This document shows positions 1 to 64,000 of a stretch of DNA of 64,000 nt, in pieces (within the stretch, counting starts at the first letter, position 1; every line of letters starts with the position of its first letter). Under the pieces are notes generated by a model, which searched no databases, was not told the origin of the DNA, and worked only from the letters and a program-made list of their open reading frames with translations. Source of the DNA: Candidatus Bathyarchaeota archaeon (lineage in GTDB: Archaea; Thermoproteota; Bathyarchaeia; 40CM-2-53-6); assembly GCA_963733055.1 (NCBI GenBank), contig CAVTBR010000003.1, positions 1 through 64,000 on the forward strand, read 5' to 3'. The translations under genes were made by a program, and so were the position numbers.

Positions 1-199
1 ATGACCGATCCCGATCGCCGTCATTCCCCAAAAAGGAATCAAAGGTCCTGAAACTAAAGTTGGAGAATGGGACCTCAGGATAGTTCACTAGTCGCGAGGT
101 ATCATTGCCTTTGATGTTGCGGAGTAAGATGAAGAGGTTCTCCGCGCGGAATCTTAAGGTTGATTCGCCAGACGATTTGGTTGCAGTTGCTTTCTGGGT

Positions 200-518
200 C
201 GAAGGTGCGATTGCTGCGAAGAAAAGGGCAAGCACTACGAAATCTATGAGAACGGTAATCAGGTCCACTGATTGTTGAAAATTGAATATTCGTGAAAGAT
301 CCGAAACAATTTCCTTCAGAGAGAACAACAGAAACGCTGAGGCGACGAGCGTGAGAGGGGCTTGTCCTCCGTCTGGACCAGGCGTACAGTGACAGTAGGA
401 ATAGAGCGAACGCAAAGATCGCGACCAGGGTATGTAGGTCTAGATCGATGTCTAATGTTCAAGCCCTACAATTCGATCCACCTGCAACGCCACCGCCCAA
501 AGATAATCAATTGCCATC
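200..518 (-). pseudogene. small membrane protein, frameshifted (similar to 13362..13643); boundaries approximate
   Basis: Minus strand reads LDLHTLVAIFAFALFLLSLYAWSRRR, then in another frame QAPLTLVASAFLLFSLKEIV...VDLITVLIDFVVLALFFAAIA. Indel near 370, probably a sequencing error. Confidence 0.4.
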
Positions 519-532
519 CTGACATCCACACC

Positions 533-1077
533 TCATTCGTCGATCTCCCGTTCCATATCCAAAATTATGTTTGCTAACCTATCCGCCCATCTTTCCCAGC
601 GCAGGATGATAACTCCTAAGAAGCAGGAGTATCTCAGCTCGATCACCTCGAACGAGATACCGCACGTCATCCGGTCATGTTTAGCCTCGACAAGTCCAGT
701 GTCAGATAACCTCTGCATATGCCAATTAATTGACGCAGGAGAAATTCTCACATATTCGGAAACTTCCTTCTGAGTTGCGTCAGGGTTCTGAATCAGAAAA
801 AGCAGGATGTCTCTATCCGTTTCCTGGGACAACGTGTCAAGTATCTCCAGCTGCCTGTCTCCGAAAACATGGTCGTGTACAACCTCTTGTGCAAGCCTCT
901 TCTGCGAGAGATTATCTTTTGTTCTCTTTCAAGTCCATATAGATGATATTGAATCACGCCTATCGCTAGGTTCAACTCTCGCTTTATCTCCCGTAGGTAG
1001 CTTCCTGGATGTGTCCGAATAAACTCGAATATTCGTATGCGTCTAGATTCATGATCTTCCTCTCTACGCACATCCAA
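533..1077 (-). CDS. tandem winged helix-turn-helix transcriptional regulator, broken by single-base indels
   Basis: ORF 793..1077 (RIFEFIRTHPGSYLREIKRELNLAIGVIQYHL) and ORF 533..832 (ILLFLIQNPDATQKEVSEYVRISPASINWHMQRL) are two HTH halves that join with a 1-nt shift near 870. Further compensating shifts occur near 590-670. Confidence 0.75.
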
Positions 1078-1318
1078 CCCTTATCATCACAATTAAGTCA
1101 GCCCACACCAAGTCTCTAACGCATACAAATGTGGGCCGGTCCAAAATTGGGTTATGAACCTTCTGGTACAAACATCATAAAGACAATGAGAATTGACAAA
1201 TGCCAAGGGGTCCAAATTCCGAATCAGATTCTGCGTATTACAGACTTGTTAATGTTAATGGTATTTTGAGATTTGTACCAATCTGTTTTAATTGAAAATT
1301 ACTTGATGTGTCACAGAG

Positions 1319-1522
1319 ATGATCCAAATGCAGTCACTTACCTTGGAAAAAACCCAACACCCAAGAACCCATTCGACTTGCCAGCATGTGCAAGTGCACG
1401 AAATCGGGGAAGATTTTGACCAGGATGGGAAAATGCTGAGGCTGGCGAGGTGCATAACGTGTGGTCTCTTAATTCGAGAGTATTGTGAGCAGAGTAAACT
1501 AATCATACATATCGAACCCTGA
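1319..1522 (+). CDS. small hypothetical protein, possibly Zn-binding
   Basis: 67 aa with CxH...CxxC; the only plausible ORF in this gap. Confidence 0.35.
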   Translation: MIQMQSLTLEKTQHPRTHSTCQHVQVHEIGEDFDQDGKMLRLARCITCGLLIREYCEQSKLIIHIEP

Positions 1523-1652
1523 CAGAGAATGAGTTGTTGTGCCGGTCTGGGGATCAAGTTAGTCTGCGAGCAACAGGTAACGAGTCGCTAATCTTGTCCA
1601 CGCCAAAAGCAGCAGCCAACTCCATCTCTGGTAAGGGACCGTCAGCCTAATC

Positions 1653-2282
1653 ATGGGTAAGTTGTCCCGAATACTTCGGGGAAACGTTATGCCCTCCAAG
1701 CAGCCCTCAGAAAAAAAGCACAGGCTAAGCAAAGCAGAAAGAATTGCTATTCCGTTGATAGCTGTTATTGTGGTCTGGGTAGTCTATTCAATAATGCAAC
1801 CGTCCGTACCGATCCAACAACAGACCCAAGTTCCGTCTAACACATCATCATCGAACGCACTTGACTTCACGTTACCCGTGATTGGAACAAACGGGCCGAC
1901 GGGTGATTCGTTCTCATTATCATCACTTCAAGGGAAAATCGTATTCCTAGAGTTCATGGAACCCTGGTGTACCCATTGCCAATCGATGGCTCCAATCCTA
2001 GGGCAACTGCACCAGAAATACGGTGGCAACGTAACCTTCGTTAGCGTTTCTGGTCCGTGGAACGGGGTCACACAGTTTGACGTGGCGAAATTCATGAGGG
2101 ACTACGGGTCGAATTGGACAAACGTGTATGACTCGAGCGGCTCCATCATGAGTAGGTATGGCGTTAAGGCCACGCCAACTTTCTTCATCATTGGCAGGGA
2201 TGGTGGGATCGTAACATCACTTCAGGGTGAACAGACCTATTCTACGCTCGAAAGCATGATCATTCAGTCGTTGCGAAGCTAG
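1653..2282 (+). CDS. membrane-anchored TlpA/ResA-family thiol-disulfide oxidoreductase
   Basis: N-terminal TM helix, DFTL motif, WCTHC active site, cis-Pro TPT motif. Confidence 0.9.
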   Translation: MGKLSRILRGNVMPSKQPSEKKHRLSKAERIAIPLIAVIVVWVVYSIMQPSVPIQQQTQVPSNTSSSNALDFTLPVIGTNGPTGDSFSLSSLQGKIVFLEFMEPWCTHCQSMAPILGQLHQKYGGNVTFVSVSGPWNGVTQFDVAKFMRDYGSNWTNVYDSSGSIMSRYGVKATPTFFIIGRDGGIVTSLQGEQTYSTLESMIIQSLRS

Positions 2283-2410
2283 TGGAATTCGGTTAGCACT
2301 TCTCGCAACGGCAAGTTCAGTTACAAGAATCACTAAGACTCCTTAAACCGGACATGCACCACCCGCTTTGGCGTGGTGGATTTGGCGACTGGTCAGAGCG
2401 AAGAAATCAG

Positions 2411-4255
2411 TTGACTGAGTCCAAAATCGCACTGCCAGTAATACTCGCCCCTATCACGATTCTAAGTTGGCTTGTCCTAGTAATCCTCAATTCAGAACAG
2501 CTGAGCGATGTGCTTGCACTATTTGTTGCCGGCGTCGGCTCGATCATAATGTTCTATCAGGCGATCAAAGAGATTAGACGTGGAAATCTGAGCATTGATC
2601 TTCTCGCCAGCATCGCTGTGGTCTCCGCAATACTAATTCATGAATTTCTCCCCGCCGCGATTGTCGTGCTCATGCTGCTCGGTGGACAAGCAATTGAAGA
2701 GTACGCGGCAGGCAGGGCTTCGAGGACAATAGATGGCTTGGTCAAGATGCGTCCGGTTACCGCGAATGTGCTGAAAGCCAATGGGGAGGTATTGACCGTG
2801 CCAATAGAGGAATTGAGAGTAAACGACATCGTCGTGGTTAAGCCAGGCGATCGAATCCCTGTAGACGGTACCGTCGTGTCAGGTTCGGCTGCGGTGGATG
2901 AGTCTTCAATAACGGGTGAGTCCGTCCCTGTCGAGAAAAAGATTGACGGAAGCGTGTTGAGCGGTACTATCTGCCTGAATGGGATCCTACAGATAGGTGC
3001 CTCCAGGGTTGGGGAGGATACAAAGTTCGCTCACATCATCAGGCTCGTAAGGGAGGCGCAAGGTAGCAAGGCTAGAATTCAACGAGTAGCCGATCAGTAT
3101 GCGAAATGGTTTACGCCGATAATTCTTCTTCTCGCGGCTCTCACCTACGTAATAACAGGCCAACCAGTAAGGTCGGTCACCGTACTTATCGCTGCAAGCC
3201 CTTGTCCGTTGCTTTTGGCCACTCCTGTGGCGGTGGTGTCTGCGATTGGTCGAGCGGCCAAGTTAGGTATCCTAGTGAGAAGCGGAAGTTCTATGGAGCT
3301 GGCAGGCTCGGTTGACGCTGTCGTATTCGACAAGACTGGAACTCTAACCGAAGGAAAATTGAAGGTTGTTCGCATCCAATCGTTCACCGGCATGGAGTCT
3401 GTTCAAGTAGCTAGGTACGCTGCCATCGCCGAGAAATTCTCAACTCACCCAATCGGCAAGGCAATTGTCATGTACGCGAGTGAACACGGCATCAAGGTAA
3501 ACGACCCTAAGGAGTTCAGAGAGATTCCAGGCGAAGGGGTCTTGGTAGATTTCGAAGGCGTCAAGATTTCCTTTGGAAACCTTCGATTCATCGAGAATCA
3601 ACTGATTCACATACCATCAGACGCGAAAAACTTTCTACAGGACTCCAGCGGTCGAGCTGAGACAACCCTTCTGCTCGCACAGAATGGAGCGGTCTCCGGA
3701 GCGATTGGTTTGGCGGATGTTTTGAAACCGAACGCTAAGATCGCTATTGCAAATTTGAGGAACGCTGGAATAGACGATATCACAATTCTAACCGGCGACG
3801 GTAGAAGAGCGGGCGAATCGGTTGCCAAAGAATTAGGTGTGAACGTCGTTTCAGAGGTATTGCCTGACGAAAAAGCGTTGTATATCCAGAAATTAAAGCG
3901 GAATGAGCGCCACGTAGCTATGGTGGGTGATGGGATAAACGACGCGCCTGCACTAGCTACTGCCGATGTCGGCATCGCGATGGGTGCAGCGGGTTCCGAT
4001 GTCGCTATTGAAACAGCGGATTTCACGATTATGGCAGACGATGTAGTCAAGGTTCCTGAAGCTATAAAGCTCAGTAGAGGTATGCTTCGGATTGCAAAGC
4101 AGAGCATCACCGTCGGGTTACTCGCAACCGGGTTAGGCGTAGCACTTTCGGCGTTTGGTATCCTAAACCCAATACTTGGAGCTACTTTTCACGAATGCGG
4201 CGACCTCTTCGTCATATTGAATTCTGCCCGCGCATTCACAACCAAAGTTACGTGA
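2411..4255 (+). CDS. heavy-metal-translocating P1B-type ATPase
   Basis: TGES, SPCP, DKTGTLT, HP and GDGINDAP motifs. Start placed at TTG 2411; the ORF is open from 2354. Confidence 0.95.
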   Translation: MTESKIALPVILAPITILSWLVLVILNSEQLSDVLALFVAGVGSIIMFYQAIKEIRRGNLSIDLLASIAVVSAILIHEFLPAAIVVLMLLGGQAIEEYAAGRASRTIDGLVKMRPVTANVLKANGEVLTVPIEELRVNDIVVVKPGDRIPVDGTVVSGSAAVDESSITGESVPVEKKIDGSVLSGTICLNGILQIGASRVGEDTKFAHIIRLVREAQGSKARIQRVADQYAKWFTPIILLLAALTYVITGQPVRSVTVLIAASPCPLLLATPVAVVSAIGRAAKLGILVRSGSSMELAGSVDAVVFDKTGTLTEGKLKVVRIQSFTGMESVQVARYAAIAEKFSTHPIGKAIVMYASEHGIKVNDPKEFREIPGEGVLVDFEGVKISFGNLRFIENQLIHIPSDAKNFLQDSSGRAETTLLLAQNGAVSGAIGLADVLKPNAKIAIANLRNAGIDDITILTGDGRRAGESVAKELGVNVVSEVLPDEKALYIQKLKRNERHVAMVGDGINDAPALATADVGIAMGAAGSDVAIETADFTIMADDVVKVPEAIKLSRGMLRIAKQSITVGLLATGLGVALSAFGILNPILGATFHECGDLFVILNSARAFTTKVT

Positions 4256-4404
4256 CGAAACGCGCATGGTTTAGGCTAGGTCGTGGTTTTTCAAGCTTGA
4301 TTCGAATAGGGTAATGAGTACTCGTGGAGAGCTTGCAAGGATGAGTCGAATTTGACAAAATTCTTTTTCTCTGCGCGAGTTCAACTCGGAAGTAGAATGT
4401 CGAG

Positions 4405-5448
4405 ATGAAGCGAGTTACTGGTCTGCTATTTGCGTTCGTCGTAGCTTATTCGATGCTTTTCGTGCTCTCAGTTCTCTTCATCGTGCCACGGTACCTTTCG
4501 GGGAATCTCATCGGCTTCCTCCTATCAGAACTCACGGACACCGAGCCAGAGGGCAAATTCATTCTCTCATTCTCCTCTGCATTGATTTGGACAGTCGTTC
4601 CTCTCACCGCAATCGGCCTCTGCATAACCTCTATGGTAACTTACAGTACGTCAACAAGATTCACTGAGCCGTTGAGGAGGTTAAGTCAGCTCGGATCCGT
4701 CTTATTCTTCGCTGCAAGTTTCCTTCCTGCAGCGTTGGTCGTGAGGGAGCTGCTCGGGTTCAAGGTGCTCGGAGTGGCGCTTCCGGGCTTTCTGAGTGTT
4801 CTTAATGGGTTCGTTCTTATTCTGAAAGACAGCTTCAACCCTGCATCCCTAATGGGACGTAGAGGAGTATGGGTTGTGCCCATTGTTATATTCGTGGAGA
4901 CTGGCCTCTTCTTCGGTTTCTTTCTTCCTGGCGATTCGCTTCTGTTGACGGTTGGGGTTCTTGCGGCTGTTGGATATGTGGACCTAACGGCTTTGATCCT
5001 TCTATCAATCCTGGGGGCCATTCTGGGAGATCAGTTAGGATATGCGATCGGGCGTTGGTCTGGTAGTGCGCTTGCGAATAAATTTCACTTCGTGAGCGAG
5101 AATTTGGAGCGGGCGTGTGAGTTCTTCGATAGGTATGGGGGTAAGGCGGTTGTATTGGCGCGGTTTGTACCGGTGGTGCGAACGTTCGCGCCGGTCGTGG
5201 CTGGGGCGGCGGGAATGAGTTATGTCAGATTCACAGTCTCCAATATTGTAGGCGCTGCGCTTTGGGTATTGAGCATTACATTAGCAGGCTATTTTGTAGG
5301 ACGCCAGGTTCCCGTTGTGGCTTCTTACTTGGATCCCATAATTCTAGCCGTGGTCATCTCGTCGCCACTAGTTTGGATGTTGACGTGGATCTGGGGACGA
5401 ACCAAGAAATTGAACGCAACTGGTAGCCGAGCGCTTTCTCAGCGATGA
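4405..5448 (+). CDS. DedA/VTT-domain membrane protein with extra N-terminal TM region
   Basis: IFVETGLFFGFFLPGDSLL, GDQLGYAIGR and ARFVPVVRTFAP DedA motifs. Confidence 0.9.
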   Translation: MKRVTGLLFAFVVAYSMLFVLSVLFIVPRYLSGNLIGFLLSELTDTEPEGKFILSFSSALIWTVVPLTAIGLCITSMVTYSTSTRFTEPLRRLSQLGSVLFFAASFLPAALVVRELLGFKVLGVALPGFLSVLNGFVLILKDSFNPASLMGRRGVWVVPIVIFVETGLFFGFFLPGDSLLLTVGVLAAVGYVDLTALILLSILGAILGDQLGYAIGRWSGSALANKFHFVSENLERACEFFDRYGGKAVVLARFVPVVRTFAPVVAGAAGMSYVRFTVSNIVGAALWVLSITLAGYFVGRQVPVVASYLDPIILAVVISSPLVWMLTWIWGRTKKLNATGSRALSQR

Positions 5449-5502
5449 AAGTAAATCTGAGGTGTGCTGGACCCACTGCGAATCCAAGCCACCGATAGAT
5501 AT

Positions 5503-5569
5503 GGCGAGACTCACGCATAGCGTTGCTCAGTCGTTGTGTTTGAGTGTGGCATCCCACACCAATACCTCT
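5503..5569 (+). repeat. 67-bp direct repeat, copy 1
   Basis: ggcgagactcacgcatagcgttgctcagtcgttgtgtttgagtgtggcatcccacaccaatacctct matches 7050..7116 with 2 mismatches. Confidence 0.95.
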
Positions 5570-5745
5570 GCAGCTTCGGGCACGGTCAACGCTCCCCCAC
5601 CGCCCCAACAGAAACAGACTTGCAACAATGACGACGGCTGTTCGAGCGGCGACGATTAGACACACAACACATCGTTCGGTGTTGGCAGTGCGTTCAACGA
5701 TATGGTTAGTTATCGCGGTTCTCGCTGGCGGTCGCAGGTTTCGGA

Positions 5746-6369
5746 TTGAGTCTCGCCACGCAACAAACGGCAATCCTCGGAACTTACAATTACGCCCAAC
5801 TGCTGGGATGGGGTGCTCTGGCAGCCTCTGGAGGCCTCGTAATTCAAGGCTTCTGGAAGGCTTGGGCGGATAAGCGGTACATGTCCCGATTGCGAGCGAA
5901 CGTGTTAGGGCACGAAGGGGGTCGAGTTATTTCGGAGCTCTACACGGAGAATCGCGTTTACGGTTGGCGGGAAATGCATGTCGCGCTCTCCATCCTCGTA
6001 ACCGTCTTTGCTGCGATTCACGGCCTATTTCTCCTCTCAAGCATCACTTACTCATTCGCAGGCACTTTACTCGGAATTGCAGCTTTCCTGGTTCTCTTAA
6101 CTCTTGGCCTTTCCGGTATCTTCTTGGAGTCGAAGCGCAAGATGAAGGCCTTCGGGTCCATCAAGAAGCTACACCTTTGGTTGATGGTGGGGGCGCTTAT
6201 TCTGGCTGAAGTCCATACACTCACTGTAGGCTCGACTATTGCTCCACTGGGCCCGACTGTTTCCATCTGGCTGTTGTTCGGGACCCTTGGGCTGATAGGA
6301 GCTGGTTCGGAGTACGCCGTCCTCAAGATCCCTAAAACGCTTCTTGAAACCGGAAGTCATCGGCATTAG
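5746..6369 (+). CDS. ferric-reductase-like di-heme b membrane protein
   Basis: Several TM helices with two H-x13-H pairs (HVALSILVTVFAAIH and HLWLMVGALILAEVH). The 5' end may extend upstream across an indel near 5728. Confidence 0.65.
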   Translation: MSLATQQTAILGTYNYAQLLGWGALAASGGLVIQGFWKAWADKRYMSRLRANVLGHEGGRVISELYTENRVYGWREMHVALSILVTVFAAIHGLFLLSSITYSFAGTLLGIAAFLVLLTLGLSGIFLESKRKMKAFGSIKKLHLWLMVGALILAEVHTLTVGSTIAPLGPTVSIWLLFGTLGLIGAGSEYAVLKIPKTLLETGSHRH

Positions 6370-6887
6370 CGGAAGAATCGATCTCCCACGCCGAGAGGGC
6401 GCTGCAAAAGATTGCCATGTTGGCTGCAGGGACCGCCGTTGCAGTAACATTCGGTGGAGTGGCTACGTGGGCAGCAGAAATGGCCCCTTCAATTCAAGCT
6501 CCCTCACAGACACAGTCCCAAGTCCAGCAGCCCGTGGTTCAACCACAGACGGCCACTAATTCACAGGATCCCATTCCTGCGGGAGTCAAAATCGGTAATA
6601 TCGCCAACATTCCGGTGAATTCTTCCATCTATTTTACGGACCAACAAGGAAATCCGGACATATTGGTCAGGCTTCAGAACGGAAGCGTAGTTGCGTATTC
6701 TTCAACCTGCACCCACAGGCCTTGCACTGTAGGTTACGATAGCTCATCCTCCACGATAAGATGCCCTTGTCACGGTGCAGCGTTCGACCCGTCCCACGCC
6801 GCGGCGGTCCTCCAAGGCCCGGCTCAATTCCCATTACCCTCAGTCACCTTGACCGTCGATTCCAACGGCAACATATGGGCAGCATAG
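6344..6887 (+). CDS. Rieske [2Fe-2S] protein with Tat signal (1-nt frameshift at GGG 6397-6399)
   Basis: CTHRPC and CPCHG Rieske boxes plus GPA. Removing one G gives ...LPRREALQKIAMLAAGTAVAV, a twin-arginine signal. Confidence 0.9.
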
Positions 6888-7049
6888 TCACAATACAATA
6901 CAGTCAGTCCCAAGCCCTCCGCAATCATACGCAGTGGGTTAGGTCGGAGATTCTCTGCGAGGTAGGATTCGATACCTATCGATTGCCACTCGTCAACTTC
7001 TACTTGATCGGCTGATTCGAACCGCCATCTTTCTGATCGCAGTAGGCAC

Positions 7050-7116
7050 GGCGAGACTCACACATAGCGTTGCTCAGTCGTTGTGTTTGAGTGTGGCAAC
7101 CCACACCAATACCTCT
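7050..7116 (+). repeat. 67-bp direct repeat, copy 2
   Basis: 65/67 identical to 5503..5569. Confidence 0.95.
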
Positions 7117-7370
7117 TCGGTTAGGATTTCTCGTATAGCTGAAGGACGTTTGAAAGCATCTTCGATCCTAGACGCTTCGAGCATGGTAATGTCGGGTTAC
7201 CTATCCCACTGTCCCCGCCATCTCGCGGGTACAACCTACATGTGTTTTTTCGAAGTTTGCAGTAGGCGTAGATGTTCAATCCGGCGGAAAGACAAATGTT
7301 TGAAGTACCAGCTTTCCAATGTTGGAAAACGTATTCCTGCTTAATAGTGCGTTTCTCTCTCCGACGATGC

Positions 7371-8049
7371 ATGAACGATAGGGTTCTCTTAGGCGTCGTA
7401 ATACTGACGCTTGGTCATCGCAGGCGCGTCCCTGACACAAACTTTTCTCCTAACTGCCGCGGTGTCCGATCAAAGTAGGCACATCGATCAGTTGGCCTCA
7501 CAATTTGGAGACCTTGCAGGAATCGTATCGTCTCTCATGACTACGCAGAGCAGTCCGACCACGCAATCGAACGTCGTTTACTTGTACGTCGTTCCCGATT
7601 TCGGTGGGTCCACTTATGACGCTTTTGTTCTGCCCGCATCCTTCAGTGGCACCGCACCAAACGCGTCATCGACTACCGGGACCGCGCCGAACAATAACAT
7701 AACTGTGACGCACGGTGTACCAATCAAATTCGTGATCAGCAACATAGATACTGCGGTGCTACAGAACTTCACTGGCCAAGTCTCAGTTCCCTTCACAATC
7801 TACAACGATACGAATTCCGGTCAAGTGGCCCTACAGTACACCCAGGGTCAGACAATATCCAACATGGCCATCAGCCACACGTTTAGCATCCCCAATCTGC
7901 AAGTGAACATCCCCATACCGCCGGACACGATGATCGTGTTCACTTACACCTTCAGCACGCCTGGTGTCTACTCCTACCTGTGTGTTACACCGTGCGGTGC
8001 GGGTATGGGATTACCGGGCTACATGCTAGGTTACATAACAGTCACTTAA
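7371..8049 (+). CDS. membrane-anchored cupredoxin-fold protein (1-nt frameshift near 7411)
   Basis: MNDRVLLGVVILT joins LVIAGASL as one TM anchor. C-terminus has SHTF...PGVYSYLCVTPCGAGMGLPGYMLGYITV. Confidence 0.75.
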
Positions 8050-8068
8050 CCGCGGTTGGTGCTTCCCG

Positions 8069-8877
8069 ATGGGACTCTCTAGGCGGCAATTCCTAACATT
8101 GCGGGTTCAGCCGCTGGAGGAGCAGCGTTCGTTAGCATAATGCAAAACCTTCAACCCCTAACCGCTGCAGAAACCACCCAACTTACTAGCGTCCAGGATC
8201 CAAACGTCAAGAAATGGATCTGGGTAATCGATCTGGGGAAATGTGACGGATGTAAGAAGTGTACAGAAGCTTGCACAGTTGAGATGCGAGTTCCGCCGGC
8301 TTGGGGCGAACCAGAATATGAGGGCTACCAGCCATGGATCCAAGTCTTTGGCACAGTAGGTTCGGATCAACGAGCCTTCTTCATGCCTGTTCCGTGCCAG
8401 AACTGCCAGAATGCGCCCTGCGTAAAGGTGTGCCCTGTCGGGGCCAATTACTACAGTGAAGATGGCATTGTGATGGTCGACCAGCTTCGATGCGTGGGAA
8501 CCAGGATCTGTATAGGCGCCTGTCCGTATGAGAGACGATTCTTCAACTGGTTCGATCCTCCCGTTTCTAAAGAAGAGCAGAGCATACCCTACTCACCCGA
8601 CTACAACATTCCTCATCGGAGAGGTGTTGTGGAGAAGTGCATTTGGTGCAGGCACCGTGTCGTGGTCGGTAAGGTTCCTGCGTGCGTAGAAGCTTGCGCG
8701 AAAGCTGGAATGAAGGTGTTATGGTTTGGAGACGCGGCTCAGGATGCGGTAAGCGACGGGGAGGAGGTGGTTAGCCTGTCCCAGATGATCAAAGATAGGG
8801 GAGCATACCGACTGAAAGAGGATCTTGGGACGGACCCGCGAGTACTCTACCTTCCGCCCCAAGGAGGCTCCACCTAG
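8069..8877 (+). CDS. NrfC/DmsB-type Fe-S cluster protein with Tat signal (1-nt deletion near 8098)
   Basis: CDGCKKCTEAC, CQNCQNAPCVKVCP, CVGTRICIGACP and KCIWC. ATG 8069 gives MGLSRRQFLT, which continues as IAGSAAGGAAF in the next frame. Confidence 0.9.
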
Positions 8878-10814
8878 TGCAGCAGGCAAAAAACAAGACC
8901 GACAAGCTCTTAGAACCGCTCGCCCGCCATTCAATTGGCTATTACCTGTTAGTTTCTGCGCTCCTCGCCATATGTTGCTGGGGATTATACGCATATGCTG
9001 TCCAAGCTTCAAGCGGTATCGGCGTACTAGGGGTTAGAAGCGAAGTGATGTGGGGTGTGTACATCACAAACTTCGTGTTTTTCATAGGCATCAGCCACGT
9101 CGGTGCGCTAATGTCCGCCATACTTCGACTGACAAGCGCCGATTGGAGAAAACCAATCACGAGGCTTGCTGAAGTTGTGACATTCGCATCGCTGCTCGCG
9201 GCTATTACATGGCCTATCGCTCATTTAGGAAGGCCGGATCGTTGGATCAATCTACTCATTTACCCGAAGCTCCAGTCACCGCTCGTGTGGGATCTACTTT
9301 GCATAGGAACTTACACGATAGGAAGCACCCTTTTCCTCTACCTACCATTGATACCTGATATCGCAAAGTGCAGGGACAGGCTGAAAAACGCCTCAAGATT
9401 CAGGCGATGGATATACTCTGTCCTCTCACTCGGTTGGACAGGCTCAGAATATGAACTGAAATACTTGGAGAAAGCCATCGGAATCGTAACGATCCTGATC
9501 ATACCGATTGCGATCTCAGTTCATACCGTCGTATCATGGGATTTTGCGATGCAGCTGAGAACCGGATGGGACAGCACGATATTCGGACCTTACTTTGTTG
9601 CGGGAGCGCTCCTATCGGGAGTTGCTACGGTCCTGCTGGTAATGGCAGTATTAACCAAGTTCTACCATCTTGATGAGTTCATTACGCGTAAGCACTTCGA
9701 TTACATGGCAACACTTCTGCTCGCGCTTGACATTGTGCTGATATACTTCACTATTAACGAGTTCATGGTTCCAGGGTACAAGATCTTAGGCCAAAGCACC
9801 TTGGAGGGGCAATGGCTCAGTAGTCTTCTTTGGGGAATGTACTGGCCCAGATTCTGGTTCCAGATAATAGCTGGATTGATTCTGCCCGCCATCATTTTGG
9901 CAGTACCCAAGACTAGGACAATTACAGGTTACTTAGTGGCTGCGCTTCTTGTTGATATTGGGATGTGGTTGGAGCGATTCAACATAGTCGTCCCAAGCCT
10001 CGCATTGCCACAGTTACCATACGCTTGGGGATTATATTCGCCCACTTGGGTAGAAATCTCAACCACGGCAGCCTCATTCGCCGGTTTCGCACTTGTCTAT
10101 CTACTATTCACCAGAACCTTTCCCATAGTCTCAATCTGGGAGAATGTCGATCAGAGTGGCCCGTCAACTCACGGGAAACTGTCCACCAAAGTCCTCTCTG
10201 CACCTACAAGAACAATGATTGCTGGAGGTGATTCTGTTTCTGGCTCACGCCGGCGATTCCTGAGCTATGGCGCTATGATGATAGCAGGATTCGCGCTTGG
10301 TTCCATTACGCCAAACATTGCAACAGCTGTGGTTGGCGGCATGAAGAACAACCCAACGGAGGTCACCGTACCGATTGCGAACCTTGGCGAAAGTGTTTCC
10401 CTCAACGATGCCAGATCGATGGCGAAATTTCAGGTGGAAAAACCGTCGAGAATGCCGAGGGGAAGCAGACTCAACGACGTAAGAGTTGGAAACGACGGAG
10501 CATTAGTGACATTGCTTTACGATAACCCAGCCGTTCCAACGATCTCTATGTACGCAGCTGCCGTTGGCTTTGCAGTCCTAGAGATGGCTGATCCTAAGAT
10601 TGATTCTCCACCAACCCATCTACCGAATGAGTTCAAGCCAGTCAAGGTCAACTTGAACAGTGGTTTCGCAAGAGAATCTAGTGGCGCGGAATTCGACAAC
10701 AGAGACGAGCCCACCCAACTTCAATGGTGGCAAGGCGGAGTACACTTCGTCATGCTCGCGAACCTTCCAGTCGAACAACTCAGACAGATAGCTGAGTCGA
10801 TGGAGCCAATCTAA
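8877..10814 (+). CDS. nrfD: NrfD/PsrC/ActC-family quinone-interacting membrane subunit with C-terminal extension
   Basis: WGVYITNFVFFIGISHVG, HLGRP, SPLVWD, SVHTVVSWDF, IFGPYFVAGA and GMWLERF motifs. Confidence 0.9.
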   Translation: MQQAKNKTDKLLEPLARHSIGYYLLVSALLAICCWGLYAYAVQASSGIGVLGVRSEVMWGVYITNFVFFIGISHVGALMSAILRLTSADWRKPITRLAEVVTFASLLAAITWPIAHLGRPDRWINLLIYPKLQSPLVWDLLCIGTYTIGSTLFLYLPLIPDIAKCRDRLKNASRFRRWIYSVLSLGWTGSEYELKYLEKAIGIVTILIIPIAISVHTVVSWDFAMQLRTGWDSTIFGPYFVAGALLSGVATVLLVMAVLTKFYHLDEFITRKHFDYMATLLLALDIVLIYFTINEFMVPGYKILGQSTLEGQWLSSLLWGMYWPRFWFQIIAGLILPAIILAVPKTRTITGYLVAALLVDIGMWLERFNIVVPSLALPQLPYAWGLYSPTWVEISTTAASFAGFALVYLLFTRTFPIVSIWENVDQSGPSTHGKLSTKVLSAPTRTMIAGGDSVSGSRRRFLSYGAMMIAGFALGSITPNIATAVVGGMKNNPTEVTVPIANLGESVSLNDARSMAKFQVEKPSRMPRGSRLNDVRVGNDGALVTLLYDNPAVPTISMYAAAVGFAVLEMADPKIDSPPTHLPNEFKPVKVNLNSGFARESSGAEFDNRDEPTQLQWWQGGVHFVMLANLPVEQLRQIAESMEPI

Positions 10815-10816
10815 CA

Positions 10817-11818
10817 ATGATCAGAAACTTCGCTCGCGTACTTGTTCTCCTTGTGCTCGCATTAATTGCCATGGGATTTTCTACAATTTCTTGTTACGCC
10901 ACCGGAATCGTCCCCCAAGCCGGATCAATGGCGATAATCACCAATCAACCGACGGCGGAAGGTTCCGGGGTTGAAGTATTCACTGTGCTCGTCAGTAGCC
11001 GCGGATTCAACGGTTCATCCAACACCCTCAATCTAAATGTTCCACAAGGAGACCAGGTTGACATAACATTCGTGTACAGCGACCCGACAATCAATACGGC
11101 TCACCAGTTAGCAGTCGAAGGCTACAACATTCGGACTTCAATAATCGACCAGGCCAATCCGATTTCGAAAATTCAGTTCGTAGCCGGACAGATAGGGAGT
11201 TTCCAGGTCCATTGCATTATTCCATGCGTGGGAATGGAGAATCTTCAAAACGCTTGGCTGCTCGTCAAAGCATCACCGGGGGTGACAATAGGAACGACGT
11301 TATCGTTAAGAAATGGTCTCTCACTGGCTCTCAATGGTTCTGTGCTTAATATCATAGCACATGTGACTGACAAAGCAGGAAATCCGATAACCGGCCTTAT
11401 CATTAGCTTCTATGTGAGTACCGACTTTGGCATGATGGATATCGGCAACAACGTGACCGACACAAATGGCGTGGCTCACTTTACTTACCCATTACCTTCA
11501 CTTCGCAACATGACGGTTGCAGCGTACTTCCCCGGAAGCGGCATCTACCTAAGCGGAAATGCGACTGCTTCCTTCGCCCCGTCGAACTCTGGCATAGGCA
11601 CAGGCTTCGTTTCCGTTGGCGGTGGGATCAACAATCCCCCCGGCGGAGAAGGTAGCTTTTTCGACCCTCGACTGGTCGGGGTCCCCACGGAAGTTAATGA
11701 AGCCTTGACTGTGATCGTGTTGATCGTCATACTCTGCGTTTGGTCAACATTTGCGTATGTTGTAAGCCTAGTCTTGAGAATAAAGAAACATAACTCTAAG
11801 AAAATTGGAGGAGGTTAG
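10817..11818 (+). CDS. secreted cupredoxin + Ig-like domain protein with C-terminal TM anchor
   Basis: Signal peptide, VPQGDQVDITF...AHQL...GSFQVHCIIPCVGM, Ig-like motifs (DKAGNPI, TDTNGVAHFTY) and a C-terminal TM helix. Confidence 0.7.
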   Translation: MIRNFARVLVLLVLALIAMGFSTISCYATGIVPQAGSMAIITNQPTAEGSGVEVFTVLVSSRGFNGSSNTLNLNVPQGDQVDITFVYSDPTINTAHQLAVEGYNIRTSIIDQANPISKIQFVAGQIGSFQVHCIIPCVGMENLQNAWLLVKASPGVTIGTTLSLRNGLSLALNGSVLNIIAHVTDKAGNPITGLIISFYVSTDFGMMDIGNNVTDTNGVAHFTYPLPSLRNMTVAAYFPGSGIYLSGNATASFAPSNSGIGTGFVSVGGGINNPPGGEGSFFDPRLVGVPTEVNEALTVIVLIVILCVWSTFAYVVSLVLRIKKHNSKKIGGG

Positions 11819-11822
11819 AAAC

Positions 11823-12365
11823 ATGAAGTCGAACATTTTCTCCGGTAAGAACAGGAAGTATCTTGCACTCGCACCAATCGTCGTACTCACGCTGACGATG
11901 CTGTTTACTCAAGCCTTCCTCGTGGGCCCTTGGGTTCAAGAACGGAAAATGTCCAATGAGGTTGATTTCTGCCCTCAAACTCTATGCCTGGTCGATTACA
12001 ACTATAACAGGGATCAAATCCAAGCCTCGGTAACACTATACAACGCCGGCAGCAAGCCGCTGACGATAACTGATGTATTCTACGATGGGAAAAGACTTAC
12101 TGAGGGTTTTGTTGGGGCGCCTAATGACCCAACAATTATGCCTCTGCCGGGGCCTGCCGTAAGCGCCGACGACATTATCTTCCCAGTGGCTAACCAGTGG
12201 AACATGAACACAGACGGTCCCACAACCCCCACAGTCTTACCCGGAGGCATCGCAACTTTGTACCTCGGCGTCGCCACTTTCAACTCGGGGTCTCCACACA
12301 TCCTGAAGATCGTTGTACAAGGTGCAAGCTTTGCATTCGTCATAGTGTCCAGACCATTGGGTTGA
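11823..12365 (+). CDS. membrane-anchored hypothetical beta-rich protein
   Basis: ATG 11823 follows GGAGG; one TM helix then LYNAGSKPLTITDVFYDG. Confidence 0.6.
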   Translation: MKSNIFSGKNRKYLALAPIVVLTLTMLFTQAFLVGPWVQERKMSNEVDFCPQTLCLVDYNYNRDQIQASVTLYNAGSKPLTITDVFYDGKRLTEGFVGAPNDPTIMPLPGPAVSADDIIFPVANQWNMNTDGPTTPTVLPGGIATLYLGVATFNSGSPHILKIVVQGASFAFVIVSRPLG

Positions 12366-12539
12366 CTTTGGATTACTTGCGGGGGTCTTACACGTAGATT
12401 CAGCCCGGCATTGTCTGACGATGTGAACCTGCGATTATCCACAAAATTTGCCGACGTATGAAGAAACGCATGTTTCGCCTTTAGCAAAGGTAGCAGAACT
12501 GCAAGTCATCAAGTGACATGCGGGAAATCCGAGAGGGCA

Positions 12540-12893
12540 CTAGCCTCCCGCAACAAGCGGTACGAAATCAACCAAGTCTCCGTCGTTCAAAGGAGAATCT
12601 AGCCCTGTAACAGGCGCATTGTTTACCATTATCAGCATCGCCGCCATCATCTGTGGCGACAGCGAAGGGTGCCTCTGCACAATGGTACTCAACAAGCTAC
12701 GTAGCGAAGCGGGGGCCGGCAATTCGATATATTCATCGCTTACATTAACGAATTGCTGCATCTGAAAGTAGATGACTTTTACGTTAACAAGTGCAGGTCG
12801 TTGAAGAAAATCAATCAAGTTAACGGTAGTGAGAGCGGCTCCTCCGACCACTACGGAACCGATTGCCAAACGCAGGAAACTTCGCCTCTCCAA
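12540..12893 (-). CDS. MoaD/ThiS/SAMP ubiquitin-like protein with N-terminal twin-arginine signal
   Basis: N-terminal MERRSFLRLAIGSVVVGGAAL; C-terminal LNDGDLVDFVPLVAGG-stop. Confidence 0.85.
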   Translation of the reverse strand: MERRSFLRLAIGSVVVGGAALTTVNLIDFLQRPALVNVKVIYFQMQQFVNVSDEYIELPAPASLRSLLSTIVQRHPSLSPQMMAAMLIMVNNAPVTGLDSPLNDGDLVDFVPLVAGG

Positions 12894-13002
12894 TTCTCAA
12901 CTCTCCTGGGTCCGTAGGTTAGGCTGACGCGCTCCACCGAACAATATTAAGGCAACCTATAACGATGTAGCCAAATTCCAAGTTTGGAAACCAGCGATTG
13001 AA

Positions 13003-13365
13003 GTGCAAATCAACGAAGACGATCGAAAAAAGGCTGTAATGCGAGCCTTGCTGGACGACCATTCAAGATTAATACTGACGGCGACGATGCTCGCTCCTAA
13101 ATCAGTGATAGACATTACGCGTGAGCAAAAGATTCCGATAACGTCAGCTTATAGAAAAGTTAAGGAGCTGAAGGAATTCGGATTGTTGAAAGTTGAACGG
13201 ATTGTAGTTACCCCGGACGGCAAGAAATTCGAGCTTGTGAAGAGCACGATAAGAACGGCCAGCGTTCAATTTCATGAGGGAACTTTAGATGTAGATGTGA
13301 CAGCTGGCCTAGAGGCGGACGAGAAGTTCGTGAGACGATTCTTTGCACTCAGGGAGGCCAGGTGA
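13003..13365 (+). CDS. ArsR-like winged-helix regulator
   Basis: ALLDDHSRLIL...KSVIDITREQKIPITSAYRKVKELKEFGLL. Confidence 0.85.
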   Translation: MQINEDDRKKAVMRALLDDHSRLILTATMLAPKSVIDITREQKIPITSAYRKVKELKEFGLLKVERIVVTPDGKKFELVKSTIRTASVQFHEGTLDVDVTAGLEADEKFVRRFFALREAR

Positions 13366-13643
13366 GGTTGCAGGATATCTACATACTGCGCTTTCTGAAA
13401 CTCCTCATAGTTCTACTCGGGGCCGTCCTCATCTATTTGGCACTCAAGGGTTATCGCAAGAGTCGACGGAAGGATATGATCTTCCTGGCACTCGGTTTCG
13501 CATTGATTACCGCAGGCTCAGTCGCGGCAGGCATACTATTCGAGTTCCTCGGCTTCCAGCTTGTTGATGTAGATATCGTGGAATCAGCGATGGTCATACT
13601 TGGCTTTGGGTGTTTGATATATTCCATTTTCGGGTTCGACTAA
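13362..13643 (+). CDS. small 3-TM membrane protein of the type often paired with archaeal wHTH regulators
   Basis: YLALKGYRKSRRKDMIFLALGFALI; 4-nt overlap with the upstream gene. Confidence 0.75.
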   Translation: MRLQDIYILRFLKLLIVLLGAVLIYLALKGYRKSRRKDMIFLALGFALITAGSVAAGILFEFLGFQLVDVDIVESAMVILGFGCLIYSIFGFD

Positions 13644-13644
13644 C

Positions 13645-13917
13645 ATGTATGCCTATGACCCGTTCGAACTTGCAAGCTTTCTGCTCATGATGTACACAAC
13701 TGGACTAGGAGTCTACATCACTATCCGCGCAGTTCGAGTGGGCCTACCATTCCTCCTCCTTTCCCTCTTGCTATCTCTGATGACTTTCTTTCACGGATTC
13801 CATCACCTGTCAGCCTATCTTGGCTACCCTATGCTGGAGCAAACATTCGAACTCTGCGCCTCGGTTTGTACTTTGGTTTTAGGGCTTGTTTACGTTTACG
13901 TTTGGAGAAGGCCTTGA
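13645..13917 (+). CDS. small 3-TM membrane protein with His cluster
   Basis: Hydrophobic; contains FFHGFHHL; tightly coupled in the operon. Confidence 0.65.
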   Translation: MYAYDPFELASFLLMMYTTGLGVYITIRAVRVGLPFLLLSLLLSLMTFFHGFHHLSAYLGYPMLEQTFELCASVCTLVLGLVYVYVWRRP

Positions 13918-14198
13918 ACTTGTCGCAGTTAATCGCGCAAACTACCTTTGTTCTGTTGGTGCTGGCAGCAGTGGTCTTTCTCTTTCAAGCTGTTCGTCAA
14001 AAGAAGGCGGGAGACGGTTTCGGCTCAGCTTTCCCGACAATTCTTCTGATCGTAATTGTGGGTTGGATAACCACTGAGGTCGTAAGTGATACGTTTGGAA
14101 CCTCACTGGGGATAATGGGAGAATGGGCACATCTCAGCGTAATGTTCATTTTTGCTGGCTGCATAACTCTGCAGTTGAGGCAGGCAGGAAAGCATTAG
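13914..14198 (+). CDS. small 3-TM membrane protein
   Basis: TTG 13914 overlaps the upstream TGA; three hydrophobic segments. Confidence 0.6.
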   Translation: MNLSQLIAQTTFVLLVLAAVVFLFQAVRQKKAGDGFGSAFPTILLIVIVGWITTEVVSDTFGTSLGIMGEWAHLSVMFIFAGCITLQLRQAGKH

Positions 14199-14438
14199 AT
14201 CCGTCCTGTTGGGACGAAAGAAATTGCTGAATTCTACATCTTCAAATCATCGCCGTTGATAGACAAAGGCTTACAGGAAGTTGGAACTTTGGCAGCGATA
14301 GTTGGAGTCGTTAGAGGCGGGAACGTTGTTCAAAACATCTTCACTCCCGGCTTCAAGCCGCAGGAAGGAGATACAACTCTCGTCCTAGGAGACCCATCAA
14401 ATCTACAGAAGCTCGAAGAAGAAGCCCACGCTACCTAG
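14199..14438 (+). pseudogene. TrkA-C (RCK-C) domain remnant
   Basis: IRPVGTKEIAEFYIFKSSPLIDKGLQEV...IVGVVRGG...QEGDTTLVLGD; no convincing start. Confidence 0.55.
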
Positions 14439-14676
14439 AACATCGTGTGCCTTTCCTCATCAAACGTTCCAAAGGTTTCATTGATATTCGACGCGCAATG
14501 CGACTGCGCAGTCGGAGCACAATGACCGTACCTACCTCTCTTCATATTGCTGAAATCTGGTTGGGAATTTCAAGGCAGGTTAAATAAGAAAACCTAGCGG
14601 TAGCCAGGGCCGGTAATTCTGAGGCGTTTCGGACGAAATCAAATTCATAGATTAGCGTACGAAAAACGGTCGAACA

Positions 14677-16131
14677 TTGATGAAATACAAGTGGGTCGTG
14701 CTTACGGTAACTTCCGTCGGCGTCTTGATGGACGGTATCGACTCACGAATTGTTATCATTGGTATTCCGCAAGTTGCGGCGGCACTTCACGCAGATATTG
14801 AGCAAGCCATCTGGTTCACGCAGTCCTATGTTCTCGTCGGCACCATTGTTCTGCTTCTCATCGGAAGAATGACCGATATGGTCGGGAGGGTAAGAATCTA
14901 CACAACCGGGTTCGCGATCTTCACTATCGGTTCTGCCCTTACGAGTCTCGCTCAGAACCCCAACCAGTTCATTCTGTGGAGGGGATTGCAGGGGCTTGGA
15001 GTTGCGATGCTGTTCATCAACAGCGTGGCAATGATTGTCGACGCGACACCTAGAAAAGAGCTCGGATTCTCCCTTGGAATTAATCAGATAGCCTTTCGGT
15101 TCGGCGCGATGGCCGGATTGACTTTGAGTGGACTGATTCTCTCCTTCTTCGACTGGAGGGCGCTCTTCTACGTTAACATCCCCATCGGAATCTTCGGAAC
15201 GTTCTGGGCACATCGCAGGTTGAAGGAAATAGCCAAGGTAGAGAAGAAGACTAAGGTAGATTGGTTCGGGTTCGCATCATTTTCCATTTCGATTACGACT
15301 CTTGTGCTTGCGTTGACCTATGACGCGTATGGGTTGTCTGAAGCGGCGGTTGTCTACGGGCTGTTGGTCGTTAGCGTAGTGACCCTTGCCATCTTCGTTG
15401 TGCGTGAGATGAGGGTGAAGAATCCGCTGCTCGACTTGGGTTTGTTGAAGATACGGGAATTCACTGGAGGGGTGACCGCTCAATTGCTGAACGCCATAGC
15501 TTGGGGAGCTTTTCTCCTGCTGCTCAGCCTTTACTTCCAGCTGATTCTTGACATGAGTCCTCTGGCAGCTGGAGTGGGAATAATCCCTTTTGACATTGCG
15601 TTTCTTATCTGTGGACCGTTAAGTGGAAGATTATCTGATAAATTCGGGCATCTTCCATTCACCACATCCGGACTCACCGTTTCGAGCTTTGGGCTGTACC
15701 TCTTCTCGACCGTCACAATTTCTACGCCAATTTTGTTCGTGATCGTTTACATGATATTAGTCGGAGTTGGCATGGGGTTGTTCGTTTCCCCAAACATAAG
15801 TTCTGTAATGAGCTCCGTGCCCGAGAGACGTAGAGGAATCGCATCGGCCTTTAGGGCAACCTTCTTTCAGGTTGGTTATGTGATCAGTCTCAATGCCGCT
15901 GTGCTGATAATGACCTCGGTTGTTCCGTATCAGACGATAACTCAGATAGTATCATCGATAAACCCTATTGCGATAACCGCCTCTGACAAACTCCTCTTCA
16001 TGAATGGACTCAGCAGAGCTTACTTCTGGCTCGCAATCGTCAACATCGCCGCGATTCCACCTTCAGTGCTCAGAGGAAGCTCAAGGTACAAGTCAAAAGT
16101 AAGAATCATAGAGCAAAACATCCGTGAATGA
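14677..16131 (+). CDS. MFS transporter, DHA2 (EmrB/QacA-like)
   Basis: About 14 TMs; GRMTDMVGR, WRALFYVNIPIG and GRLSDKFG motifs. Confidence 0.9.
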   Translation: MMKYKWVVLTVTSVGVLMDGIDSRIVIIGIPQVAAALHADIEQAIWFTQSYVLVGTIVLLLIGRMTDMVGRVRIYTTGFAIFTIGSALTSLAQNPNQFILWRGLQGLGVAMLFINSVAMIVDATPRKELGFSLGINQIAFRFGAMAGLTLSGLILSFFDWRALFYVNIPIGIFGTFWAHRRLKEIAKVEKKTKVDWFGFASFSISITTLVLALTYDAYGLSEAAVVYGLLVVSVVTLAIFVVREMRVKNPLLDLGLLKIREFTGGVTAQLLNAIAWGAFLLLLSLYFQLILDMSPLAAGVGIIPFDIAFLICGPLSGRLSDKFGHLPFTTSGLTVSSFGLYLFSTVTISTPILFVIVYMILVGVGMGLFVSPNISSVMSSVPERRRGIASAFRATFFQVGYVISLNAAVLIMTSVVPYQTITQIVSSINPIAITASDKLLFMNGLSRAYFWLAIVNIAAIPPSVLRGSSRYKSKVRIIEQNIRE

Positions 16132-16217
16132 AGCCCGTGTACAGACTGGGTTCTGCTCCTAGCGGAGTAGGGCACCATTCAACGGATTGAATTGAGGTGG
16201 GCCAGGTGGACAGTCGT

Positions 16218-18164
16218 CTACATTTGGGCTTTGAGATGCTGGGTGAAGAAGCTGGTTATCTTGCTGTAGCAGGTTATCCTGTTCTTGAGTTTGATCACGT
16301 CGTGTCCCTCGTCCTCGAACACTAGGTAATCTACGGGTACGCCGCGTGATCGCAACCTCTCGACCACATCCGCGGTTTCCCTTTCTACGACTCTCGGGTC
16401 GTTCCGGCCCTGGATCATTAGCATTGGGCACTTCACCTGGTCGATGTAAGTGTAGGGCGAACGTTCTAGGAGGAACTCCTTGTCCTTCTCGGGGTGGCCG
16501 ACAGAGAGGTAGAAGTGGGTTCGCCAGGTCTCGGGGAGACGCTGGATGAAAGTGATCAAATTGTACGGACCGAACATATCCACGCCTGCCTTCCAGAGAT
16601 CGGGAAATCTCGACACCAACGTCAACGTCATGTACCCACCATACGATCTCCCGATTACGGCGCGCCTGGACGAGTCGATGCGTGGATCCTTTTCGAGCAT
16701 CTTCAACCCCTCGACCTGATCCAGCGCATCCTTGCCGCCCCAGTCGTGGTCGACCATCTTCATGAACCTCAAACCGTACCCTGAACTACCCCTGACGTTT
16801 GGTACGAATACCGCGAAACCATTCAAGGTCAAGTGCTGAATCAGTGGCATCGAAAACCAAGTAAAGTCCGGTTTCTCCTGGCTCTGAGGCCCGCCATGCA
16901 CGTAGAGCACAAGCGGGTAGGGTCCGGTTGTTCCTATGGCTTTTGATGGCAAGTAGAGGCGGGCGCTAATTCGAAGCCCGTCCAAACTCTCGTAGCTCGC
17001 GTCTTCACCGCGGCTGAGATACCTCTCAGGAATTCCTAAAACGCGCTCGGCAGAGCGCGCAGCGTACTGGTTCGCTTTCGGTGCTCGTGACCTGTAAAGA
17101 TACAACTGTGATGGTCTAGTCGCGGTCGTGAATGAGAAAGCATATCCGGCTTCACGTTTCCTGCGCGACGTGCAAACCCACGGCTCAATCCCCATGACGA
17201 CTCCGTTCGAAACTGGAGGCTTTCCAACTATCGTCCGTTGAATCGTAAAACATGGTTTCTTGGCGTTGCTGAACTTTCCCTCATAGATCCAGGTGCAACC
17301 ATCAATATTGTACTCCAGGATGTACTTGCCATCGACCTTACGCACATCCTCAAGCTCCCCGGAACCTTCATGTTTGATCCCTCGCACCGTTACAGATGCG
17401 AGATTGAATGAGTTGCCGAAGGGAATGTAAGCCAGCGAACCCTCGTCGCTCAGTAGTGTTGTTCTGACAAGAATTCCGCGCTCGTCTTCGGTGAAATTGC
17501 TTCGAAAAATCCCCGAGGGAGGATATTGCATGTTCTGCTCTCGCTTGTCCAGCGGCACGCCGAAGAGTAATTCACGTTGCTTCGACTTACTAGTCCAGAG
17601 ATAGAGGACATTGTCGGCGGCCGTGTAACCGTCCACCAGAATTACTTTTGAGTGGTTCTTACTGGTTCCGGCGCAGTAGTTCCCATATACACTCGTCCCC
17701 AGCGAAAGTTCTTGAAGATCCTGGAGATTCGCTCGGAGGCATTCAATGTTCGGTGTCTTCCTGTCATCTCGGTAGAAGTAAACCATATTCTTCGTTCGGT
17801 CGTAGTGGATGCAGGCCAACTGTTGTTTCTGGTACTTGTTCCCGAAGATTGACTCTGGAACTCCGCCCTCTAGGGGTACAAAGCATGGCTGATAGTTCTC
17901 ATCGCCATTATTGTCGATCATAACTAGCAGCTTACCTAGATCTGGAAAGACAACAAAAGATTCTCCAATCATAAGATGCGGATTCTGAAGAGCAGTGGTT
18001 GAAGGAAGCAACGGCTCGGGCATGCTCCCATCCTTGTTCATCCTGTAAAGGCTGATCAAACCGCTGGCATCACTCAAGAAATACAGGTAATCATCGACGA
18101 GCTGCGGCGAGAGAATACGTCGTGCAGAGAGAAGAGATTCCAATGGAAACTGCCTAACCATCAA
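16218..18164 (-). CDS. S9-family acylaminoacyl/prolyl oligopeptidase
   Basis: HGGP, NVRGSSGYG, GRSYGG nucleophile, NDPRV and DEGH. Confidence 0.93.
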   Translation of the reverse strand: MMVRQFPLESLLSARRILSPQLVDDYLYFLSDASGLISLYRMNKDGSMPEPLLPSTTALQNPHLMIGESFVVFPDLGKLLVMIDNNGDENYQPCFVPLEGGVPESIFGNKYQKQQLACIHYDRTKNMVYFYRDDRKTPNIECLRANLQDLQELSLGTSVYGNYCAGTSKNHSKVILVDGYTAADNVLYLWTSKSKQRELLFGVPLDKREQNMQYPPSGIFRSNFTEDERGILVRTTLLSDEGSLAYIPFGNSFNLASVTVRGIKHEGSGELEDVRKVDGKYILEYNIDGCTWIYEGKFSNAKKPCFTIQRTIVGKPPVSNGVVMGIEPWVCTSRRKREAGYAFSFTTATRPSQLYLYRSRAPKANQYAARSAERVLGIPERYLSRGEDASYESLDGLRISARLYLPSKAIGTTGPYPLVLYVHGGPQSQEKPDFTWFSMPLIQHLTLNGFAVFVPNVRGSSGYGLRFMKMVDHDWGGKDALDQVEGLKMLEKDPRIDSSRRAVIGRSYGGYMTLTLVSRFPDLWKAGVDMFGPYNLITFIQRLPETWRTHFYLSVGHPEKDKEFLLERSPYTYIDQVKCPMLMIQGRNDPRVVERETADVVERLRSRGVPVDYLVFEDEGHDVIKLKNRITCYSKITSFFTQHLKAQM

Positions 18165-18291
18165 CCCAACACCAGTCCGACTTCTGAGTTAGTTTCATCT
18201 GTAGATTATTTACGAATATTGTATAGCTGAAACTTCGGGAAAGGAAGCACGGAGGATTTGTTGGTGCGGCCGCCGGGATTCGGACCCGGGT

Positions 18292-18314
18292 TCCCTCGCT
18301 GCCGGAGGGCAGCT
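18292..18314 (-). other. tRNA intron 3 (23 nt, position 45/46)
   Basis: Helix CCUC/GAGG, bulges AA^A and GA^A, intron stem GCUGCC/GGCAGC. Confidence 0.9.
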
Positions 18315-18347
18315 TTGAGGCTTGGGAAGCCCCCGTCATAGACCAGG

Positions 18348-18370
18348 CAGTCCTCCCCTTGATCGGGGAT
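18348..18370 (-). other. tRNA intron 2 (23 nt, position 15/16)
   Basis: Helix GUCC/GGAC, bulges AG^A and UG^C, intron stem UCCCC/GGGGA. Confidence 0.9.
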
Positions 18371-18377
18371 CTGGACC

Positions 18378-18425
18378 ACGGCTAAGCGGAGCATCGAGCG
18401 GCTCTCGCACTCGGAGGCCAGCCCA
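18378..18425 (-). other. tRNA intron 1 (48 nt, position 8/9)
   Basis: BHB central helix GGCU/AGCC with bulges GU^U and GU^G. Confidence 0.8.
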
Positions 18426-18455
18426 ACAGCCGCAAGCTCCCGAATCCATCAACCA

Positions 18456-18462
18456 AATAAAA
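18456..18462 (-). promoter_or_regulatory. putative TATA box of the tRNA-Gly gene
   Basis: TTTTATT on the minus strand about 25 nt upstream of the mature 5' end. Confidence 0.5.
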
Positions 18463-18539
18463 GCATCACGACGCAACCCGAACGACGAGTCTTCGGTTGT
18501 TTTCGTTTCTGGTTTCTACTGGCCGTGAACGATAAGCTC

Positions 18540-18899
18540 TCACTTTTCGCTCGGAGACTCTTCGAGTTCCTCAAGAAACTCTTCGAAAATCATTCGAATT
18601 TTCAAGGGCATGTCGGGTAACTTGTTCCGTGTTGCCTCTGCGAAATATGCAATCATGCTTTCAGGAGAGGTGGATGTGACTTCAAAGGTGCTGGGCTCGG
18701 TTTTAGGCGTGACTTCCACGACCACGATATGAATACTATCCGCGATATTCGCTGTGACTTTAGCGGCGGCAAGACTTTTAGTTTCTCTTTCAATTTCGTT
18801 CGCCCAATGCTGAAGGTCTTGCAAAGAGAGACTTTTCGCCTCTTTTTCCAGCTCATCTGCTAGGTCGTCAAAATCGTCAGCATCTATGCTGATTGGCAT
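18540..18899 (-). CDS. hypothetical acidic protein
   Basis: ORF 18540..18953; likely start at MPISIDADD; no recognised family. Confidence 0.55.
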   Translation of the reverse strand: MPISIDADDFDDLADELEKEAKSLSLQDLQHWANEIERETKSLAAAKVTANIADSIHIVVVEVTPKTEPSTFEVTSTSPESMIAYFAEATRNKLPDMPLKIRMIFEEFLEELEESPSEK

Positions 18900-18936
18900 T
18901 ATAACCTGCCTCTGCCAATGTTCATATGGCTCAGAG

Positions 18937-19386
18937 CTAAGGGAGCAAGTCATCCTCAGCCTCGATTGTCACATGCTTTTCCTGTTTGTCCAGACGAACA
19001 ATCAGTTCTATGTCGTTTGTGTCATTGAGTTGGTGTCCTTCAATATCCCTTCTGCAGACTGGTTTGTTATCTGTCGTCCACCCGTAGGCCCACAAATTCC
19101 AATGCCTATCTTTTCTGTCGTGGAAAACTGCTAGAGATACTCGCGCGTGCTGACTTTCATTTGCAATGGTTAGGGCACCACTACCCATTACTGGATAACG
19201 AGAAGGCATAGATGCCCTGTCGGATTGTGGATATGGGAAACCTGGAGAATAGGCAATTGCGGCGCAACGAGTCAACTCAGCGTCTGGGGTTAGACCGACA
19301 AAAGACTTCCATTCGGATCTGTTCATATCTATCACCCAGTTCACATCCGTAGAGTTAATGCGCCACCCAATTTTAGCGTCTGCCAT
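18937..19386 (-). CDS. hypothetical protein
   Basis: 149-aa ATG ORF with protein-like composition. Confidence 0.55.
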   Translation of the reverse strand: MADAKIGWRINSTDVNWVIDMNRSEWKSFVGLTPDAELTRCAAIAYSPGFPYPQSDRASMPSRYPVMGSGALTIANESQHARVSLAVFHDRKDRHWNLWAYGWTTDNKPVCRRDIEGHQLNDTNDIELIVRLDKQEKHVTIEAEDDLLP

Positions 19387-19593
19387 GTCTATTCACGAAC
19401 TCAAGCACCCAAGAGAGCCGAGTTGCGGATATAACACAGAGAGGAGGGTGATAGTAATCTACCACCCGATAAGTTACCAATGTACCTAGCAAACCAGCAT
19501 CAACCGAACGGTAACGGATATCAGAATTCAAAGCATCAACCGGCAACGTAACGTTACCTTGGAAAAGTTAACGGTACCTATACGTCAGTTGGG

Positions 19594-20319
19594 TTAGTCT
19601 GTTCCTTTTCGTCGGCTAAGGCCAAGAACCGAGAATTGGCTTTCTAAATCTCTTAACATTGATTCCAGTACTATATTGAGAAGCGGCAAGATCTTGAATC
19701 GCATTGCATCTAGTTCGACCATATCTTTGTCTTGGGTCAGAACTCCCCGAAGTTTCTCGAAGTAAGCGTCAATTGATTCTTTCCATCCGTATCTCTCGCT
19801 AATATCCTTGACCACCCACCTATTCCAATTGGTCGCAATTTGACCTTGAAGAAGAAAGTGCGTGATATCCATTGCCAGAGTATTTACATTTGAATCATTG
19901 AACGCATTGGGTTGTGTTCCTGCTGGCAGCAATTCGTTGATGTCCCTTTGAACTTGCTCCTGATACTTGCGACGAAGATTCACAGCCATCAAGCTTAGAG
20001 TTGCAAGGCATCCATAGAGTTCACGCATTTGGATTCTAAGCGTGGTAGGAACTAAATACAGCAAATGAGCCGAAGCGATCTGGTCATATTCTAAACTGTA
20101 AAAGTAATCGTAACCTTTGAGAGCCTTCTTTGCTGTTGATAACTCGTCACAAAGCGGAGCATAGATTCTCTTTCGCCTTTCGTCCGCATTCTGATGTCTC
20201 CAAGTATAACGAGCCGTGAACCACGAAGCAAACAAGCTGAGCAATGATGCAAAGACGATAAGTATTATCGTACCTACATTGCCAATTACCCAATTCGAAA
20301 AAGCTTCACTTAGTTGCAC
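19594..20319 (-). CDS. hypothetical protein with N-terminal TM helix
   Basis: 241 aa; TM followed by RRKRIYAPL; AT-richer than flanking genes. Confidence 0.65.
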   Translation of the reverse strand: MQLSEAFSNWVIGNVGTIILIVFASLLSLFASWFTARYTWRHQNADERRKRIYAPLCDELSTAKKALKGYDYFYSLEYDQIASAHLLYLVPTTLRIQMRELYGCLATLSLMAVNLRRKYQEQVQRDINELLPAGTQPNAFNDSNVNTLAMDITHFLLQGQIATNWNRWVVKDISERYGWKESIDAYFEKLRGVLTQDKDMVELDAMRFKILPLLNIVLESMLRDLESQFSVLGLSRRKGTD

Positions 20320-20560
20320 GCACCTGAAAGAATACGACTGGGTATTTGCGCTTTACGGGAACCTCGTTCGCTTCCTGAATTAGCTTTATCCATTTTTTTT
20401 ATCCACTTCCGCTTTGATTCCTGCTACATCGCCCGGAGTCTTTCCGAAGCGCTTCGTGTGGCCGAATATAGTCGTGGGAGATTTGCATACCAGTTACCTT
20501 AACGATCCTGTAATCATCCCAGAGAGCCGTTCACACGCAGTCGTCACCACAGTCTTTAGC

Positions 20561-20580
20561 AACTGTGACAAGTCACAGTT
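20561..20580. promoter_or_regulatory. inverted repeat AACTGTGAC-AA-GTCACAGTT, possible operator
   Basis: Perfect 9-bp arms with a 2-nt spacer in an intergenic region. Confidence 0.4.
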
Positions 20581-20615
20581 TCGCCTAACTGTGCCCCGTA
20601 TGTCGACTAGTCCTG

Positions 20616-21089
20616 TCAGCTGTAGAGCCAGAACTCTTTGATTATCCACCAATCTGGATTGTCCAAGGGAACGAAACCTGACTTAACGAAAAACCCCTCG
20701 CTTTCGGCTTGCACGTTATGCGCATAGAACCTTTCCACTCCCTCTGATTTGGCAAATTCTCTCATAAACCCCAGCCATTCGGACCCAATTCCTTTGCGTC
20801 TCCACTCCTCTTGGTGGATCATTATGTCCCACAACACGGCGGATTTTGCTTCGATCTTGAAATCATCTTCAGAATGTTGCTTACGGTAAATTGCCAACTG
20901 GGCTAATCCGAATTGTCCGGAATCATTTTGAATGAATAGAATGAAAGAGCCAAGATCTTCGGTGTTCTTGCGTCGTCGGTCGAAAAACTCTGCTTTGACC
21001 GTTAAGCCCGGCGGGCCTGTTTTCATTGGCATGCCTTTACGTAGGCGGCGAATTGTTTCTTTCGTAATCGGAGAACTCAAGAGTTTCAT
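20616..21089 (-). CDS. GNAT-family acetyltransferase
   Basis: WRRKGIGS acetyl-CoA motif A and FFVKSGF motif B. Confidence 0.8.
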   Translation of the reverse strand: MKLLSSPITKETIRRLRKGMPMKTGPPGLTVKAEFFDRRRKNTEDLGSFILFIQNDSGQFGLAQLAIYRKQHSEDDFKIEAKSAVLWDIMIHQEEWRRKGIGSEWLGFMREFAKSEGVERFYAHNVQAESEGFFVKSGFVPLDNPDWWIIKEFWLYS

Positions 21090-21274
21090 CCTGGAACAGG
21101 CTTGAGCAGAGAAGAAAGTCTTCCGGAAATTCAGAAACGAGAGAGTACGCGGTTATGTCACCGCCTCAAGGCTTGCACTCGCGGCAGCTAGTCCTTGATC
21201 CCAGAAGGAAAGGATGCTTTAGTGAGTCTTGAAAGACCGGGGCAACACTCGCAGTTCAATTACCCTTGTGGAAA

Positions 21275-23488
21275 TTACTCCATAAAGTCTTCTGCTTTCT
21301 GTGATTCGGGTGGTAGTCCCTTTCGTTTTCGTATGTTGCTAATGACTGTATTGACTAGGGATTGTGGGACGGGGGCCCAGTGTGCGAACTCAAGCCCCCA
21401 GAACGCTCGTCCTTGGGAGGCACCGCGCATAACCTCGGATAGGTCGAAGCTTTCCGCCGTCGGCAGTTCGCCGACCACGTAAACCAAGTGTCCTCGTTGG
21501 TCTACGGATACGATCTTACCTCGCTTCTGCGAAATCACGCTCGTTGCGGCTCCTAAGAGTTCGGGTGGAACCTTGACCGTGATTCTTTGGATTGGTTCTA
21601 GGAGGACGGGGTTGTCGTTGAGGAATGCTACGAAGAATGCTCGTCTGCTCATGGGCATAATTTGGGCGGGCCCTCTGTGGACTGGGTCTTCGTGTAGGGA
21701 AATGTCGGTGATCTTCACCTTAATTCCCCTCATTTGTTCATAAGCGAGGGGTCCCTCCTTCAAGCCCCATCGGTACCCTGCTATGACCATGTCCTTCACT
21801 TCCTGAACGTACTGCGCCCCTTTCGTTACCTCCACTAGCATGTTGCTTCCTTCATCGATGCTCCAGACTCCCTTTGCCTCGTCGGGAGGCCATCCTTCGG
21901 CGCGCAGCATCTTCGCCATCTCGGCCTTGTCTTGGTATTCCCCAATCTTTCCCTCCTTGATCATATCGACAATCTTATCGGGTAGGGGTTCGACGCTGAG
22001 GTAGATCTTGTTGTGCTTATTCGGCGATTTGCCTTCAACCGGCCCAGCAGGGCCTCGTATGCTCTCACGGTAGATTACGATTGGTTCGGAGGTCACGATC
22101 TTGAGCCCCGTCTTGGTGATCAGGGTATTTGCGATTTCCAAGTGCAGCGTTCCCATTCCTGCAATAAGGTATTCACCTGTCTCCTCGTTGATCTTGGTCA
22201 CGAGGTTCGGGTCTTCTAGGCTCAGCCTTCTAAGAAGTTCAACGAGTTTAGGAAGGTCTCTGCTGAATTTCGGCTCAACGGCCATGGTGACGACTGGTTC
22301 GGTCACGTAGTGAACCGCTTCGAATGGTGCGATGTCTTTGATGGTTGAAAGCGTCTCACCCGCCTTAGCTGATTCAAGCCCGAGGAGGGCTGGAATGTTA
22401 CCCGCGCTTATCGTTCCCACAATCTCTCGGTAGGGCCCCATGAAAAGGCACACTTGTTGAACTCTCTGATCGACGCGAGCACCGAGAAGATGGAATGTTG
22501 ATCCCTCCGTAATCGTGCCCGAAAACAATCTACCGCTCGCAACAACTCCAGCCTGTGGGTCGACGACGATGTTCGTTATGGCCATGACCACCGGTCCGTT
22601 GTCATCGCAGTTGAGCATCGCCTTGCCGACGTCACTGTCAATGTTCCCCTTCCAGACTCTGGGAACGCGGTACCTTTGTGCAACGTGTGGAGGGGGCATC
22701 GCTTCAACCGCCATGTTCAGAACGGCATCATGCAATGGTGCTTTTGTGGTCAGTTCAGTTACTTTGTCGTTCAGGTAGGCGTCTACCACGTCAGAGAATC
22801 TTACGTTCTGCTCTTTGGCGATCTCTGCGTTGAACCCCCACTTGTCCTTAGCGGACCCCATAGCAACTGTGTTGCTTGCGAAACTAACCTTCCACTTCTC
22901 TCGGTACTCGGGTTCCGCGTAGAGTTCGATGAGTCGATTGAATTCTGTGATAATCCTCCCGATTCTCTCCTGTATCTGGTCGGGAGTTAACCTCAGCTCT
23001 TTGATGAGTCGGTCGATTTTGTTAATGTAAAGCACGGGCCGAACTCGTTCTTCAAGCGCCTGCCTCGTGACGGTCTCGGTCTGAACCATAATCTCCTCCA
23101 CGGAGTCAACTACAACTACTGCTCCATCGGTGGCTCTGAGGGAGCGTGTTACTCGGCCTGAGAAGTCTACGTGGCCGGGTGTGTCGATGAGGTTGATGAC
23201 GTATGGGGTGTTGTTTCGTTCGTGGAGTAGGCTTACGTTGGCGGCTTTGATGGTCATTTGCCGCTTTTGCTCTTCTTCCATGTAATCGAGGGCTAGCGCT
23301 GTGCCAGCCATACCTGGTGACAGAAGACCGGCAGCGGCAAGGAGGGAATCGCTCATCGTCGTCTTACCGTGATCGACGTGGGCGATGATGCCCATATGTT
23401 CCGGACGCGGACTACTCTACGCCTTTCGGATCTGTTCCTTGTTCGCTATGATCTTCTGTATTTCAGTCGTGGACTTGTAACGGGGCAC
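21275..23488 (-). CDS. fusA: elongation factor EF-2, two exons: complement(join(21275..23397,23425..23488))
   Basis: GTG 23488 gives MPRYKSTTEIQKIIANKEQIR; exon 2 has AHVDHGKT, DTPGH, NKID and the diphthamide loop HEDPVHRGPAQI. Confidence 0.97.
23398..23424 (-). other. 27-nt BHB intron in EF-2 pre-mRNA
   Basis: AGGCGUAGAGUAGUCCGCGUCCGGAAC; helix UCCG/CGGA, bulges AA^A and AC^A; contains an in-frame UAG; splicing yields AUC CGA AAU AUG GGC (IRNMG). Confidence 0.88.
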
Positions 23489-23889
23489 TATATCTCAACT
23501 CTGTTCTGAAATTTCGAGATGGGAACAACGCACGAAGTCATTTAATCATTTTGATTGAGTCGATCAGTCAAGAATACGTGATGCGTTTCCCGACAATTCG
23601 AGGAATTCTCTTCGTTGTCCCCTGTTTCAGCATGTAGTCAGAATTTGGGTTAAACGCGGACGCTTGGCGATTCTACACATAGGACAGCAGCCCTCCACGA
23701 GATTCCATCGCTTGTGGGAAGGTCCCGCTGAGATGTAGATTCGAAATATCCATCCGCATAATATGGGTCCTCTGGGTGGAACTGTGGGACATGCGGCATT
23801 TCGTTGCGCTTCTCCAAGTGTAATTAAATACCATGGCTCGGCTCAATTTTACAGTGAGAGCATTACATTAGGTTTGGAGGTGAATGGAG

Positions 23890-23970
23890 TTGGCGAAGAA
23901 AGAAAAGGCAAAGATGAGGCTTAACCCGGAACGTGACAAGAACATACAGCAAGATGAACAGGTTGCTTAG
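23890..23970 (+). CDS. putative small peptide (26 aa)
   Basis: MAKKEKAKMRLNPERDKNIQQDEQVA; preceded by GGAGGTGA and an AT-rich TATA-like box; followed by hairpin CCGGGC..GCCCGG. Confidence 0.3.
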   Translation: MAKKEKAKMRLNPERDKNIQQDEQVA

Positions 23971-24110
23971 GATGTGGGGCTACCGGGCGATCGACTGCCC
24001 GGAATCACATTTTCCGTTCTCCTAGCGACACTGAGCAACATCGCTGACTGGTCCTTGGTTTAGGGCAATTATTATGGAACCGGCCCGTCTCAAAAGATGC
24101 TGGTCCTTGC

Positions 24111-25151
24111 ATGGGATTCGACCTCTCACCACTTGTGGTCCGACAGCAGATAACGCTAGAGGATCTTAGGGGTCGAAGCTTAGCCGTTGACTCAAACAAC
24201 TTGCTCTATCAGTTTCTAGCTCTTATCCGGATGCGCGACGGGAGGCCATTTACTGACGCGCATGGTAATGTGACTTCCCACTTGCTCGGACTTGTCATGC
24301 GTGCAACACGTCTCATGGGCGATTATCATGTTCGTCCTGTCTTCATCTTCGATGGGAAACCGCCGGAACTCAAGATGAAAACATTGAAGGCCAGACGAGA
24401 GTTCAGGGATAAGGCACGCAGGGAATGGGAAGACGCCGTAAAGCGCCGAGATTATTCGGCGGCGTGGAAGAAAGCCGTGAGGATGGATTCGCTTAACAAA
24501 CCCATGCAGGACGACGCGAAAACTGTTCTGACTCTGTTGGGGGTTCCTCACGTTCAAGCTCCGGAGGAGGGAGAAGCCCAGGCGGCCTATATGGCGAGAA
24601 AAGGAGATGTTTGGGCCGCCAATAGTCGAGATTACGATTCAGTCCTCTTCGGGGCGCCTCGACTAGTCCGATATGTCACGATCTCAGGGCAGGAATTCCT
24701 ACCCAGCAAGGGCACCTCGAGGCCACTCATCCCCGAACTCATCGAGCTGGAGCAGTTGCTGCAGAGCCTAGAAGTTTCGAGGGAACAGTTGATCGATCTA
24801 GCAATCCTAGTTGGAACCGATTTTAATCAAGGCATAAAGGGAGTCGGGCCGAAAACAGCCCTAAAACTAATCAAGAAACACGCAACTCTCGAAAAACTAC
24901 CCTCCGAGTATCGAGAGCAGCTGCCCAAAGAAACTCAGGAGATTCGCAATCTATTCCTGAACCCAACCATAACCGATGACTATGACCTGAAATTCAAAGG
25001 GCTCGATGAAGACGGTCTCAAACAGTTCCTCTGCGTGGAACGTGGGTTCTCAACAGACCGCGTTGATCTCGCCATTAGACGGATGCGGGAGTTCTACTCG
25101 CAGGAAAAGTCGAGCCTAACAAGTTGGATAGACCAACGAGGAGGTTCCTAA
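24111..25151 (+). CDS. fen: flap endonuclease-1
   Basis: LYQFLALIR, FDGKPP, APEEGEAQAAY, DYDSVLFG and GTDFN motifs. Confidence 0.95.
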   Translation: MGFDLSPLVVRQQITLEDLRGRSLAVDSNNLLYQFLALIRMRDGRPFTDAHGNVTSHLLGLVMRATRLMGDYHVRPVFIFDGKPPELKMKTLKARREFRDKARREWEDAVKRRDYSAAWKKAVRMDSLNKPMQDDAKTVLTLLGVPHVQAPEEGEAQAAYMARKGDVWAANSRDYDSVLFGAPRLVRYVTISGQEFLPSKGTSRPLIPELIELEQLLQSLEVSREQLIDLAILVGTDFNQGIKGVGPKTALKLIKKHATLEKLPSEYREQLPKETQEIRNLFLNPTITDDYDLKFKGLDEDGLKQFLCVERGFSTDRVDLAIRRMREFYSQEKSSLTSWIDQRGGS

Positions 25152-26744
25152 TTGTCAACCTCTTTCTCGAAATTTGCCAACCTCTGTCGCAAACTCGAAT
25201 CCACAACCAAACGCACTGAGAAAGTCACATACCTGGTAGATTTCCTGAAGCAACTCGACCACGACGAGATCGCGCCGGCGGTCTCATTCGTTACGGGCCG
25301 GCCTTTCCCCGAATCTGATGAGAGAGTTCTCGAAGTCGGAGGGCAGACCGTGTGGAAAGTTCACCGAAACACAGGCCAATCCGCCCTTGTCCAATCGCCT
25401 GTGACGATCCTTGAAGTCTACCGAACCTTCGAGAAGATCGCGAACACATCAGGTGCAGGCTCAAGGCAGCGGAAAGAAATGCTCATGAACACTCTCCTCA
25501 GCCGCCTGCCGCGAAGCGACGCAGACTACTTGATGCGAATCGTATTCGGCGAGATGAGAGTCGGCGCGGTTGAAGGGGTAGTTTTGGACGCGATTGCGAA
25601 AGCCACCTCGATCAACGCCAAGCAAGTTAGGCGAGCAAACATGCTCTTGGGAAGCTTACCGAATGTCGCTGAACGAGCTCTAACCCAGGGAGGGAGCACG
25701 TTCGAAAACGTTGGAGTCAAGCTGTTTGTACCAATCAAACCCATGCTCGCCGAAATGGCTGAAGGTCCTAAGGAAGCTATCAAAGAGCACGGCGGTATCT
25801 CTGCGTTTGAGTTCAAGTACGATGGAGCGAGAATTCAGATACATCGAAAGGACGACCAAGTAAGAATCTTCAGCAGAAGACTCACAGACGTCACCACTAG
25901 CGTCCCCGACATCGTCCGTCTTGCGCGCGAACGCATTCGCGGATCCGAATACCTAGTTGAGGGGGAAATTGTAGCAATCGGCCAGGAAGGAAAACCGCTT
26001 CCATTTCAGGATCTGATGAGAAGGTTTCGTCGCGTTCACGAAATTGATGCTATGGTCACGAGCATACCGCTCAGACTGTTCCTGTTCGATGTCATCTACC
26101 TCGATGGAAAGTTACTGATCGACGAACCTTACGAGAGGAGGTGGGATACTCTTCGTGGCCTCGCTGAGGCCGAGTTGCTAGCCACAAGAATCGTGACCCG
26201 AGACGTTGGGGAGGCAGAGAAGATGATGCAGGCTTCCATCCAATCGGGGCACGAAGGACTGATGGCGAAGGATTTGAAAAGCACCTATACGCCGGGCGTT
26301 CGGGGGAAGAAATGGTTCAAGATCAAATCTGCCGAAACACTGGATGTTGTGATTGTGGCAGCGGATTGGGGATCAGGAAGGAGGAAAGGCTGGCTAAGCA
26401 ACTATCACCTCGCCGTCAGAGACGACGCATCCGGGGAATTCCTTGTCGTAGGAAAGACCTTCAAGGGCCTCACCGACCAAGAATTCACGGAGATCACTCC
26501 GAAACTGCTCGGACTAAAGACGAAAGAGACAGATTACACGGTTTACGTGAAACCATCGATCGTCGTGGAGGTAGCGTTTAATGAAATCCAACACAGCCCA
26601 CACTACAAATCGCGGTTCGCTCTCCGCTTCGCCAGAATCACACGGTTCAGAGAAGATAAACGACCTGAGAATGCGGATACTTTGCAACGATTAACGAAAC
26701 TCTACCAAGATCAATTCAGGTTCAAATCTCCCGCAGACTTCTGA
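25152..26744 (+). CDS. lig: ATP-dependent DNA ligase
   Basis: EFKYDGARIQ, EGLMAK, WFKIK and ALRFAR motifs. Confidence 0.95.
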   Translation: MSTSFSKFANLCRKLESTTKRTEKVTYLVDFLKQLDHDEIAPAVSFVTGRPFPESDERVLEVGGQTVWKVHRNTGQSALVQSPVTILEVYRTFEKIANTSGAGSRQRKEMLMNTLLSRLPRSDADYLMRIVFGEMRVGAVEGVVLDAIAKATSINAKQVRRANMLLGSLPNVAERALTQGGSTFENVGVKLFVPIKPMLAEMAEGPKEAIKEHGGISAFEFKYDGARIQIHRKDDQVRIFSRRLTDVTTSVPDIVRLARERIRGSEYLVEGEIVAIGQEGKPLPFQDLMRRFRRVHEIDAMVTSIPLRLFLFDVIYLDGKLLIDEPYERRWDTLRGLAEAELLATRIVTRDVGEAEKMMQASIQSGHEGLMAKDLKSTYTPGVRGKKWFKIKSAETLDVVIVAADWGSGRRKGWLSNYHLAVRDDASGEFLVVGKTFKGLTDQEFTEITPKLLGLKTKETDYTVYVKPSIVVEVAFNEIQHSPHYKSRFALRFARITRFREDKRPENADTLQRLTKLYQDQFRFKSPADF

Positions 26745-26753
26745 GGTTCCACC

Positions 26754-27431
26754 ATGAAAGTTGTCTCGCTCTTCAGTGGCGGCAAAGACAGCACATACGC
26801 CCTCTGGTATGCCCAAATGCAAGGATGGGATGTTGAACGTCTAGTCACAGTCTTCCCCGAAACTCAGGATTCATGGATGTTCCACTATCCAGCCGTAAAA
26901 TGGACTGGCCTGCAGGCCGAGGCTATTGGCATTCCTCAAATTCATGTCCCGACGGCTGGTGTGAAAGAGGAGGAGCTTGGAGATCTGGGAGGAGAGCTGG
27001 AGAAGCTGAAGGAATCGCTGGAGATCGAGGGGATTGTATCGGGGGCTATTGCCAGCGAATATCAACGGACTCGGCTCGATAATTTGTGCGAAAGACTCGG
27101 CCTCAGAAGCTTTGCGCCGTTATGGCACAAAAATGAAGAGCAGCTTGTGCGCGATGAAATTGAAGCTGGATTTGAAATTATCGTCACTGCGTGCAGCGCC
27201 CTTGGTCTCGACGAAAAATGGCTAGGCCAGACGCTTAGCCTAAAGGAGCTGAAGGAACTTCTACAGCTGAGAAGGAAGTACGGACTAAGCGTGGCGTTCG
27301 AAGGCGGTGAGGCTGAAACCTTCACTCTCGCGGGTCCGGTATTCAAGAAGCGACTTTTGGTAACAAAGTCGGCGCCGCATTGGGCTGGTCAATCGGGCTA
27401 TTTGGAGCTTGAAGACGTGCGGTTGGATTAA
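26754..27431 (+). CDS. dph6: diphthine--ammonia ligase (PP-loop ATPase)
   Basis: SGGKDS, SWMFH, GAIASEYQ and FEGGEAET motifs. Confidence 0.88.
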   Translation: MKVVSLFSGGKDSTYALWYAQMQGWDVERLVTVFPETQDSWMFHYPAVKWTGLQAEAIGIPQIHVPTAGVKEEELGDLGGELEKLKESLEIEGIVSGAIASEYQRTRLDNLCERLGLRSFAPLWHKNEEQLVRDEIEAGFEIIVTACSALGLDEKWLGQTLSLKELKELLQLRRKYGLSVAFEGGEAETFTLAGPVFKKRLLVTKSAPHWAGQSGYLELEDVRLD

Positions 27432-27442
27432 TGTGGATCCGG

Positions 27443-28753
27443 TCAGGCCAGTATTAGTTTGCTCGTAATCGCTCCTGCATTCTGAACTATCTGTTCCAGA
27501 TTCAGCGTCCGCAGCTGCCTGTTCTGCATTAGCACTTTACCATCAACGATGGTTGTGTTGACGTTGCCCGCTGAGGCTGAATATACGAGGTCTGACACTA
27601 TGGTTTCTTTTCCGTGAACCGGGTTCATGTTCGGCATCTTCCCATCTAGGACTATGATGTCTGCTTTCTTTCCAGCCTCGATGCTTCCCGCCTCATCCTC
27701 AATCCCAAGAGCCCTCGCACCTCCAATCGTAGCCAGGTCCAACACTTTCTGGGCGTTCAGCACCGTCGGGTCCCAGCGATGCGCCTTATGCAGTAACGCG
27801 CAGATCTTCATCGTCTCGAACATGTCCAGAGAGTTATTGCTGGCTGCCCCGTCCGTGCCTAAGCCCACTGCGATTCCCGCCTCAAACATCTCCGGAAGGG
27901 GCGCAACCCCGCCGCTTGCCAGTTTCATATTTGAGACTGGGCAGTGAGCAACGCTCACACCTGACTTCGCGAGCAGAGCGACTTCGCTTTTCGTTAACCA
28001 GACACAGTGGGCCCCAAGCATTCTATTGGATAGTGCCCCTATCTTGTCCAAGTATTCGACTACGCGTGCACCATTCTGTTTCTGGGAGTCTGCTTGTTCT
28101 TTACGGGTCTCGGCGATGTGAATGTGAAAGATCAAACCGTTGTCTTCAGCAAACTTCCTCGCCCAACGCAAGGTTTCAGCGGAACACGTGTATGGGGCGT
28201 GGGGGCCTAACGCGAACCGTATTCTTGAACTTCCGAGGTTGCGAAAGAATTCAGAAAGTTGTTTGCTCTTTTCCTGTTCCACCTTCGCCCTCGCGGGGTC
28301 GAAAAGATCTATGATACCGTAAGATAGGAATGCCCGGAGGCCAGACTCGTCGACGGCCCTTGCTACATCTTCCATGTGAAAATACATATCCATGAACGTC
28401 GTCGTGCCCGACATAATCATCTCTGCACAGCCAAGCAGTGCGCCTTGGTAACACGCTTCTCCAGTCAACTTGGCTTCGAGCGGCCAGATCTTCTTTTGCA
28501 ACCAATCCTGTAACTGCATGTCATCCGCATAACCGCGGAACAATACCATTGAGAGGTGCGTATGTGTATTGATTAAGCCCGGAAGAGCGACCTTGCCCTC
28601 GCCGTCTACTTCGACATCTGCCGAATTGTGTAGCCCTTTCCCAATCTCCTCAATCTTGCCATCGCGAATCAGGACAGAGTGATCACGCAACACATCGCGG
28701 GTCTGATTTTGGGTCACGAGCCACGAACAGTTCTTGATCAAAACCGACGACAT
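27443..28753 (-). CDS. mtaD: MTA/SAH deaminase (amidohydrolase)
   Basis: THTH, PHAPYTC, HIHIAET, SNMKLASG and GTDGAASNN motifs. Confidence 0.88.
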   Translation of the reverse strand: MSSVLIKNCSWLVTQNQTRDVLRDHSVLIRDGKIEEIGKGLHNSADVEVDGEGKVALPGLINTHTHLSMVLFRGYADDMQLQDWLQKKIWPLEAKLTGEACYQGALLGCAEMIMSGTTTFMDMYFHMEDVARAVDESGLRAFLSYGIIDLFDPARAKVEQEKSKQLSEFFRNLGSSRIRFALGPHAPYTCSAETLRWARKFAEDNGLIFHIHIAETRKEQADSQKQNGARVVEYLDKIGALSNRMLGAHCVWLTKSEVALLAKSGVSVAHCPVSNMKLASGGVAPLPEMFEAGIAVGLGTDGAASNNSLDMFETMKICALLHKAHRWDPTVLNAQKVLDLATIGGARALGIEDEAGSIEAGKKADIIVLDGKMPNMNPVHGKETIVSDLVYSASAGNVNTTIVDGKVLMQNRQLRTLNLEQIVQNAGAITSKLILA

Positions 28754-28869
28754 GGGACTTCGAGTCTACTGCTACGTAGTCAAGTTAAAAGCCAAACGAT
28801 GCGATAGGAGGAACACGCCTGATTCAGACCTTTATGAGGTCTAAGCAGGACTCAGGGGATACAACACGG

Positions 28870-30111
28870 TTGAGCAAAGTCAAGGATTCGTCTCTCGCGG
28901 CTCAAGGTGAGTTGAAGATAGAGTGGGCTCGCGTCCACATGCCCGTGCTCGACATGATCCAGGCTCGATTCGAGAAAGAGCAACCCTTTCGCGGGCTTTC
29001 GATCGGGATGTGCATGCATCTAGAAATGAAGACCGCAGTTTTGGGAGAAGTTTTCCAGGCGGGTGGCGCTATCGTGGCCATCACGGGCAGCAACCCGTTA
29101 TCGACACAGGACGATGTGGCGGCAGCGCTGGCAAAGTCTGGAGCCAACGTGTACGCTTGGCGGGGAGTGACTCCCGAAGAGCATCATCAGAATCTGCTCC
29201 GCGTATTGGGACATAAGCCTCGCATCGTGATCGACGATGGAGGGGAGCTCTCCGTCACTATCCACACTGAACACAAAGGGTTGCTTCCTGAGATGATCGG
29301 GGCTTGCGAAGAAACCACAACCGGCGTGCACCGCTACCGGGCGATGGAGAAGGATGGTTCCCTCAAATACCCCGTCATTGCCGTGAACGATGCTCACACG
29401 AAATTTCTCTTCGACAGCCAACACGGCACAGGCCAGTCAGCGTTGGAGGGTGTGATGCGTGCGACGAACATGCTCATTGCCGGTAAGACGATTGTAGTCG
29501 GAGGCTTCGGTTGGGTAGGCCGCGGCATAGCTCTAAGAGCAAAAGGGCTCGGGGCGAAGGTCGTAGTAACCGAAGTTGATCCGGTAAGGGCTTTGGAGGC
29601 AGTGATGGAGGGGTATTCGGTCATGCCGATGAAAGAAGCGGCCAAGGAGGGGGACATTTTCATCACCGCCACTGGCTGCAATCAAATCATAACCTCCGAA
29701 CACTTCGGGGCAATGAAAGACGGCGCAATTTTGGCAAACTCCGGCCACTTCGACGTCGAGGTCGACGTCAAGGCTCTCCATGAACAAGCAGCCTCGGTTC
29801 GAACGGCGAGGTTGAATGTGGAGGAGTTCAAAATGAATGACGGGCGACGAATTTACTTACTAGCCGAAGGCCGATTAGTTAACCTGGCGGCGGCTGACGG
29901 CCACCCCGCCGAGGTCATGGACATGACCTTCGCCAATCAGGCCCTCTGCGCGGAATACCTACTGAAGAATAAAGGAAAGCTGGAGCCCAAAGTCTACGGA
30001 GTCCCAGCCGCCATCGACAAATCAGTAGCAAGGCTCTGGCTCGAAAGCCACGATATGAAAATTGACACCTCAAGCCAGGACCAGTTACGGTACCTCGATT
30101 CGTGGCGGTAG
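28870..30111 (+). CDS. ahcY: adenosyl/inosylhomocysteine hydrolase
   Basis: HLEMKT, SNPLSTQD, EETTTG, GHFDVE and GHPAEVMD motifs. Start at TTG 28870 or ATG 28834. Confidence 0.95.
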   Translation: MSKVKDSSLAAQGELKIEWARVHMPVLDMIQARFEKEQPFRGLSIGMCMHLEMKTAVLGEVFQAGGAIVAITGSNPLSTQDDVAAALAKSGANVYAWRGVTPEEHHQNLLRVLGHKPRIVIDDGGELSVTIHTEHKGLLPEMIGACEETTTGVHRYRAMEKDGSLKYPVIAVNDAHTKFLFDSQHGTGQSALEGVMRATNMLIAGKTIVVGGFGWVGRGIALRAKGLGAKVVVTEVDPVRALEAVMEGYSVMPMKEAAKEGDIFITATGCNQIITSEHFGAMKDGAILANSGHFDVEVDVKALHEQAASVRTARLNVEEFKMNDGRRIYLLAEGRLVNLAAADGHPAEVMDMTFANQALCAEYLLKNKGKLEPKVYGVPAAIDKSVARLWLESHDMKIDTSSQDQLRYLDSWR

Positions 30112-30291
30112 AATTTCTGAAGATCTCTTGAGAAACTAACGGGCTATGGATGGGCAGCTAATCAGGCCCGGACATTCTGTTAGCCGAGCAACATATTGTC
30201 CTCACCAACTGCTGTTGGAGAGCCCCAGAAAACTACGCTTCCCCACAGAGAGCGCGCGGGTCAGATCCAACCGCCCCGGTTACCGTTGACA

Positions 30292-30792
30292 CTAGGCGCG
30301 GGAACAGTCGTTTCCCAAGCAGATGGGTTCTTGCCGTGCCGTCGCGTATCCGATGGAGCTCGCTGCGACCGTCGCGTTTGCGGCCGTTATCGAGAGTGTA
30401 CCTGAAACGGAGCCGTAGTTGTTGTTCACGAGGACAACGACATATTCGCCCCCAGACGGGGCCGCCCAATTCGCTGAACCCAATGCACCCGAATTGGAAT
30501 AGGGCCCAACCGGGCCAGAGTCACAGAACCAAATTTCATGGATCGATGAGGCAGGGGCAATGTAAAGGTCGAGTGAGGTCGGGGTGACAACGGTCTCGGT
30601 CCACTTAACCTTGAATCGTTCGCCCGGTGCGGCATCGAATAGAACTCCCCAATACCAACATGACACCATCGACACTCCCTTCAACGAGAATGAGTACGTT
30701 GGGTATGTTTGGGCAGACCCAGGGGTTGAGGCAAAGCTGCTCGCAACAGTCAAGACTAGTAGGAACGCAGTGATTGAGATTCTGAGCCGCAT
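30292..30792 (-). CDS. secreted hypothetical protein
   Basis: Signal peptide; beta-rich; GGEYVVVLVN. Confidence 0.6.
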   Translation of the reverse strand: MRLRISITAFLLVLTVASSFASTPGSAQTYPTYSFSLKGVSMVSCWYWGVLFDAAPGERFKVKWTETVVTPTSLDLYIAPASSIHEIWFCDSGPVGPYSNSGALGSANWAAPSGGEYVVVLVNNNYGSVSGTLSITAANATVAASSIGYATARQEPICLGNDCSRA

Positions 30793-30847
30793 GAGAATCT
30801 TTACGACTCAGCTCCGAATTAAACTCTCGATTCTCGTAGTGGATGGA

Positions 30848-31657
30848 TTAAGTCTGGACGATACGTGTATGAAGACTCGGCCAACTAATTCTTGGTAGCT
30901 GAATTGGGATTACCGGGTTCGGGAGCGGTACGTGAAGGTAGATATAGACAGCGAATCCTAGGCCGATCAGGGTCGCTATGATGACGAGGTAATCCGCCGG
31001 CCGCATCTTCAGTATGACGATGCTTGTCCGCTTCTCCGTTGCTCCAAAAGCTCGCGCCTCTAAAGCCTCGGCGAGTTCAACACTTCTCCGTATCGCTGAG
31101 ATTATGAGCGGGATTAGGATTGGGACGTAGTTGCGTATGCGTTTCATGAAATTCCCCTTATCCAGCTCAAGGCCACGGGAACGTTGAGCGTCTACAACCG
31201 TCTGAGCATCTATCGCCATAGTCGGCACGAGCCTCACCGCCGTAGTGAACGTGAACGCGATTGAGTACGGAGCGTGAATCTGTTCAAGCGCCAAACCCAA
31301 GTCATCTGCTGACGTTGTCATGAAGAAGAGGGAGAAAGCTGAAACAACCGCTAGGAAACGTACCGAGAACGCTATCGCTTGAACCAGCGCCGTGCCGAAA
31401 ATTATGTTCATAATGAAAATGAACCCGCCATAGATGAGTACGCCGCGCATGGACTGCAACCAACGTTTCACAGTCTTCGCGACTAACACTATCGGCACCT
31501 GCAAGAGAAAGGCGGTGAGGAGGGCGAAGATGTTTGTGAACATTAGCGCGGAAACGAAGAATCCAAGCATTAGCATGAACTTACTTCGTGGGTCGAGCCG
31601 ATGCATCGGGCTATCGAGTTTTGTAAACTTGAAACCTTGAACAAACTTGAGCGACAA
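30848..31657 (-). CDS. ecfT: ECF transporter T component
   Basis: LDPRSK, AQRSRG and ALEARAF motifs. Confidence 0.92.
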   Translation of the reverse strand: MSLKFVQGFKFTKLDSPMHRLDPRSKFMLMLGFFVSALMFTNIFALLTAFLLQVPIVLVAKTVKRWLQSMRGVLIYGGFIFIMNIIFGTALVQAIAFSVRFLAVVSAFSLFFMTTSADDLGLALEQIHAPYSIAFTFTTAVRLVPTMAIDAQTVVDAQRSRGLELDKGNFMKRIRNYVPILIPLIISAIRRSVELAEALEARAFGATEKRTSIVILKMRPADYLVIIATLIGLGFAVYIYLHVPLPNPVIPIQLPRISWPSLHTRIVQT

Positions 31658-31662
31658 TCAAA

Positions 31663-32499
31663 TCAACTCTTGAAAACCATGCTCTTTCGGCGCATTTGTG
31701 CAACTACGAAGTCTTTGGCAGAATATGCATCAATGATGTCCGAGGGAGCGCCCAGGTCGCCTAGGTTTTTCATGAGAGTTGAGATCTGAGGAAGCACAAG
31801 TGATGCTTGCTGGACTAGGGATGAGTTTGTCAGAATCGTCGTGGCCGAACCGTCGCCGATAACCTTCCCATGTGAGAGCAGTACGACTCGTGGCTTGCAT
31901 TCGGCAACGAACTCTACGTCATGCGTAACGATCACAACTGTCTTTCCCTGAGAAACGAGTTGCATTATGAAGTTCCTCAGCCGGTCTTTCTGAAGGTAAT
32001 CTTGGCCGATTGTTGGTTCGTCCATTATCACATGCTTTGGATCCCAAACCAAGATCGCTGCTAGCGCAACACGTTTCCGTTCTCCGCCGCTCAATACGAA
32101 TGGCGAAGATTTCTCGTAGCGGTCTAAATCCAAGGTATTTAGGATGGAGGTTACGCGTCTCTCAATAACGTCCTCGCTGAAGCCGAAGTTTCTGAGGGAA
32201 AACGCTAACTCTTGGGCGACCGTTTCGGCGAATAGTTGGTTGTCGGGGTTCTGGAAGATTAGGCCGACGTCTCGTGAAAGTTGAGCTACAGATTTCTTGC
32301 GGGTGTCTATCCCGTCGACCGTTATGGTTCCAGTATCTGGCTTGAGCAGGCCGTTGAACATTTTTACTAGCGTTGTTTTTCCTGCTCCGTTCTCGCCCAT
32401 TATAGCGACGAACTCGCCATCTCGGATTTCGAGGTTTGCTCCTTGCAGAACCTCGGGTCCGTCTGGATAGTGGAAGGTGACGTTTTGGATGGAGATCAT
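31663..32499 (-). CDS. ecfA: ECF transporter ATPase
   Basis: GENGAGKT, FQNPD, LSGGE and DEPT motifs. Confidence 0.92.
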   Translation of the reverse strand: MISIQNVTFHYPDGPEVLQGANLEIRDGEFVAIMGENGAGKTTLVKMFNGLLKPDTGTITVDGIDTRKKSVAQLSRDVGLIFQNPDNQLFAETVAQELAFSLRNFGFSEDVIERRVTSILNTLDLDRYEKSSPFVLSGGERKRVALAAILVWDPKHVIMDEPTIGQDYLQKDRLRNFIMQLVSQGKTVVIVTHDVEFVAECKPRVVLLSHGKVIGDGSATTILTNSSLVQQASLVLPQISTLMKNLGDLGAPSDIIDAYSAKDFVVAQMRRKSMVFKS

Positions 32500-33335
32500 T
32501 TGGTTAAGAGCCTTCTAAGTTCGTCAGAGGCTTGGTCTACCGTGATTGGATTGGTTAGATTGAATCCTTCCGTGCGTAGGAGATGGAATAACATCGTAAC
32601 TCTTGGAAGTCCAACTCCGATCAGTCTTGCTCGCTCATTGTACACCTCGCTCGGCGCTCCATCCAACGCAACTTTGCCATCGTCCATGACGATTACTCGG
32701 TTGGCATATCGTGAAACAATATCCAACCGGTGTTCGACAAGTAGTGTCGTCAATCCGATCTCTTTGCTCAGTTTTGCTATTGCGGCGACTATCTCTTCCG
32801 CGGATTTCGGGTCCAGGAAGGAGGTAGGTTCATCAAGAACTAATATGCTGGGACGCATCGCAAGAATCCCCGCGATAGCCGCACGTTGCTGTTGTCCTCC
32901 TGACAGCTCGTAAGGCGCTTTGCCACGCAGGTCATAGATTCCTGTAGCGCGCATGGCCCATTCAACCCGCTCTATTGCCTCCTCTCTGGGAACGCCCATG
33001 TTCTCCAGCCCGAACCCCACGTCTCTCTCAACCGATAACGAGAAGAGTTGGTTCTCGGGGTTTTGAAAGACAAAGCCTACGTGTGATGCTAGTTCCGCTG
33101 TTGTCTTCCCGTTTACGTTAACCCCGTCAACTTCTAAATTCCCTGTAAGGTCGCCGGAGTAGAAGTTTGGAATGAGCCCGTTGAGGCATCTGCACAGTGT
33201 GGTTTTCCCGCAACCACTCGGTCCAGTTAGGATTACGAACTCGCCTTTCTCTATAGAAACCGAAACGTTCTCCATCGACGGCTTCTCAGCGCCGGCGTAC
33301 TTGAACGAGAGATTCCGCGCTGAGATTGCAGCCAC
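32496..33335 (-). CDS. ecfA: ECF transporter ATPase
   Basis: GPSGCGKT, FQNPE, LSGGQ and DEPT motifs. Confidence 0.92.
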   Translation of the reverse strand: MAAISARNLSFKYAGAEKPSMENVSVSIEKGEFVILTGPSGCGKTTLCRCLNGLIPNFYSGDLTGNLEVDGVNVNGKTTAELASHVGFVFQNPENQLFSLSVERDVGFGLENMGVPREEAIERVEWAMRATGIYDLRGKAPYELSGGQQQRAAIAGILAMRPSILVLDEPTSFLDPKSAEEIVAAIAKLSKEIGLTTLLVEHRLDIVSRYANRVIVMDDGKVALDGAPSEVYNERARLIGVGLPRVTMLFHLLRTEGFNLTNPITVDQASDELRRLLTK

Positions 33336-33362
33336 CGTACATGCCCCTGCGGGTCTTTACTC

Positions 33363-34421
33363 TCATTCTTGGGTAATTACTCCAGTCTGAGATGGAGCCT
33401 GCGCATTACCCGAAGGCATAGTATTAGCCTTTGTTTGAGGGACCAAGTAATCTCTGATTAGAGACAAAACGAGTTTGAACGCTTGATTAACGTCACCGGT
33501 TACATTCGCTCCAGCGGCAGTTGCATGCCCACCCCCCATTCCGTCCATCCTTACTCCAAGCGGATTCGCCAAATCTCTTCCAACGTGAAGTCCCGTCTCT
33601 GATGCGAATTCGCGGGTCGAACGGAAACTGACGGTCAATTCATCATTTCTCTTGCCTGCCACTATTGCTAGGTGAGCGCCCAAAGCGATGAGGGCTCGCG
33701 CCGCAGATGCATGGTAGGATCCTATTTCTGAAAGTGCAATCACCCACTTGCCCACGCGCTCCATTCTCAATCGCTGCGCAGACTTCAACCGAGCAATTCG
33801 TTCTGATTCGTCCATCGAAGAACGGGTAACTGCTAATGCTGCTTCGGGGTCAGCGCCGGCTCTGATCAGGGAGCATGCTGAGTCGAAGGTTCGGCGCGTA
33901 GCGATTGCCATGTGGCCGGTCTCGACAATCAATCCGATGAAGAGTGCTTGGCTGGCGATTCGGCTTGGAGTTAGGTGAAGTTTCGCGTGCATGTCGAGAA
34001 TCATTTCACAAGTCGATGTAGCCTTATCGTCACAAATCACGAATGTTGCTGTCTTTGCGTTTTCCGGATGGGGCGCGTGGTGGTCGATCATAACCAAAGG
34101 CTTTCTGGACTCGAGAACTGGGCCCTTCAGGTTGCCAAGCTGCTGCAGTGTGTTAGTGTCCACGGTCACGATCAGATCCGCCCTCGACGGATCCGGATTC
34201 TCCACGACTTCTAACGCAACTGTTTTGAGAACTTGCTTCGATAGTTTACTCACTCCGTCCGGGGAAGCGAAGCTTAGCTTAAGTTTTCTGTTAATCCGCT
34301 TGGCGAGAAGGGTGAACGCGTAAGCGGAACAAACGGCGTCTGGATCGGCGTTTTGGTGCCCGAGAACTAGTACCGAATCAACGCTGTTGAGTAGCTTGAC
34401 TAGGCGGGCGTATCTAGGCAT
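33363..34421 (-). CDS. DHH/DHHA1 phosphoesterase
   Basis: HQNADPD, IDHH and GGGHATAAG motifs. Confidence 0.9.
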   Translation of the reverse strand: MPRYARLVKLLNSVDSVLVLGHQNADPDAVCSAYAFTLLAKRINRKLKLSFASPDGVSKLSKQVLKTVALEVVENPDPSRADLIVTVDTNTLQQLGNLKGPVLESRKPLVMIDHHAPHPENAKTATFVICDDKATSTCEMILDMHAKLHLTPSRIASQALFIGLIVETGHMAIATRRTFDSACSLIRAGADPEAALAVTRSSMDESERIARLKSAQRLRMERVGKWVIALSEIGSYHASAARALIALGAHLAIVAGKRNDELTVSFRSTREFASETGLHVGRDLANPLGVRMDGMGGGHATAAGANVTGDVNQAFKLVLSLIRDYLVPQTKANTMPSGNAQAPSQTGVITQE

Positions 34422-34708
34422 AGTTTGAGCTCCCTTGCCTTGGCTTCCGCGGCGGAGAACGCCAAATCAGTAGCCTCATCGACCAGAGGATCGACGTCCT
34501 CGTTTCCGCTTGCCAACTCGATTCCAACGTCGACAGAGAGGACTAGAGGCTTGCTACCAACCGCTTCGACCATAACATCAAGGTCACTAAGGCGCTTGAG
34601 TGGTATCTTGGACATTAGGTGTCTTCGCGCCGCGTCCTCGGCTGCGAGGCACATTTGTTCAATTTCATCATCGGTTGGTGCTCGCATTAGTTCGATAGTC
34701 ATTTTCAA
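34400..34708 (-). CDS. conserved archaeal protein (DUF3194-like)
   Basis: Lies directly downstream of pfdB; AAEDAARRHL...LSDLDV pattern. Confidence 0.65.
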   Translation of the reverse strand: MKMTIELMRAPTDDEIEQMCLAAEDAARRHLMSKIPLKRLSDLDVMVEAVGSKPLVLSVDVGIELASGNEDVDPLVDEATDLAFSAAEAKARELKLCLDTPA

Positions 34709-34750
34709 TCCCTAGGTTGCCGAAGTGGTGTCTAACCACTGGATGGGTTT

Positions 34751-35119
34751 TTACTGTTGGGTGGGCGTTCTTGATCCAAGTCGTTCTTGTAGTTTTTCTT
34801 GAACTTCCTTCAGACGTTCTTTGGTTCTATCTTCCTGCTTGCCCAATACCGTAACTCGTGTTGTAAGCAGTTCCTTCCGCTCTTTCAACTCTGTCAGCAG
34901 GGTCTGTCTATTGGACTTGACAAGTATGCTGCCGACGCTCTTGTAAACGGGTGTCTCGTCAGTTGACTTTTCAAGCTCAGCCAACGCCTTCTCCGTTTCG
35001 TTGAGCTCAAGCTCCAATTGCTGTTTCTGGGATGAAACGGACTGCATGGTTTGCTGCAGCTGCTGTAACCTAACCAGTTGTTCTTGGACTTGTGGTGGCA
35101 GCTCAACTTCTTCGCCCAA
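34751..35119 (-). CDS. pfdB: prefoldin beta subunit
   Basis: LPPQVQ...VYKSVGSILVK flanked by coiled coils. Confidence 0.93.
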   Translation of the reverse strand: MGEEVELPPQVQEQLVRLQQLQQTMQSVSSQKQQLELELNETEKALAELEKSTDETPVYKSVGSILVKSNRQTLLTELKERKELLTTRVTVLGKQEDRTKERLKEVQEKLQERLGSRTPTQQ

Positions 35120-35273
35120 GACAAATCCCTTCAGAATTCCAGAATCCGCGTACCCATAGACGGCGACCTATTAAGCATTTCAGACCTCGACCGCAACTTA
35201 CCTCTCAACTTGACACTTTCTTTCAACTCTCTAACCTAAATCCAAAACATACCGAGCTGTTAGAAGACTCAGG

Positions 35274-35594
35274 ATGATTACTAACAGCGGCAAACACATT
35301 CAAATTTCCGAAAGGCGCTACTGCAAGAAATGCAAAACCATCAGCGAACAAATCTGTCATAAAGTCAGATACGAAGACAACCCCGAACAAGAAGAAACGC
35401 TACTCAAGAAAAGCTACTGGATATGCTCAACCTGCGTAACGGAAAGCGAGGAACTCAAGGTTCAACCGATTCCCGGCGACAAAGTAAGAATCATGAATCG
35501 GCTGCTCAGAATGCAAGACGACTACGCAATTACGTCAATGAAGATCGCATCGCAATCAGACAGACTTGTGATTGAAATAGCGGTCAAGAATTAG
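35274..35594 (+). CDS. zinc-ribbon hypothetical protein
   Basis: CKKC...CSTC. Confidence 0.6.
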   Translation: MITNSGKHIQISERRYCKKCKTISEQICHKVRYEDNPEQEETLLKKSYWICSTCVTESEELKVQPIPGDKVRIMNRLLRMQDDYAITSMKIASQSDRLVIEIAVKN

Positions 35595-35667
35595 CCACTT
35601 ACTTGACCTATCTGAGTTTTAATCTAAGATCCGTTGTGAATTAGCCCAGCCTGTATGGTGGCCACTC

Positions 35668-36777
35668 ATGCCAGACCTTCTCAAAAAGAATATAGAGAAT
35701 GACGAGGAAACGGGGACGACAAGCGGGCTCCTAACCTATGCGAATGCTAAGGTAGGCCTTCCCAACAAGTTCGCCACAACAACCGAACTGAATGCAACAA
35801 AGCTAGTAGGTCTAAAACAGGAATTTCCAACCGAGATTATTGTCGCGGGCAAACTGATCTACCCTGAAACCTTGAAGCGGATTCTGAAAGAAGAAGAGTT
35901 TCTCAAGGAGTTCTCAAGGCGGCTGGCCCGCGAGACGAGCGTTCACGAAGATGCGCTCGGCATGCTGTTTCTAGTCCTGAAGGGAGAAGCGGCTCTTACC
36001 GAGTCAGCGGATTTGCGAACCGTGCTCGACCTCCAATACTTTGCCGACATGGATGTTATCACCGTGCAACAGAGCCCGGGGGTTTCTCCAGCCGACTTCC
36101 TGCGGCTGTACAAATTCGCTGAAAGATGGGTGAAAAACCGGGGGCTGGACAAACCATTGATGCCCGTGCTCTCTCCCGCGGCTACATCGGATGATTTCGA
36201 GAAGAGTCTGAAACCGTTGCTAAAAGGAGGGGTGAAGGCCCTTGGCTTCGACATGCGGGGTGGGTTTTATTATCAGGCGCTTCGTTCGCTAGAGGAAGCG
36301 AAGAAGAAGGATCCTGAGCTGTGGGTTCACGCCTTCCAGATTCCCCCTAAGATTCGATTCGCCAGAGCATATACCCGATGCTCCGAAGGAATGATGCTTC
36401 CTTTCTTTGGGGTTGACAGTTTTAACAGATGGGTTGTTCCGCCACCGCCCGTCCCACTTACCAAAGATAAGATCAACATGTTTGATTCCACGAACTGGGG
36501 TGTCTTCAAACGGAAGGAATGGACCAAGGAATACGGCGCACGGTTGAGTTGCACGTGCCCAATGTGCAACAAGCAGCGGCTACCAACATTCTTTCTCGGG
36601 CAGGTTCTGACCGTTTTGGGGCGGAGCAAGGTTCATGATCATTACGCGCAACGAGAACAGCTGTTGGCGTTGGCGGGGCACGTGAAGCGTGGGAATGTGA
36701 AGGGCTTCGTTTCTAGGAAAAAGTACCCGAACGATTTTCTCAAACAGGCTTCGGGCACGGAACCGGCGGCTGACTAA
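35668..36777 (+). CDS. divergent tRNA-guanine transglycosylase (TGT)-like protein
   Basis: WVHAF...FGVDSF and C-terminal CTCPMC...H zinc site typical of the TGT fold; no DSGG motif. Confidence 0.55.
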   Translation: MPDLLKKNIENDEETGTTSGLLTYANAKVGLPNKFATTTELNATKLVGLKQEFPTEIIVAGKLIYPETLKRILKEEEFLKEFSRRLARETSVHEDALGMLFLVLKGEAALTESADLRTVLDLQYFADMDVITVQQSPGVSPADFLRLYKFAERWVKNRGLDKPLMPVLSPAATSDDFEKSLKPLLKGGVKALGFDMRGGFYYQALRSLEEAKKKDPELWVHAFQIPPKIRFARAYTRCSEGMMLPFFGVDSFNRWVVPPPPVPLTKDKINMFDSTNWGVFKRKEWTKEYGARLSCTCPMCNKQRLPTFFLGQVLTVLGRSKVHDHYAQREQLLALAGHVKRGNVKGFVSRKKYPNDFLKQASGTEPAAD

Positions 36778-37346
36778 ACTTTACCCTCAGTCATCTTCGT
36801 CATCAAGGCGGGAAGGTTCACTTCTGACTTGGTTCTCCAACCCAGAGCCATAACCCCCGCATCGTCTTCATCTAGGTAACCAGTCCTGAGAAAAATGTCT
36901 ACCAATGTCGCCGCCTTCCAACGCCCATACTTCAACGCGATCACTTTCTCAACGTCGTCCCGTGGTGCCTTGCCTTGCTTTGCGACGAGGTATGCGATCG
37001 CGCCGCTAAGCGCTGCTAGATTATCGATGCGCCACCCAATCATCTTGGCTTCTTTCAAACCAAGCGACCCCTTCAGTGCCACGTGGTACCGAGCCTCGTC
37101 CATTGCAACAGGTGTACCCTCTTCTGTCATCTGTCCGCTGGACGGTTCTGTCACTTTCTTGACCTCCAAATCAAGTTCCGATAACATTTGGTTGAGCTGT
37201 TCAAGTACCTGCTCGTAGTTCTTGCCGACTTTTTCTTTCAGCTCCCATTCTCTCGCGCCCGGCATCTTTCCGCGGCGGAAAACTAGAAGGTGAATGGCTC
37301 GTTTCAGTTTGTCCGAATAGAAGCTCTTTGTTTCCGTTTTCTCCAT
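36774..37346 (-). CDS. tandem winged-helix KITE-like (Nse1/Nse3/ScpB-like) protein
   Basis: Two WH-like halves ending GYLDE...LGWRTKSE; third gene of the SMC operon. Confidence 0.6.
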   Translation of the reverse strand: MEKTETKSFYSDKLKRAIHLLVFRRGKMPGAREWELKEKVGKNYEQVLEQLNQMLSELDLEVKKVTEPSSGQMTEEGTPVAMDEARYHVALKGSLGLKEAKMIGWRIDNLAALSGAIAYLVAKQGKAPRDDVEKVIALKYGRWKAATLVDIFLRTGYLDEDDAGVMALGWRTKSEVNLPALMTKMTEGKV

Positions 37347-37350
37347 GAAG

Positions 37351-38151
37351 CTATGCCTCCTTGGGGATGGGTATGGGGAAACTGGTGCCGCCTTCCAGTG
37401 GTTTCTCTGAGGGCGTTTCCTTGGGTATCAACGTGATCTGCTCTCCTTCAAGTAGTAACTGCGCGTAGCCGTATGTGACTAGGAAACTTACCAGGTATGC
37501 TCGTTTCACTGTCTCTTGGTGGTTTGGGCCTTTGACAAACCGCCAGTAGTCGACCGGTTTCGGTTCGGCGGTGTATATTTGGCGCAACTCATTCCATAAC
37601 CCAGTCAATTGTTTTCCGATTTCTTCTCCGTGAATTCCAAGGCCGGTCAGAGTCTCGGAATCCGCTCTCCCTGGGTTCTTACCCCGCTGGTAGGCTCGTC
37701 GTTTCCACCTCTCTTGGATTGGCAAGAGGAGGTTCCAGTAGTCAAGGCCGGCGGAGACCGTTTCGTTCGTTAGTTGTTCCAATTCGGCGATTGGATGCCA
37801 ACTCTGTAGGAATACTTCGGCAAGTCGCTTTTCGCTCATTCTTTGGAACTTCTTTGCCACAAACTCCGGTTCCGCGTAGAGGGCGCTCGATTGAAACTTT
37901 AGCTGGGTATTTTGCAGCCTTACGACTTCCGAGAGCCGATTCAGGGCGTGGGCATCGAGGCAGTGGTCTTCAAACCCCTCCCAATGAGGGAAGTATTCGC
38001 GCAGGGTTTCAACGCCAAGCTTGACATCTAGGAAGAACGGGTTGAATTTCCTTCGCTCGATGGCATCACAGGTTTGGATGACCTCTTTCAACTCTCTTCT
38101 CCCCGACGCCAATACTTGACGCCCGCCCTTTGCTTTCGGCTTCTCTGTCAA
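37351..38151 (-). CDS. kleisin-like (ScpA-like) protein
   Basis: N-terminal NPFFLDV (cf. ScpA DPWxID) and C-terminal WH (RAYLVSFLVTYG); follows smc. Confidence 0.6.
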   Translation of the reverse strand: MTEKPKAKGGRQVLASGRRELKEVIQTCDAIERRKFNPFFLDVKLGVETLREYFPHWEGFEDHCLDAHALNRLSEVVRLQNTQLKFQSSALYAEPEFVAKKFQRMSEKRLAEVFLQSWHPIAELEQLTNETVSAGLDYWNLLLPIQERWKRRAYQRGKNPGRADSETLTGLGIHGEEIGKQLTGLWNELRQIYTAEPKPVDYWRFVKGPNHQETVKRAYLVSFLVTYGYAQLLLEGEQITLIPKETPSEKPLEGGTSFPIPIPKEA

Positions 38152-38153
38152 AT

Positions 38154-40076
38154 CTACTTCAACTCGCTAACTACGGACGAACCACCTACGTTTTGCACCA
38201 CAATCACGTGGCTCTTGTCGGTCACGTTCACTTGACCGGGAGTAATCGCCACGTACTGGCCGTCGACCATGGCCGCCGCATTCGTCATAATGAGTTGTGT
38301 AACGGATTCACGGTTCTTCGGGTCCATGTGAACATCAAACTCGTCGATCGCCCTAAAGGGGGACGTTATGTGCTGCTGCATTGCGAGTAGGAACGCCATC
38401 ATCGCAATGCTCCGTTCCCCCCCGCTCTGGGTAAACGCGTCAAGGGCGGTCGGTTTGTTTCCCTTGTACCCAACCAATATCTCTAGGCCGCACTTTTCGA
38501 TATCGCGTGAGGAAATGAGTCGAATGGAGCCGGTGGCACTCACTGTGCGAAGAATCTCAGAGTACCGACCAGTCAACTCTTCCAAGAAGTTTGCTAGTAC
38601 CTCACGCCATCTTGACAACCGTTTATCGAGTTCAGAAAGAACCTCCTGTCGGCTAACTGCCACCTGATCAGCTTTGAGTTTCAAGTCTTCGTAGACCTTT
38701 GCATATGAGGAGTACATACGCTCGACGTCTTCAGACAACGCCGCCAGGGGTTTCATCTGTTCCTCCACTGCGCCGATTTCGATCATGATGTCGAAGATTT
38801 TTCTGGGGGGTCCTGCCTGCGCTCCTACTTTCTCGGCGGAGGCAATCATTGGGTCTAATTCTTCCTTGGCTAATCGAACCTGAGCTTGTAGGTCCGCCAC
38901 ATCTTCCGTCAATAGCTTCCGCTTGAACCCGGAGACTTCGTACTCGACGTTCGTATCAATTAGGCGGGTGAGAGCGTCTTCGAGGCGGCCGCTCGCGTCA
39001 ACGATCTTCTCGCCGAGGGCGGTGGACTTTTCCTTTTCTCTTTGGAGGCGCTTCTGAGACTCCTCTGCGGTTTCTTTCCAAGAAACCTTCAGTTTATCCA
39101 GGTCTTGTAGTGCTGACGGCGGGGTTGGTTCTGGTCCCGTTTCTGGAGAGTGGAAGTGGCTGAGTAGGTTGGTCGTCCACTCTATGTTGAGTTCTTGTGT
39201 CGTGATCTGCTTGGCAAGCTCGACGCGCTGGTCTTCTAACCCCATTCGCCCGAGGTTGAGCTCGTCATATTTTGCTTGGCGTTTCTTCTTAGAATCTGCC
39301 AGCTCCTGAATCTTGTTGTCGATGGACTGCAGAGCTCTTGTTTTCGAATCTATCCTCTCTTCAATATGTGCCAGAGAGTCTTTCTTCTTCTGTATTCTAC
39401 CCCAGAGCAACTCTTGCTTCAGCGCATTCAGCCTAGTCTCAAGCTGCCGCTTCTGCAGGTAGCGGTCGTATTCACGTTTCCAAAAGTCGTGTGTCTCTTT
39501 CGTCGATTCTAGGACTTGTACGAGTGATTGTTCTTCGCTCATTACATTTTCCAAGCGCTTTCTGGCGTCCTTTACCTCTTCGCGGTATGTTTGGAATCCC
39601 ACTGCTTCCTCTAGCATCTTCAATTTGTCTTGGGGGCTTACCGCGGCGAATCGGCCGACCATGAACTGGTGCATGATGACTAGGATGTTGTCTGGGTTTA
39701 GGCCTCTAGATTGGAGGACGTCGGTGACTGCGGATTTGGGTACGGGTTTGTTTTGGAGGAGGTAGTAGTAGGTGCCATTGGCTTTGATTACTCTAGTAAC
39801 CGTAACGAGATCTGTGTGGTAGTTTGGGAAAGGTCTCTTCTCGCCACTGTTGTCGAGAATTAAGGTGACTCTGGCTTCATCTGTTCCCCACTTTATGAGG
39901 TCGCTTAGTCGTTTCGACCTTTCCGTATATGCTTGTCCTAAGACTACTGAGATGGCGAGTAAGATGGATGATTTGCCGGCGCCGTTCGGTCCACAAATTA
40001 AGTTGAGTCCCGGTTCTAGTGGGACATAGGAATTTTCGTAGGACATGAAATTTGTTAGGACGACGCCTTTTATCAT
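38154..40076 (-). CDS. short SMC-family ATPase (coalescin/Smc5-6-like)
   Basis: NFMSY, GPNGAGKSS, coiled coil, QSGGERS and PFRAIDEFDVHMD; 640 aa. Confidence 0.9.
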   Translation of the reverse strand: MIKGVVLTNFMSYENSYVPLEPGLNLICGPNGAGKSSILLAISVVLGQAYTERSKRLSDLIKWGTDEARVTLILDNSGEKRPFPNYHTDLVTVTRVIKANGTYYYLLQNKPVPKSAVTDVLQSRGLNPDNILVIMHQFMVGRFAAVSPQDKLKMLEEAVGFQTYREEVKDARKRLENVMSEEQSLVQVLESTKETHDFWKREYDRYLQKRQLETRLNALKQELLWGRIQKKKDSLAHIEERIDSKTRALQSIDNKIQELADSKKKRQAKYDELNLGRMGLEDQRVELAKQITTQELNIEWTTNLLSHFHSPETGPEPTPPSALQDLDKLKVSWKETAEESQKRLQREKEKSTALGEKIVDASGRLEDALTRLIDTNVEYEVSGFKRKLLTEDVADLQAQVRLAKEELDPMIASAEKVGAQAGPPRKIFDIMIEIGAVEEQMKPLAALSEDVERMYSSYAKVYEDLKLKADQVAVSRQEVLSELDKRLSRWREVLANFLEELTGRYSEILRTVSATGSIRLISSRDIEKCGLEILVGYKGNKPTALDAFTQSGGERSIAMMAFLLAMQQHITSPFRAIDEFDVHMDPKNRESVTQLIMTNAAAMVDGQYVAITPGQVNVTDKSHVIVVQNVGGSSVVSELK

Positions 40077-40371
40077 CGGATCTTAGCTACCGTTTGAAGT
40101 CTACGTCCCTTCGCCTCGTAAAAAACGTTCAGGGTTTCATGGTTCCGAAATTCATTTCTGGAATTGTCCGACCATTGGATGAGTCGATTGACATCTTCTT
40201 CGCCTTTCGTTGCTTGATCATTCGTGCTCGGTTCTGGCGGCGTTTTTCAAGAAAATTATGACAAGTGTCATGTCAACACTCGTTGCAAGAATTCTAGGCG
40301 AGGTTGAAGGTATGTACGTTTAAATATGCTGCGGGCTTGTCGGGGTCCACGGCGGGAGTGACGAAGGCAGT

Positions 40372-40602
40372 TTGCGGAGGCTCGGCAAAATTCTTCACTT
40401 ATCGAATAGCCGCAGCCTCATAGTAAAATGCGAGGAACCCGTCTTCGTGAAACTTGGAACCCGAACCTGCGATAGTAAACTTAAGGAAATTGGGAAAGTG
40501 CAAGACCTCTTCGGACCAGTGTCTGCTCCATACGTCTCCATCAGGCCCGCAAGTCCTTCGCCAGCAAAATTCGTCCACCGGATCGTTTACTCCCTCGATT
40601 AG
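40372..40602 (+). CDS. gar1: H/ACA RNP protein Gar1
   Basis: IGKVQDLFGPVSAPY; upstream of tfb, a conserved synteny. Confidence 0.88.
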   Translation: MRRLGKILHLSNSRSLIVKCEEPVFVKLGTRTCDSKLKEIGKVQDLFGPVSAPYVSIRPASPSPAKFVHRIVYSLD

Positions 40603-40625
40603 TTCAGTTTAGAGTAGATGAGATA

Positions 40626-41582
40626 GTGTCGGAAGAACCCGATGGTGAATTAGGGGAATCGCTGCAAGCCGCTCCCAAGATCACGGTTTGCCCAGAATGC
40701 GGCGGGCCAAAACTTATGCGCGACTACGAGGCCGCAGAAATTGTCTGCATGGCATGTGGTTGCGTGATCGACGAGAAACTGGCCGACACAAGACCCGAAT
40801 GGCGAGCCTTCGACGACGATCAAAAGAAAAGCCGAACTCGCGTTGGCGCTCCGATCACTTACACGATCCACGACAAAGGTCTCTCGACTATTATCGACTG
40901 GCGTGACAGGCGCGCTCTCGGAAAACGCGCCACGGCAACTCAAAGACTCGATCTGTACAAGTTGCGTAAGTGGCAGAGCAGAGTTCGAGTCTCTGACGCC
41001 ACGGAGCGAAACCTTGCGGTCGCGTTGGCCGAGCTAAGTAAACTCGCTTCTGCCCTTAACGTTCCCAAGAATATCCTTGAAACCGCTTCTGTGATTTATC
41101 GCCGCGCCATTAAGAAACGCCTCATTCGTGGGAGATCGATTCACAATGTCACGGCTGCTGCGATCTACATGAGTTGCAGACAGTGCGGCGTGCCAAGAAC
41201 CCTTGATGAAATAGCGTCCTCGTCGAGTCTCAATAAGAAGGATATAGGCCGAAGTTACCGATTCATGGTCAGAGAGCTGGAAGCGTTTGTGCCTCCTTCG
41301 ACCAGTAGGAATTACGCTGCACGGTTCAGTAACAAACTTGTCATCTCTGGAAAAGCTGAGGCTATAGCTATCAAGATTCTAGAGATCGCGAAAGAGATGA
41401 AGCTAACAAGCGGCAGAGGCCCAACAGGGATCGCCGCCGCAGCGACTTACATCGCAACCGTTCTGACGAATGAGAGGAAGACTCAACGAGAGATAGCGGA
41501 GATAGCTAACGTTACTGAGGTCACTATTAGAAATAGGTACAAGGAACTGCTAGAGCGCCTCTTTATCGAAGTGCCCCTCTAG
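40626..41582 (+). CDS. tfb: transcription initiation factor IIB
   Basis: CPECG zinc ribbon, PEWRAF, HDKGLST, ERNL and TEVTIRNRYKE. Confidence 0.97.
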   Translation: MSEEPDGELGESLQAAPKITVCPECGGPKLMRDYEAAEIVCMACGCVIDEKLADTRPEWRAFDDDQKKSRTRVGAPITYTIHDKGLSTIIDWRDRRALGKRATATQRLDLYKLRKWQSRVRVSDATERNLAVALAELSKLASALNVPKNILETASVIYRRAIKKRLIRGRSIHNVTAAAIYMSCRQCGVPRTLDEIASSSSLNKKDIGRSYRFMVRELEAFVPPSTSRNYAARFSNKLVISGKAEAIAIKILEIAKEMKLTSGRGPTGIAAAATYIATVLTNERKTQREIAEIANVTEVTIRNRYKELLERLFIEVPL

Positions 41583-41594
41583 AGAGTTCGTAGA

Positions 41595-44500
41595 TCAAGC
41601 ATGCTTCTTTCGGCCTAGTTTAGAAGTCTCACATAATCCGAATTCGAAGTTTAATCCGTCGATCTGCCATCTCTTGGTATAGTAGGGCTGGCTTACCTTC
41701 ACCTCGCCTGCAGTTATCTTGAGTTGTTTCGCTCGGACTTCCCCTGCGATGTAGCTCCTCTTCGTTTTGAGTAGACTCGCCTCTTTCTTTGAGGGCGCGA
41801 CCACGTAGGCGTGGACGAAGGAATCCACCTTCAGGTCCATCTCCTTTCGCATCTGTTGCATTCTACGAACGGCGTCTCTAGCCAATCCCTCAGCCAATTC
41901 ACTCTTTGTAAGTTTGAGGTCCACTAGAACCGTACCTTCTGGGAAGTCTGCCTTCGCGAAGCGTTCTGAATCGGAGAATCCTGATACTGCGTCTTTCGAA
42001 ACTGGTTTGAGACGTCTGGTGTTGGCCTGATCACGCAATAACACCGCATACGTTTTCAGCGCCTTCTTGAGGGCCTTGGATTCACTGGTTACCAAGACCT
42101 GTGGTACGGGTTGTCTCTGCTTCAAGCCCTTGCTCATTCTAGCTAGGGCAACTGTTGAGATAACGCTCTGGGCTGCTTTCATTTCCTCCTCCAGGGAGTC
42201 AACTATCCACTTTGAGTCGAACTCAGGCCATTTGAGAAGATGCACGGTTTCAGGGTTCCTTGGCTCCGCGTTCCGAAACATGTGTTGGTAGATTGATTCT
42301 GTGAGGAAGGGGGTGATTGGGGCAAGCATGATGAGGGCGGCTTCGAGGGCTGAATAAAGCGTCGCGTAGGCGATTTGTTTGTCTCGTGTTCGCTTCTCTA
42401 CCCAAGTACGGCGTCTGACGTATCGTATGTAGGTGTGGCTTAGGTCCTCGACGAGAAATGCTTTGAGTTTACGTAGTGCCTCGTGAATCTTGTACTCATC
42501 CATTAGAGACGTTACTTCTTTGATCGTCCGGTGTGTCCTGCTGAGAAGCCAGCGATCCTCCGGCCGCAGGCTCTTCCCCATGCGCTTCAAAGAGAGGCCT
42601 GAGGGCGCAAATTTGTCCAAACTCATGTAGGTGCTTGCGAAGACGAACGTGTTCCATATCGTGCTAAGGTCGCCTTGGTGTTGTCGGACCGCGTCCCATG
42701 AGAACTGTAGGTCTTCCCAAAGCGTTGTCTGTAGTACGTAATATCGGAATGCGTCTCGCCCGAATTTCTCAACCACTTCTTGGGCCGAGACGAAATTCCC
42801 TAGCGACTTGTGCATCTCACGGCCTTCGGCGTCGAGTGCGAAGCCGTGCATGAGAACGGTCTTGTAGGGGCAACGGCCCATCGTAACGATCCCATGGCGC
42901 AATAGTCCAAAGAACCACGCGGTTATCTGATCGCGTCCCTCAACTATGAAGTCCGCGGGCCACCAGAATTTGGTTTCCTGCACGTTCGCGGGATGGCCCA
43001 AGCATGCTAGCGATGCCCCGCCCGATTCGAACCATACGTCAATGACATCCTGTACACGAGCCATCTCCCCGCCACAATCGCAGCGTAACCTGACTGCGTC
43101 GACCCAAGGTCTGTGTAAAGTCGGTAAATCGACTTTGGAAACTGCGTTGTCCAGAAGTTCCTGTTTTGAACCTATGATCTTGTCCTTTCCGCACGATGTG
43201 CAGCTCCATACTGGGAGTGGGGTGCCCCAGAACCGCTGTCGAGAGATCACCCAGTCCTTTAGTCCTTGAAGCCAGTTCTTGAATTGATTGGCGCCGGCCC
43301 ACGCGGGAATCCAGAGCGTGGAATCGACTTCCTTGATGAACAGATCTTTGAGTTGTGCGATATGGATGAGCCACTGTTTTGTGGCGCGAATTATTAGTGG
43401 GGTTTTGCAGCGCCAGCAGACGGGGCTGCGGTGTTCAATTTCTCCGGCATATAGTAACACTCCAAGGGACTTCAGGTCGTCAATGATTTCGGGGTTGGCT
43501 TCTCTGACAGATTTTCCTGCGTATTTTCCGGCTTCTGGGACGAATTTGCCTTGATCGTTTACGAGCATGAGTACGGGTAAGTTGTTTCGCACGCCAACAT
43601 CGTAATCCTCTTCCCCGTGTCCGGGTGCTGAATGAACACATCCGGTTCCTTCTGTCAAGGTGACGTATTCTTTGCTGAGCACGACGCGGTGACCGTTCTG
43701 TAGGCTGACCTGGGCAGGTACAAGGGTCTCCAGTGGACCTCTGTACGTGAGGCCTTCAAGTTTGCTTCCTGGGAAGGTGTCCAAGACTTCGAAAGACCGG
43801 CCGGTTTCATTCTGAACCGCTTCTACTCGTTCCTTTGCGAATATGTACGTCTCGCCATTAGACCTGACACGAGCATATTGGAAGTCTGGATTAACCATGA
43901 CCGCGACGTTCGACGGTAAGGTCCATGGAGTGGTGGTCCAGATCAGGATGTATTCGTTTGGCTTGTCTACGACCGGGAATTTTACGTATATTGACGGATC
44001 GCGGAGCATCTTGTATTCCAAGACGACTTCGTAATCAGAGAGTACAGTTTCGCATCGGGGGCACCAGTGTACAACCCTCTGCCCATGTTCAAACAGTCCC
44101 TTCGACCACGCCTGTTTGAGCCCCCACCAGTCGCATTCAATGTAATAGTCCAGGTGAGTCATGTAGGGCTGGTTCCAATCCATCCATATTCCTAACTCCT
44201 GGAACGCCTTAGTCATCGCCGCTGCGTTCGTTTCAGCGAATCTTCTGCATTCTGAGATGAATCGTTCTAAGCCGAAGCTCTCGATCTCTTTCTTGGATTT
44301 AACACCAAACTTCTGTTCGATGGCTAATTCGATGGGAAGCCCGTGGCAATCATAGCCGGGTTGGTCCCGAACGTTGAATCCGCGTGAACGTTTGTACCGG
44401 ATCACAGTATCCTTGAGAACCTTGTTCCACGAGGTGCCTATGTGTGGTGTGTCGGAGCTTGGAAATGGGGGTCCGTCAAGGAAGTAGAACTTCTTTCCGC

Positions 44501-44627
44501 TCGATCTAACCTTCTTTACTAATTCATAGGTACGATCGCGTTCCCAGGCTTCTTGGACCTCAGCTTCTACTGCCTTGTGATCGTATTGCTTGGTTAATTC
44601 GCCGACGTACTTGCTCTTTGCTACCAA
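41595..44627 (-). CDS. ileS: isoleucyl-tRNA synthetase
   Basis: DGPP, HIGT, DCHGLP, WTTTPWTLP, GTGCVHSAPGHG, ISRQRFWG and EMHKS. Confidence 0.96.
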   Translation of the reverse strand: MVAKSKYVGELTKQYDHKAVEAEVQEAWERDRTYELVKKVRSSGKKFYFLDGPPFPSSDTPHIGTSWNKVLKDTVIRYKRSRGFNVRDQPGYDCHGLPIELAIEQKFGVKSKKEIESFGLERFISECRRFAETNAAAMTKAFQELGIWMDWNQPYMTHLDYYIECDWWGLKQAWSKGLFEHGQRVVHWCPRCETVLSDYEVVLEYKMLRDPSIYVKFPVVDKPNEYILIWTTTPWTLPSNVAVMVNPDFQYARVRSNGETYIFAKERVEAVQNETGRSFEVLDTFPGSKLEGLTYRGPLETLVPAQVSLQNGHRVVLSKEYVTLTEGTGCVHSAPGHGEEDYDVGVRNNLPVLMLVNDQGKFVPEAGKYAGKSVREANPEIIDDLKSLGVLLYAGEIEHRSPVCWRCKTPLIIRATKQWLIHIAQLKDLFIKEVDSTLWIPAWAGANQFKNWLQGLKDWVISRQRFWGTPLPVWSCTSCGKDKIIGSKQELLDNAVSKVDLPTLHRPWVDAVRLRCDCGGEMARVQDVIDVWFESGGASLACLGHPANVQETKFWWPADFIVEGRDQITAWFFGLLRHGIVTMGRCPYKTVLMHGFALDAEGREMHKSLGNFVSAQEVVEKFGRDAFRYYVLQTTLWEDLQFSWDAVRQHQGDLSTIWNTFVFASTYMSLDKFAPSGLSLKRMGKSLRPEDRWLLSRTHRTIKEVTSLMDEYKIHEALRKLKAFLVEDLSHTYIRYVRRRTWVEKRTRDKQIAYATLYSALEAALIMLAPITPFLTESIYQHMFRNAEPRNPETVHLLKWPEFDSKWIVDSLEEEMKAAQSVISTVALARMSKGLKQRQPVPQVLVTSESKALKKALKTYAVLLRDQANTRRLKPVSKDAVSGFSDSERFAKADFPEGTVLVDLKLTKSELAEGLARDAVRRMQQMRKEMDLKVDSFVHAYVVAPSKKEASLLKTKRSYIAGEVRAKQLKITAGEVKVSQPYYTKRWQIDGLNFEFGLCETSKLGRKKHA

Positions 44628-44836
44628 GTCTGATTAACCGCCAGAAATTTCACTGAATGGTTTGATGAAAAGCCAGGAAGTGATTCGGAGCAGGATATTT
44701 CCTGTTTACGAGAGCTACGGTGCGATTTCCTGGTCACCTTTCACAGACGACACCATTCGCTTCCACTCCGGTCTACAACTTATTTTAATTTAGCGTCTCT
44801 GTTGCAAACCTTCGTTGCTGATTGTCGCGCTGCGGT

Positions 44837-45190
44837 TCAGGATTTGCGTATATGATTAGGGATCGGGCCTGACAGTTTCAAACTAAGTTGGACAAATCCG
44901 CGATATTTCTTCTTACTGTACCAGGGTGCTTGGAGTACGATTAGTCGGCCGCGTCCTTTCGTAACCGTGTACACGTTGTTCTGACGTTTTTTCATTAATC
45001 GTTTCAACTTGGTTCGAGCGGGTTCTGGATGGCAGGTCATCATGTTTGTACCAATTAGTTTCTTTCCTCCATCGGCAAGATGAGATTCGACAGCCTTCTT
45101 GTTTAATTCCAGTATAACGCCTGCTGAATCGCAGACCGTGATCGAGCCTGGAAACTCCTCAACCCAACTATGATTCTTAATGCGAGCCAA
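44837..45190 (-). CDS. stand-alone PAS-domain protein
   Basis: ITVCDSAGVILELN...LIGTNMMTCHP. Confidence 0.75.
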   Translation of the reverse strand: MARIKNHSWVEEFPGSITVCDSAGVILELNKKAVESHLADGGKKLIGTNMMTCHPEPARTKLKRLMKKRQNNVYTVTKGRGRLIVLQAPWYSKKKYRGFVQLSLKLSGPIPNHIRKS

Positions 45191-45316
45191 GACTGACCTG
45201 CCTAATTCGCGGGTCTTGCCAGATAAGAGAGTTGTTGCTAGTTTTCGGAAAAATGTATGCGGGTCTTGGGGGTGGCTGAAGCGTAGGATTTCAAATCTGC
45301 TATCGGCTTGCTCGCG

Positions 45317-47029
45317 TTAGTAAGTGCGTTCCTTCGGTTGGTAACGCGTGATTGTCACGGGGGAGTAGTCGAGCCGGGGACCGTCAGGCGTCATGTATGC
45401 GAGTGTGTGCTTCAGCCAATGTGCGTCGTCTCGTTTTGGATAGTCTAAGCGGAAGTGGGCGCCACGCGACTCGGTTCGCGCGTACGCACCAAGCAATACA
45501 ACTTCGGCCACGTCGAGCATGGACTGGAGTTCCATGACATTTACGAAGTTCATGTTGTATTCTGGGGCTTTGTCTTCAACATGCTGATACGCACGTTGCT
45601 TTAGAGCCCGTATCTTTTTCAGGGCTTCTCCCAACCCTTGGCTGGTTCGAAACACGTTAGCGTGCTCGTCCATGGTTGCCTGGAGTTCCTGCTTCACGTC
45701 GTAGGGATTCTCTCTACCTTCCCCGCGAAATATGCCGTCGTAGATTCGCTTCTCTTCTAAAGCAACGGTCTGTTGCGGGAAATCCGCTGATTGGTGTTGC
45801 GTTGCGTATTCCGCCACGGCGTGCCCCGTCAGCTTTCCCCAAACTAGGCAGGTAGCCGTCGAGTTCGTTCCCAACCGGTTAGCGCCATTAACGGTAATAC
45901 ATGCCGCCTCTCCGGCGGCCCACAAACCTTTGACTGGAGTGGCACCGTCAATGTTGGCATGAACTCCGCCCATGGTAAAGTGGCACACATACCGGACTGG
46001 AATCAATCCTTCGATCGGATCGACTCCTCGCAACTTAATGCAGATCTCGCGGATATCCGACAATCGCTCTTTGATCTTTTCTGCGCCTAGATGACGGATG
46101 TCAAGATGCACGTATTCCAGGCCGCTTTCGTCTCGGAAGCCTCGGCCTTCTTGGATCTCACGTGCAATGGCACGTGCAACGATGTCCCGCGGACCGAGTT
46201 CGAGTTTTTCTGGTGCATACTTTTTCATGAACCTCTCGCCGTCCTTGTTGACGAGTATTCCGCCGTCGCCTCGTGCGCCTTCCGTGATTAGTACGCCTGA
46301 GGGCACGAGCCCCGTCGGGTGGAATTGCACGAACTCCATGTTCTTCAGAGGGATACCTGCGCGGTACGCCATTGCGAGGCCGTCCGGTGTGGAGGTGTGG
46401 GAGTACGTTGCGAAAGCGTACAGTCGACCTGCCCCGCCGGTGGCTATGACGCCCGCCTTTGCTTGGAATGCGTGGAAGTTGCCTGTACGGAGTTCAATGG
46501 CTGTGGCTCCATGGAATCCTTCCTTGTCAACGAGCAGGCCGGTCACGAACCATTCATGGTAAAACTCGATGTTGGAGTAGCTGAGGCATGTGTCGTAGAG
46601 GGTTTGCATCTCATAGAATCCCACTCGATCACTGGCGAAGGTCGCCCTGGGATAACTGTGTCCGCCGAACGCTCGTTGCGCGATGCGTCCGTCACCTTCG
46701 CGACTCCAGGGCATACCCAAATGTTCTAGCTGGTAGATCTCTTGGGGGGCGATGGAGGCTAGCCGCTCGACGGCGTCTTGGTCTGCGAGGTAATCGCTGC
46801 CTTTTATGGTATCAAAGATATGGCCTTCCAGAGAGTCACCCCGGTCGGAGTGAAGGACTGCGCCGGTGCCACCTTGGGCGCAGACGGAATGCGACCGCAT
46901 GGCGTGTACCTTACTGATGACCCCGACACTCAGCTTCCCATTGCTGATTCGAGTGGCTTCGATAGCCGCTCGCAGGCCAGCGATCCCCGAGCCAATAATC
47001 AAGACGTCGTGCGTGATTGTATCAGTCAC
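45317..47029 (-). CDS. sdhA: succinate dehydrogenase/fumarate reductase flavoprotein
   Basis: GSGIAG, RSHSVCAQGG, QFHPTG, TEGARGDGG and GANRLG motifs; GTG 47029 follows GGAG. Confidence 0.92.
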   Translation of the reverse strand: MTDTITHDVLIIGSGIAGLRAAIEATRISNGKLSVGVISKVHAMRSHSVCAQGGTGAVLHSDRGDSLEGHIFDTIKGSDYLADQDAVERLASIAPQEIYQLEHLGMPWSREGDGRIAQRAFGGHSYPRATFASDRVGFYEMQTLYDTCLSYSNIEFYHEWFVTGLLVDKEGFHGATAIELRTGNFHAFQAKAGVIATGGAGRLYAFATYSHTSTPDGLAMAYRAGIPLKNMEFVQFHPTGLVPSGVLITEGARGDGGILVNKDGERFMKKYAPEKLELGPRDIVARAIAREIQEGRGFRDESGLEYVHLDIRHLGAEKIKERLSDIREICIKLRGVDPIEGLIPVRYVCHFTMGGVHANIDGATPVKGLWAAGEAACITVNGANRLGTNSTATCLVWGKLTGHAVAEYATQHQSADFPQQTVALEEKRIYDGIFRGEGRENPYDVKQELQATMDEHANVFRTSQGLGEALKKIRALKQRAYQHVEDKAPEYNMNFVNVMELQSMLDVAEVVLLGAYARTESRGAHFRLDYPKRDDAHWLKHTLAYMTPDGPRLDYSPVTITRYQPKERTY

Positions 47030-47240
47030 GGCCGAGACTCCCTTCGACCTATGAGTATTTGCGCATAACGGACTCTTCCATTTCTCAGAAGACTCGCCCT
47101 CAAACCTTCCCCAACCAATCCGGTCAGGCAGAAGGAGGAACAATCACAATCTTACGCGCCAATAATTGTGAACGATATTCATCCCTCAATCATATAACCC
47201 TCTTTGGCTAGTCCGGCCCACAGTTACTGGAGGGTCTGTT

Positions 47241-48605
47241 TTGATGTCTACTCAGGAATTAAGCTACGAAGAAGCTCCACGAATAGTTGTAACGCCACCC
47301 GGACCTAAATCTAAACAACTTCTCGCGAAACAAACGCAGCTAGAAACTCGCGCAGTGACCTATAGCAAAGCTTTCCCATTCGCGATAGATTTGGCTCGAG
47401 GTGCAACAATCAAAGACGTGGACGGAAACATATTCATTGACTGGATGGGCGGTATTTGTGTTCTCAACGTGGGGCACAATAACCCGTTCGTGACGACCGC
47501 TGTCAAATCTCAAATGGAAAGGATTTGGCATGCGCTTGAGATCCCGACTGAGATCCGTATGCAATTCCTTGAAAAGATTCACGCCGTTTTGCCAGGGAAC
47601 CTACGAGGACACGCGAAGACTCTCTTGACGGTTACGGGAGGCGACGCTTGTGAGACCGCGATCAGCCTTGCAAAACAGGTGACGGGGAGAAGTACTATCG
47701 TCGCTTTCGGAGGATCATACCACGGAGTACACCAGGGGATTGTGAGTCTAACCGCCAGCCGATCATATTTGCGGAGTTCGGGAACAGTAAGGCACGGAGT
47801 GTTCCACCTCCCCTTCCCATACCCCTACCGATTCCCATTCCCTGTAGATAGCAAGGGAGGTGAGGGCAGGGTGATTCTCGCATACCTTGAGAATCTACTA
47901 TCTGACGAACACTCAGGCCTTGATCTTCCTGCCGGCATATTAGTGGAGCCAATCCAAGGCGAAGGAGGGTACATTGTTCCACCAAATGACTTCCTTCCCG
48001 GGCTGAGGAAAATCGCTGACAAATACCAAATCCCACTGATAATCGATGAAGTCCAAACCGGATTCGCACGAACCGGAAAATTCTGGGGTTGCGAAATTAC
48101 GAACACTTCACCAGACATAATGTGCATATCAAAATCCGTAGGCGCCGGACTACCACTCTCACTCGTCGCGTACCGCGAGGAATATGATCAAAAACTCCCG
48201 GACGGATTCCATCTTGGGACCTATCGCGGAAACCCACTAGCTATGGCTGCTGGGGCAGCAACCATTGATTACATCAAGCAAGAAAATCTGCTGAACAGAG
48301 CTGAGAAGCTCGGAACCACGGCTAAGTCGGAATTTGAAAGGATCGCCAAATCCAGCAAGAACGTAGGAGAAGTGAGGGGAGTGGGTTGCATGATTGGAAA
48401 CGAAATTGTGGAATCAAAGGTGAGCAAGGCACCTTCAAAGGATATCGCCGTGCGACTGCGAAAGACGATGTTCGAGAACGGATTGCTAATGCATACCTGC
48501 GGCCACTTCGGCAACGTGCTAAGGTTCATGGCCCCACTGGTCATAAGCGACAACCTAATGCAGAAAGGACTAAGCGTTTACGAGAAAGCCGTCAAGTCCA
48601 TCTGA
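47241..48605 (+). CDS. gabT: class III aminotransferase (4-aminobutyrate aminotransferase-like)
   Basis: EPIQGEGG, DEVQTGFARTG, PLP lysine in ISKS, GTYRGNP. Confidence 0.8.
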   Translation: MMSTQELSYEEAPRIVVTPPGPKSKQLLAKQTQLETRAVTYSKAFPFAIDLARGATIKDVDGNIFIDWMGGICVLNVGHNNPFVTTAVKSQMERIWHALEIPTEIRMQFLEKIHAVLPGNLRGHAKTLLTVTGGDACETAISLAKQVTGRSTIVAFGGSYHGVHQGIVSLTASRSYLRSSGTVRHGVFHLPFPYPYRFPFPVDSKGGEGRVILAYLENLLSDEHSGLDLPAGILVEPIQGEGGYIVPPNDFLPGLRKIADKYQIPLIIDEVQTGFARTGKFWGCEITNTSPDIMCISKSVGAGLPLSLVAYREEYDQKLPDGFHLGTYRGNPLAMAAGAATIDYIKQENLLNRAEKLGTTAKSEFERIAKSSKNVGEVRGVGCMIGNEIVESKVSKAPSKDIAVRLRKTMFENGLLMHTCGHFGNVLRFMAPLVISDNLMQKGLSVYEKAVKSI

Positions 48606-48628
48606 ACCATCCCTCGTATCCATAGTGA

Positions 48629-49951
48629 TTGAAGATGACAGTTAAGACAATCAATCCGTACACCGAAAAAACATTGCACGAATACAGAGAAGATTCTATA
48701 GAAGACCTAAAATCCAAAATTGCGGGGTTGAGAAAGGCCCAGCAGCTTTGGAAGGTCGACCTCTCCGAGAGGCTCTCGAAGCTGCGAGAGGTTCGGAAAA
48801 GATTTGAAGCCAGCGCGAAAGAACTCGCCCAATTGATGAGCACTGAAATGGGGAAACCTGTAGCTCAAAGCGAGGCTGAGCTGAAGAAATGTATGTGGAC
48901 GATCGATTACATTGCAGAGAACGCGGAGGAAATGCTCGCACCAGAGCACGTAAAAACTGAGGCTAAGAAGAGCTACGTAAGATTCGACCCCCTCGGGGTA
49001 GTTTTCCTAATCATGCCATGGAATTTCCCTGCATGGCAATTCATCCGCGCCGCCATTCCAGCAATGGCAGCGGGCAACTCCATCCTTCTCAAACATGCAT
49101 CAATAGTCTCTGGAACCAGCCTTAAACTGCAAGACACAATCGGGTTGGACGTGTTCAAATCGACCGTTGCACGTGGACCCGTGGCGTTGGAGGCGATAAA
49201 ATATGCCGATGGGGTCTCTCTAACTGGGTCGACTGAAGTAGGCGAAATGGTAGCCGGAGAGGCGGGAAAGCAACTCAAGAAAGTTGTGCTGGAGCTAGGC
49301 GGATCTGACCCGTACATTATCCTCGACGGCTCAACCCTTGACCAGGCGGTCAAGAACTGCGTTTACGCACGAATGCAGAACAACGGTCAGTCGTGCATAG
49401 CCTCGAAGAGATTCATCGTTCACGAAAGCGTCTTCGACCAGTTCTACAAAGGGATGAAAGAAGAGTTCTCGAAGGTGAAGATCGGCGACCCCCTCGACAA
49501 TAACACATTCCTTGGTCCCCTCTCCAGCAAAGAGCAGAAGGAGATAGTAGCTGGACAAGTCAACAAGCTCAAGACCATGGGCCAGGTGGAAGAGTTAGCG
49601 CAAGGACTCAAAGGGAACTTCATACCTCCGACTATGGCGAGAGTCGAGCCGCTTTTCGATGAAGAAGTGTTCGGGCCAGTTGCAGTCCTTAAGAAATTCA
49701 AGACCACTAACGAGGCGGTTACCATAGCGAACGAAACACCATTCGGCCTAGGCGCATCCGTCTGGGGAGACGCAGAGGCAGCGGAGAAACTTGTACCCTC
49801 TATCGAAGCGGGCATGGTCTTCATAAACAAAGTCGTCGCGTCAGACCCACGCCTACCCTTTGGTGGAGTGAAAAAGAGCGGCATAGGGAGCGAACTCTCC
49901 CGCTACGGGTTACTTGAATTCACATCCAAGAGAACAATCTGGGTAAACTAG
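48629..49951 (+). CDS. NAD(P)-dependent aldehyde dehydrogenase (succinate-semialdehyde dehydrogenase-like)
   Basis: MPWNFP, LELGGSDP, GQSCIA, EEVFGP and PFGGVKKSG motifs. Confidence 0.88.
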   Translation: MKMTVKTINPYTEKTLHEYREDSIEDLKSKIAGLRKAQQLWKVDLSERLSKLREVRKRFEASAKELAQLMSTEMGKPVAQSEAELKKCMWTIDYIAENAEEMLAPEHVKTEAKKSYVRFDPLGVVFLIMPWNFPAWQFIRAAIPAMAAGNSILLKHASIVSGTSLKLQDTIGLDVFKSTVARGPVALEAIKYADGVSLTGSTEVGEMVAGEAGKQLKKVVLELGGSDPYIILDGSTLDQAVKNCVYARMQNNGQSCIASKRFIVHESVFDQFYKGMKEEFSKVKIGDPLDNNTFLGPLSSKEQKEIVAGQVNKLKTMGQVEELAQGLKGNFIPPTMARVEPLFDEEVFGPVAVLKKFKTTNEAVTIANETPFGLGASVWGDAEAAEKLVPSIEAGMVFINKVVASDPRLPFGGVKKSGIGSELSRYGLLEFTSKRTIWVN

Positions 49952-50079
49952 CCGAAAAAACCTCAACCCCGCTGGTTATCGGCCAACTACCCGCCCTAAC
50001 TATCGGTCAATCAGCGCTGAGCATAATTTAACTAACTATCCCATTCAAACGCTGTCCACAGGTTAGTGTCGCGATCTCA

Positions 50080-51075
50080 TTGTACTGTTTAGGGATAGAG
50101 TCGACTGCCCACACGTTTGGCGCGAGTGTCGTCACGGAGGGGGGTCAGATTCTCTCGGATGTTCGAGATGTTTACGTTTCTGCTCCTGGGACAGGAATCC
50201 ATCCGCGAGAAGCCGCCGAGCACCATAGTATGGTCGCCGCGAAAGTGGTTTCAGGTGGGCTTGGCAATGCTGGCGTTAAGGCTTCCGAACTTGCCGGAGT
50301 TGCCGTGGCGTTAGGTCCTGGGCTAGGTCCGTGCTTAAGGGTTGGAGCAACGGTCGCAAGATCAATCGCCTCATTCTTCAAGATCCCTCTGATCCCTGTC
50401 AACCATGCCATCGGGCATATCGAGATCGGCACCCTGACCACGGGAGCGAAGGATCCATTGGTCGTGTTGGTCTCAGGGGGTCATACCGCGATCGCTGCCT
50501 TCTCTGGTGGGAGATGGCGGATATTCGGCGAAACGGAGGACATCACCCTCGGAAACCTGTACGACATGTTCGCGAGAGAAATCAATCTGCCCTCACCTGC
50601 TGGGCGTGAGATCGAAAAACTGGCGGCAAAATCAGAGAATTTCATTTCTCTCCCCTATGTCGTGAAAGGAAACGATGTTTCATACTCCGGTTTGTTAACG
50701 GCTTCTCTCGCGAAACTCAAGGCTGGAGCTTCTCTTGAAGATGTATGTTATTCCATGCAAGAAGTGTCATGTTCGATGCTGGCTGAAGCCGTGGAGAGAA
50801 GCCTTGCGTATACCGCCAAGAAGGAAGTACTCTTAACTGGAGGAGTTGCGGCGAATAGGACGCTTCAGAAGAAGCTTTCAGACGTTGCAGGCTTACATGA
50901 AGCTACGCCCCACGTCGTTAATCAAGCGTACACTGGAGATTGCGGACCACAAATCGCGTGGACAGGCATGCTCGCGTTGCAATCTGGTGTAACGATAGCC
51001 ATTGCCGAATCGCGGGTAAGGCCCAGATGGAGGCTAGAGGACGTTGACGTCGTCTGGAGAAGAGAGGCTCCCTAA
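50080..51075 (+). CDS. kae1: KEOPS t6A synthase Kae1
   Basis: GIESTAH, GIHPRE, NHAIGH, VSGGHT and GGVAAN motifs. Confidence 0.95.
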   Translation: MYCLGIESTAHTFGASVVTEGGQILSDVRDVYVSAPGTGIHPREAAEHHSMVAAKVVSGGLGNAGVKASELAGVAVALGPGLGPCLRVGATVARSIASFFKIPLIPVNHAIGHIEIGTLTTGAKDPLVVLVSGGHTAIAAFSGGRWRIFGETEDITLGNLYDMFAREINLPSPAGREIEKLAAKSENFISLPYVVKGNDVSYSGLLTASLAKLKAGASLEDVCYSMQEVSCSMLAEAVERSLAYTAKKEVLLTGGVAANRTLQKKLSDVAGLHEATPHVVNQAYTGDCGPQIAWTGMLALQSGVTIAIAESRVRPRWRLEDVDVVWRREAP

Positions 51076-51703
51076 ACTAATCTACAAGGGTGCCGAGGCC
51101 GAGATCTACTTGGAAAACTGGTGTGGATCCACGGCAGTCAGAAAAACTCGGATCCCGAAGCCATATCGCGTCCCCCAGTTAGACGCAACAATCCGTCGGG
51201 GTAGAACGATTCATGAAACGAACCTCATGCATGAGGTAAGGAAGCTTGGCGTCCCCGTTCCGACAATCCAGCACATCGATACAGAAAACTCCTCATTCAT
51301 CATGGATTACGTAAAGGGAGACACGCTAAAGGAACAGCTGTACGCACTCTCGCCGGACATGAGACACAGACAATGCAGTCAACTGGGACGAATGGTCGCT
51401 TTAATTCATGAAGGCGGCATAGTACACGGCGACCTAACAATCTCTAACGTCTTGTGCACCGACAACAAATTATTCTTGATCGATTTTGGTCTGGGTGACT
51501 TTTCAACAGAACTTGAAGACCGTGGAGTCGATCTGCTTCTCCTCAGCCGCGCCATGAAAAGCACTCACATCAAATTTCACGAAGAAATCTTCAGCGCATT
51601 TCTACATGGCTATTCCGCAACGGCCGGAAAGAGACTGAGCATCGAATCACTTAACAAGATGCGAGAGATCGAAAGACGAGGCAGATACTTTGAGAGAGCA
51701 TAA
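51044..51703 (+). CDS. bud32: KEOPS kinase Bud32
   Basis: KGAEA, HGDLT, IDFGL, EDRGVDL and RGRY motifs. Confidence 0.94.
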   Translation: MTSSGEERLPKLIYKGAEAEIYLENWCGSTAVRKTRIPKPYRVPQLDATIRRGRTIHETNLMHEVRKLGVPVPTIQHIDTENSSFIMDYVKGDTLKEQLYALSPDMRHRQCSQLGRMVALIHEGGIVHGDLTISNVLCTDNKLFLIDFGLGDFSTELEDRGVDLLLLSRAMKSTHIKFHEEIFSAFLHGYSATAGKRLSIESLNKMREIERRGRYFERA

Positions 51704-52289
51704 ACCAACTATCTACTTTGCAACCGGAAACAAGGGTAAATTTGTTGAAGCGGCTCTTATAGCGAAAGTCTTTGGAATAACGCTCAAACAGATGAAGGAC
51801 GAAAAGATCGAGATCCAATCCGACGAACTCGAGGACATAGCGTCATTCGCGGCCAAATGCGCATCCGAGACAAGGCGACGCTCCGTTGTTGCAGAAGACG
51901 CAGGCTTATTCGTAAACAGTCTACGAGGCTTCCCGGGACCATACTCCGCCTACGTGTTCAGAACCTTAGGGACTAATGGAGTGCTGAACCTTATGAAAGG
52001 TGCGAGGGACAGACGCGCTTCCTTCCGCGCTGTGGTATCATACGCTAGACCGAAGTACCCTCCCGTAAGCTTCGACGGCGAAGTAATGGGCATCATCACT
52101 CGCAAATCACGGGGTACTCTGGGATTTGGATTTGACCCCATCTTCTCTCCCGTTCAGGGCGATGGACGAACATTCGCTCAAATGGATACGCTGGAGAAGA
52201 ACCTCCTGTCTCACAGAGCAAAGGCGTTCGTGAAATTCTTCACATGGCTCTCAATGAACGAAGGTTCTTCGCCTAGACAAGTTAAATAA
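51690..52289 (+). CDS. rdgB: non-canonical purine NTP pyrophosphatase (HAM1/RdgB)
   Basis: ATGNKGK, EDAGL, FPGPYS, FGFDPIF and SHR motifs. Confidence 0.93.
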   Translation: MREHKPTIYFATGNKGKFVEAALIAKVFGITLKQMKDEKIEIQSDELEDIASFAAKCASETRRRSVVAEDAGLFVNSLRGFPGPYSAYVFRTLGTNGVLNLMKGARDRRASFRAVVSYARPKYPPVSFDGEVMGIITRKSRGTLGFGFDPIFSPVQGDGRTFAQMDTLEKNLLSHRAKAFVKFFTWLSMNEGSSPRQVK

Positions 52290-52338
52290 CCGAGAGCCAA
52301 AGACTAAGTCGAATTTCCAAATTGGAGCGTGCGCACTA

Positions 52339-52788
52339 ACGGCTAGACTATACACAAGCAAGCGGGGCAAGTCAGGGTCTACGCGACCAATTAGCAAGAA
52401 AACGCCTTCGTGGGTCAAGTATACGCCAGACGAGGTTGAGTCATTAGTCCTCAAGCTTTCCCGGGAAGGCAATACAGCGAGTACGATTGGCGTTTTGATG
52501 CGTGACCGATATGGAGTACCCTTAGTGAAATCGATCACGGGAAAGAATGTTCAGGAAATACTGAAACCTGGTCGACAGGCCGGAACCCTCCCAGAAGATT
52601 TGAGCGCGCTGCTCAAGAAGGCTGACGACCTGAGACGTCACCTAGAGAAGAATCGGAAAGATCACGTAAACAAACGTTCTCTCGCAATGATCGAATCCAA
52701 GATTCACAGGCTAGAGAAGTATTACAGGGTTAAAGGGCAACTCAGCCCAGAATGGCATTACAAACATGTCGTCGCGTCAGTGGCATAA
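52339..52788 (+). CDS. rps15: 30S ribosomal protein uS15 (S15/S13e), apparent ACG start
   Basis: (ACG)ARLYTSKRGKSGSTRP...RDRYGVP...PEDL...IESKIHRLEKYY. Confidence 0.92.
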   Translation, partial: TARLYTSKRGKSGSTRPISKKTPSWVKYTPDEVESLVLKLSREGNTASTIGVLMRDRYGVPLVKSITGKNVQEILKPGRQAGTLPEDLSALLKKADDLRRHLEKNRKDHVNKRSLAMIESKIHRLEKYYRVKGQLSPEWHYKHVVASVA

Positions 52789-52791
52789 TAA

Positions 52792-54236
52792 ATGCCTGGG
52801 GACGGACAACGAGGCGCTTTCCTTGAACGCGCAAAAGAAGCCTGCGGAAGTAATTAGGAAACACCTACAAGCGGACTCAACTTTTACAGCAATATCCCAT
52901 AACGATGCAGACGGCCTCTCTTCGGCCGGCATCATCGGCGCTGCTCTTACACGCGCCTCCGCTCGCTACAAGGTACGAATAGTAGAAGAGCTTCGCGAGG
53001 ACATTATTGACGAAATATCCGCTGGGAAACCTGACATCGTAATCTTCACGGACATTGGTAGCGGCTATTCGGAACTCGTAAACTCACGTCTTGAGGCCAA
53101 AGAAGTAGTCATTTTAGACCACCACCCACCCGACGGCAAGGCGGGACCGAAGATTGCTCAACTAAATCCACATGAATTCGGAATCGACGGCGCAACCAAG
53201 ATCAGCGCAGCGGGGGTAACATACTTGGTCGCGAGAGAGCTCGACGAAGGGAACAAAGACCTCAGCACACTCGGGATCGTAGGAGCGCTGGGTGACATGC
53301 AAGATAAGAACGAACGGAGAGCACTCGCAGGCCTCAACCAACTCCTGGTTGATGATGCCGTGTCATCCGGGAATGCGAAGGTTGACTCCGACCTCGTTGT
53401 GTATGGCAGAGAAACTCGCCCAATATACCGCGCCCTAGCCTATACGACCTCGCCCTACCTCCCAAACCTAAGCGGTCGGGAAGATAACTGCCTCCTGCTA
53501 CTATCGAAGGCGGGGATTCCTGTAAAGGAAGGGGACCGCTTCAGAACCGCTGCCGACCTCTCGCAGGAAGAGAAACAGAAACTCCTCAACGGCATAATTG
53601 CCTACCTTACATCCCAAGGCTTCCCCTCAAACGTAGTGCTCGATATGGTGGGGACCGTATACACATTCATCAACGAACCGCAGGGAAGTCCGACTAGAGA
53701 TGCACGAGAATTCTCCGCCCTGCTGAAACGCGTGTGGAAGAACAGGCAACCCTTCAATAGGTATTAGCATTGGACTAGGGGATCGAAATACCGCCCTAAC
53801 CGAAGCCACCGAAGTCGTCGCCACCTACCGGAAGACTTTGGCCACCTACATGGAGTGGTTAACAAAATCTCCGGATGCAATCCAGAAATTCAAGATAATC
53901 TGGGCTATCCGAGGGGAGAACCAGATACAAGAGAGCATGACCGGAGCCTTCTCATCGATCATATCCTCAGCGGGTAATCTGACTCCGGATCACGCTATAA
54001 TCGTCGTAACCAGAGCAAAGGATGGCGGAATCAAACTCTCAGCAAGAGCTCCCGCGAAACTGCTAGCCATGGGCATGAACCTTGGCGCAGCGCTGAACAG
54101 CACGGCGAAGAAGTACGCTGGCATCGGAGGAGGACATAACGTGGCAGCTGGCGCCCACATCAAGACAGATGACCCAGTTCCATTCCTTGAAGAACTCGAT
54201 CAAGCCCTCCTCGCGCAGCTGAAGACAAATGTATGA
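52792..54236 (+). CDS. recJ: RecJ/Cdc45-like DHH nuclease (GAN); two 1-nt insertions near 52841 and 53727
   Basis: SHNDADG, LDHH, GDMQD, DAREFSALLNACGR (after correction) and GGGHNVAAGA; conserved rps15-recJ-pcc1-rps3ae order. Confidence 0.88.
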
Positions 54237-54477
54237 AACAGAAATTCGCATCCAATACTCATCAGCAATCTTCGCCAAAGCCGTGAAGAAGGCGTTATCC
54301 CCTGACGACAACATACCAAACAACAAATTGATCATATCGACAAGTGCAAACGGTCCAGTGCTCTCTGTTCGAATCAAGGGATGTCAGAAAATCGAAACGA
54401 TGCAACAAACCCTGCAAGATATCTTTCGCTGCATTCAAGCAACTGAGACATCACTGAAGAAAATTGGAAACCCCTAA
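54229..54477 (+). CDS. pcc1: KEOPS subunit Pcc1
   Basis: AVKKALSPDD; size and synteny fit. Confidence 0.75.
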   Translation: MYETEIRIQYSSAIFAKAVKKALSPDDNIPNNKLIISTSANGPVLSVRIKGCQKIETMQQTLQDIFRCIQATETSLKKIGNP

Positions 54478-54557
54478 CCACCGCTCGCTAGCTATGAACG
54501 CTTTAAATAAGGCACAAACGGTACGTTGCCAAAATCTGAAGTCCGAGTGGAAGACTA

Positions 54558-55196
54558 TTGTCCAAAGCCTCGAAAAAAGTCAGAGACAAGTGGCGATTGA
54601 AGGAATGGTACGATGTCTACACCCCACCCTACTTTGGAGAAAACGTTGTCGCCAGCATACCCTGTGAGCTCCCCACAGCTGTAATCGGCCGCGTAGTCGA
54701 AACAACGTTGTATGATATTACAAACGATTTTGCTCACCAATCGATCAAACTGTACTTTCTGGTCGTCAATACGAAGGAGCATAGGGCTGATACGATACTG
54801 AAATCGCACGAGTACGCCACCGATTATCTAAGAAGCCTTGTGAGGCGCGGAAGTACTCGAATGGACGGCATCTTCAACGCAACTACAAAGGACCAATACT
54901 CGACACGGATTTCAGTGGTTGCGTTCACGCGTGATAGAATCAATGCGTCACAGGAACACGGTGTCCGCCAAATTATGCGCCAGATTGTTGAAGAGAAGGC
55001 TAACACTCTGAATTACGATCAATTATCGCAAGAAGTCGTTCTGGGCAAACTTGGATCAGATATTTACAATCTTGCGAAGAAGATCGCCCCGCTCAGGCAT
55101 GTGGGGGTAAGGAAATCAAGAGTCCTTTCGATACCGCCTGGAGTCATGGCTACCCCCGCCCAAGTCATGGAACAGGCCAAGGCTGCAGCAGCCTGA
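54558..55196 (+). CDS. rps3ae: 30S ribosomal protein eS1 (S3Ae)
   Basis: DKWRLKEWY, GRVVETTL, DYLRSLVRR and KKIAPLR. Confidence 0.96.
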   Translation: MSKASKKVRDKWRLKEWYDVYTPPYFGENVVASIPCELPTAVIGRVVETTLYDITNDFAHQSIKLYFLVVNTKEHRADTILKSHEYATDYLRSLVRRGSTRMDGIFNATTKDQYSTRISVVAFTRDRINASQEHGVRQIMRQIVEEKANTLNYDQLSQEVVLGKLGSDIYNLAKKIAPLRHVGVRKSRVLSIPPGVMATPAQVMEQAKAAAA

Positions 55197-55206
55197 TCCA
55201 AGTCGA

Positions 55207-55479
55207 TCAATGCGTCGAGCGCTTGTACATTCGTCTGATTTCCTCATGGATCGCGTCGAGTTCGCGACGGAGCTCGACAGCTTTAGCTTTTGAACCAGGA
55301 TCTTTCGCGCTATCGGGCGAAGATAGGTTGGCGCCGAAAGTGTCGATCTCCCGAGCCAGATGTCGGATGCGCTCCTGCAGATCAGCTGTCTTCTCAAGGC
55401 TGTAAAGAGTCCCGGCGAGTGCACCGGTGAGACCGCCCGCAGCAATTCCGGCAAGGAAAGAGAGAACATCAAATGCCAT
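55207..55479 (-). CDS. small membrane-anchored coiled-coil protein
   Basis: FLAGIAAGGLTGALAG followed by a coiled coil. Confidence 0.6.
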   Translation of the reverse strand: MAFDVLSFLAGIAAGGLTGALAGTLYSLEKTADLQERIRHLAREIDTFGANLSSPDSAKDPGSKAKAVELRRELDAIHEEIRRMYKRSTH

Positions 55480-55589
55480 GCCTAGACCACAACATCCAGC
55501 AAACCTTGCCATGCATACTCCAATTTAAAACGCTCAGGAATACAATTACGAGGGATGAGGGTGTTGGTCTGGAAGATCGGTGAGAGAAT

Positions 55590-56888
55590 GTGAAAGCGGT
55601 TGTTCTAGCGGCAGGGGAAGGAACTCGCATGTGGCCTCTTGCCACTACCAAACCCAAGCATCTTCTCTCCATAGCGGGGCGGCCGATTATCGGATTCGTT
55701 CTTAAAGCGATCTCAGAGAACCGGATTAAGGATGTCTTGTTGGTTGTCGGTTTCAAGGGAGAGTTGATGCAGGATGTTCTCGGCGACGGGGGGACCTACG
55801 GGTTAAACATCGAATACCTACGTCAACGCGATTGGACTGGGACGGCGTCGGCGTTAAGAGTTGCTCGCGACGCGGTGGGCACCGAGCCCTTTCTCGCCAT
55901 ATATGGAGATTTGTGGGCAAACGCAACAAGTATTGGCGGTGTTGTCGAGAAGGCTCGAGAATGCTCAAGGGTTATGGGGGTCGTGCAGATGCCGAACCCC
56001 TCGGAATACGGGGTTGTCGAGCTGAAAGGCGATAGAGTTGTAAGAGTTCAAGAGAAACCCGCGAAGAGGACAACGGTGGAGGCGTGGGTAAACGCCGGAA
56101 TATACGTTCTAGACGATCAAGTATTCCGTGCGATTGAAGAAACGTCGTGGTCGAAAAGGAACGAATACGAGCTAACCACCTCGTTACAACGGTTGATCGA
56201 TAATGGACAAGACATCAAGGCGGCGACAATCGATCGAGAAGATTGGATGGATGTGGGTAGGCCGTGGGATCTTCTCGAAGCGAATGAAAGAACGCTAATG
56301 AATTTCACCCCCAGAGTTCGCGGAGTTGTCGAACCAGGGTCAACGATGAAAGGGCCTATTTGCCTTGAAGAGTCGGCCACGATCAAATCAGGGTCCTACA
56401 TTGAAGGGCCTGTATACATTGGCGAAAGAAGCAGGGTCGGTCCGAACGCAAGAATTAGACCTTGCACGAGCATCGGAGAGGACGTTGTAATCGGAGCCTC
56501 CTGTGAGATCAAGAATAGTGTGATCATGAACGGCACTAAGATTCCACACCTCTCCTATGTTGGCGACAGTGTGATTGGCGAGAACTGTAACATTGCCGCC
56601 GGGACGATAACAGCAAACATACGTCTGGACGAACAACCAATCATGGTGAGCGTGAAGGGACGGACGCTAAGTTCGGGGAGGAAGAAACTCGGGACGATTA
56701 TGGGAGACCAGTCGCAAACCGGAATTAATACGAATATCATGCCGGGAGTCAAAATTGGCCCCTTTGCACACGTTGGTCCGGGAGTCACTGTATACGAGGA
56801 CGTGCCGACGGAGCATGCGGTTTTCGTGAGGCAGACACTTATCAGTAAACTGATGAAGAAACGCGGCATAAGGAAGCGTCACGCTTAG
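55590..56888 (+). CDS. glmU: bifunctional sugar-1-phosphate nucleotidyltransferase/acetyltransferase
   Basis: LAAGEGTRM, EKP, hexapeptide repeats and HLSYVGDS. Confidence 0.9.
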   Translation: MKAVVLAAGEGTRMWPLATTKPKHLLSIAGRPIIGFVLKAISENRIKDVLLVVGFKGELMQDVLGDGGTYGLNIEYLRQRDWTGTASALRVARDAVGTEPFLAIYGDLWANATSIGGVVEKARECSRVMGVVQMPNPSEYGVVELKGDRVVRVQEKPAKRTTVEAWVNAGIYVLDDQVFRAIEETSWSKRNEYELTTSLQRLIDNGQDIKAATIDREDWMDVGRPWDLLEANERTLMNFTPRVRGVVEPGSTMKGPICLEESATIKSGSYIEGPVYIGERSRVGPNARIRPCTSIGEDVVIGASCEIKNSVIMNGTKIPHLSYVGDSVIGENCNIAAGTITANIRLDEQPIMVSVKGRTLSSGRKKLGTIMGDQSQTGINTNIMPGVKIGPFAHVGPGVTVYEDVPTEHAVFVRQTLISKLMKKRGIRKRHA

Positions 56889-58096
56889 GCGTGTCTTTTT
56901 GTGCTCGTTATCGAGACGACATCTCTATCCTTCAATACGTAGTCATCGGCGAGCCGCATCTTTGACCTTGCTTCAGTAGCGTAAAGGAAACCTTCGGCTA
57001 AGTCGGAATGTATCATTGAAGCGAATTGTTTCGCTGTCGTTCCGTAAGGAACCAGGTAGGCGTCGGGTAGGACCCTGCCCTTATGGTCAGTCAGTTTCTC
57101 GGGGTCTTCAACGGGGTATATTGTTATCATTTGCAGAAGTTTGAAGAACGCTAAGTTGAGGGATTCTTGGACTCCTGTCGAACCAAATGGAAGGAGAACT
57201 TTTTCTTTTATCCGTGTCAACGCATTCAACTGGTCTGTATTCGGCGGATTCTTTTCGTTCACTTTGAAGTTGCTGTCTCCGGGGAGGTAGGTTACGATAC
57301 CTTTCTCAGCGGCACGTCTTAGGGCTAGCTCGGCTTCCGCACAGCAGGGCACCACCATGTGGCCCAGATCGCTCAAGGATTTCAGGTTGTTTTCGGCTGG
57401 GGGGACATCCATTTTGTTTGCTGCAATTAGGAGCGGTTTCGATTTGCTGCGCAGTTCACTGACCAAACGCAAAATGTCATCATCGGACCAGGAGCTGGGT
57501 TTCTCGAAGTTCAGGCTGGTCTTCCCTTTCGCCGAGATTAAATGGTCCCTGCGTATTCCGAGGCCGCTTAGTTTGTCTTCGAGGATTGTTATGAGGTCTT
57601 CCTTAGGGCCTTCGACTCGTCTAACAGCACGATCCCATTCCTTCTTGATGATTTGCAGAAGCCACATATCCAGTTCATGTTCAAGAAATCGAACGTCTTC
57701 CCGCGGGTTGTGTGTGCCCGCGTCGCATGTTTTTCCCTCGGAATCCGTTGAACCCGACGCATCGACGACGTGGATGAGGGCGTCGGCTTGTCGTATCTCA
57801 TCTAGAAACTGATTTCCGAGGCCTCGGCCCTGCCAAGCCCCTGGAACAAGTCCAGCACAATCAACAATCTCAACCGGCACGAGTCTAATTCCATCGATAC
57901 ACGTGGAATTGCCAGGCGTGTCCGTTACATTGAACTCTCGACAGACACATGGCGTTCGAACGTATCCCATCCCAATGTTTGGTTTGATCGTGGTGAAAGG
58001 GTAGTTTGCGATGGCTACGTGCGCTAGAGTGGCAGCGCTGAAGAATGTGCTCTTTCCGACGTTAGGTTTTCCTACAACACCCACTATGCGCGGCAA
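56885..58096 (-). CDS. ychF: YchF/OLA1-family ATPase
   Basis: GKPNVGKST, ANYPFTT, GLGNQFL and a C-terminal TGS domain. Confidence 0.93.
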   Translation of the reverse strand: MPRIVGVVGKPNVGKSTFFSAATLAHVAIANYPFTTIKPNIGMGYVRTPCVCREFNVTDTPGNSTCIDGIRLVPVEIVDCAGLVPGAWQGRGLGNQFLDEIRQADALIHVVDASGSTDSEGKTCDAGTHNPREDVRFLEHELDMWLLQIIKKEWDRAVRRVEGPKEDLITILEDKLSGLGIRRDHLISAKGKTSLNFEKPSSWSDDDILRLVSELRSKSKPLLIAANKMDVPPAENNLKSLSDLGHMVVPCCAEAELALRRAAEKGIVTYLPGDSNFKVNEKNPPNTDQLNALTRIKEKVLLPFGSTGVQESLNLAFFKLLQMITIYPVEDPEKLTDHKGRVLPDAYLVPYGTTAKQFASMIHSDLAEGFLYATEARSKMRLADDYVLKDRDVVSITSTKRHA

Positions 58097-58115
58097 ATCA
58101 TATTTTCCTACAACA

Positions 58116-58805
58116 TCAACCCTTGTTGACTGGGATCCCGGTGATTCGTATTCCTGCGGCGTTTACTTTGTATCGAATGTTTATTCCAATTAGAAGGGCC
58201 GTGATCTGTTCGACGATTCGAGAGTTCTCTAAGCGTCCTCCATCAACCGCTCTGACTCCAGGTATTTTCGTTGCGAGTTCCATTACCGACTTTCGTGTCT
58301 CCTGAGAATCCCCACAAACGATAACGTCTGAATCCACATTCTTTCCGATGTCTTGAAGGGCTTCGGCGACCACGTTGTGGAATGCAGAAGCAACCTTCGT
58401 GTGAGGAGGAAGTAATCTTGCCGCCTGTTGCGCTGCCGAGCCTTCCCAAACTCCGAGGGCGGTAGAAGCGGACCCTCCAACGGCCGTTGTGAGTGGAACG
58501 ACGACGTCGACGAAGATATCGTCCAGTTGAATGCTGTCGTGTACTGATTTGATCATATCCACGTGAGCCGCGAAGGGGACGGACATTACTATAATATCAG
58601 CCGCAGCGGCCGCCTTAGGATTTTCCATGCCCGAGACGTTCGCCTTCTCCCCTAGAGCAGTCCTAGCTTTCTTGGCTGCGTCTTCAGCTTTTTGCAATTG
58701 CCTCGATCCTATAATTACCTTCTCACCGGCCTTAGCCCAACGTAAAACTAAACCGAATCCTTGATCTCCTGTTCCGCCTATCACCGCAATAGTGCGTTCG
58801 GTCAT
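58116..58805 (-). CDS. npdG: F420-dependent NADP oxidoreductase
   Basis: IGGTGDQGFGL, GSAAQ, SAFHN and LIGINIRY motifs. Confidence 0.9.
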   Translation of the reverse strand: MTERTIAVIGGTGDQGFGLVLRWAKAGEKVIIGSRQLQKAEDAAKKARTALGEKANVSGMENPKAAAAADIIVMSVPFAAHVDMIKSVHDSIQLDDIFVDVVVPLTTAVGGSASTALGVWEGSAAQQAARLLPPHTKVASAFHNVVAEALQDIGKNVDSDVIVCGDSQETRKSVMELATKIPGVRAVDGGRLENSRIVEQITALLIGINIRYKVNAAGIRITGIPVNKG

Positions 58806-58898
58806 GTTACAGTCCTTCAAAATCGTGCCCAAAGGAATTCGCAATTAAAGGCTGACTGTTCAAGCCCATTCTTGAATATCCTGGCAAGGTGCCTCGAT

Positions 58899-60230
58899 TT
58901 ACGTGGGGAAGTCCTGGATAAATCCGCCACGCATCATGTATCTCGTCTGTTCGCGTGCTCGCTTGATGATAGATCTGGCGCTCTCGTAAACTTCCTGTCG
59001 AGTTCTCTTCAGTCTGGCGACTCCTTGCTCAACCGCCTTCTCGGCGACAGCCGTCGCTTCGCGCGGAAATACTTCCCAATCATCCATTGTCGGAATGATG
59101 TTTTTCGCGGACAACCCCCGTTCCTCGGCAAGTTTAGCGAGTTCAGCCGCCGCTGCCAGGCACATTTCATCGGTAATGGTTCGTGCGCGTACGTCAATTG
59201 TTCCCCTGAATATTCCAGGAAACCCTAGCGAATTGTTTAGTTGGTTTACAAAATCAGAACGTCCAGTTGCGACAACAGCGGCGCCACTCTCCTCTGCCTC
59301 CCATGGCCAGATCTCGGGTACGGGGTTCGCGCATGCGAAGATGATTGCCTTGTCAGCCATTTTTGAGACGAAGTTCCTAGTTATGACGCCGGGTCCGGGT
59401 GTCGACAGTGCGATGCATGCATCAGCTCCAACCATGGAGGCTTCGATGCCACCTTCCCGTCCCTCAGAATTGGTATCTTGACAGAGTTTCCATTTCTTAG
59501 GCGTGTTTTGTAAGTCCTTCCTGTTTCGGTGGAGTGTGCCTTTGCTGTCTACGAGGATCATGTTTCCTGCCCTAGCACCAGATAGTATTAGTAAACGTGC
59601 CAGTGCGACGTTGGCTGCTCCAGCTCCAATCATTGAGATCTTTACGTCTGATACCTTCTTTCCGACAACCTTGAGGGCGTTTATGAAACCGGCTAGTACC
59701 ACGGTGGCTGTGCCTTGTTGGTCGTCATGCCAAACGGGTATGTCTAGCTGCTTCTGTAGAGTGTCAAGGATTTCGAAGCATTTCGGCTGGGCTATGTCTT
59801 CAAGGTTTATTCCTGCGAATGATGGTTTGATCCATTTAACTGCCGAGATAATTTCTTCTGGTTTCTTGGTACCTAGGCAGATGGGAAATGCGTCTATTCC
59901 GCCCAAGTATTTGTAGAGCAAGGCTTTGCCCTCCATGACCGGGAGGCCTGCTTCGGGCCCGATGTCACCGAGGCCTAAAACGCGGGATCCATCGGTAACG
60001 ATGGCTATTGTATTCCATTTGTTCGTGTTCTCGAAAACAGCTTCAGGTCTGGCTTTGATCTCATCGCAAGCCTCAGCGACACCAGGGGTGTACCATATCG
60101 CGAAATCGTCGAAGGACCGAACTGGAACCTTGGGTACGATTTCGATTTTTCCACGATAGAATGGGTGATATTTTTTCGCTAGTTGAGCTGGAAGGTATGC
60201 TTTCCGAAGAGACTCCTCGTCTGATGTCAT
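58899..60230 (-). CDS. NAD(P)-dependent malic enzyme
   Basis: YTPGVA, LPVMEGK, NLEDI, HDDQQGT, GAGAA and ANPVPEI motifs. Confidence 0.94.
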   Translation of the reverse strand: MTSDEESLRKAYLPAQLAKKYHPFYRGKIEIVPKVPVRSFDDFAIWYTPGVAEACDEIKARPEAVFENTNKWNTIAIVTDGSRVLGLGDIGPEAGLPVMEGKALLYKYLGGIDAFPICLGTKKPEEIISAVKWIKPSFAGINLEDIAQPKCFEILDTLQKQLDIPVWHDDQQGTATVVLAGFINALKVVGKKVSDVKISMIGAGAANVALARLLILSGARAGNMILVDSKGTLHRNRKDLQNTPKKWKLCQDTNSEGREGGIEASMVGADACIALSTPGPGVITRNFVSKMADKAIIFACANPVPEIWPWEAEESGAAVVATGRSDFVNQLNNSLGFPGIFRGTIDVRARTITDEMCLAAAAELAKLAEERGLSAKNIIPTMDDWEVFPREATAVAEKAVEQGVARLKRTRQEVYESARSIIKRAREQTRYMMRGGFIQDFPT

Positions 60231-60357
60231 GGTTTTGATTCCGCTTACTTGTTTGCAAGCCGCTTAAATAGCAGCGCGACTTTTCACATTGCTTGAAGTT
60301 CAGAGACGCGTCATTTGTCTTAAAGTTAAGCTTCGAAAAGGTTGGTCGAAATTTACA

Positions 60358-60789
60358 ATGGGTGCCCAGAAATATCTTACTCATACATGGTTGGGACGTG
60401 AAAAGGGTGACTTACAGCTTTACCTTCGTCAGCTCGCGATAGTGTGGCGGCGCGAACCTACCGTTCACAGAGTCGAGCATCCGACTAGGCTGGATCGGGC
60501 GAGGACGTTGGGGTACAAAGCGAAACAGGGCTACGTAGTTGTCAGGGTTAGGATAAGGAAGGGCGGGGCACGCAAACCGCGACCCAGATCGGGGCGTAGG
60601 CAAAAAGCCTTGGGAGTCACGAGATTCACGCGCGCAATGAGTCTGAAGAACATCGCGGAGGAGAAAGCGAGAAAGAGATATCCAAACCTTCGAGTACTCA
60701 ATTCATACTACGTCTGGGAAGACGGAAGGCATCATTGGTATGAAACCATCATGCGGGACCCACACAACCCCGTATCCAAGGAAAACTGA
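60358..60789 (+). CDS. rpl15e: 50S ribosomal protein eL15, C-terminally short
   Basis: PTRLDRARTLGYKAKQG, RKRYPNLRVLNSY. Confidence 0.93.
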   Translation: MGAQKYLTHTWLGREKGDLQLYLRQLAIVWRREPTVHRVEHPTRLDRARTLGYKAKQGYVVVRVRIRKGGARKPRPRSGRRQKALGVTRFTRAMSLKNIAEEKARKRYPNLRVLNSYYVWEDGRHHWYETIMRDPHNPVSKEN

Positions 60790-60842
60790 AACCGGCCAAA
60801 GTCCACGTAGTAAGTCCTGCTGATTCCTAGAGGTTTTCGTAT

Positions 60843-61205
60843 CTACAGTAAGGACAATTCGCCCGTGATCTTGTCAACAAGCTCTGCTGGTGCGGGGCCG
60901 ATTCCGACACAAGTCGCCGTTCCCGGGTCTATCTGAGTTAAGCCGCTGTCATGAATAATCGTCGCTACCAATCCTAACTCCTCTGCATCTCTCTTGAGAT
61001 GTTCAAGGTCACTCTCGGTATTCACCTTGACCACGATTTTGCGTTGTCCTTCCTCAAACCATTGCTTCCACCATTCTGGGTGTCGTCTCCTGGTTTCTTC
61101 TGCCGCGGTTACTGAAGCATGGCTGACTTGAACCGCGATCTTTCCCTTGCCCATCTCCAGGTCACGCCTAACCGCAATGGCTAATTTGTACTTGAAATCG
61201 CTCGT
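60843..61205 (-). CDS. pth2: peptidyl-tRNA hydrolase Pth2, apparent ACG start
   Basis: (ACG)SDFKYKLAIAVRRDLEMGKGKIAVQVSHA...GQRKIVVK...DSGLTQ...GIGP. Confidence 0.92.
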   Translation of the reverse strand, partial: TSDFKYKLAIAVRRDLEMGKGKIAVQVSHASVTAAEETRRRHPEWWKQWFEEGQRKIVVKVNTESDLEHLKRDAEELGLVATIIHDSGLTQIDPGTATCVGIGPAPAELVDKITGELSLL

Positions 61206-61270
61206 GGTTTAATCCTCGGCTTTATCTTGTCGCTGTCCCAAATAAGCGAAGAGATGGGCGGTAAGCTTTC

Positions 61271-61735
61271 TTGAAGTCGGGCCAGAGTATCCAGACAATT
61301 GAGATAAGCACCATTGCTCATGCAACAGATGACTTGGACAAAGTACAGCAAGCATTAGCACGTTTAGTCCCTGATTCACTGAAAAGTCGACAGCTATTCA
61401 CGCGTCGTTACATGCAGGGTCACTACGGCAACCCTATAGTGACGTTTGAAGCCCGGCTCACAAAAGGATCGGAAATTGACGAGTTTACAACCTTCCTTCG
61501 GAGCCAACTCGCACACAAGGACAAACTCACAATTCAGCGAGACCTAAGCCTTTATTCTGACGGTGACGGGAATCTTTACATTCGCATCGATAAGCAAAGT
61601 TTGTTTCGCGGAATCGTGCAGCTCGGAGAAGAAGACTCGATTAGAGTGCGAATGAAATTCACTAGGTTCACGGGCCAAGCCTCTGACCTGATGATCAAAT
61701 ACCTGGAGTCGGAAGAGAACTGTCAAACTTCGTAG
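61271..61735 (+). CDS. exosome-locus RNA-binding protein (COG1325-like)
   Basis: HATDDLDKV, GHYGNPI and LYIRIDKQ motifs. Confidence 0.85.
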   Translation: MKSGQSIQTIEISTIAHATDDLDKVQQALARLVPDSLKSRQLFTRRYMQGHYGNPIVTFEARLTKGSEIDEFTTFLRSQLAHKDKLTIQRDLSLYSDGDGNLYIRIDKQSLFRGIVQLGEEDSIRVRMKFTRFTGQASDLMIKYLESEENCQTS

Positions 61736-62430
61736 ACCTCCATATCCTCCCCAAAGTCGATGACGCGAACGAGTGCGCGCGTGTCGCTCAAATCCTCAAG
61801 GCTGCGGGCTACTCGACCGTAGGGCTTACGATCCCTACTGGCCTTCTGGTTGAGCGTGTCAATTCTATTCGACGAATATTTGAAGATCAAGGAATTGCAA
61901 CCGCGCTTCGGATAGATGTCGGATCCCCTTCTAGAATGGAACTGCTCCGATCGCTTCGGAGATTCAGAAACGGCTACGATATAGTCGGGGTGAAGTGTGC
62001 GAATCCCCGGGTTGCAACAGTTGCATGTAGAGACCGGAGGGTTGATGTTGTGTTCTTCGATCCCTTTTTGCGAGGTGTGCGATTCAGTCATTCTCTTGCA
62101 CGCCTACTTCATGGTGCCCTCGAAATCAACTTGATCGCCGACATACTCTCGTCAACCGACGGCGGTATCCTGTCTAGAATGCGGAAGACTATCGCCGTTG
62201 CCCATGAGCATAACGTGAAAGTCGTGTTATCGAGTGGAGCGAGAACGGCCGAGATGGTGAGAAGTCCGATTCAGTTAAGTGCCATCGCCTCAACCCTTGG
62301 GCTCGGAGGAGCGGTCTCGATGGGCGCGGTGTCAATAGTGCCGGCGTCCATCATAACTGAGAATGCTGAGAAGCGGAAGCCCGAGTACGTGGAAGAAGGC
62401 GTGAGAATAGTTGTATCATCACGGCGTTGA
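61720..62430 (+). CDS. rnp3: RNase P subunit Rpp30, apparent CTG start
   Basis: (CTG)SNFVDLH...RVDVV...LEIN...LSSGA...RSP. Confidence 0.85.
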   Translation: MSNFVDLHILPKVDDANECARVAQILKAAGYSTVGLTIPTGLLVERVNSIRRIFEDQGIATALRIDVGSPSRMELLRSLRRFRNGYDIVGVKCANPRVATVACRDRRVDVVFFDPFLRGVRFSHSLARLLHGALEINLIADILSSTDGGILSRMRKTIAVAHEHNVKVVLSSGARTAEMVRSPIQLSAIASTLGLGGAVSMGAVSIVPASIITENAEKRKPEYVEEGVRIVVSSRR

Positions 62431-62433
62431 GCT

Positions 62434-62757
62434 ATGATGACTCGGCGCTACCTACTTGTGAAAGTCCTTTACGGCAGGGATTTTACTGATCAACAGTTCC
62501 ACGACACACTCAACTCGTCGGTACGTACGCATTTCGGCGACGTCGGTTTTGCACGTATGGATCCAAAGATTATAAAATTCAGCCAAAACACATCGACCAG
62601 CATCGTTTCCTGTGAAAAAAGCGCGGTCCAGGAACTTGCGTCCGCTTTAGCCCTTATCACTGATTGCGGTGGAACCAGTATTACATTCTTGGTGCTGGCT
62701 GCCTCTGGAACTATCAAAGGGCTACGAAAACGAAAGTTTGGGCAACGTTTTTCATGA
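62434..62757 (+). CDS. rnp2: RNase P subunit Pop5/Rpp14
   Basis: RRYL, FGDVG and SGTIKGL motifs. Confidence 0.88.
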   Translation: MMTRRYLLVKVLYGRDFTDQQFHDTLNSSVRTHFGDVGFARMDPKIIKFSQNTSTSIVSCEKSAVQELASALALITDCGGTSITFLVLAASGTIKGLRKRKFGQRFS

Positions 62758-62777
62758 AGCGACTGGACTCTGATTGA

Positions 62778-62849
62778 GGGGATGACGAAGCCAGTCCCAG
62801 TCAGATCTCTTTGCTGAAGATATGACGACCTCAGCGACGGTCGGACCCC
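62778..62849 (+). ncRNA. candidate box C/D sRNA
   Basis: GGGG-AUGACGA-13nt-CAGA-16nt-AUGACGA-13nt-CGGA-CCCC. Confidence 0.4.
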
Positions 62850-63006
62850 ACAATTACGATTTGGAGATTTGTGGATGCCGTTTCATTTCGTCGTGACTCA
62901 GTGATTCTGGATCTGGTCACAATATTTCCAGTAGGATACGCGGAGTAAAGGGTTTAATTAGGGAATACTACTCAAATGGCTGAATTTCGTAACAGGTGAA
63001 TTTGAA

Positions 63007-63753
63007 TTGTCAATGTTTGCCGTTCCGGGCGCATACGACCGCGCGATCACAGTTTTCTCACCAGATGGACGCCTATTCCAGGTTGAGTACGCGTCCGAGA
63101 CCGTAAAGAGAGGAGCTACCGTTCTCGGCATTGCATGCCCCGAGGGCGTAGTCTTAGCAGCCGAAGAACGTGCCACATCAAAACTCCAAGATCCTACATT
63201 CATGTGGAAGATCTTTCAAATCGACGAACATGTAGGCGCGGCTGTTGCCGGATTAAGCTGCGACGCCCACATTTTAGTCGACCAAGCGTGCGTCTACGCT
63301 CAATCAAACCGACTCCTCTACGATGAACCCATTGACGTAGAGATTCTAACGAGGAGAATTGGGGAGATAAAGCAGCTTTACACGCAGCACGCGGGAGTTC
63401 GTCCGTTCGGAATATCGATGCTGTTTGGCGGTCTGGATCGAAAGGGCAGTAGACTTTTCTGGACAGACCCAAGTGGTGCTTTTCTTGCCTACAAGGCTTG
63501 GGCCATCGGTGCGGGGGGCGACGCCGCCAACGAAATTCTTGAAGCCGACTACAAGGACACTATGACACTTGACGACGCTTTAGCCCTTGCTCTGAAATGC
63601 ATGGGCAAAGTATTGGAAGACAAGTTGGACGCACAGAAAATCAGAATTGCAACTGTATCCGCTGCTACCAAGAAGTTTACCAAACTCACCCAGGACGATG
63701 TTGACAAGTATATCAAACGGCTTGATTCGACGAAAAAGGCCGCTAGCCGATGA
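63007..63753 (+). CDS. psmA: proteasome alpha subunit
   Basis: YDRAITVFSPDGRLFQVEYA, RPFG and TDPSG motifs. Confidence 0.97.
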   Translation: MSMFAVPGAYDRAITVFSPDGRLFQVEYASETVKRGATVLGIACPEGVVLAAEERATSKLQDPTFMWKIFQIDEHVGAAVAGLSCDAHILVDQACVYAQSNRLLYDEPIDVEILTRRIGEIKQLYTQHAGVRPFGISMLFGGLDRKGSRLFWTDPSGAFLAYKAWAIGAGGDAANEILEADYKDTMTLDDALALALKCMGKVLEDKLDAQKIRIATVSAATKKFTKLTQDDVDKYIKRLDSTKKAASR

Positions 63754-64000
63754 GTGAAAAATTCACTACGGCTCGAATCTCAAAAAGCGGAGAAAAATTC
63801 GAAATCCTGGTTAAACCCGACCCTGCATTAGAGTACAAGATGGGAAAGCAGCTAGGCATATCCCAGCTCCTAGTCATAGACGAAGTCTACACCGACGCGG
63901 GGAAAGGCACTCACGCCTCCGCGGAAAAACTACAGAAAGCCTTCGGCACGGAAGACCCGGTTGCGATTGTGGAAGAGATAATGAAGCATGGCGAGCTTCA
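63750..64000 (+). CDS. sdo1: ribosome maturation factor SBDS/Sdo1 (partial, runs off the window)
   Basis: MSEKFTTARISKSGEKFEILVKP...YTDAGKG...LQKAFGTED...HGELQ; follows psmA. Confidence 0.92.
   Translation, partial: MSEKFTTARISKSGEKFEILVKPDPALEYKMGKQLGISQLLVIDEVYTDAGKGTHASAEKLQKAFGTEDPVAIVEEIMKHGEL

Follow-up and report, generated by a model that had tools for sequence, protein, structure and literature searches.

A tRNA-Gly(CCC) gene with three short BHB introns, the first most likely at acceptor position 3/4, in a soil and peat genus of Bathyarchaeia

The tRNA genes of the Thermoproteales contain up to three introns according to the available text of two published accounts, which places the non-canonical ones at positions 20/21, 22/23, 25/26, 29/30, 30/31, 45/46, 53/54, 56/57 and 59/60 (PMC4090602, PMC8450103). 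Introns at 3/4 are mentioned in the consulted part of one of these papers as occurring 'in an extreme case', and the same excerpt describes a relaxed HBh′ form of the splicing motif for non-canonical introns (PMC4090602). The strict hBHBh′ form, as defined in the section consulted of a further paper, has at least two Watson–Crick pairs in both outer helices (PMC7714728). In some Asgard archaea nearly every tRNA gene is interrupted and D-arm introns are common, as stated in the portion seen of a recent report (10.64898/2026.10.13.758758). Split and permuted archaeal tRNAs have GC-rich leaders that form a BHB with the partner piece, in the available text of Chan et al. 2011 (PMC3218864). A search of a limited literature collection returned no paper on tRNA introns in Bathyarchaeia.

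Our study examined a tRNA gene in a 64-kb window (the whole stretch of DNA that was analysed) from a genome of this class, which comprises 2.88 Mb in 3 contigs with a GC content of 50.5 %. The nearest named records for a neighbouring protein were Bathyarchaeia MAGs from peat and soil; one DNA run holding part of the stretch was a soil metagenome, and none of the runs on record as holding it was of RNA type. The gene occupies a gap of 375 nt between a gene of the prolyl-oligopeptidase family on one side and small ORFs on the other, and the wider neighbours are housekeeping genes (MFS transporter, aEF-2, FEN1, DNA ligase and diphthamide synthase). A 137-aa ORF that adjoins the tRNA (window 18540–18953, minus strand) gave sub-threshold matches to HK97-gp10-like and tail-completion families, with a Pfam score of 21.0 against a cut-off of 21.4 and a match to PHROG 5 at an E value of 1.8e-4. 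A provirus beside the tRNA was considered and rejected, as the HK97-gp10-like match is sub-threshold and the neighbours are housekeeping rather than viral.

The original prediction proposed that three BHB introns, none of them at 37/38, interrupt a tRNA-Gly(CCC) gene, and this was upheld, as were the sequence strings quoted for it, all of which were located on the minus strand between positions 18433 and 18262 of the window. Read in that direction, the proposed pieces follow one another as 8, 48, 7, 23, 33, 23 and 30 nt, the last of which ends in CCA. Neither ARAGORN nor Rfam called a tRNA in the unspliced 64-kb window, and the gene was absent both from the 20 genome matches of RF00005 and from its window matches (the gathering score was not reached), as would be expected for a gene with three introns still in place. 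When the three intervening pieces were cut out by coordinates, ARAGORN called a tRNA-Gly(CCC) of the predicted 78 nt, with a normal cloverleaf and an encoded CCA, and intron removal gave the same identity in the window and in 17 relatives (18/18). The cloverleaf had also been predicted to be blocked before splicing, and this is supported, as the proposed splicing motifs occupy acceptor, D-stem and anticodon-stem bases.

Our interpretation, to which we assign a probability of about 0.75 on the basis of sequence comparison and folding models, is that the locus encodes a functional Bathyarchaeia tRNA-Gly(CCC) with a 25-nt leader and introns at 3/4, 15/16 and 45/46. The first intron is most likely one of 23 nt at 3/4, which would give an exon 1 of 3 nt and an exon 2 of 12 nt. 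The parts of the gene would then be as follows.

18455..18462, minus strand: TATA-like box (TTTTATTT), putative archaeal promoter element, 21 nt upstream of 18433
18409..18433, minus strand: 25-nt 5′ segment, probably leader rather than exon
18406..18408, minus strand: probable exon 1, GCG, tRNA positions 1–3, invariant in 18/18 genome sequences
18383..18405, minus strand: probable intron 1, 23 nt, position 3/4, central helix AGUG/CGCU, bulges CG^A and UA^G, inner helix GAGC/GCUC
18371..18382, minus strand: exon 2, 12 nt, positions 4–15, invariant in 19/19 genome loci
18348..18370, minus strand: intron 2, 23 nt, position 15/16, central helix GUCC/GGAC, bulges AG^A and UG^C
18315..18347, minus strand: exon 3, 33 nt, positions 16–45, anticodon CCC
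18292..18314, minus strand: intron 3, 23 nt, position 45/46, central helix CCUC/GAGG, bulges AA^A and GA^A, 6-bp inner hairpin
18262..18291, minus strand: exon 4, 30 nt, positions 46–76, with the T arm (loop UCCGAAU), the 3′ acceptor strand and the encoded CCA

The TATA-like box is kept at equal spacing in the orthologues. The GCG of exon 1, which contributes to BHB 1 the last nucleotide of the helix and the first two of the bulge, is also invariant in 27/27 metagenome contigs among the matches listed. The T loop (18275–18281, minus strand) departs from the almost universal U55 (pseudouridine) by a C, which is common to this tRNA-Gly(CCC) and to tRNA-Gly(UCC) (G000 C3:367674–367769); the orthologues have C at position 55 in 16 of 18 cases and U in two.

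The DNA search covered 41 genomes, namely the window's own, 22 of the same genus and 18 more distant ones, and full-length homologous loci were found in 18 of the 22 same-genus genomes. The three interruptions are common to all 19 loci. Later counts (n=18) refer to the window and 17 relatives, with L019 (G003:C15, ~1440–1516) left out, as unrelated sequence takes the place of its promoter, its leader, its exon 1 and the 5′ half of intron 1. A pattern scan of metagenomes yielded at least 80 loci, of which five were too short upstream, six were duplicates and 69 were judged; because the orthologues are kin and some of these contigs probably repeat genome species, the counts are not independent. 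Among the matches listed, the 69 judged contigs comprised 40 with an uninterrupted 5′ end, in which a contiguous 5′ acceptor strand, equal to that of the sister-genus gene L020, is joined to exon 2, 27 with the 3/4 motif and 2 that were unrelated.

Several of the relatives merit description in their own right. The replacement sequence in L019 carries a second partial copy of exon 2, a detached 5′ piece was not found in genome G003 (78 % complete), and the locus could be either a dead gene or a split tRNA. Locus L018 (G001:C20) has CC for UU at positions 32–33, by which the universal U33 is lost. The sister-genus gene L020 (G023:C11, 1397–1534) has introns at 15/16 and in the anticodon loop region, and none at 3/4 or 45/46; this different set indicates that introns turned over between neighbouring genera. 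In the class-level relatives tRNA-Gly(CCC) is mostly compact, with ARAGORN calling 23 of 25 loci, most of them without a reported intron.

The introns at 15/16 and 45/46 were retained from the original prediction. The central helix at 15/16 (GUCC/GGAC) is fully paired in 18/18 sequences and that at 45/46 (CCUC/GAGG) in 15/18, the other three having three of the four pairs, while the inner hairpins of both introns vary in sequence and length and keep their pairing through compensatory changes. On these grounds the BHBs at 15/16 and 45/46 exceed chance. The loops vary freely among orthologues. With all three motifs pooled, 95.1 % of cells pair, compared to 37–56 % when the partner is slid by 1–3 columns. 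An intron is also present at 15/16 in the sister-genus gene L020 and in the order-level relatives L026 and L027; judged from these sequences, it is the older one. A 4-bp central helix with two 3-nt bulges on opposite strands was found for all three introns (with three of the four pairs in 3/18 sequences at 45/46), and on the exon side the helix h has 1 bp in each of them in 18/18. None of the three introns has the strict hBHBh′ form, with both outer helices of at least 2 bp, and all three are of the relaxed HBh′ form. BLAST searches for copies of the three introns elsewhere in the genome gave self matches only.

The position of the first intron is less simply read. BHB-like structures, defined as a 4-bp helix with an outer helix of at least 2 bp, were enumerated, and for the window's precursor alone 22 candidates turned up within its first ~65 nt, a consequence of an acceptor sequence that is rich in GC and close to a palindrome. 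Extending the enumeration over the orthologues revealed a second BHB inside the 48-nt segment that had been proposed as the intron. This motif cuts after the GCG at 18408–18406 and directly before 18382, and releases 23 nt. The junction falls between acceptor nucleotides 3 and 4, and leader nucleotides and G1 take part in the helix. Its central helix pairs AGUG with CGCU, for which relatives have CACU or CAUU, and its inner helix is GAG(C)/(G)CUC. The bulges read CG^A and UA^G, the latter being AG^G in most relatives. An endonuclease cuts a BHB after the second bulge nucleotide, and this rule agrees with the more conserved product at 45/46.

Comparative evidence for the 3/4 motif was found at several levels. 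All four central pairs are present with an h′ of 2–5 bp in 18/18 genome sequences, and with an h′ of 2–6 bp in 27/27 contigs among the matches listed. One pair of the central helix appears as U-A (12), U.G (4) or C-G (1), the eighteenth row being a misaligned sequence, and another, with the contigs included, forms a series of G-C, G.U and A-U; both series are compensatory. The intron is 18–24 nt long in the 18 genome sequences, similar to introns 2 and 3. The first 15 nt of the resulting product are identical in 18/18 and match the 5′ end of the sister-genus gene L020, which is uninterrupted there, with exon 2 joined directly to GCG. Forcing the 3/4 motif places the fold 2.4–11.7 kcal/mol above the MFE in the 18 sequences, and it is cheaper than the motif at 8/9 in 18/18, with a mean difference of 12.6 kcal/mol, where all folding energies are nearest-neighbour estimates at 37 °C. 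A variant with a 3/4–5/6 intron that uses the far-upstream GCG as exon 1 would yield a product equal to that of the 3/4 model, and it was rejected because no BHB could be built for it by hand in any register.

The original prediction had instead placed the first intron at 8/9, with an 8-nt exon 1 (18433–18426), a 48-nt intron removed through GGCU/AGCC and a 7-nt exon 2, which would give a leaderless tRNA with one acceptor G.U. We regard this as improbable: the comparative, motif and folding evidence favours the 3/4 motif, and the supposed exon 1 is most likely the start of the 25-nt leader. The 8/9 motif does have all four central pairs in 18/18 genome sequences, with an h of 2, and in 26/27 contigs among the matches listed, and its helix (GGYY/RGCC) includes one compensatory change (U-A in 3 versus C-G in 13). 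It has its 3′ region in common with the 3/4 motif, however, and as one of many BHB-like candidates in this sequence it is not distinctive. The window itself shows the motif at its best, with a U8 and a 4-bp h′. Across the genus h′ is nevertheless 0 in 14/18 genomes and in 22/27 contigs among the matches listed, and two of the 3′ 'bulge' nucleotides can, as read from the sequence, pair with G1 and C2 and abolish the bulge. Single contigs also break the pattern, as L202 has a C opposite an A within the helix and L157 has an A at 'position 7' opposite C66.

The upstream piece does not behave as tRNA positions 1–8, with a U8, seven acceptor pairs and exon-like conservation. All 23 intronless tRNA-Gly(CCC) genes of class relatives have U at position 8, as do the other tRNA genes of this genome, whereas the 8/9 model puts A there in 6/18 genome sequences, and of the 27 contigs among the matches listed 17 have U at 'position 8', 9 have A and 1 has C. 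The piece occurs as four different 8-mers in 18 species and always forms one G.U pair with the 3′ strand, which is invariant. A fold forced into the 8/9 motif lies 11.4–24.4 kcal/mol above the MFE, because the upstream piece prefers the 3′ acceptor strand. The model also requires an intron twice the length of the other two, and it leaves unexplained both the covariation and an invariant block in the middle of the 'intron' (AGUGCG, GAG ... CUC, CRYU) whose conservation equals that of exons; the last five nucleotides of the supposed 48-nt intron are likewise invariant and, together with GCG, equal the uninterrupted 5′ end of the sister genus. ARAGORN accepts the products of both models in 18/18, including that of the 8/9 model, and so does not discriminate between them. 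The claim of an intron at 8/9 is most likely an artefact of the near-palindromic acceptor sequence.

Promoter geometry speaks for 8/9. The TATA box of other tRNA genes here lies 20–28 nt from the mature G1, and in this gene it lies 21 nt from 18433, so that the 8/9 piece begins at the expected transcription start, in the place that G1 has in other tRNA genes. The upstream piece thus sits at the former place of the ancestral 5′ end. The 8/9 reading would keep a normal geometry, whereas under the 3/4 reading this gene alone would carry a long (25-nt) leader. Two further points count against the 3/4 reading, namely its exon-side helix of only 1 bp and a conserved block in the leader that it does not explain. 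The leader is conserved at GCGGYYG and at GGCUGG; the GGCUGG block (18409–18422, minus strand) is invariant or nearly so in the 18 genomes and the 27 contigs among the matches listed, and none of the pairing partners tested for it is maintained. A helix between the leader and the anticodon stem, seen in RNAalifold and in the MFE fold, is not maintained in the orthologues, and a C/D-box or K-turn for the conserved leader block was rejected by eye.

A reading in which both motifs are used is very improbable in our view. It proposes that the precursor undergoes either splicing at 3/4 with RNase P trimming or a cut of the 8/9 type, whose helix can re-form with G3–C6 after 3/4 splicing, and that two tRNA-Gly(CCC) isodecoders result, differing at 5/6 and 8, at least where U8 is kept. 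Both central helices are conserved, the window's two products each pass ARAGORN, and the upstream piece pairs with the 3′ acceptor strand in 18/18 genomes and in 26/27 contigs among the matches listed. The objections from energy and h′ nevertheless apply as they do for 8/9, and the variants with A8 or C8 show that tRNA-like selection does not act on the second product across the genus. It is hardly credible that the gene is decaying or silent, with its motifs left over and GGG read by tRNA-Gly(UCC), since exons 2–4 hardly change across 18 species, in contrast to the freely varying intron loops, the promoter is kept and all three BHBs are maintained with compensatory changes, against which stand the existence of tRNA-Gly(UCC) (C3:367674–367769), the relative (L019) without leader and exon 1, and the one (L018) with CC at 32–33.

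Returning to the preferred reading, with introns at 3/4, 15/16 and 45/46, maturation may be pictured as follows. Transcription would proceed from the TATA box at 18462–18455 and start at ~18433, giving a precursor of 25 nt leader, 3 nt exon, 23 nt intron, 12 nt exon, 23 nt intron, 33 nt exon, 23 nt intron and 30 nt exon with CCA. Each intron, with the 4 exon nucleotides that precede its 5′ splice site, would fold into a relaxed BHB with an intron hairpin and 1 bp on the exon side, and the three motifs would form as separate local hairpins. A two-subunit splicing endonuclease would cut after the second nucleotide of each bulge, and RtcB would join the exons. The genome encodes two single-domain EndA proteins of 185 and 188 aa (tRNA_int_endo, 83.9 and 54.7 bits), found in the regions C3:228623–228877 and C1:1338756–1338995, which probably form an (alpha-beta)2 enzyme, as well as RtcB (577 bits) and an archaeal RNase P RNA (176 bits).

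The ordered processing that had been predicted for this gene gives way to a different order. An order among the three introns is not needed, because their BHBs occupy separate nucleotides and do not overlap, and that part of the argument falls. What persists is an order between splicing and trimming, in which intron 1 would leave before RNase P trims the leader, because BHB 1 draws on G1 and on leader nucleotides −3 to −1 for its central helix. As the motifs occupy acceptor nucleotides 1–4, D-stem nucleotides 10–13 and anticodon-stem nucleotides 40–43, the cloverleaf would form only after all three introns are removed.

The last 3 nt of the leader sit in the central helix of BHB 1, and its first 7–8 nt (18433–18426) mimic the 5′ acceptor strand; one contig among the matches listed has a perfect mimic. 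The predicted MFE fold has the mimic paired to the 3′ acceptor strand in all 18 sequences, over 5–7 of 7 bp. The first 7 nt may thereby hold the 3′ acceptor strand, so that G1–G4 stay in the splicing motif. On these models the mimic may be left over from the ancestral 5′ end, may have been selected as a placeholder, or both. As a placeholder, a mimic with one G.U would be displaced by the perfect spliced 5′ strand, and the order endonuclease, ligase, RNase P would be enforced. We consider it unlikely that the precursor contains a cis-acting maturation switch, whether a placeholder mimic enforcing processing order or two competing motifs giving two 5′ ends; no switch of either type in a tRNA precursor was described in the literature examined.

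Interrupted tRNA genes are the rule in this genome. The Rfam tRNA model found 13 tRNAs above threshold in the whole genome. Our tally of genes with CCA, an intact T arm and a 5′ strand that could be located came to 28, of which one was a spurious 32-nt match; 25 of the remaining 27 carry 15–105 extra nucleotides before the T arm and 2 are compact there, which indicates an intron-rich lineage. From the sequences compared, the abundance of introns seems confined to the family or order of Bathyarchaeia to which the genome belongs. Examples of interrupted genes in G000 are C1:64673–64765 and C3:546744–546926. Four further ends in G000 consist of a T arm, acceptor strand and CCA (C1:1423416, C2:407608, C3:631607 and C3:527886), and for these no matching 5′ acceptor strand was found within 450 nt and no convincing acceptor-split BHB was seen; they may belong to tRNA genes that are split, permuted or hidden in another way. 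ARAGORN with introns allowed reported several 'tRNAs' in G000 with introns of 1857–2476 nt and odd anticodons, which look like false joins.

Our study indicates that a palindromic acceptor sequence easily gives a false splice motif, and that intron positions near tRNA ends need comparative evidence beyond a single BHB. The soil and peat Bathyarchaeia genus would join the few lineages in which almost every tRNA gene is interrupted. The acceptor-stem intron, a recent and genus-specific gain that came together with a long leader, would be useful for studying how archaeal tRNA introns arrive, and if the leader mimic is functional, it would be a simple case of RNA-encoded processing order.

Genes with three introns, the HBh′ form and introns at 45/46 and 3/4 are already known from the Thermoproteales, as far as the available text of the cited papers goes. 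The present locus resembles the genes described there in having several short BHB/HBh′ introns per gene with no canonical intron needed, in its probable 3/4 position in the acceptor stem, in its 45/46 position and in its predicted two-subunit endonuclease. Unlike those hyperthermophiles, the host belongs to a Bathyarchaeia genus of mesophilic habitats (peat and soil), and unlike the transposed intron families in the portions consulted for that order, the introns here are without sequence relatives elsewhere in the genome. With the Asgard case, as far as the part of that report consulted describes it, the locus and its genome share the interruption of nearly every tRNA gene, frequent D-arm introns, a median intron of ~22–23 nt, the failure of standard finders and recent gains in single lineages (10.64898/2026.10.13.758758), although the phylum is different. 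It is also similar to the split and permuted tRNAs in that leader nucleotides enter the splicing motif and in the long distance from promoter to G1, which is a tell-tale of such genes in the text available (PMC3218864). In contrast to those genes, all pieces here are colinear and would lie in one transcript, pairing of the leader is in cis, and its contribution to the central helix is limited to 3 nucleotides.

Follow-up and report, generated by a model that had tools for sequence, protein, structure and literature searches.

A 27-nt bulge-helix-bulge intron predicted in the single aEF-2 gene of a Candidatus Bathyarchaeota archaeon

We found that the only aEF-2 gene of a soil archaeon of the Candidatus Bathyarchaeota is in all likelihood (roughly 90%) interrupted by a real, 27-nt bulge-helix-bulge (BHB) intron. 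The gene lies on the minus strand of the analysed stretch of 64,000 nt (hereafter the window; contig CAVTBR010000003.1 of assembly GCA_963733055.1). A BHB intron within the EF-2 coding sequence was the core of the original prediction, and this reading is now backed by 67 homologous introns, covariation of the paired positions, intronless alleles, the presence of one EF-2 gene and the presence of EndA and RtcB genes in the genome.

Rereading of the minus strand gave a GTG at 23488-23486 followed by CCC CGT TAC AAG ... GAA CAG ATC CGA (exon 1), after which the strand continues AAG GCG TAG AGT AGT CCG CGT CCG GAA CAT and then, from 23395 on, ATG GGC ATC ATC GCC CAC. The GTG exon, the 27 extra nucleotides and the in-frame UAG had thus been read exactly to the base. 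The open reading frame listed in the window, 21275..23395 on the minus strand, is an intact 706-codon frame (706 aa) that begins within exon 2. When 23424..23398 (27 nt) are removed in silico, the sequence becomes ATC CGA AAT ATG GGC, which reads I-R-N-M-G, with ...ATCCGAA joined to ATATGGGC... at the predicted exon-exon junction (in DNA letters). The predicted spliced coding sequence comprises 64 + 2123 = 2187 nt and would encode 728 aa. The insert is located past base 1 of an Asn codon and two codons ahead of the P-loop, and past the 27 nt the EF-2 frame resumes as (N)MGIIAHVDHGKT. The features of the locus are as follows.

23425..23488, minus strand: aEF-2 exon 1, with the GTG start, 21 codons MPRYKSTTEIQKIIANKEQIR, and A 23425 as base 1 of the split Asn codon
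23427..23430, minus strand: central helix, 5′ strand UCCG, in exon 1, formed by bases 2 and 3 of the Ile codon plus bases 1 and 2 of the Arg codon (from the fold)
23424..23426, minus strand: bulge 1, AAA, with predicted 5′ cleavage at 23425/23424; a cut there restores the frame
23398..23424, minus strand: predicted 27-nt intron (from the sequence, the spliced reading and covariance model R1)
23417..23419, minus strand: TAG stop in the exon-1 frame, third codon past Arg21, within the inner stem
23404..23423, minus strand: inner stem-loop (h'), GGCGU A GA [GUAG] UC C GCGUC (from the fold and covariation)
23400..23403, minus strand: central helix, 3′ strand CGGA, in the intron (from the fold and covariation)
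23397..23399, minus strand: bulge 2, ACA, with predicted 3′ cleavage at 23398/23397 (from the fold, the spliced reading and relatives)
21275..23397, minus strand: aEF-2 exon 2, opening with bases 2 and 3 of the Asn codon and continuing as MGIIAHVDHGKTT... as far as the stop
23393..23396, minus strand: weak outer helix, 3′ strand UAUG, pairing with CAGA at 23434-23431 (A-U, G.A mismatch, A-U, C-G)

Exon 1 is a homologue of the N-terminal part that is contiguous in EF-2 lacking the intron. In solved aEF-2 chains, the counterpart of residue 1 of the frame 21275..23395 is found at residues 17-48, so this frame lacks the N-terminus unless exon 1 is added. The whole genome contains a single full EF-2 match, and a second functional EF-2 copy was rejected on that basis. 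Because of the in-frame stop in the insert and the lack of another EF-2 gene, full-length EF-2 could be made only after splicing of the mRNA.

The minimum free energy fold of 23385-23440 contains the 4-bp helix UCCG/CGGA, the AAA bulge, an inner stem of GGCGU/GCGUC plus GA/UC and a GUAG loop. The extension of the inner stem includes an A.C mismatch, and the outer helix consists of one A-U pair, a G.A mismatch and then A-U and C-G. Because that outer helix amounts to a lone A-U followed by a mismatch, the BHB is slightly relaxed. The description of the motif as textbook therefore stood for the 4-bp helix, the 3-nt bulges and the inner stem, but not for the outer helix, which is weak, and the A.C mismatch had been overlooked. 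The cut positions that we applied follow from PMC4090602, where the central helix contains the first two bases of the anticodon.

Fold energy was rejected as evidence for an intron, as the z-scores of the region, -0.45 and -0.32, are unremarkable. The number of BHB-like motifs (defined by a 4-bp helix, two bulges of 3 nt, an inner stem of at least 5, an outer helix of at least 1 and an intron of at most 60 nt) was rejected likewise: the minus strand of the window contains 163, and 20 dinucleotide shuffles gave 137 on average, so such motifs are common by chance. The chance of finding one at the exact position, estimated from the shuffle comparison, is approximately 5e-5 per pair of cut sites. 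The exact position of the BHB thus exceeds chance, and its conservation in relatives adds to this. Searching the genome with covariance model R1 returned 23386..23440 on the minus strand as the sole match (E 5.3e-14), and Rfam and ARAGORN searches of the 64-kb window gave no matches. Comparative evidence, rather than the motif alone, is decisive for the EF-2 intron.

We sampled 41 genomes of relatives, which yielded 30 EF-2 loci, 25 of them with a visible P-loop motif. All but one of these 25 have an insert at the same site (24 loci; L019 is contiguous), and cuts at the BHB positions restore MPR[YF]K...IRN[MI]GIIAH in 24/24. In total, 108 intron-bearing loci from many separate assemblies were fetched, corresponding to 67 distinct sequences; because of their shared descent, independent support is smaller than these counts suggest. 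The labels of the carriers are Bathyarchaeia (many lineages) and Nitrososphaeria (several deep lineages). In each of the 67 sequences the insert occupies the identical site, is 25-54 nt long and has 3-nt bulges. Bulge 1 is AAA in 55, AAT in 6, TAA in 5 and AGA in 1, and the central helix is TCCG/CGGA in 48, TTCG/CGAA in 11, TCCG/CGGG in 5, TTCG/CGAG in 2 and TGCG/CGCG in 1. The original prediction had each bulge cut behind its second nucleotide, which restores both the frame and the conserved Asn; applied in silico to the homologous introns, the same cut regains ...[IVL]R[ND].G..AH in 67/67.

The length of these introns shows no preference for multiples of three (remainder 0 in 18, 1 in 29 and 2 in 20), so that the frame is shifted in 49/67. 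An in-frame stop is present in every one, always within six codons, and in 62/67 it falls at the same codon as the TAG of the window (TAG 47, TAA 9, TGA 6). An intein or another translated in-frame insert was rejected, since none of the 67 inserts is readable through and their length is not tied to threes. A true, open-frame intein was observed in two relatives, 11 codons downstream of the intron site.

Covariation was assessed in two alignments. In alignment A1 (24 sequences), 92.5% of cells are paired, versus 19-44% when the partners are slid; seven pairs changed on both sides, and none of 500 shuffles reached the covariation score. In alignment A2 (46 sequences), paired cells amount to 85.7% versus 24-50% with slid partners, and the central helix is paired in 184/184 cells, with pair 12-57 being CG in 41 and UA in 5. 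Changes on both sides were found for 6/8 inner stem pairs in A1 and 7/8 in A2, and RNAalifold recovered the same helices unaided. For the outer helix in A2, pair 10-62 is AU in 42, GC in 2 and other in 2, pair 8-64 is AU in 45 and GU in 1, and pair 7-65 is CG in 14 and unpaired in 32/46. The columns of the outer helix are also constrained by coding. The flanking-helix pattern of the predicted intron fits the relaxed HBh'-type motif named in the available text of PMC4090602. All 67 intron-bearing sequences use CGN for the Arg that precedes the splice site, whereas 24/43 intronless ones use AGR.

In the bypass of phage T4 gene 60, a stop codon follows close behind the take-off region together with a local hairpin, the take-off and landing codons are matched and the gap is fixed. 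The TAG three codons past Arg21, located in a stem, resembles this arrangement and would be accounted for if the ribosome crossed the gap by programmed hopping or frameshifting, with no RNA splicing. However, the gap varies from 25 to 54 nt across relatives, matched take-off and landing codons are absent around it (...CGA AAG GCG TAG ... CAT ATG), the conserved feature is a BHB geometry whose cut sites yield the exact junction, and the same geometry recurs in cbf5 of the same genomes. We therefore regard bypassing or frameshifting as extremely unlikely and favour removal of the insert from the RNA.

Intronless EF-2 alleles match the predicted junction, and when they are aligned to model R1, the intron positions come out as deletions. 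Two genomes of the same family (G127 and G172) have a contiguous EF-2 without an insert, and eight metagenome contigs contain ATCCGAAAY-ATH-GG, the form predicted for the junction. These eight, of 1.8-85 kb, were recovered with an order-level junction probe; none is transcript-like, and they represent genomic intronless alleles of other lineages with 61-72% identity. A degenerate exon-exon junction probe for the own genus had no matches in metagenome contigs, and a search for sequencing runs turned up none from RNA. The proposed comparison of EF-2 5′ ends across relatives thus revealed both presence/absence differences and compensatory changes. Judged from the EF-2 gene tree, the predicted intron is old and widely shared, and appears to have been lost several times by precise deletion.

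Exon 1 is coding and under purifying selection. Across the 67 distinct relatives, its pN/pS is 0.305 in-frame, whereas the two alternative frames give 1.34 and 1.59. Database EF-2 calls in close relatives start at MGIIAH (706/707 aa), start after the P-loop (693/694 aa) or carry wrong-frame N-termini, which bears out the suspicion that annotation hides the intron. Among the 120 database protein matches listed, none of at least 85% identity has the joined N-terminus; the matches of 728-730 aa are intronless alleles with 75-81% identity.

The many 706/707-aa calls would be correct if the insert were never removed, exon 1 gave a micropeptide of 23 residues and an N-terminally truncated EF-2 were made separately from Met 23395. 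This ATG is present in the window, as it is in the own genus. We consider a lack of removal very unlikely. As its first complete codon, exon 2 has ATA in 18, ATT in 17, ATG in 16, ATC in 10, TTT in 4, GTC in 1 and ACT in 1 of the 67 sequences, and because this codon is ATG in only 16, most relatives lack a start codon for an unspliced protein that includes the P-loop: 51/67 have neither ATG, GTG nor TTG there, and the next Met lies past the P-loop, as in the 693/694-aa calls. Moreover, the residues of exon 1 are joined to the P-loop in solved aEF-2 chains and in intronless relatives, and both the covariation of the helices and the CGN constraint on the Arg codon would be left unexplained. The possibility that the insert stems from faulty assembly or sequencing, or that the gene is a pseudogene in decay, is effectively refuted. 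The source assembly has 3 contigs and an estimated contamination of 5.28%, but an insert at this position is shared by 108 loci of many assemblies, in line with the earlier claim that it is no homopolymer sequencing error, the 706-codon frame of exon 2 is intact, the gene is the sole EF-2 copy and exon 1 is under purifying selection. Intron removal by splicing thus remains our preferred reading.

Two matches to the EndA family (PF01974) above the cut-off and one to RtcB (PF01139, 576.8 bits) were found in the own genome, the two EndA subunits being encoded around C3:228623-228877 and C1:1338756-1338995. The first EndA protein scores 83.9 bits for TIGR00324 endA and is alpha-like, with 3p1z_B, 2cv8_A and 3ajv_B as best PDB matches; the second lies beneath the TIGR00324 cut-off and is beta-like by weak, sub-threshold 'subunit beta' matches alone. 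The genome is thus predicted to encode a two-subunit EndA plus RtcB. From the presence of these genes, we infer that cleavage and ligation take place in the cell and are carried out by EndA and RtcB. Excision by other machinery, or joining of the exons by another ligase, would be compatible with an enzyme assignment drawn from gene presence only. An intron of 27 nt is far too short to be self-splicing. ATP-dependent RNA ligases also exist in archaea, but the element by which archaeal EndA recognises its substrates is defined as the BHB (PMC4090602), and we judge the involvement of other enzymes highly unlikely.

The cbf5 gene of the own genome, used as a positive control, has a 19-nt BHB insert that splits the catalytic Asp codon. 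In relatives, 29/30 cbf5 loci carry an insert of 17-23 nt at this codon; of these inserts, 27/29 satisfy a strict BHB test, with GAT or GAC restored. Because its host gene is EF-2 and not cbf5, the EF-2 intron represents a separate intron family. A genome-wide search combining BHB motifs with ORF joining (145,279 motifs, 2,661 candidates) did pick up the cbf5 site and was too unspecific for the identification of new introns. ARAGORN run with introns on the genome made 33 tRNA calls, 29 of them intron-flagged and several absurdly long, a hint that tRNA introns are common.

In the proposed mechanism, UCCG at the end of exon 1 would pair with CGGA at the end of the intron in the primary transcript, leaving a 3-nt bulge on each strand. 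We predict that the two-subunit EndA cuts each bulge past its second nucleotide and that RtcB ligates the exons, and the product would be a 728-aa EF-2 reading ...KEQIR-N-MGIIAHVDHGKT. Because the stop lies three codons into the intron, unspliced RNA would give only a 23-residue peptide or otherwise, at most, an N-terminally truncated protein.

It is possible, though we hold it to be doubtful, that the intron acts as a control point of ancient origin, retained by selection and predating the split of Bathyarchaeia and Nitrososphaeria, with EF-2 supply tracking tRNA-splicing capacity. The sole translocase would then be made only once EndA and RtcB have processed its mRNA, the stop kept three codons into the intron (62/67) would discharge ribosomes from unspliced RNA, and the system would be an archaeal counterpart of HAC1/XBP1-type splicing control. 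Because some relatives have an intein in the P-loop, the same dozen codons would there need protein splicing too. A coupling of translation capacity to tRNA splicing by the intron is speculation. The conserved stop suggests an interplay between ribosome and splicing endonuclease, and the two such introns in one genome, in EF-2 and cbf5, suggest that further ones exist.

If the EF-2 intron is spliced as predicted, endonuclease-type mRNA splicing can be obligatory in core archaeal gene expression, beyond one curious gene, as the intron affects the sole gene of a translation factor that is universal and essential, and does so across large uncultivated groups. The resulting annotation error is widespread in EF-2, which serves as a phylogenetic marker. 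With a short RNA substrate and natural intron-bearing and intronless alleles, the EF-2 intron is also a tractable test case. PMC12918454 reports on deeply sequenced soil RNA together with complete genomes of Bathyarchaeia.

No earlier report of an EF-2 intron turned up in our literature searches. In the available text of PMC7714728 and PMC10485636, cbf5 is the only BHB-split archaeal coding sequence named, and HVO_1309 is the leader intron named. The EF-2 intron would thus be new, as a second archaeal coding-sequence BHB intron beside cbf5.

Experimental demonstration of splicing has been reported for the cbf5 pre-mRNA intron of Crenarchaeota (Watanabe 2002; Yoshinari 2006; Yokobori 2009, PMC2738675), and its regulatory role is described as an open question in PMC7714728. 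Both introns are short BHB introns in a coding sequence, occur in lineages with a two-subunit EndA, split a functionally critical region and vary in presence with lineage-specific loss. In contrast to cbf5, the EF-2 intron resides in a translation GTPase two codons before the P-loop and occurs in lineages labelled Bathyarchaeia and Nitrososphaeria; the exon ahead of it is very short, with 21 codons, the stop inside the intron is at a fixed codon (62/67) and splicing is here predicted from the sequence.

The 46-nt BHB intron of HVO_1309 in Haloferax volcanii, detected as circular RNA and cut in vitro (PMC7714728), is likewise a short BHB intron in an mRNA, as predicted for EF-2, and an archaeal EndA substrate. 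Because it is located in the 5′ UTR, it does not interrupt a reading frame, unlike that of EF-2, and its host has an EndA of the alpha2 type (PMC10485636), whereas a two-subunit EndA is predicted for the host of the EF-2 intron. The introns of archaeal tRNA and rRNA share the same motif, a 4-bp helix between two 3-nt bulges that contain the splice sites, and 27 nt lie within the range of 11-129 nt given for tRNA introns (PMC4090602). Because the host RNA of the EF-2 intron is a messenger, ribosomes and endonuclease would compete for the same RNA, unlike in tRNA and rRNA, and the exon strand of the central helix also codes.

In eukaryotes, HAC1/XBP1 mRNAs undergo unconventional splicing by IRE1 and RtcB or tRNA ligase as a regulated stress switch. 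This splicing is mentioned in PMC13149111. Common to both systems would be a spliceosome-independent short mRNA intron, cleavage of a small RNA structure by a protein endonuclease, joining of the tRNA-ligase type and a splicing event that changes which protein can be made; unlike this regulated stress switch, the EF-2 intron would involve another endonuclease and another motif.

The mechanical ORF scan returned a 706-aa frame at 21275..23395 on the minus strand (N-terminus MGIIAHVDHGKTT), whose first residue corresponds in alignment to position 17-48 of solved aEF-2 chains (27 in 5h7j, 24 in 9ou7), so that about two dozen N-terminal residues are absent from it. All letters of the sequence quoted in the original prediction, which had placed a 27-nt BHB intron at 23424..23398, were confirmed in the window. 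The coding segments and the elements of the minimum-free-energy fold of 23385-23440 are listed here.

From 23488, minus strand: exon 1, beginning with GTG, GTG CCC CGT TAC AAG TCC ACG ACT GAA ATA CAG AAG ATC ATA GCG AAC AAG GAA CAG ATC CGA
After the exon-1 CGA, minus strand: AAG GCG TAG AGT AGT CCG CGT CCG GAA CAT
After this CAT, minus strand: ATG GGC ATC ATC GCC CAC GTC GAT CAC GGT AAG ACG
23417-23419, minus strand: in-frame stop codon of the exon-1 frame, in the same column in relatives
23430-23427 and 23403-23400, minus strand: central helix, UCCG/CGGA
23426-23424, minus strand: bulge 1, AAA
Between the central-helix strands, minus strand: inner stem GGCGU/GCGUC, then GA/UC enclosing GUAG
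23399-23397, minus strand: bulge 2, ACA; closing pair A23431-U23396, a G.A mismatch next, then A-U and C-G

The central helix, both bulges and, apart from an A.C mismatch, the inner stem agree with the textbook fold that had been claimed, whereas the outer helix, with its G.A mismatch, makes the predicted structure a slightly relaxed BHB. Because the fold energy is unremarkable (z-scores of -0.45 and -0.32) and BHB-like motifs, counted with G.U pairs allowed, are only somewhat more frequent on the window's minus strand (163) than in 20 dinucleotide shuffles (mean of 137), the motif by itself is no proof. The same count corresponds by our arithmetic to a rate of ~5e-5 per exact pair of cut sites, which makes a motif exactly at the protein-repairing position unlikely by chance. 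The main evidential weight comes from relatives.

Our sample comprised 41 genomes from the window's genus, family and order; 37 gave an EF-2 match, and 25 of 30 EF-2 loci contained the P-loop motif. An insert of 25-44 nt separated ...IR from N[MI]GIIAH in 24 of these 25; the only contiguous locus, L019, reads ...KEQIRNIGIIAH. Cutting after nucleotide 2 of each bulge, the rule that had been proposed to restore frame and Asn in the window, opened MPR[YF]K...IRN[MI]GIIAHVDHGKT in all 24. Among named GenBank genomes, the closest relatives were MAGs labelled 'Candidatus Bathyarchaeia/Bathyarchaeota'; the same-site insert also occurred in hot-spring 'Bathyarchaeia' bins and in four records, L070, L078, L080 and L081, whose labels are Nitrososphaeria, Nitrosopumilales, Nitrosomirales or Thaumarchaeota and which all have a UUCG/CGAA central helix. 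An artefact or a pseudogene is contradicted by this recurrence in many assemblies, by the intact exon 2 and by the single copy of the gene, with one full EF-2 match in the window's own genome (2.88 Mb, 3 contigs, 96% complete).

The pooled set of all loci comprised 108 intron-bearing loci, reduced to 67 distinct sequences of 25-54 nt. Intron length modulo 3 was 0 in 18, 1 in 29 and 2 in 20, and every intron contained an in-frame stop, and none of the 67 could be read through. A ribosome bypassing the gap would be a further way to join the two parts, and it is contradicted by the variable gap length and the conserved BHB geometry.

The 5′ ends of fusA in related MAGs, whose comparison had been suggested at the outset, yielded both intron presence or absence and compensatory stem changes. 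In 24 aligned sequences, 92.5% of cells held standard pairs, compared with 19-44% when partners were slid by 1-3 columns, and seven pairs changed on both sides (28 cells); none of 500 shuffles reached the covariation score, a control that overstates covariation because the sequences are kin. Unprompted, RNAalifold recovered the central helix and inner stem. With 46 sequences, 85.7% of cells were paired (24-50% when slid), the central helix had no unpaired cell and showed U-A instead of C-G in 5 sequences, and 7 of 8 inner-stem pairs were altered on both sides; the outer-helix columns are also under codon constraint.

Exon 1 is coding and requires exon 2. Across the 67 sequences its pN/pS was 0.305 in its own frame versus 1.34 and 1.59 in the others, its most variable positions were third codon positions, and the peptide it encodes matches the N-terminus of EF-2 from intronless genes, where it is contiguous. 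The Arg codon that places two bases in the central helix was CGA or CGT in 67/67 intron-bearing sequences; among 43 distinct intronless ones it was AGA in 21, AGG in 3, CGA in 12, CGC in 6 and CGT in 1. The first complete codon of exon 2 was ATG in only 16/67 and otherwise ATA, ATT, ATC, TTT, GTC or ACT, so most relatives could not start a P-loop-bearing protein there. These missing start codons, together with the helix covariation and the contiguous homologues, contradict the alternative that the transcript stays unspliced and a truncated EF-2 is made. We infer that the EF-2 mRNA is spliced in the cell.

A stop occupied the third codon after Arg21 in 62/67 introns (TAG 47, TAA 9, TGA 6), and its identity switched among these three while adjacent stem positions covaried freely, which suggests selection for a stop as such. 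A putative regulatory role of the intron and its conserved stop is attractive.

R1, a covariance model of the intron site, matched the window's genome once (23386..23440, minus strand, E 5.3e-14). It matched 27/151 class-sampled genomes, mostly from the same order as the window, with 2 belonging to other families of the class, and 20/151 phylum-sampled genomes, 17 of them outside the class. The match lay immediately upstream of the EF-2 P-loop in 41 of 43 loci from both searches; of the others, L122 has the P-loop followed by an intein, and L158 is weak (E 0.008) and lacks the P-loop. R1 had no match in two genera of the family to which the window belongs (0/6 and 0/2 genomes), and two genomes from these, G127 and G172, have a cleanly intronless EF-2. 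Aligned to R1, intronless alleles carry 5 bases in place of 35 intron positions. The predicted spliced-mRNA junction, ATC CGA AAY ATH GG, is present in intronless alleles of several lineages (metagenome contigs L160-L167, and loci L067, L173 and L174) and is the sequence expected after precise loss of the intron. In a FastTree phylogeny of 84 distinct full-length EF-2 proteins (45 with and 39 without the intron), a midpoint-rooted gene tree from which short-flank loci were excluded, at least 5 changes of intron state are required, and intron-bearing rows form basal branches on both the Nitrososphaerota and the Bathyarchaeia side. This pattern fits an intron of old origin that was repeatedly and precisely lost.

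In L159 (G001:C20:31800-34700, positions 809-865 and 856-2901), from a genome of the same genus, EF-2 carries the BHB intron (E 1e-17 with R1) together with an intein of ~610 aa after GIIAHVDHGK, starting CVSEDT... and ending ...VVHN ahead of TTMSD, called on what we take to be intein boundary motifs; RNA splicing and protein splicing would thus both be needed within about a dozen codons. An intein is also present in EF-2 of L122 (genome G158). In L079 (a region of GenBank JARVKA010000001.1 labelled Nitrososphaeria), six-frame translation at about position 544 gave EF-2 as IRNFGIIAHVDHGN and then a stop, with a frameshift, an assembly error or a further P-loop interruption as candidate causes.

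As had been anticipated, annotation hides the intron, with relatives' EF-2 stored truncated or with wrong-frame N-termini. In the 120 best-matching database proteins, the gene calls for close relatives (87-93% identity) are 706/707 aa long and begin at MGIIAH or, in other cases, 693/694 aa from MSDSLL without the P-loop; P0064, P0074 and P0077 have wrong-frame N-termini, and entries of 728-730 aa (75-81% identity) are intronless alleles. Literature covered mostly as open-access main texts contained no account of an archaeal EF-2 gene with an intron, and an earlier mention is possible. In the passages covered of an EF-2 evolution paper (10.1101/262600), 'intron' occurs only within a reference title, and PMC7714728 names cbf5 as the only further reported BHB intron besides its HVO_1309 leader intron.

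The window's own genome has two EndA-family genes. The first protein (185 aa) scores above the endA cut-off, with closest PDB chains 3p1z_B, 2cv8_A and 3ajv_B, which we take to be crenarchaeal EndA chains. The second (188 aa) has only weak 'subunit beta' matches and, as read from its sequence, lacks the His of Tyr-His-Lys, the EndA catalytic triad. This suggests a two-subunit type. Such enzymes are assigned in the sections of PMC4090602 covered here to Crenarchaeota and Thaumarchaeota and linked to relaxed motifs. An RtcB gene is present. ARAGORN found no tRNA within the 64-kb window; run genome-wide with introns allowed, it flagged 29/33 tRNA calls as intron-bearing. This figure is made unreliable by implausible kilobase 'introns' in several calls, but it hints at heavy tRNA intron use.

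The cbf5 gene of the same genome, outside the window, is split in the same way as EF-2. Its CBF5 profile matches fall into adjacent pieces in different frames (positions 6-74 and 70-322). The insert is given here.

G000 C2:202851..202833, minus strand: 19-nt insert in the catalytic Asp codon of GGTL-D-PKVTG

The site (C2:202833-202857, minus strand) has the structure CCCU / AGA / GAC...GUC / GGGG / CAA. Relatives carry a 17-23 nt insert at the same codon in 29/30 loci, and 27 of these 29 passed a strict BHB test with GAT or GAC restored; the cbf5 comparison covers loci L168/L169 and L177-L205. Because the EF-2 cut rule restores the cbf5 Asp codon, it also repairs a gene for which splicing is documented in other archaea, and the classical crenarchaeal cbf5 intron is thereby extended to these Bathyarchaeia-labelled genomes.
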